From Nannocystales bacterium (lineage in GTDB: Bacteria; Myxococcota_A; Polyangia; Nannocystales; Nannocystaceae), in contig JBOEGF010000005.1 of the NCBI GenBank assembly GCA_050633305.1, positions 192,001 through 256,000 of the forward strand: 64,000 bases of DNA, written 5' to 3'. Each line of letters starts with the position of its first letter. The first letter of the stretch is position 1. Shown here in pieces: positions 1 through 64,000 of this stretch. A program made the position numbers and the translations under genes. The notes under the pieces were generated by a model, which was given only the letters and a program-made list of their open reading frames with translations, was not told where the DNA came from and ran no database searches.

Positions 1-266
1 CGGACCCGCAGTTGCAATCCGACGCCCCTGTGGTCGCGGTGACCCCTGAGTATGTCGACTACTGTCTGGTGGCTCGGGGCTCGATGCCTGCGGCCCAGGT
101 CGATGCGTTGAGGACGGCATTGACCGCGCTCGATGCCGGGGTGCCGGAGCAGGCCGCGGTGTTGGAAGCGTTCGCTGCCAAGGAGTTCGTGAGCGCCGAC
201 GCGAAGGCATGGGACAGCATCCGCGGCGTCCTCACCAAGCTCGAGGCCGAAGGCGCGCTTCGGTGA
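1..266 (+). CDS. C-terminal part of a PhnD/SsuA-type ABC substrate-binding protein (putative selenate ABC transporter SBP-like), truncated by the window edge
   Basis: Frame open from the window start; TPEYVDYCLVARG...ALTALD..PEQAAVL..F.A.EFV resembles the C-terminus of PhnD-like SBPs; directly followed by ATPase and permease genes. Confidence 0.7.
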   Translation, partial: DPQLQSDAPVVAVTPEYVDYCLVARGSMPAAQVDALRTALTALDAGVPEQAAVLEAFAAKEFVSADAKAWDSIRGVLTKLEAEGALR

Positions 267-1015
267 GCCCTGCGGTCGAGCTGGAGAGGGCCTCGGTGCG
301 CTACCCGGACGGGCGCGGCATCGAGGACCTGACGGCTCGACTCGAGTCCGGACGAACCGTCGCGCTGGTTGGCCCATCGGGGGCCGGAAAGAGCACGCTG
401 CTGCGGCTCATCGCGGGCGCGGTCGCACCGGATGCTGGCCACGTGCGCACGCTCGGCCAATCTATCGCCCAGTTGCGGGGAGCGTCGTACCGAGCGGCTT
501 GTGACCGGGTGGGGCTGTTGGCGCAAGCCGACGACCTGGCACCGGGGCTTAGCGTCTTGCACAACGTCTTGGCTGGCCGACTGGGCCGATGGTCGATCGC
601 GCGGGCCCTCCGCAATCGTGTCTGGCCGCGCACCGATGATCGCCGGGCTGTAGAAGCGGCGTTGGCTGCGGCCGAACTCGCCGATCGCATCGACGCCGAT
701 CCGTCCGAACTCTCGGGCGGCGAACGGCGCCGCGTCGCGCTGGCTCGGTTGGCGTTTCAGGCCCCGACGATCTGGCTTGCCGACGAGCCCACCACCGGGC
801 TGGATGTCCGGCTTCGCGGCGACATGATGGACCTGTTGCTGACGATGGTGCGCGGGGCCAAGGCTACGGCGGTCGTTGCCCTGCACGACCTCGAGCTGCT
901 CCGCTGCGGCTTCGATGAGGTCTGGGGGCTGCGCGGTGGAGGTCTGGAGTTTGCGCTTCCCGCCGAGAAAGTCTCGAAAGCACGGCTTGCGGCGTTGTTT
1001 GGGAGCACGGCATGA
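263..1015 (+). CDS. PhnC-like ABC transporter ATP-binding protein
   Basis: Walker A GPSGAGKS, signature LSGGERRRV, Walker B LADEP, H-loop ALHD; HNVLAGRLG typical of PhnC-like ATPases; GTG at 263 overlaps the upstream TGA. Confidence 0.9.
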   Translation: MSPAVELERASVRYPDGRGIEDLTARLESGRTVALVGPSGAGKSTLLRLIAGAVAPDAGHVRTLGQSIAQLRGASYRAACDRVGLLAQADDLAPGLSVLHNVLAGRLGRWSIARALRNRVWPRTDDRRAVEAALAAAELADRIDADPSELSGGERRRVALARLAFQAPTIWLADEPTTGLDVRLRGDMMDLLLTMVRGAKATAVVALHDLELLRCGFDEVWGLRGGGLEFALPAEKVSKARLAALFGSTA

Positions 1016-2595
1016 ACCGAAAGGCCACCGTGGCCGTCGCGGTTGCGGCGGTCACGTTCATCATCGTGCTCTCCCTCGACTTCGGCGTGACGCATCCCGG
1101 GAATGCGCTCGAAGCCGTCGCGTCCCTTCTCGCGGGCATGGGCCAGCCCGACCTTCGTCCGCAGACCTTGCTGCGTGTCTCGGAGCTTGCGGCACAGACG
1201 ATCGCCGTCGCGGTGCTGGGGACCGGGTTGGGTGCTGGGCTCGGTCTGATGTTGGCCATGGTGGGGGCGACTGCCAGTGTCGGAGGCCACCGGGCTCCGG
1301 GGCGCCGAGTCTTGGCAGAGGTGTTGCGGCTGGGGCTCGACGGCCTACGAGCGATTCCCGATTTCGCCTGGGCACTCGCGCTACTCGTGGTGCTGGGCCC
1401 CGGTCCTCTCACCGGAACATTCGCGATCGCGGTGTCCGTGACCGGCATCTTGGGTCGTGCGTTCGGCCAGCTCCTCGAGTCCGTGCCTGAACACAAGGTG
1501 CAAGGAGTTGAGCGCCTGGCCGGGTCACCGATGGCGGCGGTGATTTACGGTCGCCTGCCACACATCGCACCCGCGGCGTGGTCCTACGGTCTGGCGCGCC
1601 TAGAATGCTCGATCCGAAACGCGTCTGTGATCGGAATCGTCGGCGGCGGCGGGCTCGGTGCGGAGCTGTTCGAGGAACTCGGATACGGGCGCATGGATCG
1701 GGTGGCCACGCTGTTGATGGGCCTGGTCATCCTGACGGCGGTAGCCGACGTCGGGTCCGGAATGCTGCGTCGCGGCTTGGGCGGGGTGGGTCTTCGAGCC
1801 CGTCGCTCTGCGCTGCATGCGGCGCTTCTGGTGTCTGCCGCGAGCCTGGCCTGGCTGACTCCCGCGGCGTTCGAGCTCATCGATGCGCTCGCGCGTCTCG
1901 ACCTCCGAGTGGCTGCGGCTTCCGGTGCCCGCCTTCTTCAACCCGACCTCTCGAGACAAACGCTCGGTGAAGTCTTCCGGGGTGTCGGGGCTCCGGTGGG
2001 GCTGGCCTGGCTGTCGATGGGTGCCGCCACTGGCGTCGCGTTGATGTTCCTGCCCTGGACCAGCACGGGGGTCCGGCGACGGGCCCACGGAGTCGCGGCG
2101 TCTGATTCGAGGCTTGCTGTGTTCATCGCGTGGCTGCTGCGGGGATTGGCGCTGCTGGCCCGAGCGGTACCCGAAGTTGCCTGGCTGTTGCTCTTCGCCG
2201 CCGCGCTGGGCATGGGGCCGTTGCCCGCCGTGCTGGCGTTGGGACTGCATGCGTCCGGAATCCTGGTTCGTCTGTTCACCGAAGCGGTGGACGACCGGTT
2301 CGGGACGGCTCCGCACCGGGGCATCGGTGCTGGTGCGGGGGTTGGCTGGCTTGTCTACGCGGCCCTTCCCCGACTGCGTGGCACCCTCGCCACACACACG
2401 GCCCTGCAGGCGGAGTCCAACCTTCGTTCCGCGTTCACACTCGGAATCCTCGGCGCCGGCGGCTTGGGCAACGCGTTTCATAGCGCGATTAGCTACTGGC
2501 AGCTCGAGCGCGCATCGACTCTCGCACTGGGGATGCTGGTGTTGTTTGTCGGGCTCGACCGCGCGGGGCGTCGGTTGTCGCGCCTTGTGGGTTGA
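1012..2595 (+). CDS. PhnE/PtxC-like ABC permease with two fused permease domains
   Basis: Two copies of the RAIP/RAVP...GILGR/GILVR...E..IR.A...GI.G.GGLG pattern, many TM segments; ATGA overlap with the ATPase. Confidence 0.88.
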   Translation: MNRKATVAVAVAAVTFIIVLSLDFGVTHPGNALEAVASLLAGMGQPDLRPQTLLRVSELAAQTIAVAVLGTGLGAGLGLMLAMVGATASVGGHRAPGRRVLAEVLRLGLDGLRAIPDFAWALALLVVLGPGPLTGTFAIAVSVTGILGRAFGQLLESVPEHKVQGVERLAGSPMAAVIYGRLPHIAPAAWSYGLARLECSIRNASVIGIVGGGGLGAELFEELGYGRMDRVATLLMGLVILTAVADVGSGMLRRGLGGVGLRARRSALHAALLVSAASLAWLTPAAFELIDALARLDLRVAAASGARLLQPDLSRQTLGEVFRGVGAPVGLAWLSMGAATGVALMFLPWTSTGVRRRAHGVAASDSRLAVFIAWLLRGLALLARAVPEVAWLLLFAAALGMGPLPAVLALGLHASGILVRLFTEAVDDRFGTAPHRGIGAGAGVGWLVYAALPRLRGTLATHTALQAESNLRSAFTLGILGAGGLGNAFHSAISYWQLERASTLALGMLVLFVGLDRAGRRLSRLVG

Positions 2596-2819
2596 ACCGG
2601 ACAACTCTGCGTGGAAAATGTCCTCTGGACGTCGATAAAGGGTCTGTTGACCTTAAAAGTGTGGAGGTCGCTTTGACTCTCCGCTCTGGGCATTCATGGT
2701 GGGGCTGACACTAAACTGGAAAATCACGAGATATCGCTGAAAAACGTTGCTCAAGAAACCCTCCAACGGCTCGAGGAAGGCGGAGTCCGCACGGATGTCA
2801 GCGGCCGGATGGTGAGGCA

Positions 2820-4655
2820 CTACGGTGCAAGCAGGCGGTCGATGGTCATGACCATCGCGTCTGCATCGAACTCCCGGCGCAGGTAGGCGATGGTGCCGTC
2901 TCGGTCGACAATGACGTCGAGCGGAAACGGGCTGATCGCATTGTCCGGGTCCGCGTAGTCGAAGTATGTGGTGTCGTCGCGCAGGATCGGAAAGCTGACG
3001 CCGGTTTGACCGACGAACCCGGCCAAGGTGGAGGCGGACTCATTGCCGAACAGGCCAGGGCCGCTGAGGCCCAGCACGACGACTTCGCTTTCGGGGTACT
3101 GCTGGCGGATGCGAGTTTCGAGTTCTGGAAACTCCAGAACGCAGACGGGTCAGAAGGTGGCGAAGTAGGCCAGCACGGCCACCTTTCCTTCGAGGTCCGC
3201 GTGAGTCCAGGTGTTCCCTTCGAGGTCTCGCAGCGCGAAGGACGGGGCAGGGTCGCCGACGGCAAGTCCGGGGACGTTCGCGGTCAGGGGGACTTCGAGG
3301 CGAGGTTCGTCGGGGTCGTCGCTGCAGACCCGAATCGCGCTTTGGAGCGACGCGGATGAACCCGGGCTGAGCTGGACTTCGACTGCTTTGGAGCGACCTG
3401 GTTCGACGACGAAGCACGTCTCGTCCACCGTGACGTCGGCGGACCCTGTCACATCGTGGACCGTCAGCGGGCGGGTGCCGCTGTTGGAGATGAGCAAGAC
3501 GCGGGCATCTGAGTCCGATGGTTGAACGTTGCCGAACTGCAGTGAGCTCGGGCTGAGGTCGACCTCGGGTCCTGCTGAGGCGCTGTAGGCGAATGCGTGG
3601 AGGCCGGTCCACTCTCCGCCAAACACCCTGGCCCGTGCTGCGACAGCGCCGACGGCCAGGACCCGGGAGAAGCTGTCGTCGGTGGGGACGGTCTCCGAGA
3701 ACAGGGAAACCGGGTCGGCGGGTTCGGTGAAGTCGTAGCCGCGCAAAGAGTCCCATTGCGCGACGACGATCTGTCGGGGACCCAGCAAGGCCACATCGAG
3801 CGCGGTTCCCGAGACGGGTTGCTCGGCCAGGAGAGCGGCTGCGCTGGTGTCGGCGACGTCCACGATGCTGATACCACTGGAGGTGACGACGTACGCCCTG
3901 TCGTCCTCGAGCAGCACATCGTGACTCGAGCCCTGAAGCGCTACGGTGGAGAGCAATCGGGGGTCGCGCTCCGACACGTCGAACAGGCGCAGACCGGAGC
4001 CTCCATCGGCCAGCGCGAGCAGGTCGTCCCGCAAGACGGGCTGCCATGCGTCGGTGCCTTCCTCCACCACTCGACCGGTCTCGACCACGTCTCCGTCGGC
4101 AAGCTCCAGCGCGACCAGACCATGTCCGTGCAGGGCGGCGAAGATCCGGTTCCCCCGAATCGCGACACCTTCGATCGAGCCCGAGACTGGACTCCAGCTG
4201 CCGAGGAGTTGTGGCCGACTCGGATCCGCGAGGTTGTAGATCGCGAGCCACGGGGTCGGCTGAACTTCATCTCCGCGGTTGGTGATGACGACCCGGGAGG
4301 TGTCAGGATCGAAGCCGACATGCTGGCAACGGGGAAACTGGCTGTTGGAGAGGCCGGCGCCCGGAGAGACGCGTTCGACCAACAGTTGTGGGACCTCTTG
4401 GGATGTGTCGAAGACCGAGAATCCTCGCACTCCGCTGCAGACGAGGGCGAGGTCGCCGTGGGCGAGGATGTCGGTGATCTCGAAGAAGGTGTTCGTGTTG
4501 GCGCGACCCAGGTGTTGCAAGGGGTCGACGGTCGCTCCGGGCGAGGTTGGGCACCCAGGCCGGGCCGCAGACCGACACAGAGCTGGGGCGGCGGGGTCGG
4601 GCTCGACGGCACAGCCGACCAGAGCGAAGAGCGACAGCAGGGTTCGGGCGTTCAT
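2820..4655 (-). CDS. Selenoprotein (611 aa, Sec502): lipoprotein with LVIVD-repeat propeller, Ig-like domain and C-terminal AhpC/TSA (TlpA-like) redoxin domain, UxxC motif
   Basis: ORFs 3150..4655 and 2820..3077 share a frame; TGA at 3150-3152 reads GKVAVLAYFATF-U-PVCVLEFPEL; redoxin motifs on both sides (VGDPAPSFALRDLEG; PFPLDVIVDRDG); lipobox LVGC; hairpin follows the TGA. Confidence 0.88.
3122..3140 (-). promoter_or_regulatory. Candidate bacterial SECIS element (copy 1)
   Basis: GTTCTGG-AGTTT-CCAGAAC, a perfect 7-bp stem at +10..+28 after the UGA; G at second loop position. Confidence 0.75.
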
Positions 4656-6580
4656 TCGTCGAGCAGCTGTTGAAGGGTGGTGTCCATGGCCTCGACGTCG
4701 AACTCGCGACGTAGGTACCGAATGGTTCCCGTGCGGTCCAAGATGACGTCGAGGGGGTAGGGGGAAATGGCGGCGTCGGAGAATGCAAGTTGACCCCGAG
4801 TCGTGTCCTGCATCAACAGTGGAAACGTGACCTGTGTCTGTTCGCGAAACGCGGACACGGTCGACTCTGATTCACCGCCGAACAGACCCGCGCCGGACAT
4901 GCCGAGCACGACCAGGTCGTCGCGGTGGTTGTAGCGCTGCCAGAGCTTGGTCTCGATGTCTGGAAACTCCAGACTGCAGACGGGTCAGAAGGTGGCGAAG
5001 TACGCCAGGAGGACGACCTTCCCCTCGAGGTCGGCGCGTGTCCAATCGTTGCCGTCGATGTCCTGCAGCATGAAGTCCGGCATCGGATCTCCGATGTCGG
5101 CCCCCGCTGCATTGCCATTGAATCGCAGCTCGTACTCGGGCTCGTCCGGGTCGTCGGTCTGCAACAGAAGCGAGCCGGAGGTGACGTCGTCAGAGTCCGG
5201 GGCGAACCGGAGCTCCAGGGCGTGCACACCTCCGGGGTCGACGGTGAAACACGCGTCGTCGACGGAAACGGTGTCGCGCTCCGTGGTGTACCCGTAGACG
5301 TTGAGCGGCTGGTCGCCTTCGTTGCGGACCACCACGACGCGGTCTTCGGTGTCCCCTGCTTCGATACGTCCAAACTGGACCGAGGCCGGGGCAGCCGCGA
5401 TCTCCGGCCCGGTGGCGCGAGCTTGGCTCTCGAACATGTGCATCCCGGTCCACTCGCCCGCGTACAGGCGCGGCATCTCCGGGTGGGGGGCGAGCGTCAG
5501 GACGCGAGAGAAGTCGTCTCCGGTTGGCACGACCTCCGACCACACGCGGGTGAGCTCGTTCGGTTCGTACGCCCGGACCTCGTCCCACTCGGCGCTGTAC
5601 ACGAGGCCGTTTGCGCCCAGTGCGATGGCGACCGAGGTGCCCGCGGCGGGAGCCTGGGCGGCGACGGCAGGCACCGATGGATCGGTGACGTCGAGTCGAA
5701 CGACGGAGGACGACGCGGCGACGTAGAGGGCATCGTCGTCGAGGACCAAGTCTCGACTCGAGCCGCCGAGTGCCAGCGTGCTGAGCAGGACAGGGTCGTC
5801 GCCCGAGACGTCGTACACCCGAACACCGGTCGCGCCTTCGGCGACGTAGAGGAGGCCGCCCGCGAAGACAGGGAGCCAAGCGTCCGACGCGTCGTCGGCG
5901 AACGAACCCACCTGTTCGAGCACTTCGCCGCCGGTGTCTTCGAATACGAGCACGCCAGCTGTGTGCGCGGCTGCGAAGATTCGGTCTCCGTCCCACACCA
6001 CGCCCTCGATGGACGCATCACCCGTCCACCCGCGCAGGGCGATCGGCTCTTCACGATCTTCGACGTTGTACACGTGCAGCCAAGGCTGGGGCTGAACCTC
6101 GTCACCCCGGTTGGTGATCGCGGCTCGCCGTCCTTCGGCGTCGAGGGCAACGTGTTGGCAGCGCGGGAACTGCCGGTTGGAAACCCCCGGCGGTCCGATG
6201 CGGGCGGAGACCAATGTGCCTGCGTCGTTGGAAACGTCCCACGTCATCATGCCCTGGGTGGCGGTGCAGCCGTAGACCAGCTCGCCCCGAGCTTCGAGGT
6301 CGAGGATCTCAATGAAGGTGCCGCTCTCGGCGCGGCCGCGGTGCACGAGTCCGTCGACGGTGGTGATGGGATCGGGGGCTGGACAAGCGGGTGGTGCGTC
6401 GCCACTGCTGTCGTCGGCCCCGGAGCTTCCGGTCATTCCGCCGGTCTGCGGGGTACTCGTTGCGGGGCTCGTGTCGCTTGGGCGGTCTGTACCTCCCACC
6501 GGCGCGGCGTTGCCGTCGCTGGGCCCTTGGCAGCCCGCCGCGGCGGCGCCGAGGACCGCGCTCAACACTCCAAAACGCAT
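4652..6580 (-). CDS. Selenoprotein paralog (642 aa, Sec532): lipoprotein, LVIVD propeller, Ig-like domain and AhpC/TSA redoxin domain, UxxC motif
   Basis: ORFs 4985..6592 and 4652..4909 share a frame; TGA at 4985-4987 reads GKVVLLAYFATF-U-PVCSLEFPDI; the read-through product ends in an ATGA overlap with the next gene; lipobox-like AAGC; ATG at 6580 chosen. Confidence 0.88.
4958..4974 (-). promoter_or_regulatory. Candidate bacterial SECIS element (copy 2)
   Basis: GTCTGG-AGTTT-CCAGAC, a 6-bp stem at +11..+27 after the UGA; same loop and offset as copy 1 with a compensatory U-A/G-C change. Confidence 0.75.
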
Positions 6581-6699
6581 GTTGCTGAGCAATACGGGGT
6601 CGGAGGACCCAGGTTACGTCGGGAGGGAGGACACCCGTACAGGTGCTCCAGTTCCCCAGTCCCTTGGGGCGGCCGGCCTGGCTCGCTACTGTGGTGCAG

Positions 6700-7488
6700 A
6701 TGAGAAGGACCTCCGTGGGCCTCGCCCTTGTCGTGGCCGCTGCGCCTTCGTGGGCCCTGGCGAAAGACCCCCCGCCCAAGCCGCTTCGAGCCTCGCTCGA
6801 GGTCGAGGCGGGTGAGGCCGAGGACGGCAAGGAACTCGAGGAACGCGTGAACACGGCGCTCGGAGCTCGACTCCGCAAAGCCGAAGTGTTGCCACGAAAA
6901 TCGTTGGAGGATGGCCTCATCCACGTGGAGGTGAGCCCGCTGCCCGATGGCGACGGTTACCACTACGACGTCTACGCAGAGCAGGCGGACCGAACGCTCG
7001 CAGAGACGAAGACCGAGGCCGACTGTGCGGGGTGTGATGAGGCGGCCCTGCTCGAGGCCATCGGGGTGGCCGTCGACAAGTGTCTGCCTCCGCTGGCGGC
7101 GAGCGTCGCCGAGGCGGTGGTTGAGCCCGAGGAACCCCCTGCGGCATCTGTGGCGGTCACGCCCGTGCAGAGCTCCCCGTCCGACGAGGACCGCCGGGCA
7201 GGACCGCTGGGAAAAGCTGGCATCGGGCTGATGGTTGCGGGCGCCGCGACAGCCGTGGTTGGGGTCATCTTCGTTGTGAACGGGCGTTCGTTTGACACCC
7301 GCCCCGGCGCGCTGGAGCAGGAAGGGGTCGATTTTCGCCCGCCAGGCTTCGCGTTGCTGGCCGGCGGCGTGGCGACGTTGATCACAGGAGGTGTCCTGTA
7401 CGGAGTCGACCGCAAGCGGCGGAAAAGGAAGGCCAGCGTGTCGTGGATCCCCGGGGGTGCGGCGGCGTCGATCGGAGGGCGATTCTAG
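6700..7488 (+). CDS. Hypothetical exported protein with C-terminal hydrophobic hairpin
   Basis: Signal peptide (…PSWALA), CAGC motif, Pro-rich linker, two hydrophobic segments, ends in GGRF. Confidence 0.75.
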   Translation: MRRTSVGLALVVAAAPSWALAKDPPPKPLRASLEVEAGEAEDGKELEERVNTALGARLRKAEVLPRKSLEDGLIHVEVSPLPDGDGYHYDVYAEQADRTLAETKTEADCAGCDEAALLEAIGVAVDKCLPPLAASVAEAVVEPEEPPAASVAVTPVQSSPSDEDRRAGPLGKAGIGLMVAGAATAVVGVIFVVNGRSFDTRPGALEQEGVDFRPPGFALLAGGVATLITGGVLYGVDRKRRKRKASVSWIPGGAAASIGGRF

Positions 7489-9089
7489 TGGCTCACTCCC
7501 GCCTCTTGGTGTTCGGCGCGGTGTTGCTCGCGATGGCCGCAGGCTGCCCCTTCTCTTTCACCAACGACGACCACTGCGCGGCCCAGGCTGGCGACGCGAC
7601 CTGTGCAGCCGCGAACGCGGCGACCCCGTACTGCGCGCTCGATGGGTGCGGGCTGTATGACGAGGCCGACAACATCAGCGGGTGCGTGGCCGAGCTACCC
7701 ACCGACCTGTCCTGCTACAGCCCGTGTGGCGGCAAGCAAGACGCCAACGCACAGAGCGACTGCGATGCGCCCGCGACGGAGGCGACCAGCGTCTCCTCGT
7801 CGTCGGACACAGATACGCTGACGTCCGGATCCGCTTCGACCGACGCATCGGGCACCGAGACGGACTCGTGCGCGTGCGAGGGCGACACGCCGATCTGCGT
7901 GGATGGGGAGTGTGTGGCCTGTGTCGACGATGACGCCTGTGCCCAGGCGGGGCTGCCATCGATCTGCGATGACGGACGATGTGTCGAATGCCAGCCGATG
8001 CAGGCAGACATCGCCGCGGAGGACGAATCGATAGACGGCCGTCAGTCGTATCACCAGGGCTGCTCCATCAGCGCACCGAACTGCAACACGGGTGCTTGTG
8101 TCGGGCAGTGTTTGTTCCACGACGATTGTCCTGGGAGCGGCTGTGACTTCTCGACCGGACTGTGCGGTCCCCTCGACACGCGCTTCTACGTCGACGAGAC
8201 CGCGGGTGCCGATGACCCGGAGGCTTCGGGCTCCCAAGGAGCGCCGTTTGCGACGGTCGGGTTCGCAGTCGAGCGCGTCGCGGAGGCCTCCGGCATGGGG
8301 ACGGCGATCGTGACCGTGGTCGTGTCCGAGGGGAACTACCTTGGCCCGATTGAGACCGGCGCTCGAACTGTGATCGTCATCGCCGACCCCGACGGGGACA
8401 GGCCTCAGTTCAGCGCCCCGGACGAAACGGCGGACGCGGATCCTGTCTTTGTGGTCGACGCCGACAACGCTGTCCTGTCCTTGGGCAGCGTTCGTGTCGC
8501 GAACTCGGAGCTCGTTGTTCGTGTCGCGTCGACCGGGCAGTTCTTCGGCGACGGCGTGGAGATGGTGGACAACAACTCCGCCGTGCGGCTGGAGGGGGCG
8601 GCGGGATTCGTGCGGAACTCGTTGGTGACGGGGAGCTCGGAGCCTCCCTTCGTCCTCGCGCCGAATGGTGAGCTTGGGGTCATCACGACGACCATCGTGG
8701 AGAATGCAGCGACGATTCTGTTCGAGTGCGAGGACCCAAAGGAGTTCAACCGAATCTCCCTGGCATACAGCATCGCTGGTCAGTTCGATCCTCTGCCCAA
8801 GGGGTGGTCCGTGCTCAGCCCATCGTGCGCGTTTGCTCCCGGGTATCCGGTGATCGAGGACAACGCGGTGGAGGTCGTGCCCGGTGAGGACTCGTTCGCG
8901 ACGGGCACGTTGTTCCGCCTCGACACCAACGCCTCAGAGGCCTACCGGGCCGACGAGCGGCCGGAGGCCTGTGCCGAGGGAACGCCGACCGTGGATGAGG
9001 GCTTCCTGCTGCCGTGCCCTCCGGACCGAGACGTCGACGGTGTCTTGCGGCCCGACGCGTACTGGCGAGGGTTCAGCGCAAACCCGTAA
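7488..9089 (+). CDS. Cys-rich lipoprotein with probable C-terminal beta-helix (pectin-lyase-like) domain
   Basis: Lipobox AAGC, Cys-rich repeats, Ser/Thr linker, FYVD...GSQGAPFAT...GNY motif typical of beta-helix N-caps; GTG overlaps the upstream TAG. Confidence 0.7.
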   Translation: MAHSRLLVFGAVLLAMAAGCPFSFTNDDHCAAQAGDATCAAANAATPYCALDGCGLYDEADNISGCVAELPTDLSCYSPCGGKQDANAQSDCDAPATEATSVSSSSDTDTLTSGSASTDASGTETDSCACEGDTPICVDGECVACVDDDACAQAGLPSICDDGRCVECQPMQADIAAEDESIDGRQSYHQGCSISAPNCNTGACVGQCLFHDDCPGSGCDFSTGLCGPLDTRFYVDETAGADDPEASGSQGAPFATVGFAVERVAEASGMGTAIVTVVVSEGNYLGPIETGARTVIVIADPDGDRPQFSAPDETADADPVFVVDADNAVLSLGSVRVANSELVVRVASTGQFFGDGVEMVDNNSAVRLEGAAGFVRNSLVTGSSEPPFVLAPNGELGVITTTIVENAATILFECEDPKEFNRISLAYSIAGQFDPLPKGWSVLSPSCAFAPGYPVIEDNAVEVVPGEDSFATGTLFRLDTNASEAYRADERPEACAEGTPTVDEGFLLPCPPDRDVDGVLRPDAYWRGFSANP

Positions 9090-9091
9090 CG

Positions 9092-12000
9092 TTAGTCGCC
9101 GCTCTTCTCCGGGTGCGACTGCAGGCGCTGTTTGGGCCCGGTGATTCGACGGGCCAGGCCGACGACGTCCTCCAGCATCATGTAGTAGGCGGGGACCAAG
9201 AGCAGAATGATGAATGTCGCGAACAGAACGCCGAATCCCAAGCTGATCGCCATCGGGACCAGGAATCGGGCCTGCACGCTCGTCTCGGTGATCATGGGGA
9301 TCAGGCCGAAGAATGTCGTCAGCGACGTGAGCAGGATCGGGCGGAACCGCCGGACTCCTGCCGCGTGAATCGCATCGAACGCGGTCATCCCGTCACGGCG
9401 GTAGCCGTTGGCGGCGTCGATGAGAACCAGCGAGTCGTTGACGACAACCCCCGCCAAGGCGATCAGGCCCATGATGCTGATCATGCTCAGCTCAAACCCC
9501 ATCACGACGTGGCCGGCGAGGGCACCGATGAACCCGAAGGGGATCGCGCTCATCACGATGATCGGTTGTGCGTAGCTGCGGAACGGAACCGCCAGCAGGC
9601 CGAAGATGGCGATCATCGCCAACACGCCCCCACGGGAGAGGCTTCCCATCGACTTTGCTTGCTCTCGCGCTGCCCCTCCGAACTCATAGGTGAGTCCGGG
9701 GAACTGCTCGAGGAGCGCGGGTAGCGGTCCTGTCTTGAGCGCGCTCAGGACAACGTCCGGGCTGGTGCCGGGACGAACCTGGGCCGAAACCGGGACCATT
9801 CGTCGGCCCTCGGCGCGAAGGATCGAGGGTCGAGAGCGTCCGCCTTCGATGTCGGCCACCTCGGTCAGGGGGACCTCACCCCCCTCGGGTGTGCGCAGCA
9901 TCAGGGTTTCGACATCGTGCAGGCTGCCTCGTTCGTCCGCGGGAAGCCGGACGAGCACCCGCACCTCGTTGCGGCCCTCCTGCTGACGGAGCGCCTCGGC
10001 GCCGTAGAACGACGAGCGAACTTGGCGCGCGACATCGGCGGTGACCAGACCTAGGCTTGTCCCTTCCGGGGACATGGTCATCTCGAGTTGGGCTTTGCCG
10101 AGCGCGAACCCGTCGTCTACGTCGTAGACCTCTGGATACGCTCGCAGTTTCTCAGCAAGAACCTGAGACGCTGCGTCGAGTACGTCCATGTCGTCGTGCT
10201 GCAACTCGACGTTGATGGGTGCTCCGGGGCTTGGGCCCAGCGCGCTGCTGAAGGTGAGCTTCTCGGCGCCGGCGATCTGTCCGAGGCGACGTCGCCACTC
10301 GTCCAGAAACGCTTGGCTCTGTAGGGTGCGCTCCCCAGCGTCGACGAAGAACACCTGGACGTTCGCGAGATGACCGCCGGGGACGGAGACCATCGCTTGC
10401 GCAGGGTCCCCTGGAAGCGGGGTTCCGACTTGGCTGAATACGCCGCGCACGATGCCCTCCTCGCCGTTTTCGTCGAGGATCTCCTGCGCGACGCTGAGCA
10501 TCCTGCGTCGGATGCGTTCGGTCTCCGCAATCGGGGTGCCGAAGGGCATCTGAACGTCGGCGATGGTCACATCCCCGGCGATGTCCGGCATGAATCGGAA
10601 CGGAGTGTGCCCCCCTGCGACCCAGCCTCCAGCCGCGATGAGCATGCCCAGCCCGATGGCGAACGAGGTGTAGCGCCACCGAAGGGCGACGGCGAGGACC
10701 GGGCCGTAGACCCCCTTGATGAACTGCTCGAGCGCACGCCGGACTTTTTGCTGCTGATGGTGCACCGCGGCGTATAGGCCGGTGGCTTTGGGATCCTTGA
10801 GCGCCGCCAGGTGGGCTGGGAGTACCCACAGCGACTCGACCAACGAGATGACCAGTACCGAGATGACGATCGCCGGAATCACCCGGTAGAGCTTTCCGCT
10901 CACACCGGGGACGAATGCCATCGGCAGGAACGAGGCGACCGAGGTCGCGATGGCGAAACACACCGGAACGCCCACCTGTTGCGCACCCTCGACCGCAGCC
11001 TGCAGGGCAGGCACGCCCCGCTGCCGCATCTCGTAGATGTTCTCGCCGACGACGATCGCATCGTCGACCACCATGCCGAGCACGACGATGAAGGCGAACA
11101 ACGAGATCATGTTCACCGTCACGTCGAGCGTCGGCATGAACAGGACTGCGCCCAAGAAACTGACAGGGATGCCCATCGTCACCCAGAACGCCAGCCGCAG
11201 TTCCAAGAAGAGTCCCAAGATCAGCAGGACGAGCACGAGGCCGATCGCCGCGTTGCGCAGGAGCAAGTCGATTCGCTGCTGGTAGATCTCCGACCAGTCC
11301 AGCCAGGTGTTGGCGGAGACCCCCGGAGGCAATTCGGTCTCGAGACGGTCGAGGTGTTTGTGAACCGCGGCGGCGACCTCGAGCGGGGTCTGGTCGCCGG
11401 TTCGGAACACCTTGATCATCAACGCGGGCTCGCCTTCCCAGTACGACCGCTCGTCGGTCTCAGCGAAGGTTTCGCGAATCGTGGCGATCTGGCCAAGCGT
11501 GAGCTCGGTGCCCGTGCTGCCCGTCAACAGGGGCAGGGCTTCGAAGTCGGCGGCCCCGTAGCGTTTTTCGGCGGTGCGAAGGAGGACCTCGCCGCCTTCG
11601 GTTCGGACGGAGCCTCCTGCGAGTTCGACCGACGTCGCGCGTACCTTGGTCGCGACGTCATCAAGCGTGATGCCGTGGGCTCTTAGCTGCGCTTGGGGCA
11701 CTTCGATACTGAGCTCGTGCCCGGGGGCACCGACCAGCTCGGCGGTCGTGATTCCTGCGTCGGCGACCAGTTCGTCGCGGAGCCTCTCGCCGAGCATTCG
11801 AAGCTGGTTGCGGGGGATGTCCCCGTGCAGGACAACCGAGATGACCTCGAACTTGTTGGTGACGAGACTGACGATGGGGCGTTCGGCGTCCTGCGGGAGC
11901 GAGGTCAGCCGGTCGACGGCGTTCTTGACGTCTGCGAGCACCGTCGTGGGCTCGGCTTCCAACTCCATCGTCACATAGACTTGACCGGATCCTTCTGTTG

Positions 12001-12262
12001 CCGCACCGCTGACCCTATCGACACCGTCGATGCCGCGCACGGATTCCTCGAGCGCGAGGACGATGCCCTGTTCGACCTCGTCGGGGCTCGCCCCCGGGTA
12101 GGGGACGGTGATGCGGACGACCCCGAGCTTGAACTCGGGGAAAACCTCTTGTTTGATCGTGCAGGTCGAGAACAGGCCGCCGAGAAGCAGCAGGAACATG
12201 ACGAGGTTGGCGGCGACAGGGTTGCTGGCGAACCAGCGGATCGTGCCCCGTCGTTCACTCAC
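9092..12262 (-). CDS. RND efflux transporter permease (AcrB/AcrD/AcrF family)
   Basis: 1056 aa; YPGASP, GMVVDDAIVVGEN, GVVVNDSLVL and RFRPILLTSLTT motifs. Confidence 0.95.
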   Translation of the reverse strand: MSERRGTIRWFASNPVAANLVMFLLLLGGLFSTCTIKQEVFPEFKLGVVRITVPYPGASPDEVEQGIVLALEESVRGIDGVDRVSGAATEGSGQVYVTMELEAEPTTVLADVKNAVDRLTSLPQDAERPIVSLVTNKFEVISVVLHGDIPRNQLRMLGERLRDELVADAGITTAELVGAPGHELSIEVPQAQLRAHGITLDDVATKVRATSVELAGGSVRTEGGEVLLRTAEKRYGAADFEALPLLTGSTGTELTLGQIATIRETFAETDERSYWEGEPALMIKVFRTGDQTPLEVAAAVHKHLDRLETELPPGVSANTWLDWSEIYQQRIDLLLRNAAIGLVLVLLILGLFLELRLAFWVTMGIPVSFLGAVLFMPTLDVTVNMISLFAFIVVLGMVVDDAIVVGENIYEMRQRGVPALQAAVEGAQQVGVPVCFAIATSVASFLPMAFVPGVSGKLYRVIPAIVISVLVISLVESLWVLPAHLAALKDPKATGLYAAVHHQQQKVRRALEQFIKGVYGPVLAVALRWRYTSFAIGLGMLIAAGGWVAGGHTPFRFMPDIAGDVTIADVQMPFGTPIAETERIRRRMLSVAQEILDENGEEGIVRGVFSQVGTPLPGDPAQAMVSVPGGHLANVQVFFVDAGERTLQSQAFLDEWRRRLGQIAGAEKLTFSSALGPSPGAPINVELQHDDMDVLDAASQVLAEKLRAYPEVYDVDDGFALGKAQLEMTMSPEGTSLGLVTADVARQVRSSFYGAEALRQQEGRNEVRVLVRLPADERGSLHDVETLMLRTPEGGEVPLTEVADIEGGRSRPSILRAEGRRMVPVSAQVRPGTSPDVVLSALKTGPLPALLEQFPGLTYEFGGAAREQAKSMGSLSRGGVLAMIAIFGLLAVPFRSYAQPIIVMSAIPFGFIGALAGHVVMGFELSMISIMGLIALAGVVVNDSLVLIDAANGYRRDGMTAFDAIHAAGVRRFRPILLTSLTTFFGLIPMITETSVQARFLVPMAISLGFGVLFATFIILLLVPAYYMMLEDVVGLARRITGPKQRLQSHPEKSGD

Positions 12263-13475
12263 CGTCGCCCTCCTGTTCGAGACCGCCTTCGAGCCCCGGT
12301 CCGAGCTTTGGCGTGTCCACGGTGACCCTCATGCCCTCGGTTCCCAGCGGAAGACCACTGGTCACCACACGTTCGCCCGGCTCCAGGCCCCCGGAGAGCA
12401 CGACGGTGCCTGCGTCCCGCCAGCGCACTTCGACCTCCCGGGCGTGAAGCGTGTTGGCGTCGTCCAGAATCCAAACCGCTCCGCTCTCCTGAATCGCGGT
12501 TCGTGGAAGAACGGACATGGCGCCCAAGGGCTGCCCTTCGAGCTCGACCCGAACCGACGCACCGATCAACAGGGGCAGCGGTCGGTCGGTCGGGGCCTGA
12601 CCCAGGGAGAGCGGGTCCTCGACGGCGAGATGGAGCTTGGCCATACGGCCACGTTGGTCGACCGCGCGCTCGAGTCGGAGCACGGTGCCCTCGAAGACCG
12701 CGCCATCGCCCGCAGCTTCGTTGAAGATTCGAGCCTTGGACCCCGCGAGGTCGTCCGTATTGACCCCCGGGATGCGGAGTTCCTTGAGCTGGGCAACCGG
12801 GATCGAGACTTCGACGCGGAACCGGTCGGTTCCCGCCAAGGTCACGACCGGCATCGTCGGGCTCACGCTCTGGCCGAGTTCGACCGACTCGGTGAGCACC
12901 ACAGCGTCAAAAGGAGCGCGAAGGAGGGTGCGGCCGAGGTCGCGTTTGGCTTTTGCGATACGGGTGCGGGCGGACTTGACCTGAGCCTTCGCGACGTCGA
13001 GGTGGGGCTCACGGAGCGCGAAGGCGAGCGTTTCGTCGCTGAACCCCTCCGGGCGGTCCTTCCACTCGTGTTCGGCCACCTTGCGGAGCGTGTCTTCCTC
13101 GCGAACACGAAGCCTGGCCGCGGCGAGATCGGCCACGGTCATTGCAAGCGCATCGGAGTAGTCCCGACCATCCACACGGATCAGCGGCTCGTCCTTGGCC
13201 ACCAGCCCGCCAGGAACGAGCGCGAGGTTGGCCTCCTTGATGCGGCCCGCGACCTCGGGTGCCAGAGACACGCTGCGTTCTGCGCGGACGACCCCCATCG
13301 CGCGGATTGTCGGCGCGTAGTCGACCGGGCTGATCGTGGTAACCCTGACAAACGTTTGGGGCACTTCCGCCTCCTGAGGGGCAGCTTCGGACCCGGTCGC
13401 AACGAACAGAGATGCGAGAGCGAGACCGGCACCGACGGCGGCGAGAGGGAGCAAGACTTGTAGCCAGCGACGCAT
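12255..13475 (-). CDS. RND periplasmic adaptor (membrane fusion protein)
   Basis: N-terminal TM, APEVAGRI, helical hairpin, LRAPFDAVV, GLEPGERVV; overlaps the RND start. Confidence 0.92.
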   Translation of the reverse strand: MRRWLQVLLPLAAVGAGLALASLFVATGSEAAPQEAEVPQTFVRVTTISPVDYAPTIRAMGVVRAERSVSLAPEVAGRIKEANLALVPGGLVAKDEPLIRVDGRDYSDALAMTVADLAAARLRVREEDTLRKVAEHEWKDRPEGFSDETLAFALREPHLDVAKAQVKSARTRIAKAKRDLGRTLLRAPFDAVVLTESVELGQSVSPTMPVVTLAGTDRFRVEVSIPVAQLKELRIPGVNTDDLAGSKARIFNEAAGDGAVFEGTVLRLERAVDQRGRMAKLHLAVEDPLSLGQAPTDRPLPLLIGASVRVELEGQPLGAMSVLPRTAIQESGAVWILDDANTLHAREVEVRWRDAGTVVLSGGLEPGERVVTSGLPLGTEGMRVTVDTPKLGPGLEGGLEQEGDGE

Positions 13476-13593
13476 GAGGGGGTTCCGGCGCGGGGAGTGT
13501 GACCGCATCCTGCGAGCCGACAAGCATAACCTTCGCGGGAAATTCTTGCCCCCGTGGGCGGATTTCGACCGCGGTCCGTGCGAGGCTCCGCGG

Positions 13594-14415
13594 ATGATCT
13601 TGCGTGTTTTGCTCATCGCCACCTCCCTGGGGCTCATCGGGTGTGCGGGAGGGGATGACCCAGCCGAAGCTGGGACCGATATCGGGTCGGGAGGAACGAC
13701 TGGAGATCCGGTCGATCCCACGGACTCCACGACGGCCGTGAGCACATCGAGTTCGAGTTCGACGACCGCGACCCCTACGACGGCGTCAACGAGCACGACA
13801 GACACCGAATCCAGCAGCAGCAGCGGGGCCGTGACGACGGAGACCGGGAGCTCCTCGACGGGCTCGTGCGAGCCCTCCACGGAGGGATGTGCGTGTGATC
13901 CGGCCTCCGACCCGGAGTGCGGAGACGGCCTGATTTGCAACGACGACGACATCTGCGAGGTCGCTCTGTGCCCTGAGAAGAAAGACGAGCCCAACGGTGA
14001 TCCGTTCGAGCCGTTCTTGCTGACGGACTTGGAGGACGACGATCCGGCCGTTTTGTACGAGAGTCAGCTCAGCGGTGATGACGACGTCGATTGGTTTCGC
14101 TACGGGTGCAACGACCCGCTCCTGGGTTCGAGCGAGCCGAACGTGGACATCGTCGTACCGGAGGGAACCCGCGCATGTTTCTTCCTGGACTGTGTCCAGG
14201 GAGGCAACCCGCTGTTCGACTGTCCCGATGGCACCGAGGAGGAGACCGCTCCGATCGACAGCCTGCCAGGGTGTTGCGCAACCGGGTCGTTCTCCGCCGA
14301 GGTGGACCCGTTCAACTGCCCAGACAGCTCAGAGGACGCGCTCGAGGTCTACGTTCGTATCGAGGACGGTCCAGCAGAGGCTTGCAGCGACTACTCGTTC
14401 TCGTACGGCTGCTGA
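13594..14415 (+). CDS. Acidic Cys-rich lipoprotein with PPC-like C-terminal domain
   Basis: Lipobox LIGC, Ser/Thr linker, EPN...DDDVDWFRY motif. Confidence 0.72.
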   Translation: MILRVLLIATSLGLIGCAGGDDPAEAGTDIGSGGTTGDPVDPTDSTTAVSTSSSSSTTATPTTASTSTTDTESSSSSGAVTTETGSSSTGSCEPSTEGCACDPASDPECGDGLICNDDDICEVALCPEKKDEPNGDPFEPFLLTDLEDDDPAVLYESQLSGDDDVDWFRYGCNDPLLGSSEPNVDIVVPEGTRACFFLDCVQGGNPLFDCPDGTEEETAPIDSLPGCCATGSFSAEVDPFNCPDSSEDALEVYVRIEDGPAEACSDYSFSYGC

Positions 14416-14587
14416 CCAGCGAGTTCAGGCACACCGGGTGATCCCCGGGGGAGGGAGTCCTGACGGGATCGCGCTGGCGTCGCGCTGCAATCCGGCGCCT
14501 CGAGCGGAACGAGCTGTTCAGGCACGGGTGCAGTTGTGATCTGGCGAACCGTCGGTGGGGCCGAGACTGGGGTACCGTCGCGTCGGA

Positions 14588-16021
14588 ATGGGAATCGATC
14601 GAAGCCAACGACGTGCTCTGTGTCTGGCCCTCGCGCCACTCACATGGGGGCTGCTGGCCTGCGGAACCGGAGCAGACTCCCCGCAAGCCGAGACCCCGCT
14701 TGGCACGACGACCGCACCTGCCTCGACCGGCGAGGACGGGTCGAGCACCGAGCCTGAACCCGCGGCCTGCACACCCGGCACCCAAACGACCTGCATGTGC
14801 AGCCCCGGGGAAGTCGGCTTCCAGGTCTGCAACGACGCAGGCTCGGGCTATGGAGAATGCATGTGTGCCGATGGCACCACCGGTCCTGACCCCAGTGGTG
14901 GCGATACCAGCACGGGTGGGGACTCCTCCACCGGCGAGGCCGACCCGTGCGGAGATGCGGTCTGCGACGCCGACGGGGGCGAAGACTGTGCCTCCTGTGA
15001 GGAGGACTGCGGTGTTTGTGAGCCGTGCACCGAAGCGCCGACGTGCGAGGGGGCTGAGATCCCGCCGATCATCGACACCCACGCGATGTTCCTCGACGAT
15101 CCGATGGCCTACATCGCACCGAACGAGGTCTTGGATCAGTTGACGACCGCTGTCGAGCAGGGCGGCATCGAAGCGCGCCTCATCGCGGCCGCATTGGCGT
15201 CGGAGACGTCCGGCGAACTCGAAATCGTCACTCGCCTCCGCAGTGTCTTTGAAGGACATCCGGTGGCGTCGTCCAAGATTCGTGCTGCGTTTGCGCGCGC
15301 CGGAATGAACGACCCTGCGGTGTACGTCGCCGAACGCGGTGGCCCGACGCAGGCCGACCTCGTCGTTCCGTCCGCTGGACCCAGCGACTTCGTTTCAGGC
15401 GGTGGCCCGATGCTGGCGCCCTGCGACAACCCGCGGCTGCGCATCCGGGTGGCCCGGTTGACGGTTCATGAGGAGGACGACGATATCCTCAACGACGAGG
15501 TGTACTGCGCGATCACGACCGAGGCGGCCGAGCACGCCGAACTCAAAGTGACCCCGTTGACGACCGCGCTCGATGAAGGTGACAGCATCGACTACAGCCT
15601 CGATGGCGGCCTCATCTGGGGGCAGGGCGGGCTCACGGCTCCGATGGGCAACATCCTCATCAACTACAACTGCATCGAGTCCGAGGGGTCCGGCGAGGGA
15701 TACGCAAACCTCCTGGGCGCCATTGGAGACGCGGTCGGAGACTTCGACGGGAAGTCCGTCGGTGCCGACGGATGGGTGTTCCCCGCGGCTGGTGTCGTGA
15801 CGAACTTGCTCGCGGGCTCGCTGACGCTGGATGGTGACGACCTCCTCTTCAACGGGACGCAGACCATCCCGGCTGCCGAGATGCTGCCGCTGACCTTTGG
15901 CGCATGGTGGTCGGTGCGTCGCGATGGCACCAACGGGTTCTCCGATTGGGACTGGGAGCTGCGGATGGAGATCTGGGGCTGTCACGACTACGGCACCGGC
16001 GAACTCCCGCCCGCCGAGTGA
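14588..16021 (+). CDS. Cys-rich lipoprotein, function unknown
   Basis: Lipobox LLAC; CTPG..TC.C and CGDAVCD..GEDC.SC.EDCG.C modules; globular C-terminal domain. Confidence 0.75.
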   Translation: MGIDRSQRRALCLALAPLTWGLLACGTGADSPQAETPLGTTTAPASTGEDGSSTEPEPAACTPGTQTTCMCSPGEVGFQVCNDAGSGYGECMCADGTTGPDPSGGDTSTGGDSSTGEADPCGDAVCDADGGEDCASCEEDCGVCEPCTEAPTCEGAEIPPIIDTHAMFLDDPMAYIAPNEVLDQLTTAVEQGGIEARLIAAALASETSGELEIVTRLRSVFEGHPVASSKIRAAFARAGMNDPAVYVAERGGPTQADLVVPSAGPSDFVSGGGPMLAPCDNPRLRIRVARLTVHEEDDDILNDEVYCAITTEAAEHAELKVTPLTTALDEGDSIDYSLDGGLIWGQGGLTAPMGNILINYNCIESEGSGEGYANLLGAIGDAVGDFDGKSVGADGWVFPAAGVVTNLLAGSLTLDGDDLLFNGTQTIPAAEMLPLTFGAWWSVRRDGTNGFSDWDWELRMEIWGCHDYGTGELPPAE

Positions 16022-16033
16022 GCCGGGCGCCTC

Positions 16034-16984
16034 TTAGCCCCAAAGTGACTCGAGCGTATGCGGCGAGCCTTTGGGGCACCAGAACTCACCGGTGACGTAG
16101 CGTTCGTCCCGGTTGAGTTCATCGATCTTCTGCATGTCGCCCTCGGACAGCGTGACCTTCGTCGCGGCGAGGTTCTGGGCGATGCGCTCGGGGTTGGTGC
16201 TCTTGGGGATCACGGCGGTCCCGCGTGCGAGGGCCCATGCGATCAGCACTTGAGCTGGTCCGCAATCGTGGGACTGCGCGACCGCGGCGATCGTCGGGTC
16301 GTCGAGCAGTCTTGTCTCGTCCTCTCGACGCATCGAATCGGGCCTTCCGCTGGACCCCAACGGTGAGTACGCCGTCACGGCGACCCCTCGTTCCTTCATT
16401 CCCGCCAAGAAGTCCGGCTGGGCGTTGTAAGGGTGCAACTCGACTTGGTTCACGGCCGGGGCAACGCCGACGGCTTTCGAGATCAAGTCGAGCTTGCCGA
16501 CCGAGAAGTTGGAGACCCCGACCTGGCGTGTCTTGTCGGTGGATGGAAGCTTGGCCATCGCCTCCCAGGTCGCTTCGAGCGACGTTGCTGGCGGCGCGAG
16601 AAACTCACTGCCGGTTTTGGGGCGGATGACGCCCTTGGCGTGAGCGACCGGCCAGTGCACGAGATACAGGTCGATGTAGTCGAGGCCGAGTTGGCTCAGC
16701 GACTTCTCGAGTCCGGCCTGTACATCGCCGGGCGCGTGCATGTCGTTCCACAACTTCGTCGTGACCCACAGGTCTTCACGCGTCACATCTCCGGCTGCGA
16801 TCGCCTCGCGGATACCGCGGCCCACCTCTTCTTCATTGAAGTAGATCCATGCCGCGTCGATGTGGCGGTAGCCGAGCTTGAGTGCCTCGCGCACGGCCCG
16901 GTAGACGTGCTCGGGTTCACTCAGCCAAGTGCCGAGTCCAAACGCGGGGAACGAGGTGCCGTCGTGAAGCGAGAGCGTATGCAC
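16034..16984 (-). CDS. Aldo/keto reductase
   Basis: GLGTW, GYRHIDAAWIY.NE, TTKLW, DLYLVHWP, GVSNF, NQVELHP, AYSPLG, IPKS. Confidence 0.95.
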   Translation of the reverse strand: MHTLSLHDGTSFPAFGLGTWLSEPEHVYRAVREALKLGYRHIDAAWIYFNEEEVGRGIREAIAAGDVTREDLWVTTKLWNDMHAPGDVQAGLEKSLSQLGLDYIDLYLVHWPVAHAKGVIRPKTGSEFLAPPATSLEATWEAMAKLPSTDKTRQVGVSNFSVGKLDLISKAVGVAPAVNQVELHPYNAQPDFLAGMKERGVAVTAYSPLGSSGRPDSMRREDETRLLDDPTIAAVAQSHDCGPAQVLIAWALARGTAVIPKSTNPERIAQNLAATKVTLSEGDMQKIDELNRDERYVTGEFWCPKGSPHTLESLWG

Positions 16985-17091
16985 GGGCGGGAGGCTAGCA
17001 GGGGAAGTCAGGTGCACAGGACCCCGATCGCTTCTTCGGGTCGTCGCGCGACCGACGGGAGCTGCGCCCGACAAGAAGCACGCTATCCTGC

Positions 17092-18762
17092 GTGGCGGTG
17101 GCCCCTGCCGACCAATACCTGCGCGCCGTCGAGTATCTGCTCGATGAGGGAGTGGCGGGGCGGTCGCTTCTCCACTTCAACGAGACCGCCGCGTTCTTGG
17201 CCATGGAGGACACGAGCCTGGCCATCGTCATCCATCCCACGAAACGGGGGTCCGACCTCCTCGACACGATGACCAAGCATCTGGGGATGAACCCCAAGGC
17301 GCACCACAAGCTCATCATGGTCGGGGGCGGGGAAGAGATGCGACCGCTGCTCGAAGCGTGTCAGCCAGGGGTGTTCGCGCGCCGGATGGTTCAGGTCTAT
17401 CACCTGGCGGACGACGGCACGATCTGGAACGGTCGGTCGAGTCGGTTGGATTCGTCCGCCGGCCGCGCGCTGGAGGCTGGGAGAGACGGGGAGGGGGTCG
17501 TGGATGCCGACACGCTGGCACGCCAGGTCCAGCAGCCGTCGCGCGACGAGGTTGTTCGGGTTCGAGAACACCGCACCTTCGTCGACGCATACAAGCGTGC
17601 GCGCCCGGTGCTGACCATGGGCGCGGTGGCGCTGCTCTTGGGTGTCTACGGTCTTCAGATGACCTGGGGCGGCGGTGCGTTCATCCCCACGCTCACGCGC
17701 ATGGGCGCCAACACCGAGGCGTCACTGGGCGCCGAGCCGTGGCGGCTGCTCGCGTCCACGGTCCTGCATGGCGGTCCGGTGCACGTGTTGATGAACGGCG
17801 TCGTGCTCTACATCCTGGGTGGGCAGCTGGAGCGCATTCTCGGGTGGCGCCGACTCGCCGTGTTGCTGGTGAGCGCCGGCCTCCTGGGCGCCGTGGCCAG
17901 CAGTCTCGCCGCGGAGGCCATGCTCAGTGTTGGGGCGTCCGGTGCGATCTGGGGGCTGTTCGGCGCGGCTTTAGGCATCTCGGTTCGCCCCCAAGGTCTG
18001 GTGCCCGCGGCGGTCGTCGGCAACCTCAAGCGGGCTGCGGTCATCAACCTGGTCATCAACCTGACGGCCTCGTTCATCCCTGGGATCGACCTCATGGCGC
18101 ACTTGGGCGGTGGGGTCGCGGGTTTGTTGCTGAGTTTCTCCGGGGTGCTCACCCGCGGGCTTCGGCCACTGTCCGAAGACCCCGAGCGGACCGCGGACGC
18201 TCGCAGCGGTTGGACCCTCGCTGCGTGGGTTGCATCGGCCGCGACGCTCGCGAGCCTGGTCGTGGCGTGTGTCCTGGGCCGCCCCTGGGAGCTGGGCCGG
18301 GCTCCGCAGCTCGCCCGCACGGCGCTCGAGGGGACACGCTACTCGGTGATGACGGTCGGGGCCCCCGTGGAGTCCGAGCGAGTTGAGGGCGAAGAGCTGG
18401 TCTTCTCCATCGGTGACCCGTTGTCGGATCCGTTCACGCTCGGCGTTGATGTCCATCTTTGGGCTGAGCCAGGCCCGTTCGAAGAAACCGACATCAACGC
18501 GTGGCGGAGCCTCGATCCCGAGCTTCCTGAAGGCGTCACGCTCGTGTCCAGCGACCGCGTCGCAGGGGGAGATGCTCCTGTTGTGGACGAGGTTCACGCC
18601 TATCCTAACAATGGACTGCTGTACGTCCGCTACACCCTGCTCGATGAAGCGGAGGTCGGAGTCAGCGCGTTCGTCTTCGAGGGTGCACGCGATGACGTGA
18701 CCGCGGCCGCGAAGAAGTCGGTGCGGTCACTGCGGGTCGAATCGTCGAGTCCGTCGCATTGA
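17092..18762 (+). CDS. Rhomboid family intramembrane serine protease with extra N- and C-terminal soluble domains
   Basis: WRLL...LHGG..HVLMN, catalytic GASG and AHLGG. Confidence 0.9.
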   Translation: MAVAPADQYLRAVEYLLDEGVAGRSLLHFNETAAFLAMEDTSLAIVIHPTKRGSDLLDTMTKHLGMNPKAHHKLIMVGGGEEMRPLLEACQPGVFARRMVQVYHLADDGTIWNGRSSRLDSSAGRALEAGRDGEGVVDADTLARQVQQPSRDEVVRVREHRTFVDAYKRARPVLTMGAVALLLGVYGLQMTWGGGAFIPTLTRMGANTEASLGAEPWRLLASTVLHGGPVHVLMNGVVLYILGGQLERILGWRRLAVLLVSAGLLGAVASSLAAEAMLSVGASGAIWGLFGAALGISVRPQGLVPAAVVGNLKRAAVINLVINLTASFIPGIDLMAHLGGGVAGLLLSFSGVLTRGLRPLSEDPERTADARSGWTLAAWVASAATLASLVVACVLGRPWELGRAPQLARTALEGTRYSVMTVGAPVESERVEGEELVFSIGDPLSDPFTLGVDVHLWAEPGPFEETDINAWRSLDPELPEGVTLVSSDRVAGGDAPVVDEVHAYPNNGLLYVRYTLLDEAEVGVSAFVFEGARDDVTAAAKKSVRSLRVESSSPSH

Positions 18763-18773
18763 GGCGAGCTCGC

Positions 18774-19259
18774 TCAGCAGCAGTGGTCGCCGCAGGTTTC
18801 GATCGTGACGTCCGGGGAATTGTCCGAGATGCACTCGTCGATGAACTCACTGCCGGTCTGGAACGGGTCCCAGCAGTCGATGAAGGCTTGGCCCATGCTG
18901 TACCCCGTGTTGTCGCCAACCGTCGCTCGGATGGTGGCGGTGTACCCACAGCCGCCGGGTTTGGCCGTCCAGTAGACGGCCGGCAGGTTGAAGTTGTCGA
19001 TCTGCCAGCCGTACCAGGTTCCTCCGGCCCAGCTCCACCCGTATCCAGTCGTGACGGCGGAGTCGTGGACCACGTCGTATCCGCCGCTGGAGGTCTTGGC
19101 TCGAATCTCCACGGCTTGACCGAGGGCGTTGCCGTAGCCGGAGATACGCGGGATGGTCGTCGTGGGGTTGTTGGCAATGATCTCGCCGTCGTACGGCTCG
19201 GCAATACAAGCGGTGAGGAGTGCGGCGAGCACGAAGGGGACAGGGGTGGCGTGCCGCAT
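18774..19259 (-). CDS. Small lipoprotein, function unknown
   Basis: Lipobox LTAC, Trp/Tyr-rich beta-like body, ends in CGDHCC. Confidence 0.7.
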   Translation of the reverse strand: MRHATPVPFVLAALLTACIAEPYDGEIIANNPTTTIPRISGYGNALGQAVEIRAKTSSGGYDVVHDSAVTTGYGWSWAGGTWYGWQIDNFNLPAVYWTAKPGGCGYTATIRATVGDNTGYSMGQAFIDCWDPFQTGSEFIDECISDNSPDVTIETCGDHCC

Positions 19260-19356
19260 GAGTTTTCCGGGGGGGTTGTTGCCGCGGAGGCTCAACCGTT
19301 CCCACCGGGTCGCAAACGAGCAACCGGCCGCCCAGCGTGTCATCGGACCGAACGCT

Positions 19357-20526
19357 TCACTCACAGAACGCGCGGTGCAACGCCTGCGTCAGCGCTTCCA
19401 CATCCGCGTCGTCGCAGAACAGGGTCGCCCGCAGCGGAGATGTCGCCATCGCCTTCAGGGACACGCCCATCCCCGCGGCAACCGAGCGAGCTTTCGAAAG
19501 CTTGGCTGCGTTGCGGCCCACGAAGTCTCCCACCAACGAGACTGCGCCGCAGCACTCCTCGATCTCGACCTGACCGATGAGCTTGGTGCGGAGGTTTGGC
19601 CAGTCATGCACGTCGTCGAGGCCGAACCACAGGTCAGCGATCTCGTGGTCGGCATCCATGTGCAGGACTGGCAGTGACGCATCAGCGGCCGCCGCGAGCA
19701 TGCGGTCCATGCTCTGCGCCCCGCTGGCACGCAGCCGGACCAAGTTGCGTTGGGCACTGACGCCGGTCACGGCATGGTCCCGGGATGCATCGGTCGGGCG
19801 GTCGATTCGGGTTCCGCCGACGCTACCGCCGTTGGTCGCTCGGGCCCACAGCGCGACGCCCTGTTCCCGGGCGAACGCGACCGACTCGGCGTGAAGCACC
19901 CGGGCGCCGTGAGAGGCGAGCTCGAGCATGGCGTCGTGGGTGATCGTCTCGATCAGTTTCGCCGCGTCGACGATGCGAGGGTCCGTGGTGTAGATGCCAT
20001 CGACATCGGAGCAGATCTCGCAGTACTCCGCCCCGAGTGCTCCGGCGAGCGCGACGGCTGTCGTGTCGGACCCTCCGCGGCCCAGGGTGGTGACTTCGCG
20101 TTGATACGAGACCCCTTGAAAGCCGGCGACGACGACGACCTTGCCTCGCGCCAGCTCGTCAGCGACCCGAAACGGGCGCACTTCGATGATCCGTGCGCCC
20201 GAATGTCGGGCGTCGGTGATGATCCCCGACTGTGAACCCGTGAGCGACACGGCGTCGACGCCCACCTCGTGCAGAGCCATGACGAGCAGGGCCATGGAGG
20301 CTCGCTCTCCACAAGACAACAGCATGTCCAGTTCACGGCGCGAGGGAGAGCCACTGATGTCCTTGGCCCGTTCGAGCAGCTCGTCGGTGGTCTTGCCCAT
20401 CGCCGAGACGACGACGACGACGTCGAACCCGCGGTCTTTCGTTTCGCGAACCCGCTGCGCAACCGTGCGGATCTTGTCGGTGTCGGCGACGGATGATCCC
20501 CCGTACTTCTGCACGACGATGGCCAT
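19357..20526 (-). CDS. lysC: Aspartate kinase
   Basis: [42 protein letters not shown]-terminal ACT-like region. Confidence 0.95.
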
Positions 20527-20563
20527 GTGCCGAGGGTACTACCGGCGCTGGAAGAACCAACGC

Positions 20564-20590
20564 AAAACGCCGCAGGGGTGACCTGCGGCG
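20564..20590 (-). terminator. Rho-independent terminator candidate downstream of 20613..21761
   Basis: Minus strand: CGCCGCAGG-TCACC-CCTGCGGCG (9-bp stem) followed by TTTT. Confidence 0.65.
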
Positions 20591-20612
20591 CTTGAAGCGA
20601 AGTGCGAAACGA

Positions 20613-21761
20613 CTAGGCGTCGTCGGACTCAGCGGCGGGCGCTTCATCGCTGGCAGCTTCGGCTGCCGGAGCTGCACCCTCGTCGTCTTCAGCAGCTGGG
20701 GCTTCAGCAGCTGGGGCTTCAGCAGCTGGGGCTTCAGCAGCGGGGGCTTCGGCGGCACCGGACGTGTCCGGGACGACGACCAGCGGCGTCGAACGACCCA
20801 GGACACCTTCGGCCCGCACGCGAGCGAGGTGCTCGGCAGCAGCGGGTCGCTGGGTGATCCAAATCAGGTCGTAGATGTCGAGCAAGTCGTGCGGGGGAGC
20901 GCCCGTATCGGACAGCGCATCACGCAACGACTTCACCATCTCCAGGTAGCCGCGGTAGACGCGGGCGGTCGGGAGCTTGGTGGGCCGGATGGGCTTGGTC
21001 GTGCAGTCGGCCTGCTTGGTGAAGACGCTGGGCTTCACGCAGGTGTGCTCCTTGGGGTGCACGAGCGCGAGCGGAGCGGTGATGACGGTCCAAGGTACCC
21101 GCGGCCACAGCATCGACATGGCTTGCGTCAGGTCGGTGAATCGCTTGGCGAGGTCCTCGATTCCCCAGAGCATCGCGTGGAGTGCTCGGGTGAAGGCTTC
21201 GCCGCCGACACCTTTGCGGTACGGCTCGAGCTGGGCCTTGGTGACCAGGTCGGTGGCACCGAGGACTTCGACGAGCGTCTCTTGCAGCTCTTTGTGCGCG
21301 CCCTCTTCGAGGTAGCGGTCCATCTCCGACTTGGAGAGCCGCTCTTGGGCCTCGAGGATCGCGGGGACGCGGTGACGCTTGAGGCGACGTTTGCCTTCCT
21401 TGCCCCGGTAGCCCTTCACCCATGCATCCGAGCCAAACGCTCCGGGATACTGAGCGAGGAACACGGCAAGTTGCTCGTCGAAGGTCATGGCATCCAACTT
21501 GTCGTCGGCATCCCCGCCTTGCAGTCGAGCGATCGCAGCGATGAGCACGGAGTCCGAGTCGGGCTCCTCATCGGTTCTGCTGAGCAGCTTGTAGTAGGGC
21601 TCGGCGATGACGCGCTCCTTGCCGTCTTCGAACTTGTACGCTCGCTTTCCGTCTCGCTCCCACAGGATGAGCGCGAGTCCCCACTCTTGCTTGCGGGTGT
21701 GACGGTAGAAGGAGATCTCTTCGCTCTCGTTCGCCGGATCTGTGGTGACCTCTGACGTCAT
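20613..21761 (-). CDS. Hypothetical protein with small N-terminal beta (SH3-like) domain and Ala/Glu/Pro-rich tail
   Basis: 382-aa ORF with typical codon usage, GGAAAG RBS-like sequence and downstream terminator. Confidence 0.8.
   Translation of the reverse strand: MTSEVTTDPANESEEISFYRHTRKQEWGLALILWERDGKRAYKFEDGKERVIAEPYYKLLSRTDEEPDSDSVLIAAIARLQGGDADDKLDAMTFDEQLAVFLAQYPGAFGSDAWVKGYRGKEGKRRLKRHRVPAILEAQERLSKSEMDRYLEEGAHKELQETLVEVLGATDLVTKAQLEPYRKGVGGEAFTRALHAMLWGIEDLAKRFTDLTQAMSMLWPRVPWTVITAPLALVHPKEHTCVKPSVFTKQADCTTKPIRPTKLPTARVYRGYLEMVKSLRDALSDTGAPPHDLLDIYDLIWITQRPAAAEHLARVRAEGVLGRSTPLVVVPDTSGAAEAPAAEAPAAEAPAAEAPAAEDDEGAAPAAEAASDEAPAAESDDA
20687..20750. repeat. 15-bp tandem repeat, about 4 copies, encoding (PAAEA)n
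   Basis: gcttcagcagctggg at 20701 and 20716, variant at 20731, near-complete copy at 20687. Confidence 0.9.
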
Positions 21762-22022
21762 GACTTTCCTTGCTCGGCCGTTCTGGAGTGAGTCGAAGGG
21801 TGCAAGCGATTGTCCGAGTTACACAGAAGCGCGACTCGGGCTGACCCAACCGATGCGCGGACCGTAACACAGCATCGTTCGGGGCCCAACCGTGGCCTTT
21901 GAACACGGTTTTTGGGCTGGACTCCCTTGACCCGATAGCGACAGTAGATGCGAGGACCGCGCGGGAATCCCCGCGGATCTACATGGAGCCGCGCGGCGGG
22001 AGATACTGCGGTCGAAACCGCC

Positions 22023-24503
22023 ATGAAGGTCGCTCGAGATCCAGCATTCGAAGCTTTTGTAGAAGGCCTGCCTCGGGACCACGCAACGCGCGTGAAGTCC
22101 ATTCGCGATGGTCAGTTGGTCCCCGGGGGCAGGGCGCATGTCCGTCTGTTCGAGCGGGTTGGCGGGGGTCGGCCGCACCCCCGACTGCACATCGAAGTAC
22201 CGCCCGCGACTGACCCCATCGCCCCGCGGGTCTGGATTGGGACACCCGAAGAGACACCAAAAACACCGGCTGAACTCGATGCGTGGGCCCGGGCCGAGCT
22301 CGCGGGAAACCTCGCAACAATCTCTGGAGGTGATCTCGATCCCAGCCTCGCACCTCAGGGGTCGGAGCGGTACTGGCAGCACAGCATCCGGGTTCAGCGA
22401 ACCGCGGCTTTCTTTGAGCAGCTTCGCGCCGCGGTCGCAGGCTGGTCGTGGAGCGATGCCGATGCCGCGGCCGCGGTGGTGCGCGTGCTCGAGGACGAAG
22501 CGTTTGCGACGACGATCGCATTCGACGACGCGGACACCGGCACCTACCACAGCTTCGGGCACGACGCGCCGTTCGTGCACTACCTCGAGGCGATGTTGCA
22601 GTCCCTACCCGCGGAGGGCTCCGAGGCGATCGCGTTGATCTCCGACGCATCGGCAGCGTCCGTTCGGCGGCAACGCGCGCAGGCACAAGCGCACCTCGAT
22701 CATCTCATGCGGCACAAGTACGCGTACGAGGTCGTGCAGGAGACGGACATCGAGCGGACGGTCGGTGGGTTTCTGATCGAGCGTGCGTCGCGAAACATCG
22801 TGTCCGAAGTCCCGGGCGCCGATACGCTCTCCCCTTCGTACGAGCTGCTTCGGATCGACCCAGGGGCGGAGCACGATGAGGCCGGTGCGTGGGTCTACCG
22901 CGATGGGCAAGGCGCGATCCGGCTGCAAGATGGCACCGCCGTCGCGGTCGAGACCGGCGAGCTTCGGTCGGCTCCCGTCGACGCGGCCTCGCTGACGTTT
23001 CGGCGCGCGGTTGGAGAACCCCGGTTGCGTGCGGACATGCGCTTGGACTGGGACGGCAACGGCCACGTTCAACCGGGCCGCATTGAGTGGGTGTCGTGGG
23101 CCGGACACTGCGACGTCAAAGCCGTGCTCGAGCAACTCGGCATCACATTGACGGAATCGCCACCGCCCTCGGTGCGGGAGTATCGCTCGGACACGGGCAA
23201 GACCCAGGTGTACAGCCGCGACCTGTTGCTGGAGATGCTCGCGAGCGTCGTGGAACTCGGCTCGGTCTACCGCCGCCTCGACGGGACCGGTAGGCAGTCC
23301 AAGGGCCTGCACCTGTTTGGGGGCTCGCGCAACGATGAGCGGCCCGATCGTATCCAGTGGGCGGGACCGGCCGCAGGACGAGGCTTTCGGTGGCCACTGG
23401 GAGGCCGTTCGGATGCGATGCGGGTCTCTGCGATCACGTGGTCCGACGGCTCCCGTGCCGATATGGACACGGCGTTCTATCGCCGGATTCCAGACACGGA
23501 GGCGACGACGTTCGCGTCCAACCCCCGGTACCTCAAGACGGTCGAAGGGGATTATAACCTGCTCGATATCTCGGGCGCTCGGCTCGAGCTCATGGTGAGC
23601 GCCGACGACGTCGACCCGCAGACGGGGTTCATTCGCTCGGCTCGTGTTGCGTCGAGCCTCGACCTCTCCAAGGACGCGGTGGGGCCCGAAGATGGGATGT
23701 TCTTCCTGGGTACCCATGTCGACGATGCCGCAGCCCGTCGGCTGTTTCGCGTGTATTGGGATCCTGCCTCGAACTCGATCGTGGCCAGGTTGTTCGAGTA
23801 CACGTGGGGAGGGGAGCGTTGGGAGGCGCAACGGCTTGGCGGCGAGGACATTCGTCTGCCGATGGCGGCGCCAACAGTGGTCACGCTCAGCCGCGAGATG
23901 AAGCGCGACAACCCCGAGCAGTACCAGACGCTACTCGACGTCGCGCTGCGGCAGGGCAAACACATCTGCGCCGACACAGACAAAGATGCGGCGGTCTGGA
24001 ACGGGGTCGTGACTCACCTGGGGGCGAGGAAGGTCGCCGACAACGTCGAGGCGAAGACCGAGCATTGGGAGGTCGACGTCAAGGCGCGCTTCGGGAGCGC
24101 CAAGCTGTCCTACCTGCTTCGGCGGGACGACCGCGGAGAACCGCTGGAGTACTGCCCCGCATCTGCGGACGGGTCGCAGGACGCGTGGCCGGACTTCTTG
24201 TGGCACGACGTTCCCGACGTTGGGTCGAAGGCGTTCTCCGAGGGAGCGTGGGTCGTGAACGAGACGATGCTCGAACGTGGTGTCGTGACCGTCAGTCAGG
24301 ACCCGTCTGTGGCCGGAGCCGCCTACGTTCACGACGACCACGTCAAGAATGTGTTCGAGCTACTCTACTGCGGCCTTGGAGCCGTCCGGCATACGATCGT
24401 GCACGACAACAAGCGATACGGGTTCTCGGATGTTGCTGCGTGGGAATCGGCGGTCGCCGAGCTCGACACCCGCCGCGCGCGGGTCCGATTCGAGACCATT
24501 TAG
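22023..24503 (+). CDS. Large hypothetical protein with transglutaminase-elicitor (GP42)-like motifs
   Basis: 826-aa ORF; WAGHCD, ADTDKDAAVWN and WPDFLW occur in the order of the GP42-family motifs; ORF solid, family call tentative. Confidence 0.6.
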   Translation: MKVARDPAFEAFVEGLPRDHATRVKSIRDGQLVPGGRAHVRLFERVGGGRPHPRLHIEVPPATDPIAPRVWIGTPEETPKTPAELDAWARAELAGNLATISGGDLDPSLAPQGSERYWQHSIRVQRTAAFFEQLRAAVAGWSWSDADAAAAVVRVLEDEAFATTIAFDDADTGTYHSFGHDAPFVHYLEAMLQSLPAEGSEAIALISDASAASVRRQRAQAQAHLDHLMRHKYAYEVVQETDIERTVGGFLIERASRNIVSEVPGADTLSPSYELLRIDPGAEHDEAGAWVYRDGQGAIRLQDGTAVAVETGELRSAPVDAASLTFRRAVGEPRLRADMRLDWDGNGHVQPGRIEWVSWAGHCDVKAVLEQLGITLTESPPPSVREYRSDTGKTQVYSRDLLLEMLASVVELGSVYRRLDGTGRQSKGLHLFGGSRNDERPDRIQWAGPAAGRGFRWPLGGRSDAMRVSAITWSDGSRADMDTAFYRRIPDTEATTFASNPRYLKTVEGDYNLLDISGARLELMVSADDVDPQTGFIRSARVASSLDLSKDAVGPEDGMFFLGTHVDDAAARRLFRVYWDPASNSIVARLFEYTWGGERWEAQRLGGEDIRLPMAAPTVVTLSREMKRDNPEQYQTLLDVALRQGKHICADTDKDAAVWNGVVTHLGARKVADNVEAKTEHWEVDVKARFGSAKLSYLLRRDDRGEPLEYCPASADGSQDAWPDFLWHDVPDVGSKAFSEGAWVVNETMLERGVVTVSQDPSVAGAAYVHDDHVKNVFELLYCGLGAVRHTIVHDNKRYGFSDVAAWESAVAELDTRRARVRFETI

Positions 24504-24563
24504 GACCTCCGCTCCTCGGTCCGGACGCCCCCCGCGCTGAGCCGGCCTTGATACGATATCCGC

Positions 24564-25238
24564 ATGGTGTGGCGGATGGCGTTTGGGGTTGGCGTTGTGG
24601 TGGCGGCGGTTTCAGGTTCTGCGGTGGCCGCCGAACCGGTGACCACCGCGGCACCGCAATCGGCGAGCTCCGTCGCGCATCGCTCCTCTGCGCGCCGTTC
24701 CGACCCATGGGGGGCCAGTCAAGACTCGGTCTATGTGCGGCTGGAAGCCGATGGCATCGGCACGCCCGGTGTCTGGCCGAACCCTTCGCTTGGGGGGGAG
24801 GTCGCGATTCTGGCCGGTCGGCCGAACCTGCATGCTCGGGTCGGGGTCGGGGCGATGGCCACGCCGACGTTCACGCTCGGCGAGCGAGGGAAGATCGGAA
24901 CGGTTCTCGAGACGAGTGATATCGAGGGCTGCGCGGCGTCCCACCACCGCGTGCACCGCGTACGACTGTGCGCCGGGATGCAGGCTGGCGTCATGCACCT
25001 TCGGTGGGGCGGTTTTGCCAATCCTGGGCGGCGGGACCTCCCTTGGGTGGCGGTCGTGGGCGGGGGCAGCTACGCGATCGCACTCGGCCGGGTGGTGGAC
25101 CTCCATGCGGGGATCGGTCTGGGTACGCCGGTCGTCCGCCCTCGCCTCGTCACGCGAAGTCGGGGCGCGATCGACGTCGAGCGGTCGGGGTTCGTATTCT
25201 CGACGTTCCGGATCGGGCTCGGCTTCCGGCTCGGCTAG
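24564..25238 (+). CDS. Exported protein, probable small outer-membrane beta-barrel
   Basis: Signal peptide, alternating amphipathic strands, terminal FRIGLGFRLG. Confidence 0.6.
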   Translation: MVWRMAFGVGVVVAAVSGSAVAAEPVTTAAPQSASSVAHRSSARRSDPWGASQDSVYVRLEADGIGTPGVWPNPSLGGEVAILAGRPNLHARVGVGAMATPTFTLGERGKIGTVLETSDIEGCAASHHRVHRVRLCAGMQAGVMHLRWGGFANPGRRDLPWVAVVGGGSYAIALGRVVDLHAGIGLGTPVVRPRLVTRSRGAIDVERSGFVFSTFRIGLGFRLG

Positions 25239-25346
25239 CAGGGCGACCGGACCCCCAGCCCGGTCGACGCGCCGCCCCGGTGAGATCCGGGTGTGATCGG
25301 CCAGGGCTCGACCTGTCGGCGGGCTCTAGCGTACCCTTGCAGACAT

Positions 25347-26648
25347 ATGCCCCGAACAGACACGATCCGGGGATCGACACTCTGCGACTCCAGTCGGATC
25401 GCCGCCGCGCCGGAGCAGTCGCGGCTGGTGTTTGTCGGCTCCCCCGAGGACGGGTTTCGGAACGCCGGGCGGTGTTTTCCCCTGGCGGGGCTGCGTCGGG
25501 TCGAGTTCCGCCGGGCCGCCGGCGGGGTGCTCTCGTCGAGCATCGATGACGGTGTCCTACGGATCGGTATGCCTCACCCCTGGGTGAGCAGCCATCACGC
25601 TGATCTCGAACTCGACGGCAAGGCCGAGTTGGTCGACCTGGAGAGTCGCAATGGCACGCTGCTCGAGGGCGACATGATCGAGCGAGCGGTCCTGCACTCG
25701 GGCGACATCTTCGAGGTTGGTCGATGTTTCTTCGCGCTGCGGCAGACCCAGGCTCCGGTGCATGCGTCGACCTCGGAACTCCAGCAGGTTGCGCACCCCG
25801 ACTATGCGGCGCGGATGCACGCGCTCGAACGACTCGCGCCGACCCGGGTTCCACTGTTGCTCATCGGCGACACTGGCACCGGAAAGAGCGCCTTGGCGCA
25901 GGCGCTTCATCGTGCGACGGGTCGAGGCGGTCCCTTCGTCGCGCTGAATATGATGGCTCGGTCGGTCGAGCCGAGTCTCCTCGGCGAGGGCGACGCCCTT
26001 CTTGGACGGGCTCGGGGAGGAACCCTCTTTCTCGACGACGTTGGCGCACTGTCGACCGAAGAACAGGGACGACTGCTTTCGGCATTGCTCGGCTTCATGT
26101 TGCCCGACTCCGATGCGTTGCACCTTCCCGAGGATGGGGTGCGGGTGATTGCGGCTGCGAGCAGCAATCTCCATCGACGGGCCGCAGAGGCAACATTTCG
26201 CCCCGACCTCTACGCGCGGCTCGCCGGGTACGAGTGCCGGATTCCGCCCCTGCGCGAGCGCCCCGAGGACTTGGGGCTGCTGGTACGACGCATCTTCGAG
26301 GCCGCGGGCGTTCCGCAGCAGCGGATCAAGGTGGATGTGTTTCGGACCATGCTGGCGCAGGAGTGGCCGTTCAACGTTCGCGAGTTGAACAACTGTGTGA
26401 GTGCCGCGCTGGCACTGTGTGAAGATGCCGCACCGATCACCGCCGCGATTTGGCGGGAGGTCCAATGGCCCAACGCCGGAGTTCCTGCCGCGCCTCGGCT
26501 GGCTTCTGTCCGCGAGACGATCATTCGGGAGCTTGCCGCGCACCGAGGGGACAAGAATGCTGCCGCAAAGAGCCTGGGTTGTGCGATGGTCGACATCGAC
26601 CGGTGGCTGAGCCGGTTTGATCTGGTACCCGAGCAGTTCGCCAGTTGA
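25347..26648 (+). CDS. FHA-domain, sigma54-activator-like AAA+ transcriptional regulator (GAFTGA absent)
   Basis: FHA VSSHHA..DLESRNGT; Walker A GDTGTGKS; GGTLFLDDVG; FRPDLYARL; PPLRERPED; WPFNVREL; C-terminal HTH. Confidence 0.9.
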   Translation: MPRTDTIRGSTLCDSSRIAAAPEQSRLVFVGSPEDGFRNAGRCFPLAGLRRVEFRRAAGGVLSSSIDDGVLRIGMPHPWVSSHHADLELDGKAELVDLESRNGTLLEGDMIERAVLHSGDIFEVGRCFFALRQTQAPVHASTSELQQVAHPDYAARMHALERLAPTRVPLLLIGDTGTGKSALAQALHRATGRGGPFVALNMMARSVEPSLLGEGDALLGRARGGTLFLDDVGALSTEEQGRLLSALLGFMLPDSDALHLPEDGVRVIAAASSNLHRRAAEATFRPDLYARLAGYECRIPPLRERPEDLGLLVRRIFEAAGVPQQRIKVDVFRTMLAQEWPFNVRELNNCVSAALALCEDAAPITAAIWREVQWPNAGVPAAPRLASVRETIIRELAAHRGDKNAAAKSLGCAMVDIDRWLSRFDLVPEQFAS

Positions 26649-26734
26649 GGTTCTCGGAGCCGTTACGACCGGTTTGACGGTAGGTCGAAACTGGAACTGC
26701 ACGCTGCCGTCCCGCGCAACATACTCACTCTTCG

Positions 26735-29518
26735 ATGGCCAAGGATCGGGAACGCGGCGGATTGGGCTCCGCCGACGGCGTGTCGCCCCCGACGCGCTTG
26801 GGCCGTTACACACTGCTGGACCGGATCGGACGTGGAGGATTCGGGGTGGTGTACCGAGCGCTCGACCCCGTGCTGGCGCGCGAAGTCGCGACGAAGCTGC
26901 TGCGCTCTCGGAAGGGGGCTGACGGACTCCGCGATGCCGACGCTCTGATTCACGAGGCGCGCATGACCGCGCAACTCCAACATCCTCACGTCGTTCGCAT
27001 CTTCGACGTTGGCCGCATCGAGGGGGACGCGTCTGCCTACGGTGCCGACGTGTTCATCGTGATGGAGTTGCTCGATGGCAAGCCGCTCAACCAGTGGCTG
27101 CGACATCAGGCCCGGGACGCTCGAGAGATCGTAGAGGTCTTCCTTCAAGCCGCCGACGGGCTCGCGGCGGCGCATCAACATGGCATCGTCCACTGTGATG
27201 TGAAGCCGGCGAATGTGTTCGTGACCCACGACGGTCAGGCCAAGGTGCTGGACTTCGGCCTCTCTCGGCACACCTCACTACGCACCCGGACGATGACTCA
27301 GACCGACCGACCTGCGATGGAGTCGGGCGCGCATCGCATCGTGGTGGGAACCAAGCTCTACATGGCTCCCGAGGCGCATGAGGGAGGGGAACTCGACGCC
27401 GCGGCGGACCAGTATTCGTTTGCGTTGGCGCTCATCGAAGCGCTCGCCGGGGAGATTCCGTTTTCACGTCAGGGCAGAGGGATCTTGGTCGGGGAAAAGC
27501 TGCAAGGCATCTCGGCATCCTGGCTCAAGGCCCGTGGCGTTCCCCGTGAGCTGGGCTCGATCCTTCTACGCGCGACGAGTCCGGATCCCACGCATCGGTA
27601 CCCGGGCATGGACTCGTTGGCAGGCGAGCTGCGCGGTTGGCTGAGCCCCCGGTCGCTGTGGCGGTGGGGTGCGGTCGCGGGCCTGACCGTGGTTGCGCTG
27701 GGGGCCGCGATGTCAGCGGCTGCAGATGCGGAGCCGTGCGAGCTGCAGCCCACCGCCGCGTCAAGGCGATGGAGCGAGTCGCGGGCGGTCGTCGCCGCGC
27801 GGTGGCCACAGGGCGACCCGACGGGGGGGCACGAGCGCTTTTCCGGCGAGATCGACACATTCGTGGCGCAATGGACCGAGTCGGCCGAAGCCGTTTGCTC
27901 GGCCGATGAGAGCCCCGTCGTTGGACTCGACCATGCGCAAACCTGTCTGCGTGAGCGGCTGGGGCGGTTGGATGCCGTGCTGTCGATCGTGGAGGCTGCG
28001 GACGACCGTGTGCTGCTTCGGATCCCCGAGCTGGTGACGCAATTCGTCCCGCCCTCGTATTGCCTCGACCCCAGCCGCGCGCACGAGCTTCCACCGACGC
28101 CCAAGAGCGTTCGAGACCAGAAGACCGTCGCGGGGGTTCGGGACCTTCTCTCGCGCGCGCGTGCCAACCATGCCGCAGGCACCTATGCAGAAGGACTCCG
28201 GCTGGCCAAGCGCGGTCTTGTCGGGGCGAACAGCGTGGGCTTCGAGCCGGCGCAGGCCGAGGCGATGTACGAAGTTGGGGTGCTGACCGTGGCCTCGGGC
28301 GACCTGGCAGGCGGGGCGGAGTACATTGAGCAGGCGTACCTCAAGGCCGAGGCGCGCAAGCAAGACCGGCTGGCAGCGGCGGCAGCGGTGAGGCTGGTCT
28401 CGATCCACGGGCGCTATCTGATGCAGGGAGAGCGGGCACGGGCGTGGGCGCGACGTTCGAGCATCGCGTTGGAGCGCTTGGCCGACAAGACCAAGTTCCG
28501 TGCGGCGCTCGAGTACAACCTCGGGTTGCTCGAGCACGCGGGCGGGTCGTTGGACCTCGCCAGGGACCACTTCCAGCGTGCCCTGTCGCTCTACGAGAAG
28601 AGAGGGGATGAACGCGACGCGCGGACCTGCCGGATGTCGCTCGGTGTGATCGAGGAGATGAAGGGGGAGTCAGAGACGGCGCTCGCGTTGTTCCGCGAGG
28701 CGTACTCCGATGCTCGTACATCTTTGGGGCTCCACCACCCTGATACCGCGACGGCGCTGACGACCGTCGCAGGCGCCCAGTCTTCGCTCGGCCAGCTGCT
28801 CGTTGCGCGTGAGAACTTCGAGACGGCGCTCGACGTGTTCGAGCAAACATTCGGCCCCGAACATGACACGGTGGCCGCCACGCTGACGAACGTCGGCGCT
28901 GTGGAGTTCGAGCTCGCACACTACGACAAGGCGCTCGTACACCACGAGCGGGCCCTCGAGATCTACGAGGCCCTGCTTCCCATGGGGCACCCCCGGGCGG
29001 CGACAGCGGTTGAGAACATTGCGGCCGCGCACGCACGTATGGGTTCGTTTGAGAAGGCCCGTGAGGGGCATGCTCGCGCGCTGGAGATGAAGCGCCTGCA
29101 CCTCGACCCGACGAGTCCGATGCTTGCACACGCCCACGCGAATCTGGGGCTCGCGCTCGCGAATCTCGGCCGTCACGAGGAGTCGCTGCAGGAGTTCGAT
29201 ACCGCCTGGGGCATCCTCCGGGTGGCCACGACGAACGCAGACCGAGCGAGCGTGCTGTTCTTGCGTGCGAAGGCGCGGAAGCTGGCCGGGGTGCGGCCGC
29301 TGGACGATATCCGCCGGGCGATCGCAGGGTTTGAGGAGGGGCGGGCGAAGTCCGATCTTGCGGAGGCGAAGTTCGAGCTCGCGCAGTTGCTGCTTGAGGA
29401 TGACCGCACCGAGGCTGTCGATGCGGCACGTGAGTCACTGGCCCTGTTCCGCTCGATGGGCGCAGATCTGCGGGCGGCTCCAGTGAGGGATTGGCTGTCG
29501 GCGCACGATTCGATCTGA
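26735..29518 (+). CDS. Ser/Thr protein kinase with TM segment and TPR repeats
   Basis: GRGGFG, ATK, HCDVKPAN, DFG, GTKLYMAPE; G..HP.TA-type TPRs. Confidence 0.93.
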   Translation: MAKDRERGGLGSADGVSPPTRLGRYTLLDRIGRGGFGVVYRALDPVLAREVATKLLRSRKGADGLRDADALIHEARMTAQLQHPHVVRIFDVGRIEGDASAYGADVFIVMELLDGKPLNQWLRHQARDAREIVEVFLQAADGLAAAHQHGIVHCDVKPANVFVTHDGQAKVLDFGLSRHTSLRTRTMTQTDRPAMESGAHRIVVGTKLYMAPEAHEGGELDAAADQYSFALALIEALAGEIPFSRQGRGILVGEKLQGISASWLKARGVPRELGSILLRATSPDPTHRYPGMDSLAGELRGWLSPRSLWRWGAVAGLTVVALGAAMSAAADAEPCELQPTAASRRWSESRAVVAARWPQGDPTGGHERFSGEIDTFVAQWTESAEAVCSADESPVVGLDHAQTCLRERLGRLDAVLSIVEAADDRVLLRIPELVTQFVPPSYCLDPSRAHELPPTPKSVRDQKTVAGVRDLLSRARANHAAGTYAEGLRLAKRGLVGANSVGFEPAQAEAMYEVGVLTVASGDLAGGAEYIEQAYLKAEARKQDRLAAAAAVRLVSIHGRYLMQGERARAWARRSSIALERLADKTKFRAALEYNLGLLEHAGGSLDLARDHFQRALSLYEKRGDERDARTCRMSLGVIEEMKGESETALALFREAYSDARTSLGLHHPDTATALTTVAGAQSSLGQLLVARENFETALDVFEQTFGPEHDTVAATLTNVGAVEFELAHYDKALVHHERALEIYEALLPMGHPRAATAVENIAAAHARMGSFEKAREGHARALEMKRLHLDPTSPMLAHAHANLGLALANLGRHEESLQEFDTAWGILRVATTNADRASVLFLRAKARKLAGVRPLDDIRRAIAGFEEGRAKSDLAEAKFELAQLLLEDDRTEAVDAARESLALFRSMGADLRAAPVRDWLSAHDSI

Positions 29519-29524
29519 GCGGGC

Positions 29525-30226
29525 TCAGATCTCGCAGCCCTCGGCGTCACAGCTCTCGGCCTTTGCCGCGACGGTCTGCGCTGGGGCGTCCGCTGCCGCC
29601 TTCTTCAACGCGGACAGCAGAACCTCGGGGGGCTGAGCGCCCTGAACCCCGATACGGCCGTCGATGACGAAGAAGGGAACTCCGGTGACGCCGAGTTTGC
29701 CCGCGGTGGCCTCGTCGCCGCGCGCTTCTTGGGCGAAATCGTCGCTGCTGAGAACCGACTGGGCCCGCTCGGCATCCAGGCCCACGTCTTCGGCGAGTTG
29801 AACCAGGGTCTCGTGATCGGCCACGGACTTGCCCTCGTGCATGTAGGCTTCAAACAGCCGTTCCTTGAGTGCGGTTTGTTTCCCCGAATCGGCAGCCCAC
29901 GCGAGCAGACGATGAGCGTCGAATGTGTTGCCGGGTCGAGCGCGGTCGAACCGGAAGTCGAGGCCTCGCTGGCGTCCGACCTCGGTCATGCGGTCGATCA
30001 TTTGTTGTGCACCGTCCCGCGACGTTCTGTACTTGTTCGCAAGCCGGTCGACGTAGTCGATGGAGTCGTCGAGCTCCTTCGGTGCACTCGAGTCGAGCTC
30101 GAACGCGCGCCAGCGGATCTCAATCGGTCGGTCGAACGAGGCGGCGGCTTCCTCGACGTGGCGCTTTCCGACCCAGCACCACGGACACGCCACATCGGAC
30201 CAGATCTCGACCTTGACGGGGTTCAC
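29525..30226 (-). CDS. DsbA family (FrnE-like) oxidoreductase
   Basis: WSDVACPWCWVG, NTFDAHRLL, GVTGVPFF, GAQP, C-terminal CDAEGC. Confidence 0.93.
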   Translation of the reverse strand: MNPVKVEIWSDVACPWCWVGKRHVEEAAASFDRPIEIRWRAFELDSSAPKELDDSIDYVDRLANKYRTSRDGAQQMIDRMTEVGRQRGLDFRFDRARPGNTFDAHRLLAWAADSGKQTALKERLFEAYMHEGKSVADHETLVQLAEDVGLDAERAQSVLSSDDFAQEARGDEATAGKLGVTGVPFFVIDGRIGVQGAQPPEVLLSALKKAAADAPAQTVAAKAESCDAEGCEI

Positions 30227-30556
30227 GGGCCGAAGCGTAGCGATTCGCGGGGGGGTCGCAAGAGGCGGCCGGACCGCCCCGGCGGCCACGAACCCCGCGT
30301 CGGTTGAATCATCTCTGCACACCCACGCATCTGCGAAAGACGACCGGATGTTCCGCGGTCTCCGGCTTCCCGGATCGGATGACGCCGCCAATGGGTCGGC
30401 ACGGTCGTCGGCCTTTCCTCGGCGCGTGAAACCGCTCCGCCTCCTCCAGATCAGAGACTCGGGAACCTTTGGCTCCCAATTCCGCCCTTCCTACATGGGA
30501 ATACCTGTAGCGCCGGTCGCTGGTGGCCGCCTACACTTGAAGTGGGGATGCACACG

Positions 30557-31819
30557 ATGGATCGGAACGCCGTTTTTCTGGTTGGGCTCATGGTGCTCGG
30601 TGGCTGCGGACAGGATGAGGCTGGCCGTCAGGGTTGGGATGGGCCCGGCGAAGGCACCGAGGGGAGTTCGTTCGATCCTGTAGAGGACGACGGGATGGAC
30701 AACGACGCCGACGGTGCCGGGACGGGTGGGACCGACGGGTCGGACAGCGACCCGACTGTCGGAGAGCCGACGGATGGCGACCCGACCGACGGGGATCCGA
30801 CGGATGGCGACCCCACTGGCGACACCGACGGGGAAGATCCCGTCGACTGCACGCCCGGGTGGGAGACGCCCTGGATCGGCTCCCCATGTGGCGGCGATGG
30901 CGATTGTTCGTTTACCGGCGGGACCTGCTTGCTTCCCGACGATGGCTTCCCATGCGGGACGTGCTCCCTCGACTGCGCGACGTCATGCCCCGACGAAGAC
31001 GGCGCTGCGGTGACCTACTGCGTCAACGGCGTAGATGTTGGACTCGACGAGTCGGGCTACTGCTTGTCGCGCTGCGACTCCACGTTGTTCCCCGGCTCGG
31101 CGTGCCGCGACGGGTACGTATGCGAGGTCCTCACGCGCTTCGACGAGACTGGGAGCCAAGGCGTCTGCATTCCGGAGCAGTTCGACGCGATGGACCCGGG
31201 CGATGGCCTCTACGACGAGATCGACCACGAATACCTGATTCAGATGCTCGGCGGGGACCCGGTCAACGCGTTCGACTACGGGCCCGATCTCGATAGCTTT
31301 CAGATGTACCTCGACGCGGTGGGGGTGCAGTACTTCACGGCCGAGGAGATCAGCACGCCACACAACCAAGCTGCGGCCACCGGGTGTGGCTACACGATCC
31401 TGTTGCCCGAGCGAGACCAGTGGGAACGGGCGGCTGCGCTGGCGCTGTTCACCGACGAGCTTCGGGGCTTGGTCGGAGAGCCGATCTACATGCGCAACTG
31501 GTGGCGTCCTCCCTGCTACAACGCCGCCGTGGGCGGGGCCGCAGGCGGAGACCACCCGGACGCGGACGCGGTTGATCTCGACTTCTCGTCGGCGACCTCC
31601 CGGGCGATCGCGCAGAAGTTTCTGTGCGAGGAGTACTGGAGCGCACCGATCATCACGCCCGATCAGATCGCGCCCGGTGCCGTCATCGATCCAATGCTCA
31701 ACATGTCCGTGGGCCTTGGGGGCCTGACCATCCACCTCGGTGTGTTGTCCAACGGTGGCCGCCGAAACTGGTTCTACGGCAGCTATACGGACGAGCCGGA
31801 CTCGGGAAACTGCTGGTAG
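30557..31819 (+). CDS. Lipoprotein with Cys-rich region and C-terminal peptidase M15-like (Zn D-Ala-D-Ala) domain
   Basis: Lipobox LGGC; WWRPPCYNAAVGGAAGGDHPDADAVDLD...IHLG fits the M15A R..N..VGGA...H....A.D...H pattern. Confidence 0.75.
   Translation: MDRNAVFLVGLMVLGGCGQDEAGRQGWDGPGEGTEGSSFDPVEDDGMDNDADGAGTGGTDGSDSDPTVGEPTDGDPTDGDPTDGDPTGDTDGEDPVDCTPGWETPWIGSPCGGDGDCSFTGGTCLLPDDGFPCGTCSLDCATSCPDEDGAAVTYCVNGVDVGLDESGYCLSRCDSTLFPGSACRDGYVCEVLTRFDETGSQGVCIPEQFDAMDPGDGLYDEIDHEYLIQMLGGDPVNAFDYGPDLDSFQMYLDAVGVQYFTAEEISTPHNQAAATGCGYTILLPERDQWERAAALALFTDELRGLVGEPIYMRNWWRPPCYNAAVGGAAGGDHPDADAVDLDFSSATSRAIAQKFLCEEYWSAPIITPDQIAPGAVIDPMLNMSVGLGGLTIHLGVLSNGGRRNWFYGSYTDEPDSGNCW
30767..30817. repeat. 15-bp tandem repeat, 3 copies plus a partial, encoding PTDGD
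   Basis: ccgacggatggcgac / ccgaccgacggggat / ccgacggatggcgac. Confidence 0.85.
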
Positions 31820-31840
31820 GTTTTCTGGTAGCTTCCGGCG

Positions 31841-32482
31841 ATGGGGTTCCTGTCCCGGAAGACCGAAGGCGAAAGCAGTCGCGCGACTCCCAGCGCTCGT
31901 CCAGCACTCGAGCCCGCCATGGGCCTCGAGGAGCAGTCGCAGCTGTGCGCGATCTATGCGACGCGTCGACCGAAGACTGCGGTCGAGTTCGGCTCCGGTG
32001 GTAGCACGCTGTTGATCCCCGGCGCGTTTGACTTCATCGAGACGTACATCTCGGTCGAGCACAACGAGATGTGGCACAAACAGGTGCAGGAGCACTCCAA
32101 GGATGCTCGTGTGAAGCATCTCTTCGAGCCTCCCGCCGCCCACGCTCCCGAGCCCGCGATGTTCGAGGACGGAAAGGGCAAGACCTTGCCGGAGTACGTC
32201 GCGTGGAGTGAGCGCTGCGAGCGCGAGCCCGACATCATGGCGTCGTACGTGGCGGCTCCGTACGCGTTGGTGGAGCACCCGGACCTCATCCTCGTCGACG
32301 GCCGAGCTCGGCGGTATTGCATCGAGACCGCCTGGGCCGCACTCGAGCCGGGCGGCGTGCTCGTCGTGCACGATTCGCAGCGCGAGCAGTACATCAAGGT
32401 CATCGACGACGTCTGCGGCGATCGAGCGCATTGGCTCGTGCCATTCACCCGCGGTCAGGTGTGCGTCGCCGCCAAGGGCTAA
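31841..32482 (+). CDS. Class I SAM-dependent methyltransferase-like protein
   Basis: VEFGSGGST, ISVEH, DLILVDGR, LEPGGVLVVHD. Confidence 0.85.
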   Translation: MGFLSRKTEGESSRATPSARPALEPAMGLEEQSQLCAIYATRRPKTAVEFGSGGSTLLIPGAFDFIETYISVEHNEMWHKQVQEHSKDARVKHLFEPPAAHAPEPAMFEDGKGKTLPEYVAWSERCEREPDIMASYVAAPYALVEHPDLILVDGRARRYCIETAWAALEPGGVLVVHDSQREQYIKVIDDVCGDRAHWLVPFTRGQVCVAAKG

Positions 32483-32508
32483 ATCATCGCGACGGTCACC
32501 GGCCAGCC

Positions 32509-33918
32509 CTACGGTGACTGAAGGTCGATGGATACGCTGAGTTGGCCCGCTTCGACCCCGGCCCACAGCGTTGCGGTGTGGTTGGCGTACGGACGTAGCC
32601 AGGGAGCCCATGCCGTTGGCAGATGTTCTACGACGTCGCCGATGCGACCAATCCGTGCGGTCACGGTGCTGACGTGCGCGCCGGTCGTTGGAGCGTCCAA
32701 CAACCAGGCGAACCGTTCGGGGCTGGAGGCGAGCGCGACCCACCCCATGGTCGGCTGCGGCCCATCGTCGAGAGAAAGCACAATGCCCCCGCCTGGGAAC
32801 GGCGCCCATGTGACCTCCGTCCGGCCAGCCTTGGTCGGCGCAGGCGCGAGCCCGACGTAGGGCAGCACACTTGCAGTGAAGTTGACCCACGAGGTCGGAA
32901 CGCGGACGAAGGCAATGAAGACCCCGCCTTCGTCGAGCCGAGCGCCGGCGAACTCGACCTCGGCGAGTCCATCGAGTGCCGCGTCGATGAAGCCCCGAGA
33001 GACCTCCGGGGAGCGCGCCCGCAGCGTCGCGATCGAGGCGGCGAGCTCCTGCGGCCATGTGCCGCTCCAGGTGGACACCGCCAAGCGTGCGGCTCCCTCG
33101 GGCCGCCGGACAGGGCCGAGCGACTGAAGCCACCGGTGGACATCGGGCCAAGGGCCCGTGCGTGCGCAGGCCACCGCTCCTGAGCAAAGTGCGTCCCATG
33201 AAGGGGCGGCGGAATCGCTGGGGGCGCTGTGCCACGCCGTCCGTGGGGTCCAGCGTAGCCGCGCTCGAACACGCTCCGCGTCCTGGATGACCTCGAGCGA
33301 GGCTCGGTCGAAGGCCGGGACGTGCTCCTGTTCGAGGCCCGGGTCCTGGTCGAGGGTCGGCGCGAGGATGACGATGTCGCCGAACAGGGGCGGGGCGGGC
33401 TCGGCGTTGGGGATGGTGTCCGATGCTTCGAGGACGGCCTGAGAACTCGGCTCTCCCTGGGTGATGAAGTCGATGGTCCGTGCCCGGTCGTCCGCATGGA
33501 CGTAGGCCTTGCCCCACTCGAGTTGCACGCACGCGAGTGAACCGACGGAGGGGCAGCTTGGCTGAAGCTGGTCGGTGTTGGGCCACGATGCGCCCGAACG
33601 AAGGAGCCCGTGCACGCGGTGGTGCAGCGCCGCGCCGATGGGGCGCATGAGCGTCGCGGTCAGCGTGGAGCCGGGCTCGAGAGCTTCCAGCCACAAACTG
33701 TCAGGGAGCAGCTGCTGGAGCACCGCGACTTTCGCGCTCACACGCACTCCGCCGTCGAGATGCCCAGGGCCTGGCCCGGGGCGCTGGTCGGTCCAGGGGT
33801 CGCGTTCGGGCTCGAGTTCCGCGGGGAGCGTGACCGGCTGTGAGCCGTCTTCTGGTAGGTGCTTGGGCTTGCCGCACGCTGCAAGCACCAACGCAAGCAG
33901 CATGCAGGAGCGGAGCAC
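32509..33918 (-). CDS. Hypothetical lipoprotein
   Basis: 469-aa ORF with lipobox LAAC; start could be the ATG at 33903. Confidence 0.7.
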   Translation of the reverse strand: MLRSCMLLALVLAACGKPKHLPEDGSQPVTLPAELEPERDPWTDQRPGPGPGHLDGGVRVSAKVAVLQQLLPDSLWLEALEPGSTLTATLMRPIGAALHHRVHGLLRSGASWPNTDQLQPSCPSVGSLACVQLEWGKAYVHADDRARTIDFITQGEPSSQAVLEASDTIPNAEPAPPLFGDIVILAPTLDQDPGLEQEHVPAFDRASLEVIQDAERVRARLRWTPRTAWHSAPSDSAAPSWDALCSGAVACARTGPWPDVHRWLQSLGPVRRPEGAARLAVSTWSGTWPQELAASIATLRARSPEVSRGFIDAALDGLAEVEFAGARLDEGGVFIAFVRVPTSWVNFTASVLPYVGLAPAPTKAGRTEVTWAPFPGGGIVLSLDDGPQPTMGWVALASSPERFAWLLDAPTTGAHVSTVTARIGRIGDVVEHLPTAWAPWLRPYANHTATLWAGVEAGQLSVSIDLQSP

Positions 33919-33930
33919 ACGCTCGGAATA

Positions 33931-34173
33931 TCACGCGTCGAACGGCGAGCGAATCGTGGGGCGAACTGGCCCCCGCACGTTGCGGTAGCGAGGGGAGAAC
34001 GGAGAGAGCAGCTCGGGGTTTGCGGACCGGAAGTGGCCCGGAGGGATCCGTGGTTTGGCGCGGGGAGGCGCGAACGGATCTGCGAGCTCGGAGGTCGCGG
34101 TTGGGGCGGCTGGGGCGGGCGCGGGTGCCGTCGGCGCGACGCACAGCAAGTTCCAGACGAGTAGGGCGACCAT
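33931..34173 (-). CDS. Small Pro/Ala-rich exported protein
   Basis: CAGGAC RBS-like sequence, hydrophobic N-terminus, three L/I-x-x-PF motifs (LADPF, LLSPF, IRSPF); 12 bp from the next gene. Confidence 0.55.
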   Translation of the reverse strand: MVALLVWNLLCVAPTAPAPAPAAPTATSELADPFAPPRAKPRIPPGHFRSANPELLSPFSPRYRNVRGPVRPTIRSPFDA

Positions 34174-34311
34174 GTCCTGTAGTTGTGCACGCTCGGTGCC
34201 AACCCCGGGGGCGCGGTTCCCAAGCCATGCCTGGGCAAGCGTTCGTACCGTTCGTTGCGGAGTGCAACGTCGTCCCGGACTGGGCGTTGCACTCCGCGGT
34301 ACTCTCTGTCG

Positions 34312-34821
34312 GTGCGGACCCCCGCAGCCTTTGCGGTCGCTTTTGCAATCGCTCTGACATCGTCACCGGCGGTTGCCGCGAAACCGACGCGCATCGAGCC
34401 CAAGCCGCTGAAGGGCAAGGAGCGCCGAAAAGCTCGTCGGGAGCGCGACGAATCCCAGGGCGGCACCGAGAACGGCACGTTCGAGTTTGTTCTGGGGTCC
34501 GTTGCCGCGGTGATCACGGGAGCGGTGATCGGTCGTGGGGCGTGGGAGCTGACCCAGATCGACGAGCTGCGGACACATTGCGCGAACGGAGGGGCCGATC
34601 TCGATTGTGGAACTGGAAACGTCGGTCGCGGAAACCGAATCGCGGCGGGTCTTTCGTTCGGGTTCGCCGTGCCCATGGCTGTCGCGACAGGGTTCCTGTT
34701 TGCCCGCGGGGCTCGGACGCGGCGGGACTACAAGGCTTGGCACGTGCAACACCCCGAGGTGAGTCTGCGACCCTCCGTGTCCCAACGCGGCGGCGGGCTG
34801 GCGCTCCAACTGCGCTTCTGA
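34312..34821 (+). CDS. Hypothetical membrane/exported protein
   Basis: Signal peptide, two hydrophobic segments around a Cys pair, terminal GLALQLRF. Confidence 0.65.
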   Translation: MRTPAAFAVAFAIALTSSPAVAAKPTRIEPKPLKGKERRKARRERDESQGGTENGTFEFVLGSVAAVITGAVIGRGAWELTQIDELRTHCANGGADLDCGTGNVGRGNRIAAGLSFGFAVPMAVATGFLFARGARTRRDYKAWHVQHPEVSLRPSVSQRGGGLALQLRF

Positions 34822-34834
34822 CATCTTCAGCTTC

Positions 34835-35839
34835 ATGACGGACCTTCCGCCCCGTCTCGTGTCGGGCGTCCAGCCCAGTGGCGAGCTACACATCGGCAAC
34901 TACTTCGGTGCCATCGCACAGTTCGTGAAACTCCAAGAGGAGTACGCGGGCAACTGCTTTGTCTTCATCGCCGACTATCACGCGCTCACCACGGTGCGTG
35001 ATGCCGAGAAGCTCCGCTCCTCGGTGTTCGACGTCGCGGCCACCTACCTTGCGCTCGGGCTCGACCCCGACAAAGTCACCCTGTTCCGCCAGTCGGATGT
35101 GGTGGAGCATGTCGAGCTGGCTTGGATGCTGGGGACCGTGACCGGCATGGGCCTGTTGGAGCGGGCGACCTCCTACAAGGACAAGATCGCCAAGGGCATT
35201 CGCTCATCGGTGGGACTCTTCTACTACCCCGTCCTCATGGCGGCCGACATCCTCCTGTACGACGCATCCGTCGTCCCCGTGGGCAAGGACCAGGTTCAGC
35301 ACGTCGAGATGACGCAGGCGATGGCCACGCACTTCAACGAGGCGTTCGGCACCGCTGAGCCCGTGCTTCGTCGCCCCGAGTACCGCTTGTCCCCCGTCTC
35401 GAAGGTGCCTGGCATCGATGGCGAGAAGATGAGCAAGAGTTACGACAACACCATCCCGATCTTCATGACCGGGAAGAAGCTCAAGAAGAGGGTCGCTGGT
35501 GTTGTCACCGACTCCAAAGCGCTTGGCGATCCGCTGGACCCCGACACGTGCAATGTCTTCGCGCTGCTGAAGATGTTCGTACACGGTGAAGAGCGCGAGG
35601 AACTCGCGGGCTGGTACCGGGCGGGTGCCCGCGACGGTGCGCCGTTTGGCTACGGCCACGCGAAACAGCTGCTGGCTGCGAAGATCGACGAGCACTTCGC
35701 CGACGCACGAGCGAAATACGAGGCGTTCCAGGCCGATCCTTCGCAGGTCGAGGCTGTTTTGGAAGCGGGCGCCAAGCGAGCCAAGGCCGTGGCCGGGGCG
35801 ACCATGGACCGGGTACGGCGGGCCACCGGTCTTCGGTAA
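34835..35839 (+). CDS. trpS: Tryptophan--tRNA ligase
   Basis: SGVQPSG.LHIGNY.GA, ADYHALT, YPVLMAADILLY, VPVGKDQ.QH.E, KMSKS. Confidence 0.97.
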   Translation: MTDLPPRLVSGVQPSGELHIGNYFGAIAQFVKLQEEYAGNCFVFIADYHALTTVRDAEKLRSSVFDVAATYLALGLDPDKVTLFRQSDVVEHVELAWMLGTVTGMGLLERATSYKDKIAKGIRSSVGLFYYPVLMAADILLYDASVVPVGKDQVQHVEMTQAMATHFNEAFGTAEPVLRRPEYRLSPVSKVPGIDGEKMSKSYDNTIPIFMTGKKLKKRVAGVVTDSKALGDPLDPDTCNVFALLKMFVHGEEREELAGWYRAGARDGAPFGYGHAKQLLAAKIDEHFADARAKYEAFQADPSQVEAVLEAGAKRAKAVAGATMDRVRRATGLR

Positions 35840-35876
35840 CTCACCACGGGTCCTCCCGGTCGCGCCGGTTGGACGG

Positions 35877-36863
35877 CTACCGCACGCGGCCGGGCCACCG
35901 GTCGTACTTGCGCCCGATCTGTGAGGCTGTTCCCGGGAAGCAGGCCATCTGGCTTGCTTCACCCGCCACCGTGGACACCGTGCATTGCTTGTAGAACTGG
36001 GCGCGCGGCATATCGCACTCTGGGGGCTTGGTGCCCGGGATAGCCTTGCCAAAGATCTGCTCGTACGTCGAACACGCGAGTTTGGCCGGTGGCCCACCGA
36101 CGTCGCAGACATTCATCCCGAGGTTGCACGCCAGATCGAGGCTGGTTCGGATGCCCGCGCAGAAATCCTGAGACCTCTGGAACGTACTGCTCATCTCGGC
36201 GTCCGTGCATTCGCTGTTTCCCCGTCCGCGAGCGACGATGCAGCTGTCACCGTGAGGCCCGGGAATGGTGCCCGGCGGACAGTCGGGCTTCGTCTCTTTG
36301 TTCTTCTCTTTCTTCTTTGGCGGTGGCGGTGGCGGTGGCGGCTTGGAACAGCTGCCACCCTTGGGTGGGGGCGTCTTGGACCGATCCACGCGAACGGGGT
36401 CGGCATTCCACGCTGCTTCCAGCGCGTTGGCGAGAGCGATGCGATTGGCCGCCCCACCCAGCGACTTCTTGTAGACGAGCATCGGCGGGCTCTCCCATTC
36501 AAGCATCTTCGCTTTCGAGGTGCCGAGCATCGTCCACCACGTTGAGCCGTGACGCTGGGCGAGCAAGGCGGGCTTTCCCCGGTTCTGCTGATAGATGCCC
36601 TCGAGGCGTCCCGTCTTGACGGCCGTGAAGATCGCCAGCCCTGTTCTCCGACTTGAGCCGCTGCGTCGTGTCAGGATCGTCAGGGCATACTGCGCGTCGA
36701 CGTCGATGCGGTGATCGATGAAGTCACAGACGGTGTACGTGGGTACGTTCACGACGCCGGCCTTCGCCGTGTTTGTCTGGGTTGCAAAGCTGCTCGCCGC
36801 GAGCACACTTGCCACGGCTGCTACCAGCCACGTGCCTCTGGGTCGGTTGGTTGTTCGTCTCAT
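35877..36863 (-). CDS. Secreted protein with poly-Pro/Lys linker and Cys-rich C-terminal domain
   Basis: ATG at 36863 with AAGGA RBS, signal peptide, P8-KKKEKNK linker, 10 Cys after the linker. Confidence 0.72.
   Translation of the reverse strand: MRRTTNRPRGTWLVAAVASVLAASSFATQTNTAKAGVVNVPTYTVCDFIDHRIDVDAQYALTILTRRSGSSRRTGLAIFTAVKTGRLEGIYQQNRGKPALLAQRHGSTWWTMLGTSKAKMLEWESPPMLVYKKSLGGAANRIALANALEAAWNADPVRVDRSKTPPPKGGSCSKPPPPPPPPKKKEKNKETKPDCPPGTIPGPHGDSCIVARGRGNSECTDAEMSSTFQRSQDFCAGIRTSLDLACNLGMNVCDVGGPPAKLACSTYEQIFGKAIPGTKPPECDMPRAQFYKQCTVSTVAGEASQMACFPGTASQIGRKYDRWPGRVR
36318..36341. repeat. (TGGCGG)x4 microsatellite encoding poly-Pro
   Basis: Read directly from the sequence. Confidence 0.85.
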
Positions 36864-37274
36864 CGTGTGTCCTTCGGGTACACAGATGGACGCCGAACTC
36901 TGGAGATGTGACGCTCGGGCACCAAGTTGGGGGGGCGAAGGCGCTCGGTGGGCTGAGGGCGCACCTGGACCATGCACCGAGGCCTGAGTTGCCCGAACAG
37001 GCCGAGAAGCCTTGGGTCTCCAGGATGCAACGACCTGCTCAGGTCGACCACGGCAGCCAGTCCGAGCGGTCCCGAATGGGGACTGAGCCCGGACCACTGC
37101 CTGGGAGCGGGACTTTTCCATGACAAGGCAGTCTCGGCGGAGCACCCATCCTGTCCCATTGTCTGTCGAGGTGGAGGGTTGTTTCCCACCTCCGGAGGTC
37201 GCATAGGGGAAACGGCGACACCGCTTCGTCGCCGAGCTCGGACGCCGGCACCATTCCAAGAGCACCTCCGCATC

Positions 37275-37733
37275 GTGATCGTTTCCGAATTCATCCCCCC
37301 TGTGCTGTTCGTTCGCTGGCACGACCAATGCGAGCCCATTGATGTCGACCGTATCCGCATCGCGACGGAAGCTGCTTACCGGGAGATGGGGGGGCCCGTC
37401 GTCTACGTGGCCGCGATCCCCGAAGATGTCCCGCCACCCGACGCCGAGACCCGCGCAGCGCTTCACGCCGGAACCGAACACGGGCGAACTCGCTTCGCGA
37501 CCATGCACCTCGTCCTCGAAGGCGATGGACTCAAGCGTACAGTGATCCGAAGCCTCACCGCCGGGATGATGCTCGCCACCGGGGGAGCCTTCTCGATCCA
37601 CACCCATGTGGTCGATGCTCTCGTGGCTGCGAGAAAGAAGGTCCCCTTCGATTTCGAGGACATCTTTCTTCGGGGACGGGACGCCGGCATGTTCGGGGAC
37701 GAACACGGCTCGTCATCCGTCTCATCGAAGTGA
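37275..37733 (+). CDS. Hypothetical protein, STAS/SEC14-like small domain
   Basis: VLFVRW...PPPDAETRA...VLEGDG....IRS pattern; start uncertain. Confidence 0.6.
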   Translation: MIVSEFIPPVLFVRWHDQCEPIDVDRIRIATEAAYREMGGPVVYVAAIPEDVPPPDAETRAALHAGTEHGRTRFATMHLVLEGDGLKRTVIRSLTAGMMLATGGAFSIHTHVVDALVAARKKVPFDFEDIFLRGRDAGMFGDEHGSSSVSSK

Positions 37734-37750
37734 CCTCGTCCGCGAGCTTC

Positions 37751-38128
37751 CTACTGGGCCTGCTCGTCGGAAGTACGGGCGCCGGTGTCTTCGTCCGTGC
37801 GGAGGGCTGACGCACCTTGCTTGGTGAACACCAAGGTGAGGGCCATGACGGCGAAGCATCCCCAGACCAGGCTGTTCTGTCCCCGGGAGAGCGCGACATA
37901 GACGAGCGGTAGGTACGAGGTACCCAGGAGCATGGCGCCTAGAACGGGACGGTCGCTCACGAAGCACCCCGCGGCGGCGACGTGCACGGCGCCCATACCG
38001 CGAATGGCCACGTACGGAAGGTCGAGTTCCTCGGCACCAGCGCGTTCGAGATCGATGCCGTAGAGCTTTGCGACGCCGCTCAGCGCCGCGAAGAGGAGGA
38101 GGAGCCATCGGAGAGTGACGACGAGCAT
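37751..38128 (-). CDS. DoxX-like small membrane protein
   Basis: Four hydrophobic segments; LRWLL..F..SG.AKL. Confidence 0.65.
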   Translation of the reverse strand: MLVVTLRWLLLLFAALSGVAKLYGIDLERAGAEELDLPYVAIRGMGAVHVAAAGCFVSDRPVLGAMLLGTSYLPLVYVALSRGQNSLVWGCFAVMALTLVFTKQGASALRTDEDTGARTSDEQAQ

Positions 38129-38181
38129 GCTTCCAGTGTTGGCGCGCGCGCTTCGGGGCGCGATTCCCAGGTTGGGAAGGG

Positions 38182-38949
38182 CTATGCGTTCGCGTGCTCG
38201 CGGAACCAACGGTCGGTTTCGTCGTCGGCGGGGTACACGAGCTCGACCCGGATCTCGGACATGGTCACGTCGAGTGCTTTGTCGAAGCGCAAGACGGTCG
38301 CCACGGTGTGCAGGGTCTGGCCGCGGGCGACCATCGTCGAGGACAAGGCCACGGACGCCGCGGGCTCAGGAGGCTCGGTGAGGTCTTCTGCGTGCGACTG
38401 GGCCCGCTGCAACAAGGAGTCCAGCGCCGGGTGAGGGTGGTGGAACTGCTCGGTGCGCAGCATGTGAATCGCGCCGAAGGTGGCTCGGGCGCGGGCATGG
38501 TCGTCGGCGGGATCCTCCCCCGCGCACCACAGGTCCACAAGCTGTTCGGGCGCGAGCTCGGTGAGGCCCGGCATCACGCGCTCGGCCGCTTGGTTGCTGG
38601 CGATGAAGCGAAGCCCCGGACCAATCGCCCACGCTGGGAAGGGTTCGTGGTTGGCCAGGACCATATCGAGGACCCGGCGAACGGGGGCCATGTGCGCGTC
38701 GTCGAGTTCCCCGACCTCGTACTCCGCCCGAAGACCCGCAGCGAGGCAGAGTTCGTTGGTCTCACGGAGAGTGAGGTTGAGGGCGCGGCCGAGCCGGAGC
38801 AGAACGTCGCGACCCGGTCGAGCACGGCCGGTCTCCAAGAAACTGACGTAGCGCGCCGTGCTGCTCGCCTCGAGGGAGAGGTCGAGTTGACTGAATCCTC
38901 GGCGACGCCGCCACGACCGAAGCAGAGCGCCGAACGGTCCGCCCCTCAT
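38182..38949 (-). CDS. XRE-family HTH regulator with MmyB-like ligand-binding domain
   Basis: LLRSWRRRRGFSQLDLS...YVSFLETGRARPGR; HEPFPA; SEIRVELVYPAD. Confidence 0.9.
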   Translation of the reverse strand: MRGGPFGALLRSWRRRRGFSQLDLSLEASSTARYVSFLETGRARPGRDVLLRLGRALNLTLRETNELCLAAGLRAEYEVGELDDAHMAPVRRVLDMVLANHEPFPAWAIGPGLRFIASNQAAERVMPGLTELAPEQLVDLWCAGEDPADDHARARATFGAIHMLRTEQFHHPHPALDSLLQRAQSHAEDLTEPPEPAASVALSSTMVARGQTLHTVATVLRFDKALDVTMSEIRVELVYPADDETDRWFREHANA

Positions 38950-39443
38950 GATGCGGCCAACCGGGTGTCGCGAGCACAGGCGCGAGGGTGCAGAGCACCG
39001 GTCTCGATGCGGTGTTTCATCTCGTCGAGCAGCCCTCGCATCATACCCCGGGTCATCCAAACCACGACCGGTTGCAGCGGCCGCAGCCACCATCGCACGA
39101 CGAGCTCCGGCTCCAGGACGACTTCGCATCGACCATGGTCGAGTGGGTGGACGGTCCATGTATTCGTCACCGTGTCGACGAACCACGGCATGCCTTCGGT
39201 GCCGCGGTAGCGAAACGTCATCGCCTCACGGTCGAAGTGGGTGAGCTCTTCGCTGACCTCACCCGCGGGAAACGGGCCAAACCGCTCGCCGCCACAGCTT
39301 CGCACCGCGCCGACCCCCAGCTCGCCACAGAGGCGGGTGTAGGTGATGCCGGAGGACCAACTCAGGTCACCAAAGCCTTCGCCCAGGACCTGCCAGGCGG
39401 CGTCGGCGGAGGTCTCAAGCTCGATCGCGTATCGCATCTTCAT
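38946..39443 (-). CDS. SRPBCC (polyketide cyclase/dehydrase-like) family protein
   Basis: ADAAWQVL..F....W, GVGAVR, EELTHFD; ATGA overlap with the regulator. Confidence 0.85.
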   Translation of the reverse strand: MKMRYAIELETSADAAWQVLGEGFGDLSWSSGITYTRLCGELGVGAVRSCGGERFGPFPAGEVSEELTHFDREAMTFRYRGTEGMPWFVDTVTNTWTVHPLDHGRCEVVLEPELVVRWWLRPLQPVVVWMTRGMMRGLLDEMKHRIETGALHPRACARDTRLAAS

Positions 39444-39517
39444 CGTGATCAGGAGCGTAGGGGCGCCGGGAGGAGTCTTCCCTTCCCAGTTTGGGAGCGA
39501 CCGCGGGGTGACCCGAC

Positions 39518-39813
39518 TTGCAAGAATCTGGCTATTGGGCTTGGCATCTGGTCGTGAGCACGCTTCTCGTGCTGGGCGGAGCTTCTGGGGCGCTTGTCCT
39601 CCGTCATACCGAGACGAGGTTCTCGCTGCTCGGTGTCGCACTCGTTGCGTGGTTCTACTGTGGTGTTCACCTCGCGTTGCACTTCTTCTAGCGGTGGACC
39701 TTCAGGAGTTCTGGTGGATCCCGCAGCTGGCTGGGGTCCCCTGCGCCGCGTCGTCGCTGGGTCTGTGGCCGAGGATCGGCGGACGTCGTCCGTTGCGCTG
39801 CCGAGAGGCCTGA
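39518..39813 (+). pseudogene. Possible frameshifted membrane-protein remnant
   Basis: Hydrophobic 57-codon frame (39518-39691) continued by a hydrophobic segment in another frame. Confidence 0.25.
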
Positions 39814-39965
39814 CTGCGCTCAAGGTCGGACGTCACGGTTGCGCAACTGCGCAACGGCATGACGGAAACAATCAGACCGTGTGTCGTGGTGGGGCTCTTC
39901 CAAGCAGCATCGGCGGTCTGCGTACTCGGTCCTCGGCAATCACCGACGTGCCCAGTTATGCGTGC

Positions 39966-42965
39966 CTAGCGGCGCGCTCGAGCCCGATCTCGGGGGGTCC
40001 GGAGTTCCTCGAGCCATGACGCGGCTTCGCTTGGGCTGAACGTCGAGTTGGCGGGGGCGGCCTCAAGTCTCTGGAGCGCGCGCTCGAGCTGGGCGAGGCG
40101 CTCGGATGTTGTAGGATGGCCGGTTTGTCGATGTTCGATTCGGGCGCGGATGAGCGCGAGGGCGGCCTGTTCCATTTCGGCGTCGGGCACACCGTCGAGT
40201 GCTGCTTCGGCTTCCAACAGGACCTGCTCTGGGTCTTCCGCGTCAGGGTCGGTCGCTGCGAGTGATGCGGCTCCTATCCACAGGGCGGCGCGCGTGCGCT
40301 GGGGGGCGTCGATGTCTGCGAGGATTGTCAGGGCGCGCTCGATGTCCCGCTTCGCGTGGTCATACTTTCTCTGGCGGCGCCGTGCATTGGCCCGGCGGTT
40401 GAGGTCATGAGGTATCGCGAAGACCTCTCCGGCTTGGTCGCGAATCGCAAGAGCCTGGGTTGCTGCGGCTTCGGCATCAGCCCAGCGCTCGAGCTGAGCG
40501 TAGACGATTGCTCTGCCTGCGTGGAGGTATGCGAACTCAGCAGAACCAGAACTGAGCGTCGTGGTTTGAATTGCCTCAACTCGCGCGTACAGGGACAGGG
40601 CGTCCTTGAGTCGCCCCTGCTCGATGCGTAGTGTCGCGAGGTTGGTTAGTACGCGCGCCCGTTGAGTGGGGTCGACTCCGTCGAGCATCGCAACAGCGCG
40701 TTCGAGCGATTGCTGCGCGGATGTGAGGTCTCCTGAACGTTGGAGTTGGCTGGCCTCGTTCATGAGGGCGGAGACGACCCACCTGTTCTGTGGGCCATAG
40801 GATTGTTCGAATACATGACGGGCCTCGCGGGCTGCTCTTGCCGCAGCTTCAAAGTTCCCAGCTTCCGAGTAGGCATGACTGAGGTTTAGAAGCATTCCAC
40901 CCGTTTGAGGGTGGAGGGGCCCTCCGCGTTGCCGGGCCTCTTGATGCTGGGCCTCTGCCATCTGTACAGCTTTTCCTGTGTATCCAAGTCGGAGGTAGAC
41001 GGGGGTCAGGGTCTTCAGGACCGTTCGCCGCGTTGTCTCCGGTGCAAGACCTGCCTCCACGTCATCCAAGGCCCGTTCGCACCAGATACGTGCATCCCGA
41101 TACTCGCCGAGTGACTTGTGGACCAAGCATCGTAGCTTGGCGGCAGTGTTGCGTGAGGAGCCTCGGAGGAGTTCCGCCTCGGAGCGATCGACCCATTGCC
41201 ATGCCGCATCGTTTTTCTGGTCGCGAGCTGTGTTGATCGCGGCGAGGGAGGCGGCTCGTGCCGCGCGAAGGGATGAACGATGGGCGACCGCGAGTTCGTA
41301 CGCTGCCTCGCACTCGGCGACCGGCGGTTGGGTGAGGTGAAACTTCGTCATTGCGAGCGCGATTAGCCCGTCCACACGTAGGTCCCAGGGGAGTGCCTCC
41401 TGAGCCAGGAGCGTGTTGAGATGATCTTGAGCAGTCTCGTAGTCCCAGGTGGCCTTGGCGACCTCAGCCGCTGTAAGGAGTCCGAGCCCTCGTTCGCGGA
41501 TGGGCGACGGCGCAATCTCTGTGTCCACGCAGCGCGCCGAATCAGGAAGCGACCGGAATCGGGAATTCAGGCGTTCGACGTCCTTTGCACTGAGGTCGCT
41601 CGATGCCTCCAACAGCCCGTCAAGGATTCTCAGGTCCCCGGTGAGACACGCTGAGACCACCCCGGCAGCTTCGCAGAAGTGCTCTGTGGCCTTCATCCAA
41701 TCCGCTCGGTATGACGCGAGCTGGATCCCGAGCGCGGACCGAGTGTGTTCGCCGTACTCGACGTCCGCTCCCTCGATCGCAGCCGTGATCCGAGCCTGCG
41801 CCTCGGAGTCCCATACGGCGTCGAACTCCCGCTGTGCCGCTTCGGTACAGGTTTCAGCCCGCTCGGCTTGGTTGCTCTGTGTCCTTTGCAGGGGAGTCGC
41901 GGCGGCGACTGCAATCCCCACCACACCGGCCGCCGTCGCAGCAGCAGCAATCCGTCGCTGCCTCCGTCCATCGAGCGCTGATACGAGCGACGCGATGCTT
42001 CGAAACCGACGCTTTGGCGCATCTGAGAGCGCCCGTTTCAACGCTCGTGTCACCCTCGCGGGAACAAACTCGGAACGTTCCTCGCGAAAATCTCGCTCGA
42101 CGATCGCGTCATAGATCGCCGCTGTCGTTTTGGCCGCGAACGGTGGCGTTCCGTGCAGCAGTTCCCAGGCCGTCACCGCGAAGGAGAACTGGTCGCTACG
42201 CGCGGTCGCTTCTTGGCCGCGATGCTGCTCTGGCGCCATATACCGAGGCGTCCCCATGACAGCGCCGGTCCGCGTCACGGATTCGTGGTCGTGGTGTTCA
42301 GCCAGGGCGGGCCCCAACCGGTCGGGCATGCTGCGGAGCGCCAGCCCGAAGTCCACGACACGAACGCGCCCATCGTTCCCGATCAGTACGTTCGCAGGTT
42401 TGAAGTCGCGGTGAGTCATCGACACTGCATGTGCGGACGCCAGGCCATCCGCGGCCTGCTTCAGCAACCCCAACGCCTCGTTGTGTTGCGCCGCAGACTC
42501 AGGAGGGTTCGCCAGCATCCACTGCTTGAGTGTCTGCCCTTCGACCAGCTCCATCGCGAGCCAGACGCGTCCGGCGTCAATCCCCGCGCCGTAAACCTCG
42601 ACGATGTTCGGGTGGTTGAGCTGAGCGAGGGCGCGAGCTTCGCGAAGCAGGCGTTTGGCCTCGACGCTCTCGGGGTCCGCGTCGCCGTGGAGCAGCTTGA
42701 TCGCGACGCGTCGGTCGAGACGCGGGTCGATGGCCTCGAACACGCTGCCCATGCCTCCCGACCCAATGCGCCGAACGATTCTGTAGCGATCGATCGACTT
42801 CGGCAGACCGTCCGAGGTGCCGACGGGGAGGGGGGAGCCCTTCGACGCGGGCTTCCCGGTTCTCGTCTCGGTTGTGTCGTCGGTGTTGATGCCTGGAGGA
42901 TGCCATCGTCCAACGTCCAGCCGCAGCCATCGCACACGAATTCGAGGCCCAGGCGTGCGGGCCAC
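39966..42965 (-). CDS. Ser/Thr protein kinase with TPR repeats
   Basis: GSGGMG, VAIK, HRDFKPAN, DFG, GTPRYMAPE; TM segment; TPRs; start uncertain. Confidence 0.9.
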   Translation of the reverse strand: MARTPGPRIRVRWLRLDVGRWHPPGINTDDTTETRTGKPASKGSPLPVGTSDGLPKSIDRYRIVRRIGSGGMGSVFEAIDPRLDRRVAIKLLHGDADPESVEAKRLLREARALAQLNHPNIVEVYGAGIDAGRVWLAMELVEGQTLKQWMLANPPESAAQHNEALGLLKQAADGLASAHAVSMTHRDFKPANVLIGNDGRVRVVDFGLALRSMPDRLGPALAEHHDHESVTRTGAVMGTPRYMAPEQHRGQEATARSDQFSFAVTAWELLHGTPPFAAKTTAAIYDAIVERDFREERSEFVPARVTRALKRALSDAPKRRFRSIASLVSALDGRRQRRIAAAATAAGVVGIAVAAATPLQRTQSNQAERAETCTEAAQREFDAVWDSEAQARITAAIEGADVEYGEHTRSALGIQLASYRADWMKATEHFCEAAGVVSACLTGDLRILDGLLEASSDLSAKDVERLNSRFRSLPDSARCVDTEIAPSPIRERGLGLLTAAEVAKATWDYETAQDHLNTLLAQEALPWDLRVDGLIALAMTKFHLTQPPVAECEAAYELAVAHRSSLRAARAASLAAINTARDQKNDAAWQWVDRSEAELLRGSSRNTAAKLRCLVHKSLGEYRDARIWCERALDDVEAGLAPETTRRTVLKTLTPVYLRLGYTGKAVQMAEAQHQEARQRGGPLHPQTGGMLLNLSHAYSEAGNFEAAARAAREARHVFEQSYGPQNRWVVSALMNEASQLQRSGDLTSAQQSLERAVAMLDGVDPTQRARVLTNLATLRIEQGRLKDALSLYARVEAIQTTTLSSGSAEFAYLHAGRAIVYAQLERWADAEAAATQALAIRDQAGEVFAIPHDLNRRANARRRQRKYDHAKRDIERALTILADIDAPQRTRAALWIGAASLAATDPDAEDPEQVLLEAEAALDGVPDAEMEQAALALIRARIEHRQTGHPTTSERLAQLERALQRLEAAPANSTFSPSEAASWLEELRTPRDRARARR

Positions 42966-43149
42966 GCGGTGAGCGTCGAGTTGAGCGGCTGGTTGAGCCC
43001 GAGCCGCGGGCGACGAATCTCTCGACGGACTTCCTGGCTTGTTGGGGTCTGCTCTCCTCGCGTCGTGGATGCGCCGATGCTTTTCGTGGTGTGGTTGGAG
43101 ACGGGAGGGGAGAGTCGATTCCGTCGACGTACTCTACTGCAGGACACCC

Positions 43150-43728
43150 CTAGTCGCCGTTTGCCTTGGCCGCGGCGACTTCCCAGGTCGCGAAGGCAAC
43201 ACTCGTGAGTGCACGATGAACGTGCTCAGCGTCGACCAACCGGAAGGTCAAGATCCCAAGCTTGACCTGGTCGCCGAGTTCTAGCGCGAGCCGCTGGTTC
43301 GGGCGGACTCGCTGGCCGTTGACCCAAGTGCCATTGGCCGAGCGGTGATCCCCGACGCAAAGCTTGTCGCCCGGGCCGCGCTGCACGAACGCGTGCATCT
43401 TGGAGATGAAGGACCTGCGGACCACGAGGTCGCACCCATTGGCCCGGCCGATACTCAGCCGACCGCCCGTATCCGTATTCGTAGGCCAGGTCAGCGGCAG
43501 CGCAAACCACTCTTGGACCGCCTGCTCGTCGGACCCGCCGGCAGGCACCGCGACCGTGTCGAAGTCCATGTCGTCCTCGCCGAACTCGTCGACGTCGGTG
43601 TCGGGACGCGCCAGCAGAAACAAGACGGGGAATCCCTCGGCGAACTGCAGTTGTGTGCGCGACCGGGCTTCGCGCGCGAGGGCTGTGATCTCGGTGCACG
43701 AAACGAGGGTGTCGGAGTTCGACTCCAC
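43150..43728 (-). CDS. FHA domain protein
   Basis: IGRANGCDL, ISKMHA, SANGTWVNG, GDQVKLG. Confidence 0.9.
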   Translation of the reverse strand: MESNSDTLVSCTEITALAREARSRTQLQFAEGFPVLFLLARPDTDVDEFGEDDMDFDTVAVPAGGSDEQAVQEWFALPLTWPTNTDTGGRLSIGRANGCDLVVRRSFISKMHAFVQRGPGDKLCVGDHRSANGTWVNGQRVRPNQRLALELGDQVKLGILTFRLVDAEHVHRALTSVAFATWEVAAAKANGD

Positions 43729-44221
43729 TCACTGTGTTTTGCAAGCTTGGAGCCTCACCGCAAGGGGGGAGCTGCAAAGCCTCGACCAGCCTGCGAGAGT
43801 CCGGCCAGGACAACCATCCGTGAGTGCGCCCGGTTCCCCACGTGTACGAGCCAGTGCGACAGACGTCCCGCATCAGGACGTCGAGCCTTGGAACCGTGCG
43901 CGCTGACCAATGGGTCAGCTTTCGCGATCGGTGATGAGTGCCACACGACCCCTCATCGTCCCGTTTCGTCTCCGCGAGGGAAGACGGTCTGGTGCAGATG
44001 TTTCGATGCTCGGCGAGAATCATCAAGCGCGGTTCCGTCCTTCCCACCGCGACGCAACGAGGCCAGATGCGCTTGACGAGCAGGGCTGGTGTTCTGCCGA
44101 ACGTCGCTGGCCCTGACGGGCACGGCAAGGGGATCGCGTGTGGGCGACGACGGGGTACGGGGCCTCCCGATATCGCACTCAACCTAGGCTACGTTAATGT
44201 CGAACGGTGATCTGATCCTCG

Positions 44222-47071
44222 ATGGCGCGCGACAGCGAGACACGTGAGGCCGGGGCACCCCTCCGCGACACTCCGACAGACCCCGACACGATGGCGTTGC
44301 CCTCGCAAGAGGCCCACCAACCCGATGCTGAGCCGGGCTCGAGCGTGGGTCGCTACGTTGTGCTCGAGGAGGTCGGCCGCGGAGGGATGGGGCGAGTGCT
44401 CCGTGTCTACGACCCGACGCTGCAACGCGAGGTTGCGCTCAAGGAGGTGTTGAGTGACAAGCTCGGAAGTGACGGCACTGCGCAATTGCTCGCCGAGGCG
44501 CGAGCGATGGCGAAGCTGTCGCATCCCAACGTCGTCGCGGTCTACGATGTGGGCGAGGTGCACGGGAACCGCGTCGTGCTGGCGATGGAGTTCGTGCCCG
44601 GCGCGACACTCAAGCGCTGGCTTCGCGCCGAGTCGCGTCCGTGGCAAGACGTGGTGGAAGCGTTCATCGCGGCTGGACGTGGTCTGGCGGCCGCGCATGG
44701 TCGCGGTCTTCTACATCGAGACTTCAAGCCCGCCAACGTGTTGGTCGCCACGGACGGCGCGGTGAAGGTCACCGACTTCGGACTGGCGATTAGCAGTGTC
44801 GGTACCGCGAATCCCACCAGGCATGGCTCGGAGGACCTGGAACAGCTGGAGCAACCGGAGCACGAGGACGAGTCGCAGACCCGCGGGCTCATCCTCGTGG
44901 GGACGCCTCGTTACATGGCGCCCGAGCAACACGCGCTCGAGGACCTTACTGCGGCGGCGGACCAGTACGCGTTCTGCGTCGCGTTGTGGGAGGCGCTCAA
45001 CGGAAGGCAGCCGTTCCGGGGCAGGACGCTCGAGCGCGACAAGCGTGCGGGTCCGCCCCCATGGACCAACACTGGCGTCCCATCCGCGATTGTGGCTGCG
45101 GTTCATCGCGGTCTCTCGGCTGCACCTGCCGACCGCTTCGAAAGCATGGATGCGCTCCTGCGTGCGCTCTCGTGGGACCAGGACAAGCGGCGGCGAGGGT
45201 GGCTGCGCGCGGGTGGGGTCTTGGCGAGTCTTGGGGCCATCGCGCTCGGGGGCGGCACCTGGTTGTCGGCGCGAGCCGAGCGTTGCAGTGGAGCCCGGTC
45301 CCAACTCGACGAGGCCTGGGGCGAAGGGAGGCGGGCAGAGGTACTGGGGGCCATGAACGCGGTCGGTGCGTCCTACGTGCCCCCGATCGTCGCGCGTACC
45401 GAAAAGGAACTCGATGACTACGCTGGCCGTTGGGCGGCGATGCATACCGAGGTCTGCGAGGGCACGACGGTCCGCGGCGAGCAATCGTCGGCTGTCATGG
45501 ACCTGAGGATGGCCTGTCTGCATCGCGCAAAAACGACGCTCGAGGCGAGCACCGCCGTGCTCGCGACCGCCGATGCGAGCGTCGTGCAGAAGGCTCACCG
45601 GGTTACGGGAGGGCTCCTCGCGCTGGACCGCTGCGAAGACGTTACAGCGCTCGCCGCCGATGTCGAGCCCCCGAATGCTGGGGACGCGCCCGCGGTCGAG
45701 GCTGCGCGGCGTGAACTCGACGCGGCTCGAGCCCAGCGCGCCGCGGGCCAGTTCGACCGAGCCGAGCGTAGCGTGGCGGCGGCCGCTCGGGGGCTCGAGG
45801 GGATCGAATACGGACCCATTGTCACCGAGCTGACCCTCGAACAGGGGCTCCTCCTCGTAGGACGTGGGCAATACGATGCCGCCGAGGCCAAGCTGCGGGA
45901 GGTCGTTGCGATGGCGTCACGCTGGCAGCAGTGGGACGAACTGCGGGCGTCGACCGTCCAGCTGGTGTTCACCGTCGGCTACAGCCAACAAAAGATGGAG
46001 GCCGGCCTGCGCTACTACGACATCGCGGCGGGGCTCGGCATGGACGACCCTCGTCATGCTGCCGACGCGCAGGCCAACCTCGCGGTCATCCTGCACTCGC
46101 AGGGAAAGTTCGAGGAAGCCGAGGCCGAGCAACACGAGGTACTCACGCGGCGCATCGCGGCGTTGGGTCCGGAGCACCCCCAGGTCACGTCGAGCCGCAA
46201 CAACCTCGCCGTCATCTTCGACGCGCAGGGCAAGTACGAAGATGCCGAAGCGCAATACCAGCAGGTCATTGAGCTGCGTCGGAAGACCTTGGGTCCGGAG
46301 CACCCCGCGTTGGCGACCACCTACAACAATCTCGGCGCGGTTTGGCAGGTGCAGGGGCGCCTCGAGAAGGCCGAGGAGGCCTTTAGGACCTCGCTGGCGC
46401 TGCGGGAAAAGGGGTTCGGTCCCGACCACCCCTCGATCGGCGAGAGCCTGGGGAATCTCGGCAACATCTTGCTGCATCGCGCTCGACACGAAGAGGCGGA
46501 ACGGCTGCACCGACGAGCGTTGCAGATTCGCATCGACAGCCTAGGCCCCGAGCATCCTCTCGTCGCCCAAAGCCTCGGCAATCTATCGCAGGTCCTGATC
46601 CCGCAGGACAAGTTAGACGAGGCTCAGACACAACAACAGCGCGTGCTCGAGATCTTGCGGGCGAGCTACGGTGAGACGCACGTCGAGATCGCGCTGGCGC
46701 TGAGTACTTTGGGCCAGGTGCACGTGGCCAAGGGGGCTTTCGAGGACGCGTTGGTGCAGCTGCGAGCCTCCTTTGCCATGCGCAGGGGGCTGGTCGGGGA
46801 CGCTCATCCTGACCTCGCCGACACACACAACCAGATCGGTAAGGCGCTGACCGGCCTAGGAAAGAGTGCCGAGGCCGAGGCCGAACACCGAAAGGCGCTG
46901 CAGATCCTTGAGACCGCGATGGGCGAACAACACCCCGCGACACTCAAGACCCGGGGCATGTTGGCGGAGGCACGCGAGGCTCAGGGGAAACACGAGCAGG
47001 CGGAGCCACCGCGCCACGAGCCGCTCAACGACACGGCGCCCCGAGTTGTGGCTCGGGAAACGGGACACTGA
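44222..47071 (+). CDS. Ser/Thr protein kinase with TPR repeats
   Basis: GRGGMG, VALK, HRDFKPAN, DFG, GTPRYMAPE; regular LGPEHP...NNL TPR array. Confidence 0.95.
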   Translation: MARDSETREAGAPLRDTPTDPDTMALPSQEAHQPDAEPGSSVGRYVVLEEVGRGGMGRVLRVYDPTLQREVALKEVLSDKLGSDGTAQLLAEARAMAKLSHPNVVAVYDVGEVHGNRVVLAMEFVPGATLKRWLRAESRPWQDVVEAFIAAGRGLAAAHGRGLLHRDFKPANVLVATDGAVKVTDFGLAISSVGTANPTRHGSEDLEQLEQPEHEDESQTRGLILVGTPRYMAPEQHALEDLTAAADQYAFCVALWEALNGRQPFRGRTLERDKRAGPPPWTNTGVPSAIVAAVHRGLSAAPADRFESMDALLRALSWDQDKRRRGWLRAGGVLASLGAIALGGGTWLSARAERCSGARSQLDEAWGEGRRAEVLGAMNAVGASYVPPIVARTEKELDDYAGRWAAMHTEVCEGTTVRGEQSSAVMDLRMACLHRAKTTLEASTAVLATADASVVQKAHRVTGGLLALDRCEDVTALAADVEPPNAGDAPAVEAARRELDAARAQRAAGQFDRAERSVAAAARGLEGIEYGPIVTELTLEQGLLLVGRGQYDAAEAKLREVVAMASRWQQWDELRASTVQLVFTVGYSQQKMEAGLRYYDIAAGLGMDDPRHAADAQANLAVILHSQGKFEEAEAEQHEVLTRRIAALGPEHPQVTSSRNNLAVIFDAQGKYEDAEAQYQQVIELRRKTLGPEHPALATTYNNLGAVWQVQGRLEKAEEAFRTSLALREKGFGPDHPSIGESLGNLGNILLHRARHEEAERLHRRALQIRIDSLGPEHPLVAQSLGNLSQVLIPQDKLDEAQTQQQRVLEILRASYGETHVEIALALSTLGQVHVAKGAFEDALVQLRASFAMRRGLVGDAHPDLADTHNQIGKALTGLGKSAEAEAEHRKALQILETAMGEQHPATLKTRGMLAEAREAQGKHEQAEPPRHEPLNDTAPRVVARETGH

Positions 47072-47139
47072 ACGAGGTCGGAGTGATACCTGAAAGGGTC
47101 TTTGGCGACTGAACCTCGCGCCGCGGAATTGCCCGATCG

Positions 47140-48660
47140 CTACTCGCCGTCGGCGGGCCCTTCGGGCTCGGCTGCTTCGCCCTTTGGCTCGGGATTGTCG
47201 ATCCGAGGCACGATCACCTCTGGTCGGTCCGGCGAATCCGCCAGGTCCCAGACGAGGTCAAAGGTCACTCTCGCCGTATTCGCCAGCGCGGTGAGAGGCA
47301 CCGACGGATCGATCGCATCCGGCCGCGTACCCCCGCGCCGAGTCAGCGTGACTCTGGGAACTCGCGGTAGGTCGAACGCGAGGTGGCCATAGCCCGGCTC
47401 GTGATCGAGCAGCTCGGCGGCGGGCACGAGTTCTTGGACCCGGTCGCCGACCGTGGAGCGATGGCCACCGATGACGGTGAGGCCCGGGGCGGTCCAGTCG
47501 AGTTCGCCGAGGTGAATCACGGCGACGATGTTCTCGGGCTCGGCGACGGTCTCGCGGGCGAGCTGTTCGAGGCCGAGGTTGCCCAGACTCCCCCCGGCCG
47601 CGGCGATGAAGACGACGGAGCGAGCGGGGACGCGGCCAGAGGCTCGGAGCAGACTGAGACGCTCGACGACGGCAAGGAGGACGGAGAGGCCTGAGCCGGC
47701 CTGTGCGGCACCACCGTCGGGGTTCGCTTCCCCGAGGCCACCGGCGTCCCAGTTGGCGGTGACGAGGACGACCTGCTCGGGCTTTCCTCTGCCCGCAACA
47801 CGGCCGACGACGTTGGAGTCCTCGAACCACCGCTCTTCGGCGGTGAACGAGACGTCGACGGTGCTTCCGGCGGTGAGCGTGGCGCGGTGAAGGGCTGCGA
47901 AGGCTTCGGCACTCACGAAGCCTTCGACGGGGAGCCCGGGTGGAGGCTCGCTTCCGAGGGCGCGGGCCTGCACCTCGACGTCTCCCCAGGAAGAGGCGGC
48001 CTGACCGAGTTCGGAGACGCCGTCGGGCGGGAGCTCGAGCAAGCAGCCGCCGGGGCGGCGGTGGGCGATGGCGTCGAAGGTGCCGCGAATCCGGGTCGCG
48101 GGGTCGGCGATTTCGTCTCCGAGCAGAGGGAGTGCACCGACAGCGAGGCGACCGGCGAGGTCGGTCTGCGGGGCGAGGGAGACGGCTTCCATCGGAAGGT
48201 GGAACTGTCCGGCGGCGCCGCGGTGTCGCAGCGAGAGGCCTTCGACAAACACGACGACCTCGGGCTTTTCCTCGCCCTCGGCGACCGGAAGGGTGATCGC
48301 GACGCGAGGCTCTTCGACGTGGATGGTGCGAATGCCGAGCTGGGTGGTCCAGCCAAAGGTCGGCGCGGAGGGGATCAAGCCGGCATCGTCGAACAGCGAG
48401 ATGACAGCGCTACTGGTCAGGGCGCCGCCCTCGGTCCCCGGACGTCGACCGCCGAGGGCCGGGTCGGTGAGGAACGCGAGGCTCCTGCGGATCGAGGCCG
48501 CCCACACGGTGGTGGGGTCGGTCTCATCGCTTTGCGAGGGAATCTCGGGGAGCGTGTCGAGGTGGTACCGAGGCGATGGCCCAGCGATGCTCTCCGGCAG
48601 CACGAGCTCGATGTTGCAGGCGAGGAGACAGGCCATCCCGAGAAGCGTGAGTCGTTTCAT
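47140..48660 (-). CDS. M28 peptidase-like lipoprotein with degenerate metal ligands
   Basis: Lipobox LLAC; L.GRRPGT.G, NVVGRVAG...EQVVLVTANWD, RSVVFIA follow the M28 layout. Confidence 0.75.
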   Translation of the reverse strand: MKRLTLLGMACLLACNIELVLPESIAGPSPRYHLDTLPEIPSQSDETDPTTVWAASIRRSLAFLTDPALGGRRPGTEGGALTSSAVISLFDDAGLIPSAPTFGWTTQLGIRTIHVEEPRVAITLPVAEGEEKPEVVVFVEGLSLRHRGAAGQFHLPMEAVSLAPQTDLAGRLAVGALPLLGDEIADPATRIRGTFDAIAHRRPGGCLLELPPDGVSELGQAASSWGDVEVQARALGSEPPPGLPVEGFVSAEAFAALHRATLTAGSTVDVSFTAEERWFEDSNVVGRVAGRGKPEQVVLVTANWDAGGLGEANPDGGAAQAGSGLSVLLAVVERLSLLRASGRVPARSVVFIAAAGGSLGNLGLEQLARETVAEPENIVAVIHLGELDWTAPGLTVIGGHRSTVGDRVQELVPAAELLDHEPGYGHLAFDLPRVPRVTLTRRGGTRPDAIDPSVPLTALANTARVTFDLVWDLADSPDRPEVIVPRIDNPEPKGEAAEPEGPADGE

Positions 48661-49421
48661 GCGTTCTCCTTGCCTGGGCGACCCAGGAGCTGACGTTCGA
48701 GGGCACGGCGGGCACCGTCGACGTCGCGGGTCGACCAGGTCTGAACGGCGAGCACCCAGCCCCGGTCGGACTCGGTGAGGGTGGGCCGAGACCCACCTCG
48801 ACGGAAGGGACTGACGTGCGCGAGCCGAAGCAGCATCTCGCGGGCTTCGGGGCTGGCCGCCGCCTCCGCGGGAAGGACGATCTCGACTGGGGCGGCCTGC
48901 TGCTCACGTCCGACCTGGATGGTGTGCGCCAGGACCTCCCGGTTTGGCACGGAGAGCGTTCCGCCGTCTCCGGCTCGAATCGCGGTCCGCAGCAAACCGA
49001 TGTGACGAACGGACCCGACCGCGCTCGGTAGGCGCACCTGATCGCCTTCCCGGAAGCGCGAGCGGTTGGCCAGTGCAGCGCCCGCGGCGAAGTCTCGCAC
49101 CCAGTCGGGCAGGGCGATGGCCACGACGAGGAACAGCACAGCGAGGCTCAGCCACGTGATGATCGGCGCTGGGAGCACCAGCTTGCGTACGACCAGTAGG
49201 CCGAACACTGCGATGAGGGTGATGTCGGAGATCGAACGCAGTCGGGCCAGCCGGCGCGTCCGATCCCAGCCGAGGCGCCAGATGACACGGGTCCCAGAAA
49301 GCAGGGCTCGGCGAGCCACCCAGACCAGTACGAGCAGGAGCGCTACGGACAGAACGAATCGTGCATTGAGCACGCCGTGAATGGCAGCGATCTCGACGAG
49401 GATCCGGCCGGTGAAGGTCAT
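48657..49421 (-). CDS. Small-conductance mechanosensitive channel (MscS family)
   Basis: Three TMs, then DFAAG...FREGDQV...GSVRHIGLLRT.I...DG....VPN. Confidence 0.85.
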   Translation of the reverse strand: MTFTGRILVEIAAIHGVLNARFVLSVALLLVLVWVARRALLSGTRVIWRLGWDRTRRLARLRSISDITLIAVFGLLVVRKLVLPAPIITWLSLAVLFLVVAIALPDWVRDFAAGAALANRSRFREGDQVRLPSAVGSVRHIGLLRTAIRAGDGGTLSVPNREVLAHTIQVGREQQAAPVEIVLPAEAAASPEAREMLLRLAHVSPFRRGGSRPTLTESDRGWVLAVQTWSTRDVDGARRALERQLLGRPGKENA

Positions 49422-52400
49422 GCTGCTGCCTCCCCGTGGAACACGCCGGCCTCTTGAAGGCCGACCGCGATGTCATCTGCGAACGCAGGGTCGAGCTCGA
49501 AGTGCCCGGTGCGCTCGGTCTCTCGGATCAACGTGGATGCGGCGGCAAAGCGAACGGCCTGCACGAGGTCTGTCTTGGCGAGGCCGCTGGCGTGGCCGAC
49601 CGAAGCAACGGTACTCGCGCCGTGCCGCATGAGGGTTGCGAGGACGACGAGTACGGCGTTGGGGAGCCGAGAGACGAAGGGCACGCCCCACGAGAACCCG
49701 TAGATCGGGTCGAGCACGATCGTCTCCCCTCGAACACCCGCGTGGGCGAGCCACAGCTGCAGTGCTCGTCTCAGGTTGCCTCCCGAAGCCGCTTCGATGT
49801 CCTGTGCGTAGCTGGCTCGCTCCGTTCGTCGTAGCAGACGTCGGCGCAGATCAGCCCTCCAGTGGCGCGGGAGTTCCAGGTCGAGGCCAGCAAGCTCGTG
49901 GCGGGCGTTGATTGCAGCGTCGAGCTGCTGCGCGGAGGGGCGATGCAGGCGGACGATGCTGCCGAATGCGGACTCGATCGGGGCCAACGCCCGAAGGACT
50001 TCCATGGACTCGGCGGCAACCGACGCGAGCCAGAAGGTCTGCTCGGACTGCTCGGCCATGAAGCACAGGAAGCGGCGGAAGTCCTCGATGCCCTCACGTG
50101 AGGGCGTGAACCAGGTGTGGAGGTCGTCGACGAGCATCACCGAGCGGGTGTTGCCCATGACTTTGGCCAGGGCCTCGGGTTTGGGGTCGACGTCGAACGT
50201 CCGGCCCAGGGCGTGCCAGATCGTGTCGCCCTGCGCTCCGGCGTGACGGACGGTGAAGACCCGCCGGGTGCTGAGCTTGAGCTGGGCGATGACCAAGGTT
50301 GAGGTCTTGCCGGACCCGACGGGCCCGATCACGAGCGCGCCGTTGCCCTTGCGGGTGTCGGACTGCCAGGCGCGCTCGGCCTTGACCGTGGCGCGGAGCT
50401 GGTTGCGGTGAAGCGCGAACAGTCGTGGGTCACGAAGCGGCCCCGAGGTGAACAGTGACGCGTACAGCCCGTCGACGCCGGGAACCCGGCGCTTTCGCTG
50501 CTCGTCGAGGAGCGCGCGAACACTCTGTGCGTCGAGCTTCTCTCCACGGGCACGCTGTCGGTAGCGCTCCGCAAGGTCTGCCGCGGTGCCGCCTTGCAGG
50601 AACCGGGTGGCACGGGCCCAGAGGCGTCGGACCGAGGCGACGCCCTCCTGGGCGACGGACCGGACACGCTCCGGAGTGGTGGGCAGCGCTTCGACGTTGG
50701 AGCGCTGGCCTCGCGCGACGGCCCGGGAGGCCTCGACCAGACGCTGGGACATCTCGTCCACATCCGTGCTGAGCTCGTCGCGGACACCACTCCAGGCCAT
50801 GCATGGGCCTTCGGGGAGGGCTTGCAGCATGGTCCGGGCTCGGCCGACCGCTTCCTCGAGACGGGCGAGCGGGGTCTTGTCTCCTTCGTCGCGCGCCTTC
50901 TCTGCGGTCTGAAATCCGAAACTCACCAAGGTGGCGGCTTCACGCATGGTGTCGCGCGCGGCGGAAAACTGCTCGTGCACCGACTCCAGCCGTTGCTCGA
51001 CCGACGGAAGCAGTCGCCCTGCGATCTGGACCTCCTTGAGCTCGCGAACGTCGACCGAGACAACGTTGACGGTCGCGGGCCGAGGCGTGTCGATGAGCTC
51101 GGAAAGCGACGACACGATCTCCAGGCGGGGCTCGCCGTCGTTGACGAACGCCATGAGGGCGGCAAAGGGCGACGAGGTGGACGTGGCGCGGCGCACCCGA
51201 GAGCTGGCGGCGCGCAGGACCTTGGCGGCGGGTTTGGTGAGGACAGCGCCAGACTGGAGCCCGATCCGGGTCCACTGCTCATCGTCGAGGTCTTGCGGCT
51301 CAGGGAACTGAATCGTGGCCAGGCGGTTGAGTTCCTCGCCGACCTCGGTGGTGAGCGTTGCGAACGCGTCGTCCAGCGGACGCCTCACGTCGCTTCGCAG
51401 TCGCTCCTCGAGTCGGCCCTGCGCACGCTCGACGGCCGCAACGAATTCGAGAAGCGTGATGGCGGCCTTCTGTCGGCTGGGCCAGGCCGCGGTGTCTTTG
51501 GCCATGCGGGCGAGGCTGGCTTCAATGTCTCGCTCCACGCGGCTGAAGCGAACCTGTGCGCTCCCACCCGGTGCGCCCGCGGTCGCGAAGACCTTGGTCA
51601 ATGCTCGCGCTGCCGCCTGGATCGAGGTGTTTCGGTCCTCGGCGAGTTGACGGTCGAGCGTCTTTTCGAGCGTGAGCAGCTCCTTGCGAGTCTCATCCCA
51701 TGTGGCGGTGCCGAGCACGGCACGTTGCAACGTCTCGAGGCATCGCGCTTCGTGGCGCTGCCAGCTGCGCTGGACCGACTCGGTCAGCTCAGCCATCCGA
51801 GGCTCGAATGCGTAGCGGACGGCAAGCTGAACCGGGACTTGGCGCTTGCGCTTGTTGCGGCCCGAGAAGAACGAGAAGAAACCGGCGACACGCTTGCGCG
51901 TGCGGACGCGAATGTCGTCCCGCTCGTGAACCGCGGCGAGCGCGGCTTCGAGCGGTACGGTCTCGACCAAGGGGAGGGTCTGCGTGAAGTCGGACTGGTG
52001 CAGCAGTACGCTGCGGAGTGCCTCCGTGTTCAGCGAGTACTGGCTGACGCGCAAGCGCTCGATCCGCGCGAGGACCTTGTCCGCGTCGGTGCCCGGGCCC
52101 CCTTCGGCGCCCGCGACCTGTCGGGTCAGCTCGGCGAGCTTGGGCCGCAGCTCGTTCTCCAACCAGGGCTCCCACGCTTCGAGGTAGGCCGCCTGGGTGT
52201 CGGTGACCAATGCCCGCAGTCTTGGTGAGTCGAGTGACTCGAGAGCCGGCGGGACCTCTCCGGCCAGGGCGTGGTCCGCCTGTTCGTCGGGCTCCTCGGC
52301 CTCGGACTTGATCTCGCCGGCATTGCGCAGCGCAATCCTCAGGGTGATCGGTCCGACCATCAGGTTGATTGCGACGACCGCGATGCCGAGGTTGGCGACG

Positions 52401-53632
52401 ACGTTCGCAAGCTCAGACACCATCGCTTGGGCCTGGGGGTCCAGGCCCGAGAGGTCGGAGAAGCGTCCGCCGGCCAATCCCAGCAACGTGAGCGCGACAC
52501 CGGCCTGCGGCAGGTAGGCGAGCCAGGCGAGCCGCTGGACCTTGGGTTCTTCACCCCCGACCCGGCCGCCCAGGCGGGCCGCGAGGAAGTAGGCGACTCC
52601 GCGAGCGCCACAGACCACAAGCGCGGCGGGGAGCACCGACCACGTCGCGTTAAGGTCGATCTGGGCGCCCGCCGTCGTGAAGAAGACGATGAAGACCGGT
52701 AGCGAGACGGTCTTTAGGGGCTTGAGCAGGTCGTGCTCGAGCTTGGGGGTCAGGTTGCGGACCATCATGCCCGCGACGATGAAGACGAGCAGGAGTTCGA
52801 GGATGATGTGGTGCTCGGCCTTGAGGTAGACCGCAATCTCGGCCACCACCAACACCATCGCGGTGACGAACAGCAGCATCTCGGTCTTGACGAACCGGAG
52901 GTAGGCGATGAGCAGCCCTCCCAGAACCGCCCCCGCCACGAGGCTGACGCCGATCTCCTCGCTGACGTGAATCAGGACGCCGACGCCGAGCTCTCCGCCG
53001 GCCGACATCGCGAGCGCGGTGGCCAGAGCGATGTTGAACGCGACGACGACCACGACGTCCTTGGCGACCGCGGCGCCGAGGACGAGTTCGGTGAGTCGGC
53101 CCTTGGCGTTGCTCTCCGAGGCAACCGCGAGCGCGATGGCCGGAGACGTTCCGATCGCCAGGGCGGCGAGCAGCATGGCGAGACCGTAGACCTGCGCGTC
53201 GTTGGAGAGTCCGAGCAGGTCGGTGAACAGGCCCATCCCGACGATCGACCCGCCGACGAGGATGGCGCAGAGCACCACCTTGATGCCGATGGTCGCAGCG
53301 AGGGTCCGGGTGAGCTTGGCCAGTCCCTTCAGCTCGAGTTCGAGACCCGCGGTCGTTGCGATGAGTCCGAGCGCGAGTGTGCCGAACATGTTCATGTCGG
53401 CGACGACGGAGTCGGACAGGATGTCGGCGGCAGAGGGGCCGAGGACCACACCGCTGACGATGTATCCGGTGACCTTGGGCAGCGACATGCGCCCGCCCAG
53501 CTCGGCGATGGCGAACGCTGCCAGGATGACGAAGCCGATCGCCGCAAGCGTGACCGACGACTGATCCGTCCGTAGGGCGGTGAGCCCCAGCATCATGGTC
53601 AGCAGCGCGAGAACGACAAACATCCGCCGCAT
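49418..53632 (-). CDS. Cation:proton antiporter fused to a long helical region and a C-terminal P-loop (AAA-like) ATPase
   Basis: LPKVTGYI.SG..LGP, GLEL, TSPA, KDVV, FF..AGA, PQAGVAL in the N-terminal ~440 aa; Walker A GPVGSGKTS, Walker B MLVDD, SGGNLRRAL..W. Confidence 0.85.
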   Translation of the reverse strand: MRRMFVVLALLTMMLGLTALRTDQSSVTLAAIGFVILAAFAIAELGGRMSLPKVTGYIVSGVVLGPSAADILSDSVVADMNMFGTLALGLIATTAGLELELKGLAKLTRTLAATIGIKVVLCAILVGGSIVGMGLFTDLLGLSNDAQVYGLAMLLAALAIGTSPAIALAVASESNAKGRLTELVLGAAVAKDVVVVVAFNIALATALAMSAGGELGVGVLIHVSEEIGVSLVAGAVLGGLLIAYLRFVKTEMLLFVTAMVLVVAEIAVYLKAEHHIILELLLVFIVAGMMVRNLTPKLEHDLLKPLKTVSLPVFIVFFTTAGAQIDLNATWSVLPAALVVCGARGVAYFLAARLGGRVGGEEPKVQRLAWLAYLPQAGVALTLLGLAGGRFSDLSGLDPQAQAMVSELANVVANLGIAVVAINLMVGPITLRIALRNAGEIKSEAEEPDEQADHALAGEVPPALESLDSPRLRALVTDTQAAYLEAWEPWLENELRPKLAELTRQVAGAEGGPGTDADKVLARIERLRVSQYSLNTEALRSVLLHQSDFTQTLPLVETVPLEAALAAVHERDDIRVRTRKRVAGFFSFFSGRNKRKRQVPVQLAVRYAFEPRMAELTESVQRSWQRHEARCLETLQRAVLGTATWDETRKELLTLEKTLDRQLAEDRNTSIQAAARALTKVFATAGAPGGSAQVRFSRVERDIEASLARMAKDTAAWPSRQKAAITLLEFVAAVERAQGRLEERLRSDVRRPLDDAFATLTTEVGEELNRLATIQFPEPQDLDDEQWTRIGLQSGAVLTKPAAKVLRAASSRVRRATSTSSPFAALMAFVNDGEPRLEIVSSLSELIDTPRPATVNVVSVDVRELKEVQIAGRLLPSVEQRLESVHEQFSAARDTMREAATLVSFGFQTAEKARDEGDKTPLARLEEAVGRARTMLQALPEGPCMAWSGVRDELSTDVDEMSQRLVEASRAVARGQRSNVEALPTTPERVRSVAQEGVASVRRLWARATRFLQGGTAADLAERYRQRARGEKLDAQSVRALLDEQRKRRVPGVDGLYASLFTSGPLRDPRLFALHRNQLRATVKAERAWQSDTRKGNGALVIGPVGSGKTSTLVIAQLKLSTRRVFTVRHAGAQGDTIWHALGRTFDVDPKPEALAKVMGNTRSVMLVDDLHTWFTPSREGIEDFRRFLCFMAEQSEQTFWLASVAAESMEVLRALAPIESAFGSIVRLHRPSAQQLDAAINARHELAGLDLELPRHWRADLRRRLLRRTERASYAQDIEAASGGNLRRALQLWLAHAGVRGETIVLDPIYGFSWGVPFVSRLPNAVLVVLATLMRHGASTVASVGHASGLAKTDLVQAVRFAAASTLIRETERTGHFELDPAFADDIAVGLQEAGVFHGEAAA

Positions 53633-53633
53633 G

Positions 53634-55082
53634 TCAACGCCTCCAGGTTCCGGCTGAGAAGATGGCGAACAACGCGAAGATCTCCAGACGACCCGCGATC
53701 ATGCAGACGCACAGCACGGCTTTGCCCGCGCCGGGAATGAACCCAAAGTTTTGGGTGGGGCCCACCGCATCGAGGCCCGGACCGACCGAGCTGAGACAGG
53801 CGATCGTGGCGCTCATCGCAGACATGAGCTCGAGCCCGGAGGCCACGAGCAAGAACGACGCGACGGCGAACAAGAAGAAGTACGCCGCGAAGAATGTGGC
53901 GATGCCGCCCGCAACGTCTTGGCTGACCGTGCCTCGGCCGACCCGGATCGCGCTGACCTGGTGCGGCCGTACGATGATGCTCAGCTCGCGCAAGACAACT
54001 TTGCCCAGCACGAACACGCGCGACGCCTTGAGCCCGCCTGCGGTCGAGCCCGCGCACGCGCCCATGAACATGCAGCAGAACAACGCGAACCGGGCGATGT
54101 CCGGGTAGGTGTCGAAGTCCTCCGTCATGAAGCCCGTGGTCGTGGTGACCGCGAGCGTCTGGAAGGTGGCGTGTCGGACCGTGTCCGTCCAGTTGCCATG
54201 GGTGCCGGCGATGCTGAACGCGACGATGACGATGACGATGAGGTTCACCGTCAGATAGAAACGAAGCTCGTAGTTTCGGTAGAACGTTCGCCATTTGCGG
54301 CGGAGCAGGCCGTAGAAGAGGCCGAAGTTGAGCCCCGCGATGAGCATAAACGCGCTGATGATCCAGTCGATGGTGGGACTCGCGAACGCTCCCACGCTGG
54401 CCCCCTTGGACGAGAACCCGCCTGTGCCGAGCGTGGACATCGCATGGCAAATGGCGTCGAACACAGGCATCCCGGCCAGGATGAGGAGCACGGTGCACAG
54501 GGCGGTGAGGCTGCCGTAGATCCACCACAGCGCGGTCGCCGTCTGCTGAATCTTGGGGCGCAGACCTTCGGTGGTTGGGCCCGGCACCTCCGACTTGAAG
54601 AGGTGCTTTGCACCCACGCCGAGCTGCGGGAACACGGCGACGAACAGCACCACGATACCCATGCCGCCGATCCAGTGCATGAGGCAGCGCCACAAGTTGG
54701 TGGCGCGGGAGAGTCCATCGATGTCGGAAACCACCGTCGCGCCCGTGGTGGTGAAGCCGGAAACGGCCTCGAAGATGGCGCTGGGGATGCTGGGAATCGA
54801 CCCTTCGAGGATGAAGGGCAAGCCCCCGAGGATCCCCAAGGCAAGCCATGTGAACCCGACGACGCCCAGTGCGTCTTTGCGGTGAATCTCGTGATCGTCG
54901 TCGAGCTGCCCGATGCGGCGCAGCGTGAGGGCCAGCGCGATGCAGCAGAACGTCGCCACCGCATAGGCGGTGATGGTGCGAGGTTCACCGTCGAACACGG
55001 CGAGTCCAACCGGCGCCAGCATGAGCACGGCGACGGTGAACAGGAGGAGCCCGACGTAGCGGCTGACGACCCGGAGGTTCAC
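53634..55082 (-). CDS. trkH: Trk K+ uptake membrane subunit
   Basis: Four pore loops: SGFTTTGAT, LGTGGFS, TTTTGF, LSSVGPG; GSTAGGLK; GRLE. Confidence 0.95.
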   Translation of the reverse strand: MNLRVVSRYVGLLLFTVAVLMLAPVGLAVFDGEPRTITAYAVATFCCIALALTLRRIGQLDDDHEIHRKDALGVVGFTWLALGILGGLPFILEGSIPSIPSAIFEAVSGFTTTGATVVSDIDGLSRATNLWRCLMHWIGGMGIVVLFVAVFPQLGVGAKHLFKSEVPGPTTEGLRPKIQQTATALWWIYGSLTALCTVLLILAGMPVFDAICHAMSTLGTGGFSSKGASVGAFASPTIDWIISAFMLIAGLNFGLFYGLLRRKWRTFYRNYELRFYLTVNLIVIVIVAFSIAGTHGNWTDTVRHATFQTLAVTTTTGFMTEDFDTYPDIARFALFCCMFMGACAGSTAGGLKASRVFVLGKVVLRELSIIVRPHQVSAIRVGRGTVSQDVAGGIATFFAAYFFLFAVASFLLVASGLELMSAMSATIACLSSVGPGLDAVGPTQNFGFIPGAGKAVLCVCMIAGRLEIFALFAIFSAGTWRR

Positions 55083-56425
55083 CCGTTCTTGGTCTCCAAT
55101 CGGGTGACGCCTCGCTCGGCGCTGCGACGGTCACGAATCGGACACGCCACGAGGAGGTGCTCGCCTCCGGTCAAGACCGGGTTGGCCTCCGGAGCGATGG
55201 TGGGATCGGAGTGGGGGAGGACGCCGAGGATCCGCGTCGAGGCCCCAAGGGAGAGGTCGCGGACCCGAAGCTGCCGGGGCAACGTGTGCGGTACGCGAAG
55301 TTCGAGGATCGACCAGTCGCTGTCGGGGAGGGTGGCGGAGCTGACGACGGTGCGGCCTGGGAGCAGCCACTGCAGCGTGCTGGAGAGGACCTCGTGGGCG
55401 CTTGTGGTGCCATCGATGCCCAGGTGGGCGTAGACGGACGAGTAGCCGGGGCGGTGAACGAGCGCGAAGGTGTGCTCGACACCGAGCTCGTTGCTCAACA
55501 GCGAGGACATCAGGTTGACCTCATCGGTCCCGGTGACGGCCAGGGCAGTCTCGGCGCGACCGATCTGCTCCTCTCTGAGGAAGGCAAGGTTGGTCCCGTT
55601 GCCGTGCAGGATGGTGGTCTTCGCGAGCTGCGTGGCCAGTGCTTCGCAACGCTCACGGGACTCCTCGACGATCGACACCTCGCGGGTGAGCGCAGAGAGT
55701 GCGCGAGCGAGCTGCAACCCTACGTCGCCACCGCCCACGATGACCACACGGTTGGTACCGCTGGCTCGCATGCTGCGGGCCACGGAGGCGACGCCCACCG
55801 GAGGTCCGCCTAGAATCACGCGGTCACCAGCTTCGAGGGATGCGATCTCGGAGGGCAGACGGATCGAGTCGCCACGCAGGACGGCGCGGGTGATGGAGGC
55901 GGCCTCGGTGCCCAGGCTTCCGATGGGGCCGCCGGCGACGGGGGAATCGTCGCCGAGCTCCACCACGCCGACGTGGACTGCACCGCCGACGAACGTGGAG
56001 GTCCAACCGACCTCGACCCGGTTGACCAGTCGCAGCAGATCGACGCCGACGAGGCGGGAGGCGCAGACGCAGGCGTCGATGCCAGCAACGTCGCGCTCGA
56101 CGCCCAGAGAGCCGCGATAGAAGCCGGGGTCGTCAACACGAGCAACAGCGCGGCGCGCTCCCAGGTTCTTGGCGAGGACGCTGGCCGAGACGTTGACCGA
56201 GTCTTCGCCCGCGACGGAGATCACCAGGTCGGCCTCTCGGACCTCGGCGGCCTCGAGCGCGTCTCGGTGGGTCGCGTTGCCTTCCATGACGAGGACATCG
56301 AGTTCCTCCTCGGCAATGGCCAACGCACGGGGGTCGGCGTCGAGCAACACGACGTTGGCATCGCTGGACAGGGAACGCGCGAGATGGCGTCCGACTTCGC
56401 CGGCACCGAGGATCAACACTCTCAT
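55079..56425 (-). CDS. trkA: Trk K+ uptake NAD-binding subunit
   Basis: Two Rossmann motifs (ILGAGEVG, IVGGGDVG), each followed by an RCK_C-like region; coupled to trkH. Confidence 0.92.
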   Translation of the reverse strand: MRVLILGAGEVGRHLARSLSSDANVVLLDADPRALAIAEEELDVLVMEGNATHRDALEAAEVREADLVISVAGEDSVNVSASVLAKNLGARRAVARVDDPGFYRGSLGVERDVAGIDACVCASRLVGVDLLRLVNRVEVGWTSTFVGGAVHVGVVELGDDSPVAGGPIGSLGTEAASITRAVLRGDSIRLPSEIASLEAGDRVILGGPPVGVASVARSMRASGTNRVVIVGGGDVGLQLARALSALTREVSIVEESRERCEALATQLAKTTILHGNGTNLAFLREEQIGRAETALAVTGTDEVNLMSSLLSNELGVEHTFALVHRPGYSSVYAHLGIDGTTSAHEVLSSTLQWLLPGRTVVSSATLPDSDWSILELRVPHTLPRQLRVRDLSLGASTRILGVLPHSDPTIAPEANPVLTGGEHLLVACPIRDRRSAERGVTRLETKNG

Positions 56426-57753
56426 GGGTGATGCGACTCCGAGGGGCTAGGCCCTGCAGGGGTGGTGGGATCGGGGGTGGGGTCGGGCGGCGCGTGGTTC
56501 TCGACCTGAATCTCACCCACGTCGGCGAGATATCGACGTAGGGCTCGCATCGCGAGGACGTCGGAGATGACGAGACCGCCGAGAATGATCGTGCCCACCG
56601 TGGGGCTGAGCTCGGGGAAGCGTTGGGTGAAAGCGACGGAGATGGCCGCCGCCAAGACGCCTTGCCCGAGCATGCCGCGACCCAGGCCGACACCGAGCGA
56701 GCCCTCGTCGACGAACGTCGTGACCGCGACACGCGTAAAAATGCGCCGCAGGAGCACGCGTGCCAGCGCGTAGACCGGGACGACGACCCAGACTGCGGCA
56801 GAAGAGGCCGGGACCCACATGGCTCCCGCCAGCAGCAGGATCAGTACGGTCGTGGGGAACCGGATCGGCTCGAGCGCGCGATACAGCCGCGGGGCGTGCT
56901 GGGAGGTGTACGCGACGGTAAGCCCGGCGATCACGTTGACGAACAACGGGGAGACGCCAAGGCCTGCGCCCACGCCGGCGGCAAAGACCACCACCCCGAG
57001 TGTGGCCACGAGCATACGCATGGGGTCGTCCTCGCGGCCGATGAAGACGCTGAACAGCAGCCCGGTCAGGACGCCGGCGGCAATGGTGATGACGGACCAC
57101 TCGGTGAGCTTCAGGCCCAGCCCCGCCGATGCCTCCGCAGCCCGGTGTCCGGCCATGGCCATGCCGAACGCAAACGCGGCGATCAGCTGAGCCGAGCTGG
57201 CCATCGTCCGCAGCAGGCGCGTCCGCTTGGGCGAGACCTTGAAGCGGTCGATCGCCACGTCCATGAGGGAGGCCGAACACGCCGCAGCGGCAGCGCCGAT
57301 GGTCACTCCGCCCCACAGGGCTCCGGGCGAGAGCCAGAAGGAAATGAGGCTGTCCCCCGTGACTTGAACCGGCTCGGCGAAGAGAGGCTCCAACTCGAGG
57401 AGTGATGGGTCGAGGACTTGAAGGACGCCGGTGAGGAGCAATCCTACCGAGACCACCACACCCGCGGCCGCGGACAAGCCCGCGAGCGTGAACTCGGTTC
57501 CCCCGCGCCCACGTTTGGCTCCCAGCCCGACGAGGAAGCCGACGACGCCGAGCACTGTCGACACGAACAGGTCCAATGCGGCCAGGGTCTCTTCGTTCAG
57601 CGGCCCGATCGGCGACACTGGCCCCAGCGCGATGCCCAGCGCCAAGTACTCCATGCCCGAGAACAGGAGGAGTTTGGCCGCGAATCGGTCAATGAAGCGC
57701 CCCGCGACGAACGCGAAGACGACCACGCCGACAAAGAGGACGGTGGTGCTCAT
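56422..57753 (-). CDS. Cation:proton antiporter family membrane protein
   Basis: Polytopic; YLALGIALGP, GFLVGL, SPLF, GQG..A motifs; first gene of the operon. Confidence 0.75.
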   Translation of the reverse strand: MSTTVLFVGVVVFAFVAGRFIDRFAAKLLLFSGMEYLALGIALGPVSPIGPLNEETLAALDLFVSTVLGVVGFLVGLGAKRGRGGTEFTLAGLSAAAGVVVSVGLLLTGVLQVLDPSLLELEPLFAEPVQVTGDSLISFWLSPGALWGGVTIGAAAAACSASLMDVAIDRFKVSPKRTRLLRTMASSAQLIAAFAFGMAMAGHRAAEASAGLGLKLTEWSVITIAAGVLTGLLFSVFIGREDDPMRMLVATLGVVVFAAGVGAGLGVSPLFVNVIAGLTVAYTSQHAPRLYRALEPIRFPTTVLILLLAGAMWVPASSAAVWVVVPVYALARVLLRRIFTRVAVTTFVDEGSLGVGLGRGMLGQGVLAAAISVAFTQRFPELSPTVGTIILGGLVISDVLAMRALRRYLADVGEIQVENHAPPDPTPDPTTPAGPSPSESHHP

Positions 57754-57874
57754 GAAGAGGTCGGCTTGATGCCATCATGAAGGGGCGCGCGAGTCACGAT
57801 TCGTCACTTTCTTCGCCGGCCCGGTGCGCATGCGTACCGTCGATTCGGCCCGCCCAGCGTGGGCACGGTGCACC

Positions 57875-57970
57875 ATGAGCTTCATTCTGTCGATTCTCCT
57901 TGTTGGACTGCTGAGCGCCTTTGCAGGGTTTGTCTTCGACCCGCGGAAGCATGCGCGCGTAGGCCGCTGA
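57875..57970 (+). CDS. Candidate 31-aa single-pass membrane peptide
   Basis: ATG..TGA gives MSFILSILLVGLLSAFAGFVFDPRKHARVGR; below the ORF-track cutoff; no strong RBS. Confidence 0.45.
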   Translation: MSFILSILLVGLLSAFAGFVFDPRKHARVGR

Positions 57971-58117
57971 AGGCCGCCTGTGCGGGTGCTCCCTGCCTGA
58001 GGGCGCGCGCTCGCCACGAACCCTCGGCGTCGCCTCGAGAGGGTCCGGCCGTGAACGGCTACCCGGCCTCAAAAAAACTTGGAACGCTTTTGCGTCGGCG
58101 CCGGACTACTGGCAGCG

Positions 58118-60238
58118 ATGCATCGAGCAGCACTTCTTTGTTCGGCCTTCGCGCTGCTTCCCACCACCGCCCGGGCCTCGGAGTCGGTCGGCTCGATTCC
58201 GATCGAGCTGCATCGGCGGGCCGCGGACTTCTTGGAGGAGAACCGGGGCGAGCACGGTGGCACCTGGGCCGATGCCCGGCTGGCTTCCGAGGCGGAGCCG
58301 ATGTGGCGGCCCGGGCTATCCCAGCCGGCCTACTACGAGGTCGCCGTCCTCGGTCCGGACGGTTCGTCCAGGGGGTACATCTCGCTCTCGCACGGGGAAC
58401 ACGACTTTCCGGTTCCCATCGCTGCGTTTGGCGGGGTCGCACCTGCCCGGGAGTTACGGGATCGCGTTGGCGATGATCGGGTGGTCATCTACCGACTTGG
58501 GCTCGGGGCCTACGTGGCCGATCTGAATGGGACGGAGGTCGGCTCGAGTGGGGATCCGGTCGGTCGCCTGCACGGGTTCGAGCCCGAGTGGGTCGAAGCG
58601 TCATCGGAGGCGAGCGCTGGAACGTATTCGTGGAGCGACGCGGCGGGAGTCTCCGAGACGCGCGCGGAGCTGGGAGCGTCGATCTCCTTCACCCCGTGGG
58701 AGGACTGGTCGACGCTTCTCAGCGACTACGCGGAGAACATGGAGCCGCTTCTGCGGATTCAACACGACAACGCTACCCGTCACTGGGCGGTGGAACGCAG
58801 TCTTGCGGACAACGGCGAGGCACTGCGCCCCGGGGAGTTCCGCGACACGCCGGTTCTCTCCCGCGGTGGGGCTCGCTTCGAACTCTCGGGGCTGGGCCAG
58901 TCGTATGCACACGTCGAGCTGGTGGAGCGTGGGTTCCAGGGGGACGCCGCGCTGCGTTTCGTCGTCGTGGGGGATGTTCCGTCCGGCGACCCTCTTCCTG
59001 TCGATGTCAACGTCACCTACGGCGACGGGAGTCGGGAGACGATCCGTTTCAATGTTTTCGGCGCGGCGGCTCCCGTTGGGGTCGCCCCTGTAGAGTCCGT
59101 GCGGGCCGCTCGTTGCTCGCAGATGGCATTCCAAACCGACTGGCGGACGTACTTGCATGCCGATGGTGGTGGAGGCGCGGAAGTCAACGGTCGCGGCCGG
59201 TGGATCGGGGACCACGAGCTGTTCAACGTCGTAGACCGCGGGGTCGGGCAGATTGCGCTCCGCACCTTCGGCGGGCAGTACGTCTCCGCGCACAACGGCG
59301 GGGTCGAGGCACGGGCGAAGACGGTTGGGGACCCGGAGGTCTTCTTCTTGGACTCGAAGCGGGACGGTAGGTTTGGCCTCCGGTCTTTCAAACGGCAGTA
59401 CGTTCGCGTCCACGCCGACGGGCGCGTCACCGCCGACTCGCCCAACTTCCACGACTGGGAGTCGTTTAACCTCGAACGCTGCGAGCCGAAGAGGAAGACG
59501 TCACTGTACGCAGGGGCGCACTGGTGGGATGCGTGGAAGAAGGTTCGCAAGTATGGGCAGATCCCCGCGCACCACGGACCAAGCACGTCTCAGTGTTCGA
59601 GCGGATGCGGGGCAACGGCGTGGGGGATGCTGTTCGGGTTTCACGACTACGAAGCGGCGAAGTCGATAGGGCCGTGGGCGCGCCACTGGGGTCTGTTCCG
59701 CAAGGATGGGGGGTACGGAGCCAACGCGACCGCGCCGCATACGATGTGGCCAACGTCGTGGTCGTCGCTGAGGTTGGCGCATCGCGTGGTCTCCGACATG
59801 CACCCCGGGGTGGCCAACATGATTTGGGAGATCAGCCAGAAAATGAACGACTGGGGGCTGGCCGGTTGCTCCAACGGTGGCCAGAAGTGGACGGCCCCGG
59901 TTCTCATGGGACGAGCCCACAAGTACCTGGAGGGTCGCTCGAGCGTGACGTTGGTTTCGGATTACGACGGCTTGAGCAAGATGACCGAGAAGGGGCGCAA
60001 CAAGGCCGGGGACGTCCTGCGGGCCAAGCAACCGGTCGTGATCGGCATCGGCTACCTGGAGCACTACCCCCTCGCGTTCGGGTACGACTACACGAGGTAC
60101 CGAGTCTGGGACCGAAGCAAGGCAGACTGGACACCGGGGGTGCATCGCGAGGCTTTTGTCATTCACTCGGGGCATCAGGAGGCATTCGCGGAGCTGGTAC
60201 CCTTCGATACCTGGGAGCAAGGCTGGATCAAGCCCTGA
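58118..60238 (+). CDS. Secreted protein with fascin-like beta-trefoil and C-terminal papain-like (C10/C39-like) peptidase domain
   Basis: Signal peptide ARA; three (IALRT.GG.YVSA...G..E.F)-type repeats; Q...SGCGATAWGML and HYPLAFGY. Confidence 0.72.
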   Translation: MHRAALLCSAFALLPTTARASESVGSIPIELHRRAADFLEENRGEHGGTWADARLASEAEPMWRPGLSQPAYYEVAVLGPDGSSRGYISLSHGEHDFPVPIAAFGGVAPARELRDRVGDDRVVIYRLGLGAYVADLNGTEVGSSGDPVGRLHGFEPEWVEASSEASAGTYSWSDAAGVSETRAELGASISFTPWEDWSTLLSDYAENMEPLLRIQHDNATRHWAVERSLADNGEALRPGEFRDTPVLSRGGARFELSGLGQSYAHVELVERGFQGDAALRFVVVGDVPSGDPLPVDVNVTYGDGSRETIRFNVFGAAAPVGVAPVESVRAARCSQMAFQTDWRTYLHADGGGGAEVNGRGRWIGDHELFNVVDRGVGQIALRTFGGQYVSAHNGGVEARAKTVGDPEVFFLDSKRDGRFGLRSFKRQYVRVHADGRVTADSPNFHDWESFNLERCEPKRKTSLYAGAHWWDAWKKVRKYGQIPAHHGPSTSQCSSGCGATAWGMLFGFHDYEAAKSIGPWARHWGLFRKDGGYGANATAPHTMWPTSWSSLRLAHRVVSDMHPGVANMIWEISQKMNDWGLAGCSNGGQKWTAPVLMGRAHKYLEGRSSVTLVSDYDGLSKMTEKGRNKAGDVLRAKQPVVIGIGYLEHYPLAFGYDYTRYRVWDRSKADWTPGVHREAFVIHSGHQEAFAELVPFDTWEQGWIKP

Positions 60239-60248
60239 GCTTCGATTC

Positions 60249-63158
60249 GTGGAGCGACGTGACGACAGCGGACCGGCGGGGACGTCGACCGAGGACTCGC
60301 TGTTGGGGGGGACCCCGGCACAGGAGCGGGATGCTGAGGGCGCCCGGATGCGGGCTTCGTTGAAGGCTCGGCTGTTCGACGAGCACACCGACCCCGTGGT
60401 GATCGGCAAGTATCGGCTCCTCGATCCGCTTGGCGAGGGCGGAATGGGGACCGTCTATCGGGCGCACGATCCCGACCTTGACCGCGTCGTGGCGCTGAAG
60501 ATCCTCAGAGAGGGAGTTGGAGACGAACGGGTCATCGCTCGGCTCTTGAGCGAGGCTCGGTCGCTCGCCCGACTGTCACACCCCAACGTCGTCGCGGTTC
60601 ACGATGTGGGCCGCGACCCCCAGGGCGCGTACCTGGCGATGGAGTTGATCGATGGCGAAGACCTTCAAGCATGGGGACACGCGCACCCCTTGAACTCGAA
60701 ACATCGAACGACGGTCTTGCTCGCCGCGTTCCACGGCGTGGCGTCGGCACTCGAGGTTGCGCACGCATTGGGGATCGTTCACCGTGACGTCAAGCCGTCC
60801 AACATCTTCGTCGGCGTGGATGGCCGGGTTCGTCTCGGGGACTTCGGCCTCGCGCGAAGGGCGGGCGCTGCGACAACCCTCGAAGCCCGCACTCGTCCGT
60901 TCGACGCTTCGTCGGAAGGGATCACGCAGACGGGCGCCTGGGTTGGGACGCCAGCCTATATGGCGCCCGAGCAGTTTGAAGGCGTCGCGGACCCACGCAG
61001 CGATCAGTTCTCGTTTTGCGTCACCATGTACGAGGCGTTTTGCGGGCGACATCCTTTCGGAGCCGGGACACTGCACGCGCTGCGGTTGCGGGTCCAGCAG
61101 GGGACGCTCGAGCCACCAGCAGCAGGGCTCGGAATTCCGCGCTGGCTTGCCGCCGTGGTGCGCCGGGGGTTGAGCGCCGACCCGAAGCACCGCTATTCCG
61201 ACATGGGCTCGCTCCTCGCCGCCGTTCGATCCGGAAGGAGACGGCGACGCTCCGTCGCGGTGCTCGCCCCGATCGGGTTCCTCGTGGCCGGGGCAGGGGT
61301 GGCGACGGCCGCGTTCGAGGACGTGGACTGCGCCACCGTAGCAGCGTCGACCGGCGAGGTGTGGGGACCGCAGCGGCGGGATGTTGTACGCCGAGCGTTG
61401 GTTGAATCCGGTGCGGCTCATGCCGAGGCGAGCTGGTCGCGGGTCGACGCGGAGTTGGACGCCGTGGCCACGCGGTGGAGTCGTCAACACGTGATGGCTT
61501 GCGAACTCGGTCGTTCGGCTGAACCGCAGGCACAGCGGCGAGCGCCCCAGGTGGACGCTTGCCTTCGCGAGGCGCAGCAGATGCTGGAGTTCGCCACCGA
61601 TGCCATCGTCAAGACCGCGCGCGAGCACCCCGAGCACATCGCCACCGCGGTGTTGGGCGTCGATGACCTGACGGACTGCGGTCGCCCCGACGGACTCGAC
61701 CGCGAGGCGTCCTTGCCCGAAGCGCTGGACCTATCGGGACGCATCGCCAGGGCGGAGCTGGAGCTGGAGCTGGGTTGGCCCTCCGAGGCTGCGGAGCGAC
61801 TTGACCAAGTCATCGCCGCGATCGGCGAGCAACCCTTGCATCGGTCCGCGGCGAAGGCTCGCGGCGTGCGGGCGCGTACCGCCGCGGTGCTCGGAGAGGA
61901 GGACCTCGCCGAGTCTCACGCCCGCGCATTCCTGTCTCATGCCGAGCTTGTCTCGGACCCGGCGCTCGAGGCCGAGGCCTGGCTCAGCGTCTCGATCCAT
62001 GCGGGCCGGGATCCTTCCTTTCGCCGGTTCTGCCTGGACCGGGTCGCACAGCTCGAGACGCGCGGAGACCTACCGCCCCGACTCGTCGCTGAGCATGCGC
62101 TGATGCTGGGCGTGGCGCTGGCGGGAAGGAATGACGACGAGGCTGCGCTCGTGCCTCTGGAAGAAGCGGTCGCAGCGTTCGAGGACCTCGGAGATGAACC
62201 CGTCCGTCTCTCGGATGCGCTCTCTGGGCTGGGTGATTCGCTGCTGCTCACGGGCTCGACCAAGCGCGCCGTCGAGGCCCATCAACGCTCGACGCGGCTG
62301 AGGACTCAGACACTGGGGCCCGAGCACCCGGGAACCGCGACTGGACTCCTTCGACTTGCACAGGCGCAGGTCTTTGCGCTGCGGTACGCCGATGCGCGCG
62401 AGACGTACGATGTGGCGATTGAGGTGTTGGCGGCAAACCCTGAGGTGACCCCGCGCAAGCGAGCGCAGGCCTTCGCGATGCGCGCTCAGCTGCTGACACA
62501 ACTTCAGGAGCACACCCTGGCAATCGACGACTCCAGGCGGTCGTTCGAGCTGCAACGTGAGCTTCTCGGTGCATCGGACCCCCGCATTTTGGGTGCCGCC
62601 GCCTTTCTCGTGCGGACGCTGGTCGAGGCCGGAATGCATGCGGAGGCGCTCGATGTGTCCGAGCCGATGCGTGCGCTGATCCTCTCGCTCGACGACGACA
62701 CCTCCGCGCTCTCACGCGGCCAGATCGGCCTGTCCAGCGCCCAGGCGTTGATCGCCATCGGGCGAACGTCGGAAGGGGTCGAGCGCGTCGGCGAAGCCGC
62801 GGACCTGCTCAGCGGCGTGTATCGCCCCAACAGCGGACTCTACTTTCAGATGTGGGCGACGGTGGGGCGAGCCTACGTTGCCGCCGACCACGTCGAGAAG
62901 GCGAGGAGCGTGTGGGAGCGGCGACTGGCGGAGGCACGGGCGGCTGGAAGCGCGCACGAAGGAGGGATGCGCCTCGCCTTCGAGCTGGCGACGCTGGCGC
63001 GGGACGAAGGGGACCCTTCGCGTGCCCGAGCGTTTCTTGCCGAGGTTCGAGAGCATGCCGAAGCGGGCGGCGTCGAGCTGAGCACACTCGATGATGTGAC
63101 CGCGCTTGCGGATGAGCTTGGTGTCCCGGCAGCCGAGCCGAAACGATCAGCACCGTGA
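60249..63158 (+). CDS. Ser/Thr protein kinase with TPR repeats
   Basis: GEGGMG, VALK, HRDVKPSN, DFG, GTPAYMAPE; start either GTG 60249 or ATG 60348. Confidence 0.93.
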   Translation: MERRDDSGPAGTSTEDSLLGGTPAQERDAEGARMRASLKARLFDEHTDPVVIGKYRLLDPLGEGGMGTVYRAHDPDLDRVVALKILREGVGDERVIARLLSEARSLARLSHPNVVAVHDVGRDPQGAYLAMELIDGEDLQAWGHAHPLNSKHRTTVLLAAFHGVASALEVAHALGIVHRDVKPSNIFVGVDGRVRLGDFGLARRAGAATTLEARTRPFDASSEGITQTGAWVGTPAYMAPEQFEGVADPRSDQFSFCVTMYEAFCGRHPFGAGTLHALRLRVQQGTLEPPAAGLGIPRWLAAVVRRGLSADPKHRYSDMGSLLAAVRSGRRRRRSVAVLAPIGFLVAGAGVATAAFEDVDCATVAASTGEVWGPQRRDVVRRALVESGAAHAEASWSRVDAELDAVATRWSRQHVMACELGRSAEPQAQRRAPQVDACLREAQQMLEFATDAIVKTAREHPEHIATAVLGVDDLTDCGRPDGLDREASLPEALDLSGRIARAELELELGWPSEAAERLDQVIAAIGEQPLHRSAAKARGVRARTAAVLGEEDLAESHARAFLSHAELVSDPALEAEAWLSVSIHAGRDPSFRRFCLDRVAQLETRGDLPPRLVAEHALMLGVALAGRNDDEAALVPLEEAVAAFEDLGDEPVRLSDALSGLGDSLLLTGSTKRAVEAHQRSTRLRTQTLGPEHPGTATGLLRLAQAQVFALRYADARETYDVAIEVLAANPEVTPRKRAQAFAMRAQLLTQLQEHTLAIDDSRRSFELQRELLGASDPRILGAAAFLVRTLVEAGMHAEALDVSEPMRALILSLDDDTSALSRGQIGLSSAQALIAIGRTSEGVERVGEAADLLSGVYRPNSGLYFQMWATVGRAYVAADHVEKARSVWERRLAEARAAGSAHEGGMRLAFELATLARDEGDPSRARAFLAEVREHAEAGGVELSTLDDVTALADELGVPAAEPKRSAP

Positions 63159-63758
63159 GAGTTGCGCGCCCAGCTTGCTGACCGACTCATCCAAGCGAGC
63201 CTCGTCCAGCGCTCCGAACCGGACGTGCTGCAGCGCTTCTCGAAGTGCCGCTCGAGCCCGATGAAGCCGGGTTCGTACGGTGGCAGGGGAGATCCCGAGG
63301 ACCTCCGCCAGCTCGGGTCCGCGAATCTGCTCCCAGTAGTACAGCTCGAGCGTGACCTGGGCGTCCACCGGGAGGTTGGACATCGCCTCCGCGATCAGCG
63401 TCTGTTCCTCGTTGGCGAGCGCTGCTCGACTGGGTGAGATACCGAGGTCGCGGATCGAGCCCACGCTCTGTTCCAGGCCTTTGCCGATCTTGTCGCGGGT
63501 GCGGCGCTCGATGAAACCGTAGAGCTCCCGCCGTGCGATGGTGAACAGGTACGTACGGAACTTCGCCTCGGCGCGGAAGTTCGCGACCGACTCGAGGCAC
63601 GCGAGCAGGGTCCGCTGCACGAGGTCTTCGACTTCGTTGACCGGAGCTTTGGTCCGAAAGAACCGGCGCAAGCTCTCGAAGTGGCGCTCGAAAAGCTCGG
63701 AACCCGCGCTCTTGTCCCCACCGCGCCACGCCGTGAGCAAGTCGAAGTCTGCGACCAC
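63147..63758 (-). CDS. ECF sigma-70 family RNA polymerase sigma factor
   Basis: EDLVQRT...FRTYLFTIAR (region 2); ELAEVLGISPATVRTRLHRAR (region 4). Confidence 0.93.
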   Translation of the reverse strand: MVADFDLLTAWRGGDKSAGSELFERHFESLRRFFRTKAPVNEVEDLVQRTLLACLESVANFRAEAKFRTYLFTIARRELYGFIERRTRDKIGKGLEQSVGSIRDLGISPSRAALANEEQTLIAEAMSNLPVDAQVTLELYYWEQIRGPELAEVLGISPATVRTRLHRARAALREALQHVRFGALDEARLDESVSKLGAQLSRC

Positions 63759-64000
63759 GAAGAAATCGTACCACCGACGGGAACGAACCAACGTTGGCGC
63801 CCCACTCAGCGAGCAGCCATCATGATCACGAAAGTCGCGCTGCTCCTCCCCGTTGTTTTGCTTGCCAGCCCCGCTAAACCGGCGAAACCGACCGCGCATC
63901 CGAGCGTGGGCGGGTCGGTCAAGGAGGCTCTGGCGAAGCGGCCTCTCCCGGCAAAGCCCCTGACCAAGGCCCAGATCATCGGGCTCGCTCGGAGTGAGGG

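Follow-up and report, generated by a model that had tools for sequence, protein, structure and literature searches.

A tandem pair of putatively exported multidomain proteins with in-frame UGA codons in a Nannocystales bacterium, and a putative selenocysteine lid over a beta-propeller

Introduction

Two paralogous genes stand side by side on the minus strand of a 64,000-nucleotide stretch of a Nannocystales genome (contig JBOEGF010000005.1; the whole stretch is referred to here as the window), and each carries an in-frame TGA within a redoxin domain. Do these codons end the proteins, or are they read as selenocysteine (Sec), and what would the full-length products then do? An earlier note, made from the letters of this DNA, had proposed exported selenoproteins of 611 and 642 amino acids in which a propeller might present a substrate to a Sec-containing redoxin. 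In this work, we analyzed the recoding signal, the homologues, the domain content, the predicted fold and the genomic context of the pair.

Results

Organization of the gene pair

The features of the two genes, all on the minus strand, are as follows.

4652..6580, minus: gene A, 642-aa predicted selenoprotein with lipoprotein signal, low-complexity linker, propeller, Ig-like domain and UxxC redoxin
6530..6580, minus: gene A signal peptide, lipobox-like AAGC with Cys17, assigned by eye
6362..6529, minus: gene A linker rich in Gly, Ser, Thr and Pro, residues 18-73; gene B has no linker
5417..6361, minus: gene A beta-propeller, approximately residues 74-388, boundaries transferred from gene B
5111..5407, minus: gene A Ig-like domain (HYDIN/ASH), choice-of-anchor D (NF012200) 42.7 bits, cut-off 45
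4655..5095, minus: gene A redoxin domain, U532-P-V-C535, Pfam match
4985..4987, minus: gene A putative Sec codon TGA, codon 532
4958..4974, minus: gene A candidate bacterial SECIS hairpin, stem of 6-7 bp, loop AGUUU, G at +18
4652..4655, minus: ATGA overlap of the stop of A and the start of B, read in the sequence
2820..4655, minus: gene B, 611-aa predicted selenoprotein, 48% identical to gene A
4611..4655, minus: gene B signal peptide, lipobox-like LVGC with Cys15, assigned by eye
3576..4529, minus: gene B seven-bladed beta-propeller, residues 43-360, from model and conservation
3276..3569, minus: gene B Ig-like domain, choice-of-anchor D 47.8 bits, over the cut-off
2823..3260, minus: gene B redoxin domain, U502-P-V-C505, E508, P510 and P578, from Pfam match and conservation
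3150..3152, minus: gene B putative Sec codon TGA, codon 502
3122..3140, minus: gene B candidate SECIS hairpin, loop and register as in gene A

Much of the earlier description held. Both genes read YFATF-U-PVC at the paired TGAs, the redoxin continues in frame for 110 and 109 codons after them (about 110 had been claimed), the read-through translations have the two proposed lengths, and the read-through gene A ends in the ATGA overlap with its paralog, through which A and B may be translationally coupled. Gene A has an alternative TTG start at 6592. A search for promoter-like or terminator-like sites found none, and an Rfam search of positions 2500-6800 returned zero matches. A conserved operon around the pair was considered and rejected, since the neighbourhoods already diverge among members of the genus, two upstream genes apart. 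Most members of the family being solitary genes, an obligatory A-B heterodimer was likewise dismissed as a general rule. The tandem arrangement is local.

The expected splitting of the pair into four genes was also borne out: table-11 ORF calling yields pieces of 535 and 501 aa and, in addition, two of 85 aa, while in the protein collection the window genes are represented by truncated forms of 501 and 531 aa. The same happens across the family, where 64 of 69 database matches, two of them the window's own proteins, stop directly in front of the UGA and the remaining five are partial domain matches.

Evidence for selenocysteine recoding

The Sec genes named in the earlier note are all present in the genome: models for selA, selB and selD scored over cut-off, and the tRNA-Sec gene (selC) was found at 67 bits vs 47. 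Across 84 family-length homologues the Sec column, at the first Cys of CxxC as had been supposed, holds TGA (54) or TGC/TGT (30) and never a codon for another residue, so the in-frame TGA is not due to chance. A second set of 59 loci, chosen for a TGA and partly overlapping the places of the first, gave 60 family-length genes, all with TGA exactly at this column. Should the TGAs be true stops or errors, each gene would break up into a propeller-Ig lipoprotein and a redoxin remnant behind it, which is how all databases annotate them. Such a stop, however, would cut the domain at its catalytic residue, and the presence of TGA, never TAA or TAG, at one column in more than 100 genes of many lineages, together with intact Cys homologues and with the covarying hairpin and selA link described below, makes this reading scarcely tenable.

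All six fixed stem pairs of the hairpin were formed in 49/54 TGA forms vs 0/30 Cys forms, and G at +18 occurred in 54/54 vs 9/30; in these figures the stem register was taken from the very sequences tested, related sequences do not count independently, and a single Sorangium/Polyangium clade supplies 19 Cys rows out of 30. The stem covaries, with several pair types at four positions and a compensatory change in gene B relative to gene A. In one subclade the hairpin is shifted by one base; with two registers allowed, six pairs formed in 53 and five in 7 of the 60 genes, whereas Cys forms reached four pairs at most under either register. For the window genes, synonymous resampling of the hairpin gave p values of 0.013 and 0.026; folding energy compared with shuffles, by itself, was not significant (z -1.0 and -1.1). 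The criteria given for bacterial SECIS elements are a loop of 3-9 nt with G in its first two positions, located 16-37 nt after the UGA, and an energy of -7.5 kcal/mol or lower (PMC13188914); the window hairpins, with loop AGUUU 16 nt after the UGA and energies of -11.6 and -14.0 kcal/mol, lie within these limits.

The distribution of selA points the same way. It was found in 58/58 sampled genomes with a TGA-bearing match vs 246/400 overall, and in two complete Sorangium genomes that lack it the family gene is the Cys form; among ten TGA-bearing close relatives it was not found in three (assemblies 71-83% complete). Retention of the TGA in dozens of independent assemblies argues against sequencing error. 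Taken together, these data make it nearly certain that both genes read through UGA as selenocysteine, with SelB acting on the in-frame hairpin. Three side observations concern the same signals: a search for reads returned no RNA and one DNA run, whose contigs contained 42% of the words and which gave no differing letter at either TGA, but we draw no conclusion from it given its depth of 2-6 in a mixture with relatives; a genome-wide scan for UGA plus hairpin returned 391/7240 and was too noisy for counting, and a second Sec suspected in one homologue (G040) was discarded, its second TGA being the stop codon.

Domain content and predicted fold

The Pfam AhpC-TSA match spans the TGA in both proteins (E 2.9e-14 and 2.3e-15, above cut-off), PF00578 and PF08534 are both over cut-off for the domain with UxxC, and the Ig domain lies N-terminal to it, in agreement with the Ig-like and redoxin domains first described. 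The propeller assignment stood in part: a seven-bladed propeller is predicted, and Pfam LVIVD (PF08309), above cut-off in homologues, gave no match in the two window proteins at E<=0.1. Neither NHL matches (Pfam) nor the CC(I/V)NC motif were found in them, and NF041425 (DUF1573/OS_HP2) scored 21 vs 100.

The AhpC-TSA match, being the best in Pfam, and the other Sec peroxidase-like genes of the genome could suggest a peroxidase that depends on selenium and removes peroxides at the surface of the cell. We regard this as highly improbable, since the motif PxxxTxxC/U is absent from the window proteins, peroxiredoxin models reach 15-21 bits vs cut-offs of 140-260, and such an enzyme has no need for a conserved propeller pocket. 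The redoxin is instead ResA-like, with a Glu three residues after CxxC in 123/131 rows, a Pro before the last strands and ResA structures as its closest (E 1e-10). Plain TlpA lipoproteins are neighbours in some loci, and DsbD is encoded in this genome. These features favor an alternative in which Sec is real and the protein is a general, periplasm-facing protein disulfide reductase of the ResA/TlpA type. The propeller would then be no more than a scaffold or a surface for binding partners, and in its lid position the redoxin would be at rest, with the selenol protected from oxygen. Against it, the window proteins fall far under the cut-offs of the NCBIfam models for ResA (53-54 vs 170 bits), TlpA (19-26 vs 230), StoA and DsbE.

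The AlphaFold2 model (pLDDT 88.5, pTM 0.85) predicts a seven-bladed propeller, with structural matches up to Z 33. The best Foldseek match was 5hrm, a binuclear-Mn propeller hydrolase (E 8.5e-13). Together with the Glu/His cluster beneath the lid, it could suggest a surface trap or sensor for metals or metalloids, in which the Sec/Cys pair and propeller Glu/His would capture soft ions (Cu, Hg, As) or form a metal centre with no thiol-disulfide turnover. This reading appears improbable: 5hrm does not stand out from dozens of tied WD40 propellers (Z 32.0 vs 33.3, 15% identity), no recurring metal-transport or resistance neighbours occur in the 22 largest clusters of 92 loci, and the UxxC sits at the canonical thioredoxin position. 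The fold searches, their lists filled by tied WD40-type matches, gave no function.

When the propeller and redoxin of a Cys homologue (L058) were docked as separate chains, the score was 0.66 and that of the best of three controls 0.11, the docking mark being one reached by 116/157 solved complexes and 2/215 mismatches; this homologue is ~32% identical to gene B, its custom alignment had 31 rows, the partners are two domains of one chain, and part of the score may be memory, because Trx-on-propeller structures exist (NHLRC2, SOQ1). At least 75% of the contacts were common to runs, with partner pLDDT of at least 82. In gene B numbering, the interface comprises E59, Q111, R127, D129, H176, W301, D302, R331 and W349 of the propeller and residues 499-504 around the Sec, and its positions are those conserved in 131 non-redundant rows. 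The model thus puts the redox motif lid-like on the top face of the propeller, whose conserved residues are E59, R109, R127, E162, H176, W204, W301, R331 and W349; a C73-C110 disulfide is likely in this domain. The model speaks for the earlier suggestion that the propeller may bind a substrate for the Sec domain to reduce.

Conservation of the top-face residues may reflect nothing but their holding the lid. Distant subfamilies differ at these positions, a point in favor of the general reductase, and so does the Cys clade, with E59 to H and R109 to G. Nevertheless R109, E162 and W204 form a conserved polar pocket outside the modelled interface, as would be expected of a cavity rather than of a general reductase.

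Cell location and electron supply

Export had been proposed as well, and the family agrees with it: besides the lipobox-like signals of both window genes, a lipobox pattern occurs in 51/64 homologues (by eye and with a loose regular expression), and the lipobox Cys column of gene A is invariant in 22 rows and present in 89/131. On metagenome contigs, 24/83 pattern matches extend beyond the redoxin. Among 22 extended homologues scanned, 7 passed the cut-off of Por_Secre_tail, 16 that of Por_Secre_tail or FlgD_ig, and one that of Dockerin_1; TIGR04183 was over cut-off in 2/6, and the type IX secretion (T9SS) sorting domain is present in L209, L211 and others. In marine homologues this tail, downstream of the UGA, replaces the lipid anchor and so points to the cell surface; together with the dockerin tail it implies use outside the periplasm, which again speaks against the general reductase. 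Both window proteins end with the redoxin, with no C-terminal type A sorting domain. From their signals, they are probably lipid-anchored envelope proteins facing outward, although they may face the periplasm. On balance, the general reductase seems to us a serious but less probable reading.

A TlpA plus a DUF6029 barrel adjoins the family gene in 9/92 loci, and the combination is absent from the other 83 within the flank examined. The barrel has a C-terminal Cys pair in all nine loci, invariant in 71 rows, and TlpA with its barrel is a possible electron source. In this genome the DUF6029 cluster lies ~200 kb from the gene pair. By Pfam, DUF6029 co-occurs in 22/58 TGA-bearing genomes vs 84/401, with a model that missed this genome's own homologue.

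Discussion

The best explanation as a whole, to which we assign a probability of roughly 0.6, is a Sec lid over a propeller cavity, acting as a reductase on a specific oxidised substrate and carried by an outward lipid anchor. The ResA/TlpA-like domain would close on the propeller top face, where the Ig stalk keeps it in place. The Sec-x-x-Cys pair would thereby look into a cavity with conserved Glu, Arg, His and Trp along its walls. We infer that the reaction would run in the reducing direction: an oxidised substrate, perhaps a disulfide or sulfoxide in a small molecule or flexible protein end, would enter the cavity and be attacked by the selenolate, and Cys505 would resolve the adduct, leaving a selenenyl-sulfide. 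Re-reduction could come from DsbD-fed TlpA-type redoxins, possibly across the outer membrane via the Cys pair of the DUF6029 barrel. A SOQ1-like transfer to the Ig domain was rejected, as this domain has no conserved Cys pair in the family.

It is tempting to extend this explanation to a cell-surface selenoenzyme that would be lipid-anchored in myxobacteria and T9SS-anchored in marine FCB-type bacteria, its Sec lid over a propeller active site being recharged from the periplasmic side by an as yet undescribed trans-outer-membrane thiol relay from DsbD to TlpA to a mobile Cys loop of the DUF6029 barrel. This wider scheme is doubtful as a whole. If true, selenium supply would gate secretion itself in the T9SS forms, whose secretion tail lies behind the UGA, and the orphan DUF6029 barrel would gain a testable role in moving electrons across the outer membrane.

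The novelty claimed at first was overstated. UxxC redoxin selenoproteins are catalogued as 'Prx-like thiol:disulfide oxidoreductase' (PF00578) and 'Redoxin family protein' (PF08534) (Table 1, PMC13188914), and two ocean-survey reads of this very family's redoxin, with motif UPVCPSEV, were listed under 'Prx-like 3' in 2008 (Dataset S1, PMC2398784). The window family shares the domain, the UxxC and the in-frame bSECIS with these groups, and its Sec redoxin domain is an already known kind; those entries, in the table and dataset named, describe the domain alone and give no propeller, Ig, lipoprotein or T9SS context. The full lipoprotein-propeller-Ig-UxxC architecture was not found in the literature searched, and the 2026 catalogue does not list it among its 119 entries. 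Some full-length members may have entries of their own in BSepDB, whose supplement includes Nannocystaceae and Marinimicrobia in its organism list.

Among multidomain enzymes, NHLRC2 and SOQ1 have the same three fold types (Trx-like, propeller and beta-sandwich), and the SOQ1 structure 7djl is Foldseek rank 40. NHLRC2 has a conserved cleft between the Trx active site and the propeller (PMC6107167), and for SOQ1 the reduction of both disulfides and methionine sulfoxide is reported (10.1101/2024.11.01.621559). In those proteins, however, the Trx-like domain is N-terminal to an NHL propeller and the motif is CC(I/V)NC, whereas here the order is reversed, the motif is F-U-PVC, and the proteins have an LVIVD-type seven-bladed propeller, Sec and export. 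The comparable cleft in the window family comes from the model of the Cys homologue alone; the family works like NHLRC2/SOQ1 and is no member of it, which would make it a permuted counterpart of these cleft enzymes. The closest solved sequences are ResA/TlpA reductases and surface thioredoxin lipoproteins (4nmu, 1st9, 3c71, 2yp6 and 4hqs), of which we take 2yp6 and 4hqs to be pneumococcal surface lipoproteins. The window redoxin has the CxxCxxExP pattern in common with ResA/TlpA, but all of these are single-domain Cys proteins. In the selenoproteins of the DUF1573/OS_HP2 family (UGC motif), whose Ig domain is related to the one described here, the Sec is inside that domain, unlike the redoxin Sec of the window family. 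To our knowledge, HBP35 of Porphyromonas gingivalis has neither Sec nor propeller. By description alone, this thioredoxin-motif protein with a C-terminal surface-attachment domain resembles the T9SS-tailed homologues (PMC2907840).

Truncation of most of its matches hides this widespread family of exported selenoproteins from view in protein databases, and the family would add selenium chemistry to the bacterial cell surface. Plasmids gave no family match at E<=1e-15. The cultured Cys forms (Sorangium, Polyangium) make expression and assay possible without recoding; that of Sorangium So ce56 is located on NC_010162.1 near 1.54 Mb. Some truncated members are named 'DUF1573 domain-containing protein'. 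Ig/LVIVD repeat proteins dominated the results of a profile search against 1.84 billion representatives; the four full-length single-stretch matches examined from it were Cys forms.

Results

Two tandem paralogous genes, each with an in-frame TGA at the first Cys of the redoxin CxxC motif (YFATF-U-PVC), had been proposed in the earlier note, and both are real:

6580-4652, minus strand: gene A, 642 aa, single internal TGA at 4985-4987
4655-2820, minus strand: gene B, 611 aa, single internal TGA at 3150-3152

The genes are joined by an ATGA overlap and are 48% identical overall (redoxin 60%, propeller 44%, Ig 36%); standard calling splits them into four ORFs, as had been anticipated. Pfam AhpC-TSA and Redoxin matches cross the TGA in both proteins and the Ig domain precedes it. 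The propeller that the note had assigned to LVIVD holds as a fold in the AlphaFold2 model, but neither protein matches LVIVD in Pfam, whereas homologues do. The host genome has 11.0 Mb and 66% G+C, its closest named relatives being Nannocystaceae/Myxococcota MAGs. Elsewhere, locus L030 (G001:C385) has the first 88 codons of a gene-A orthologue fused in frame to a complete gene B, through either a deletion between the paralogues or a misassembly. At L033 (G011:C170) and L171 (G058:C31) the propeller/Ig part of a family gene is separated from its redoxin by a frameshift or a break.

The UGA of both genes is almost certainly recoded as selenocysteine (probability about 0.97), a reading made in the earlier note and upheld by the homologue column, the hairpin and the Sec machinery of the genome. 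Scores for selA, selB and selD exceed their cut-offs in the host, selD having its own TGA, and tRNA-Sec is present. In the protein collection 64 of 69 matches end one residue before the UGA (the named ones among the truncated matches being labelled hypothetical or DUF1573 proteins). That the TGAs are true stops is nevertheless scarcely credible: among 84 family-length homologues the column holds TGA in 54, TGC or TGT in 30, and no other codon. The TGA also lay exactly at the Sec column in 60/60 genes from 59 further loci, which were selected for holding a TGA and in places repeat the 84-homologue set. In a 400-genome phylum sample, selA was present in 58/58 genomes with a TGA-bearing match vs 246/400 overall; among TGA-bearing close relatives it was found in 7 of 10, the three lacking a match being 71-83% complete. 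Two complete Sorangium genomes have a Cys form and no selA, and Cys forms are also found where selA is present. On a quick, midpoint-rooted tree the Sec/Cys label switches three times and a large Cys group of 25 is nested in Sec branches, which suggests that this group arose from within them.

The hairpin immediately behind the UGA satisfies the bacterial SECIS rules, taken here from the covered sections of PMC13188914. Its six core stem pairs are complete in 49/54 TGA forms vs 0/30 Cys forms, in a register derived from the tested sequences themselves and among relatives that are not independent. Four stem positions show multiple pair types among homologues, and G stands at +18 in 54/54 TGA forms; one subclade has the stem displaced by one base and retains the same G. 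Genes A and B use TTT and CCA in the hairpin, codons with a genome-wide usage of 17% and 11%; when synonymous codons were resampled, the pairing seen in the two genes was matched with p values of 0.013 and 0.026; the folding energy, taken alone, is unremarkable. Residues after UxxC are mostly xEFPD, xELPD or SEVSD in Sec forms and NHLPD in the Sorangium Cys clade, and by this comparison the RNA stem appears to shape the protein sequence behind UxxC. The host genome (G000) encodes further candidates:

C18:114251-115990: third paralogue (L036), distant (~28% identity), TGA in ADW-U-TAC, SECIS stem fully compensated
C5:271923, C43:106110, C32:274059, C24:25172, C4:133193-134122: additional probable selenoprotein genes, namely a pair of AhpC/TSA-like genes with UxxC, one DsbA/DsbG-like with UPFC, one resembling glutathione peroxidase, and selD (all but selD named by eye)

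AlphaFold2, run on a 22-row alignment (pLDDT 88.5, pTM 0.85), predicted three domains in the gene B protein:

residues 43-360: seven-bladed propeller
residues 363-460: Ig sandwich
residues 466-609: thioredoxin fold

Conserved non-structural propeller residues, counted over 131 rows each below 70% identity, are E59 (89), R109 (90), E162 (94), H176 (84), W204 (85), W301 (90), W349 (120), R127 (74) and R331 (66), all of which lie, by the strand list, on one face, at inner-strand starts or b-c loops. When propeller and redoxin of L058, a Cys homologue ~32% identical to gene B, were folded as separate chains, they scored 0.66 against 0.11 for the best control, although solved Trx-on-propeller proteins may have boosted this score; the mark is passed by 116/157 solved complexes and 2/215 mismatches, contact agreement was at least 75% and partner pLDDT at least 82. 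The docked interface comprises the conserved propeller face, residues 499-504 and the helix behind the motif, which supports a model with the redoxin seated on the propeller face; R109, E162 and W204 fall outside it and would line a space beneath this lid. We lean towards a lidded, exported Sec reductase. The redoxin is nearest to ResA structures, yet below all ResA/TlpA/peroxiredoxin cut-offs. A general reductase seems rather unlikely, a metal trap improbable and a peroxidase more improbable still.

As to where such a lidded reductase would act, Myxococcota members begin with a lipobox-like Cys (judged by eye). A degenerate UGA+SECIS pattern retrieved at least 121 metagenome loci, all matching the family profile; since the pattern fixed the TGA, they are uninformative on its frequency. 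Among the matches listed, sequence continues beyond the redoxin in 24 of 83 flanked ones, and of 22 extended forms scanned, seven passed Por_Secre_tail, 16 passed Por_Secre_tail or FlgD_ig, one passed Dockerin_1 and three narrowly missed. L209 and L211 exceed the TIGR04183 cut-off and contain LVIVD, Ig and redoxin.

L209, L211, L227, L190, L206, L237, L186, L195, L200: homologues from metagenomes that begin with a plain signal peptide and carry, after the UGA, a tail of T9SS or dockerin type

Since T9SS tails direct proteins to the cell surface, the family is predicted to act outside the outer membrane, at least in T9SS-tailed forms, whose tail, encoded behind the UGA, would be made only upon read-through. 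Cut at the UGA, low-G+C tailed forms measure 459-463 aa, the same length as certain Atlas clusters in which Fidelibacterota is the most frequent phylum (scores 0.93), and from this equality we infer that they belong there.

Discussion

The Sec-redoxin chemistry class is already catalogued: PF00578 and PF08534 UxxC selenoproteins are listed among 119 families in the covered part of a 2026 catalogue (PMC13188914), and two reads of the family's redoxin, without the upstream domains, stand under 'Prx-like 3' in that of PMC2398784. The propeller fusion is absent from the catalogue text covered ('propeller', 0 occurrences), and the family went unmentioned in a term search of the available deep-Sep text (PMC12013277) and in the text terms and supplement of the BSepDB paper (PMC13326102). 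The architecture, the surface targeting and the possible barrel relay discussed next were not found in the literature portions searched. NHLRC2 (PMC6107167) and SOQ1 (10.1101/2024.11.01.621559) serve as working analogues, but the gene A and B proteins differ from both, as described in the sections covered, in membership motif and domain order.

The flanks of the gene pair are not conserved at homologues, apart from the two upstream genes for exported proteins, which two genomes of the same genus retain:

12-2595, plus strand: operon for an ABC transporter, with a PF00005 ATPase and a fused double permease (PF00528), that runs towards the gene pair; not conserved beside homologues
6643-9089, plus strand, and 9092-12262, minus strand: two unrelated exported proteins that lack a Pfam family and are divergently transcribed, followed by an efflux-permease-like gene of 1056 aa (by eye)

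At 9 of 92 loci, which belong to different lineages, TlpA and DUF6029 occur within the flank of a family gene, often with another redoxin lipoprotein, and DUF6029 is fused to TlpA in three cases. DUF6029, proposed for polysaccharide export in the covered text of the one paper naming it (PMC9603273), was modelled as a large outer-membrane barrel; Cys644 and Cys649, invariant over 71 rows, lie on the hairpin preceding its last strand, by usual topology probably an outside loop, and may form a redox loop. The host genome encodes DsbD and the following cluster:

G000:C5:398215-402150: TlpA, redoxin lipoprotein, TlpA and DUF6029 barrel (L133), beside a DsbA-like gene, ~200 kb from the gene pair

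We hypothesize that electrons could reach the family protein through a relay using DsbD, TlpA and the DUF6029 barrel. Besides, a lipoprotein without a Pfam hit and with a conserved CxxxxC adjoins the family gene at L070:3662-4498 and 25 other loci, and does so across the whole Sorangium/Polyangium clade and the Sec branch that is sister to it.
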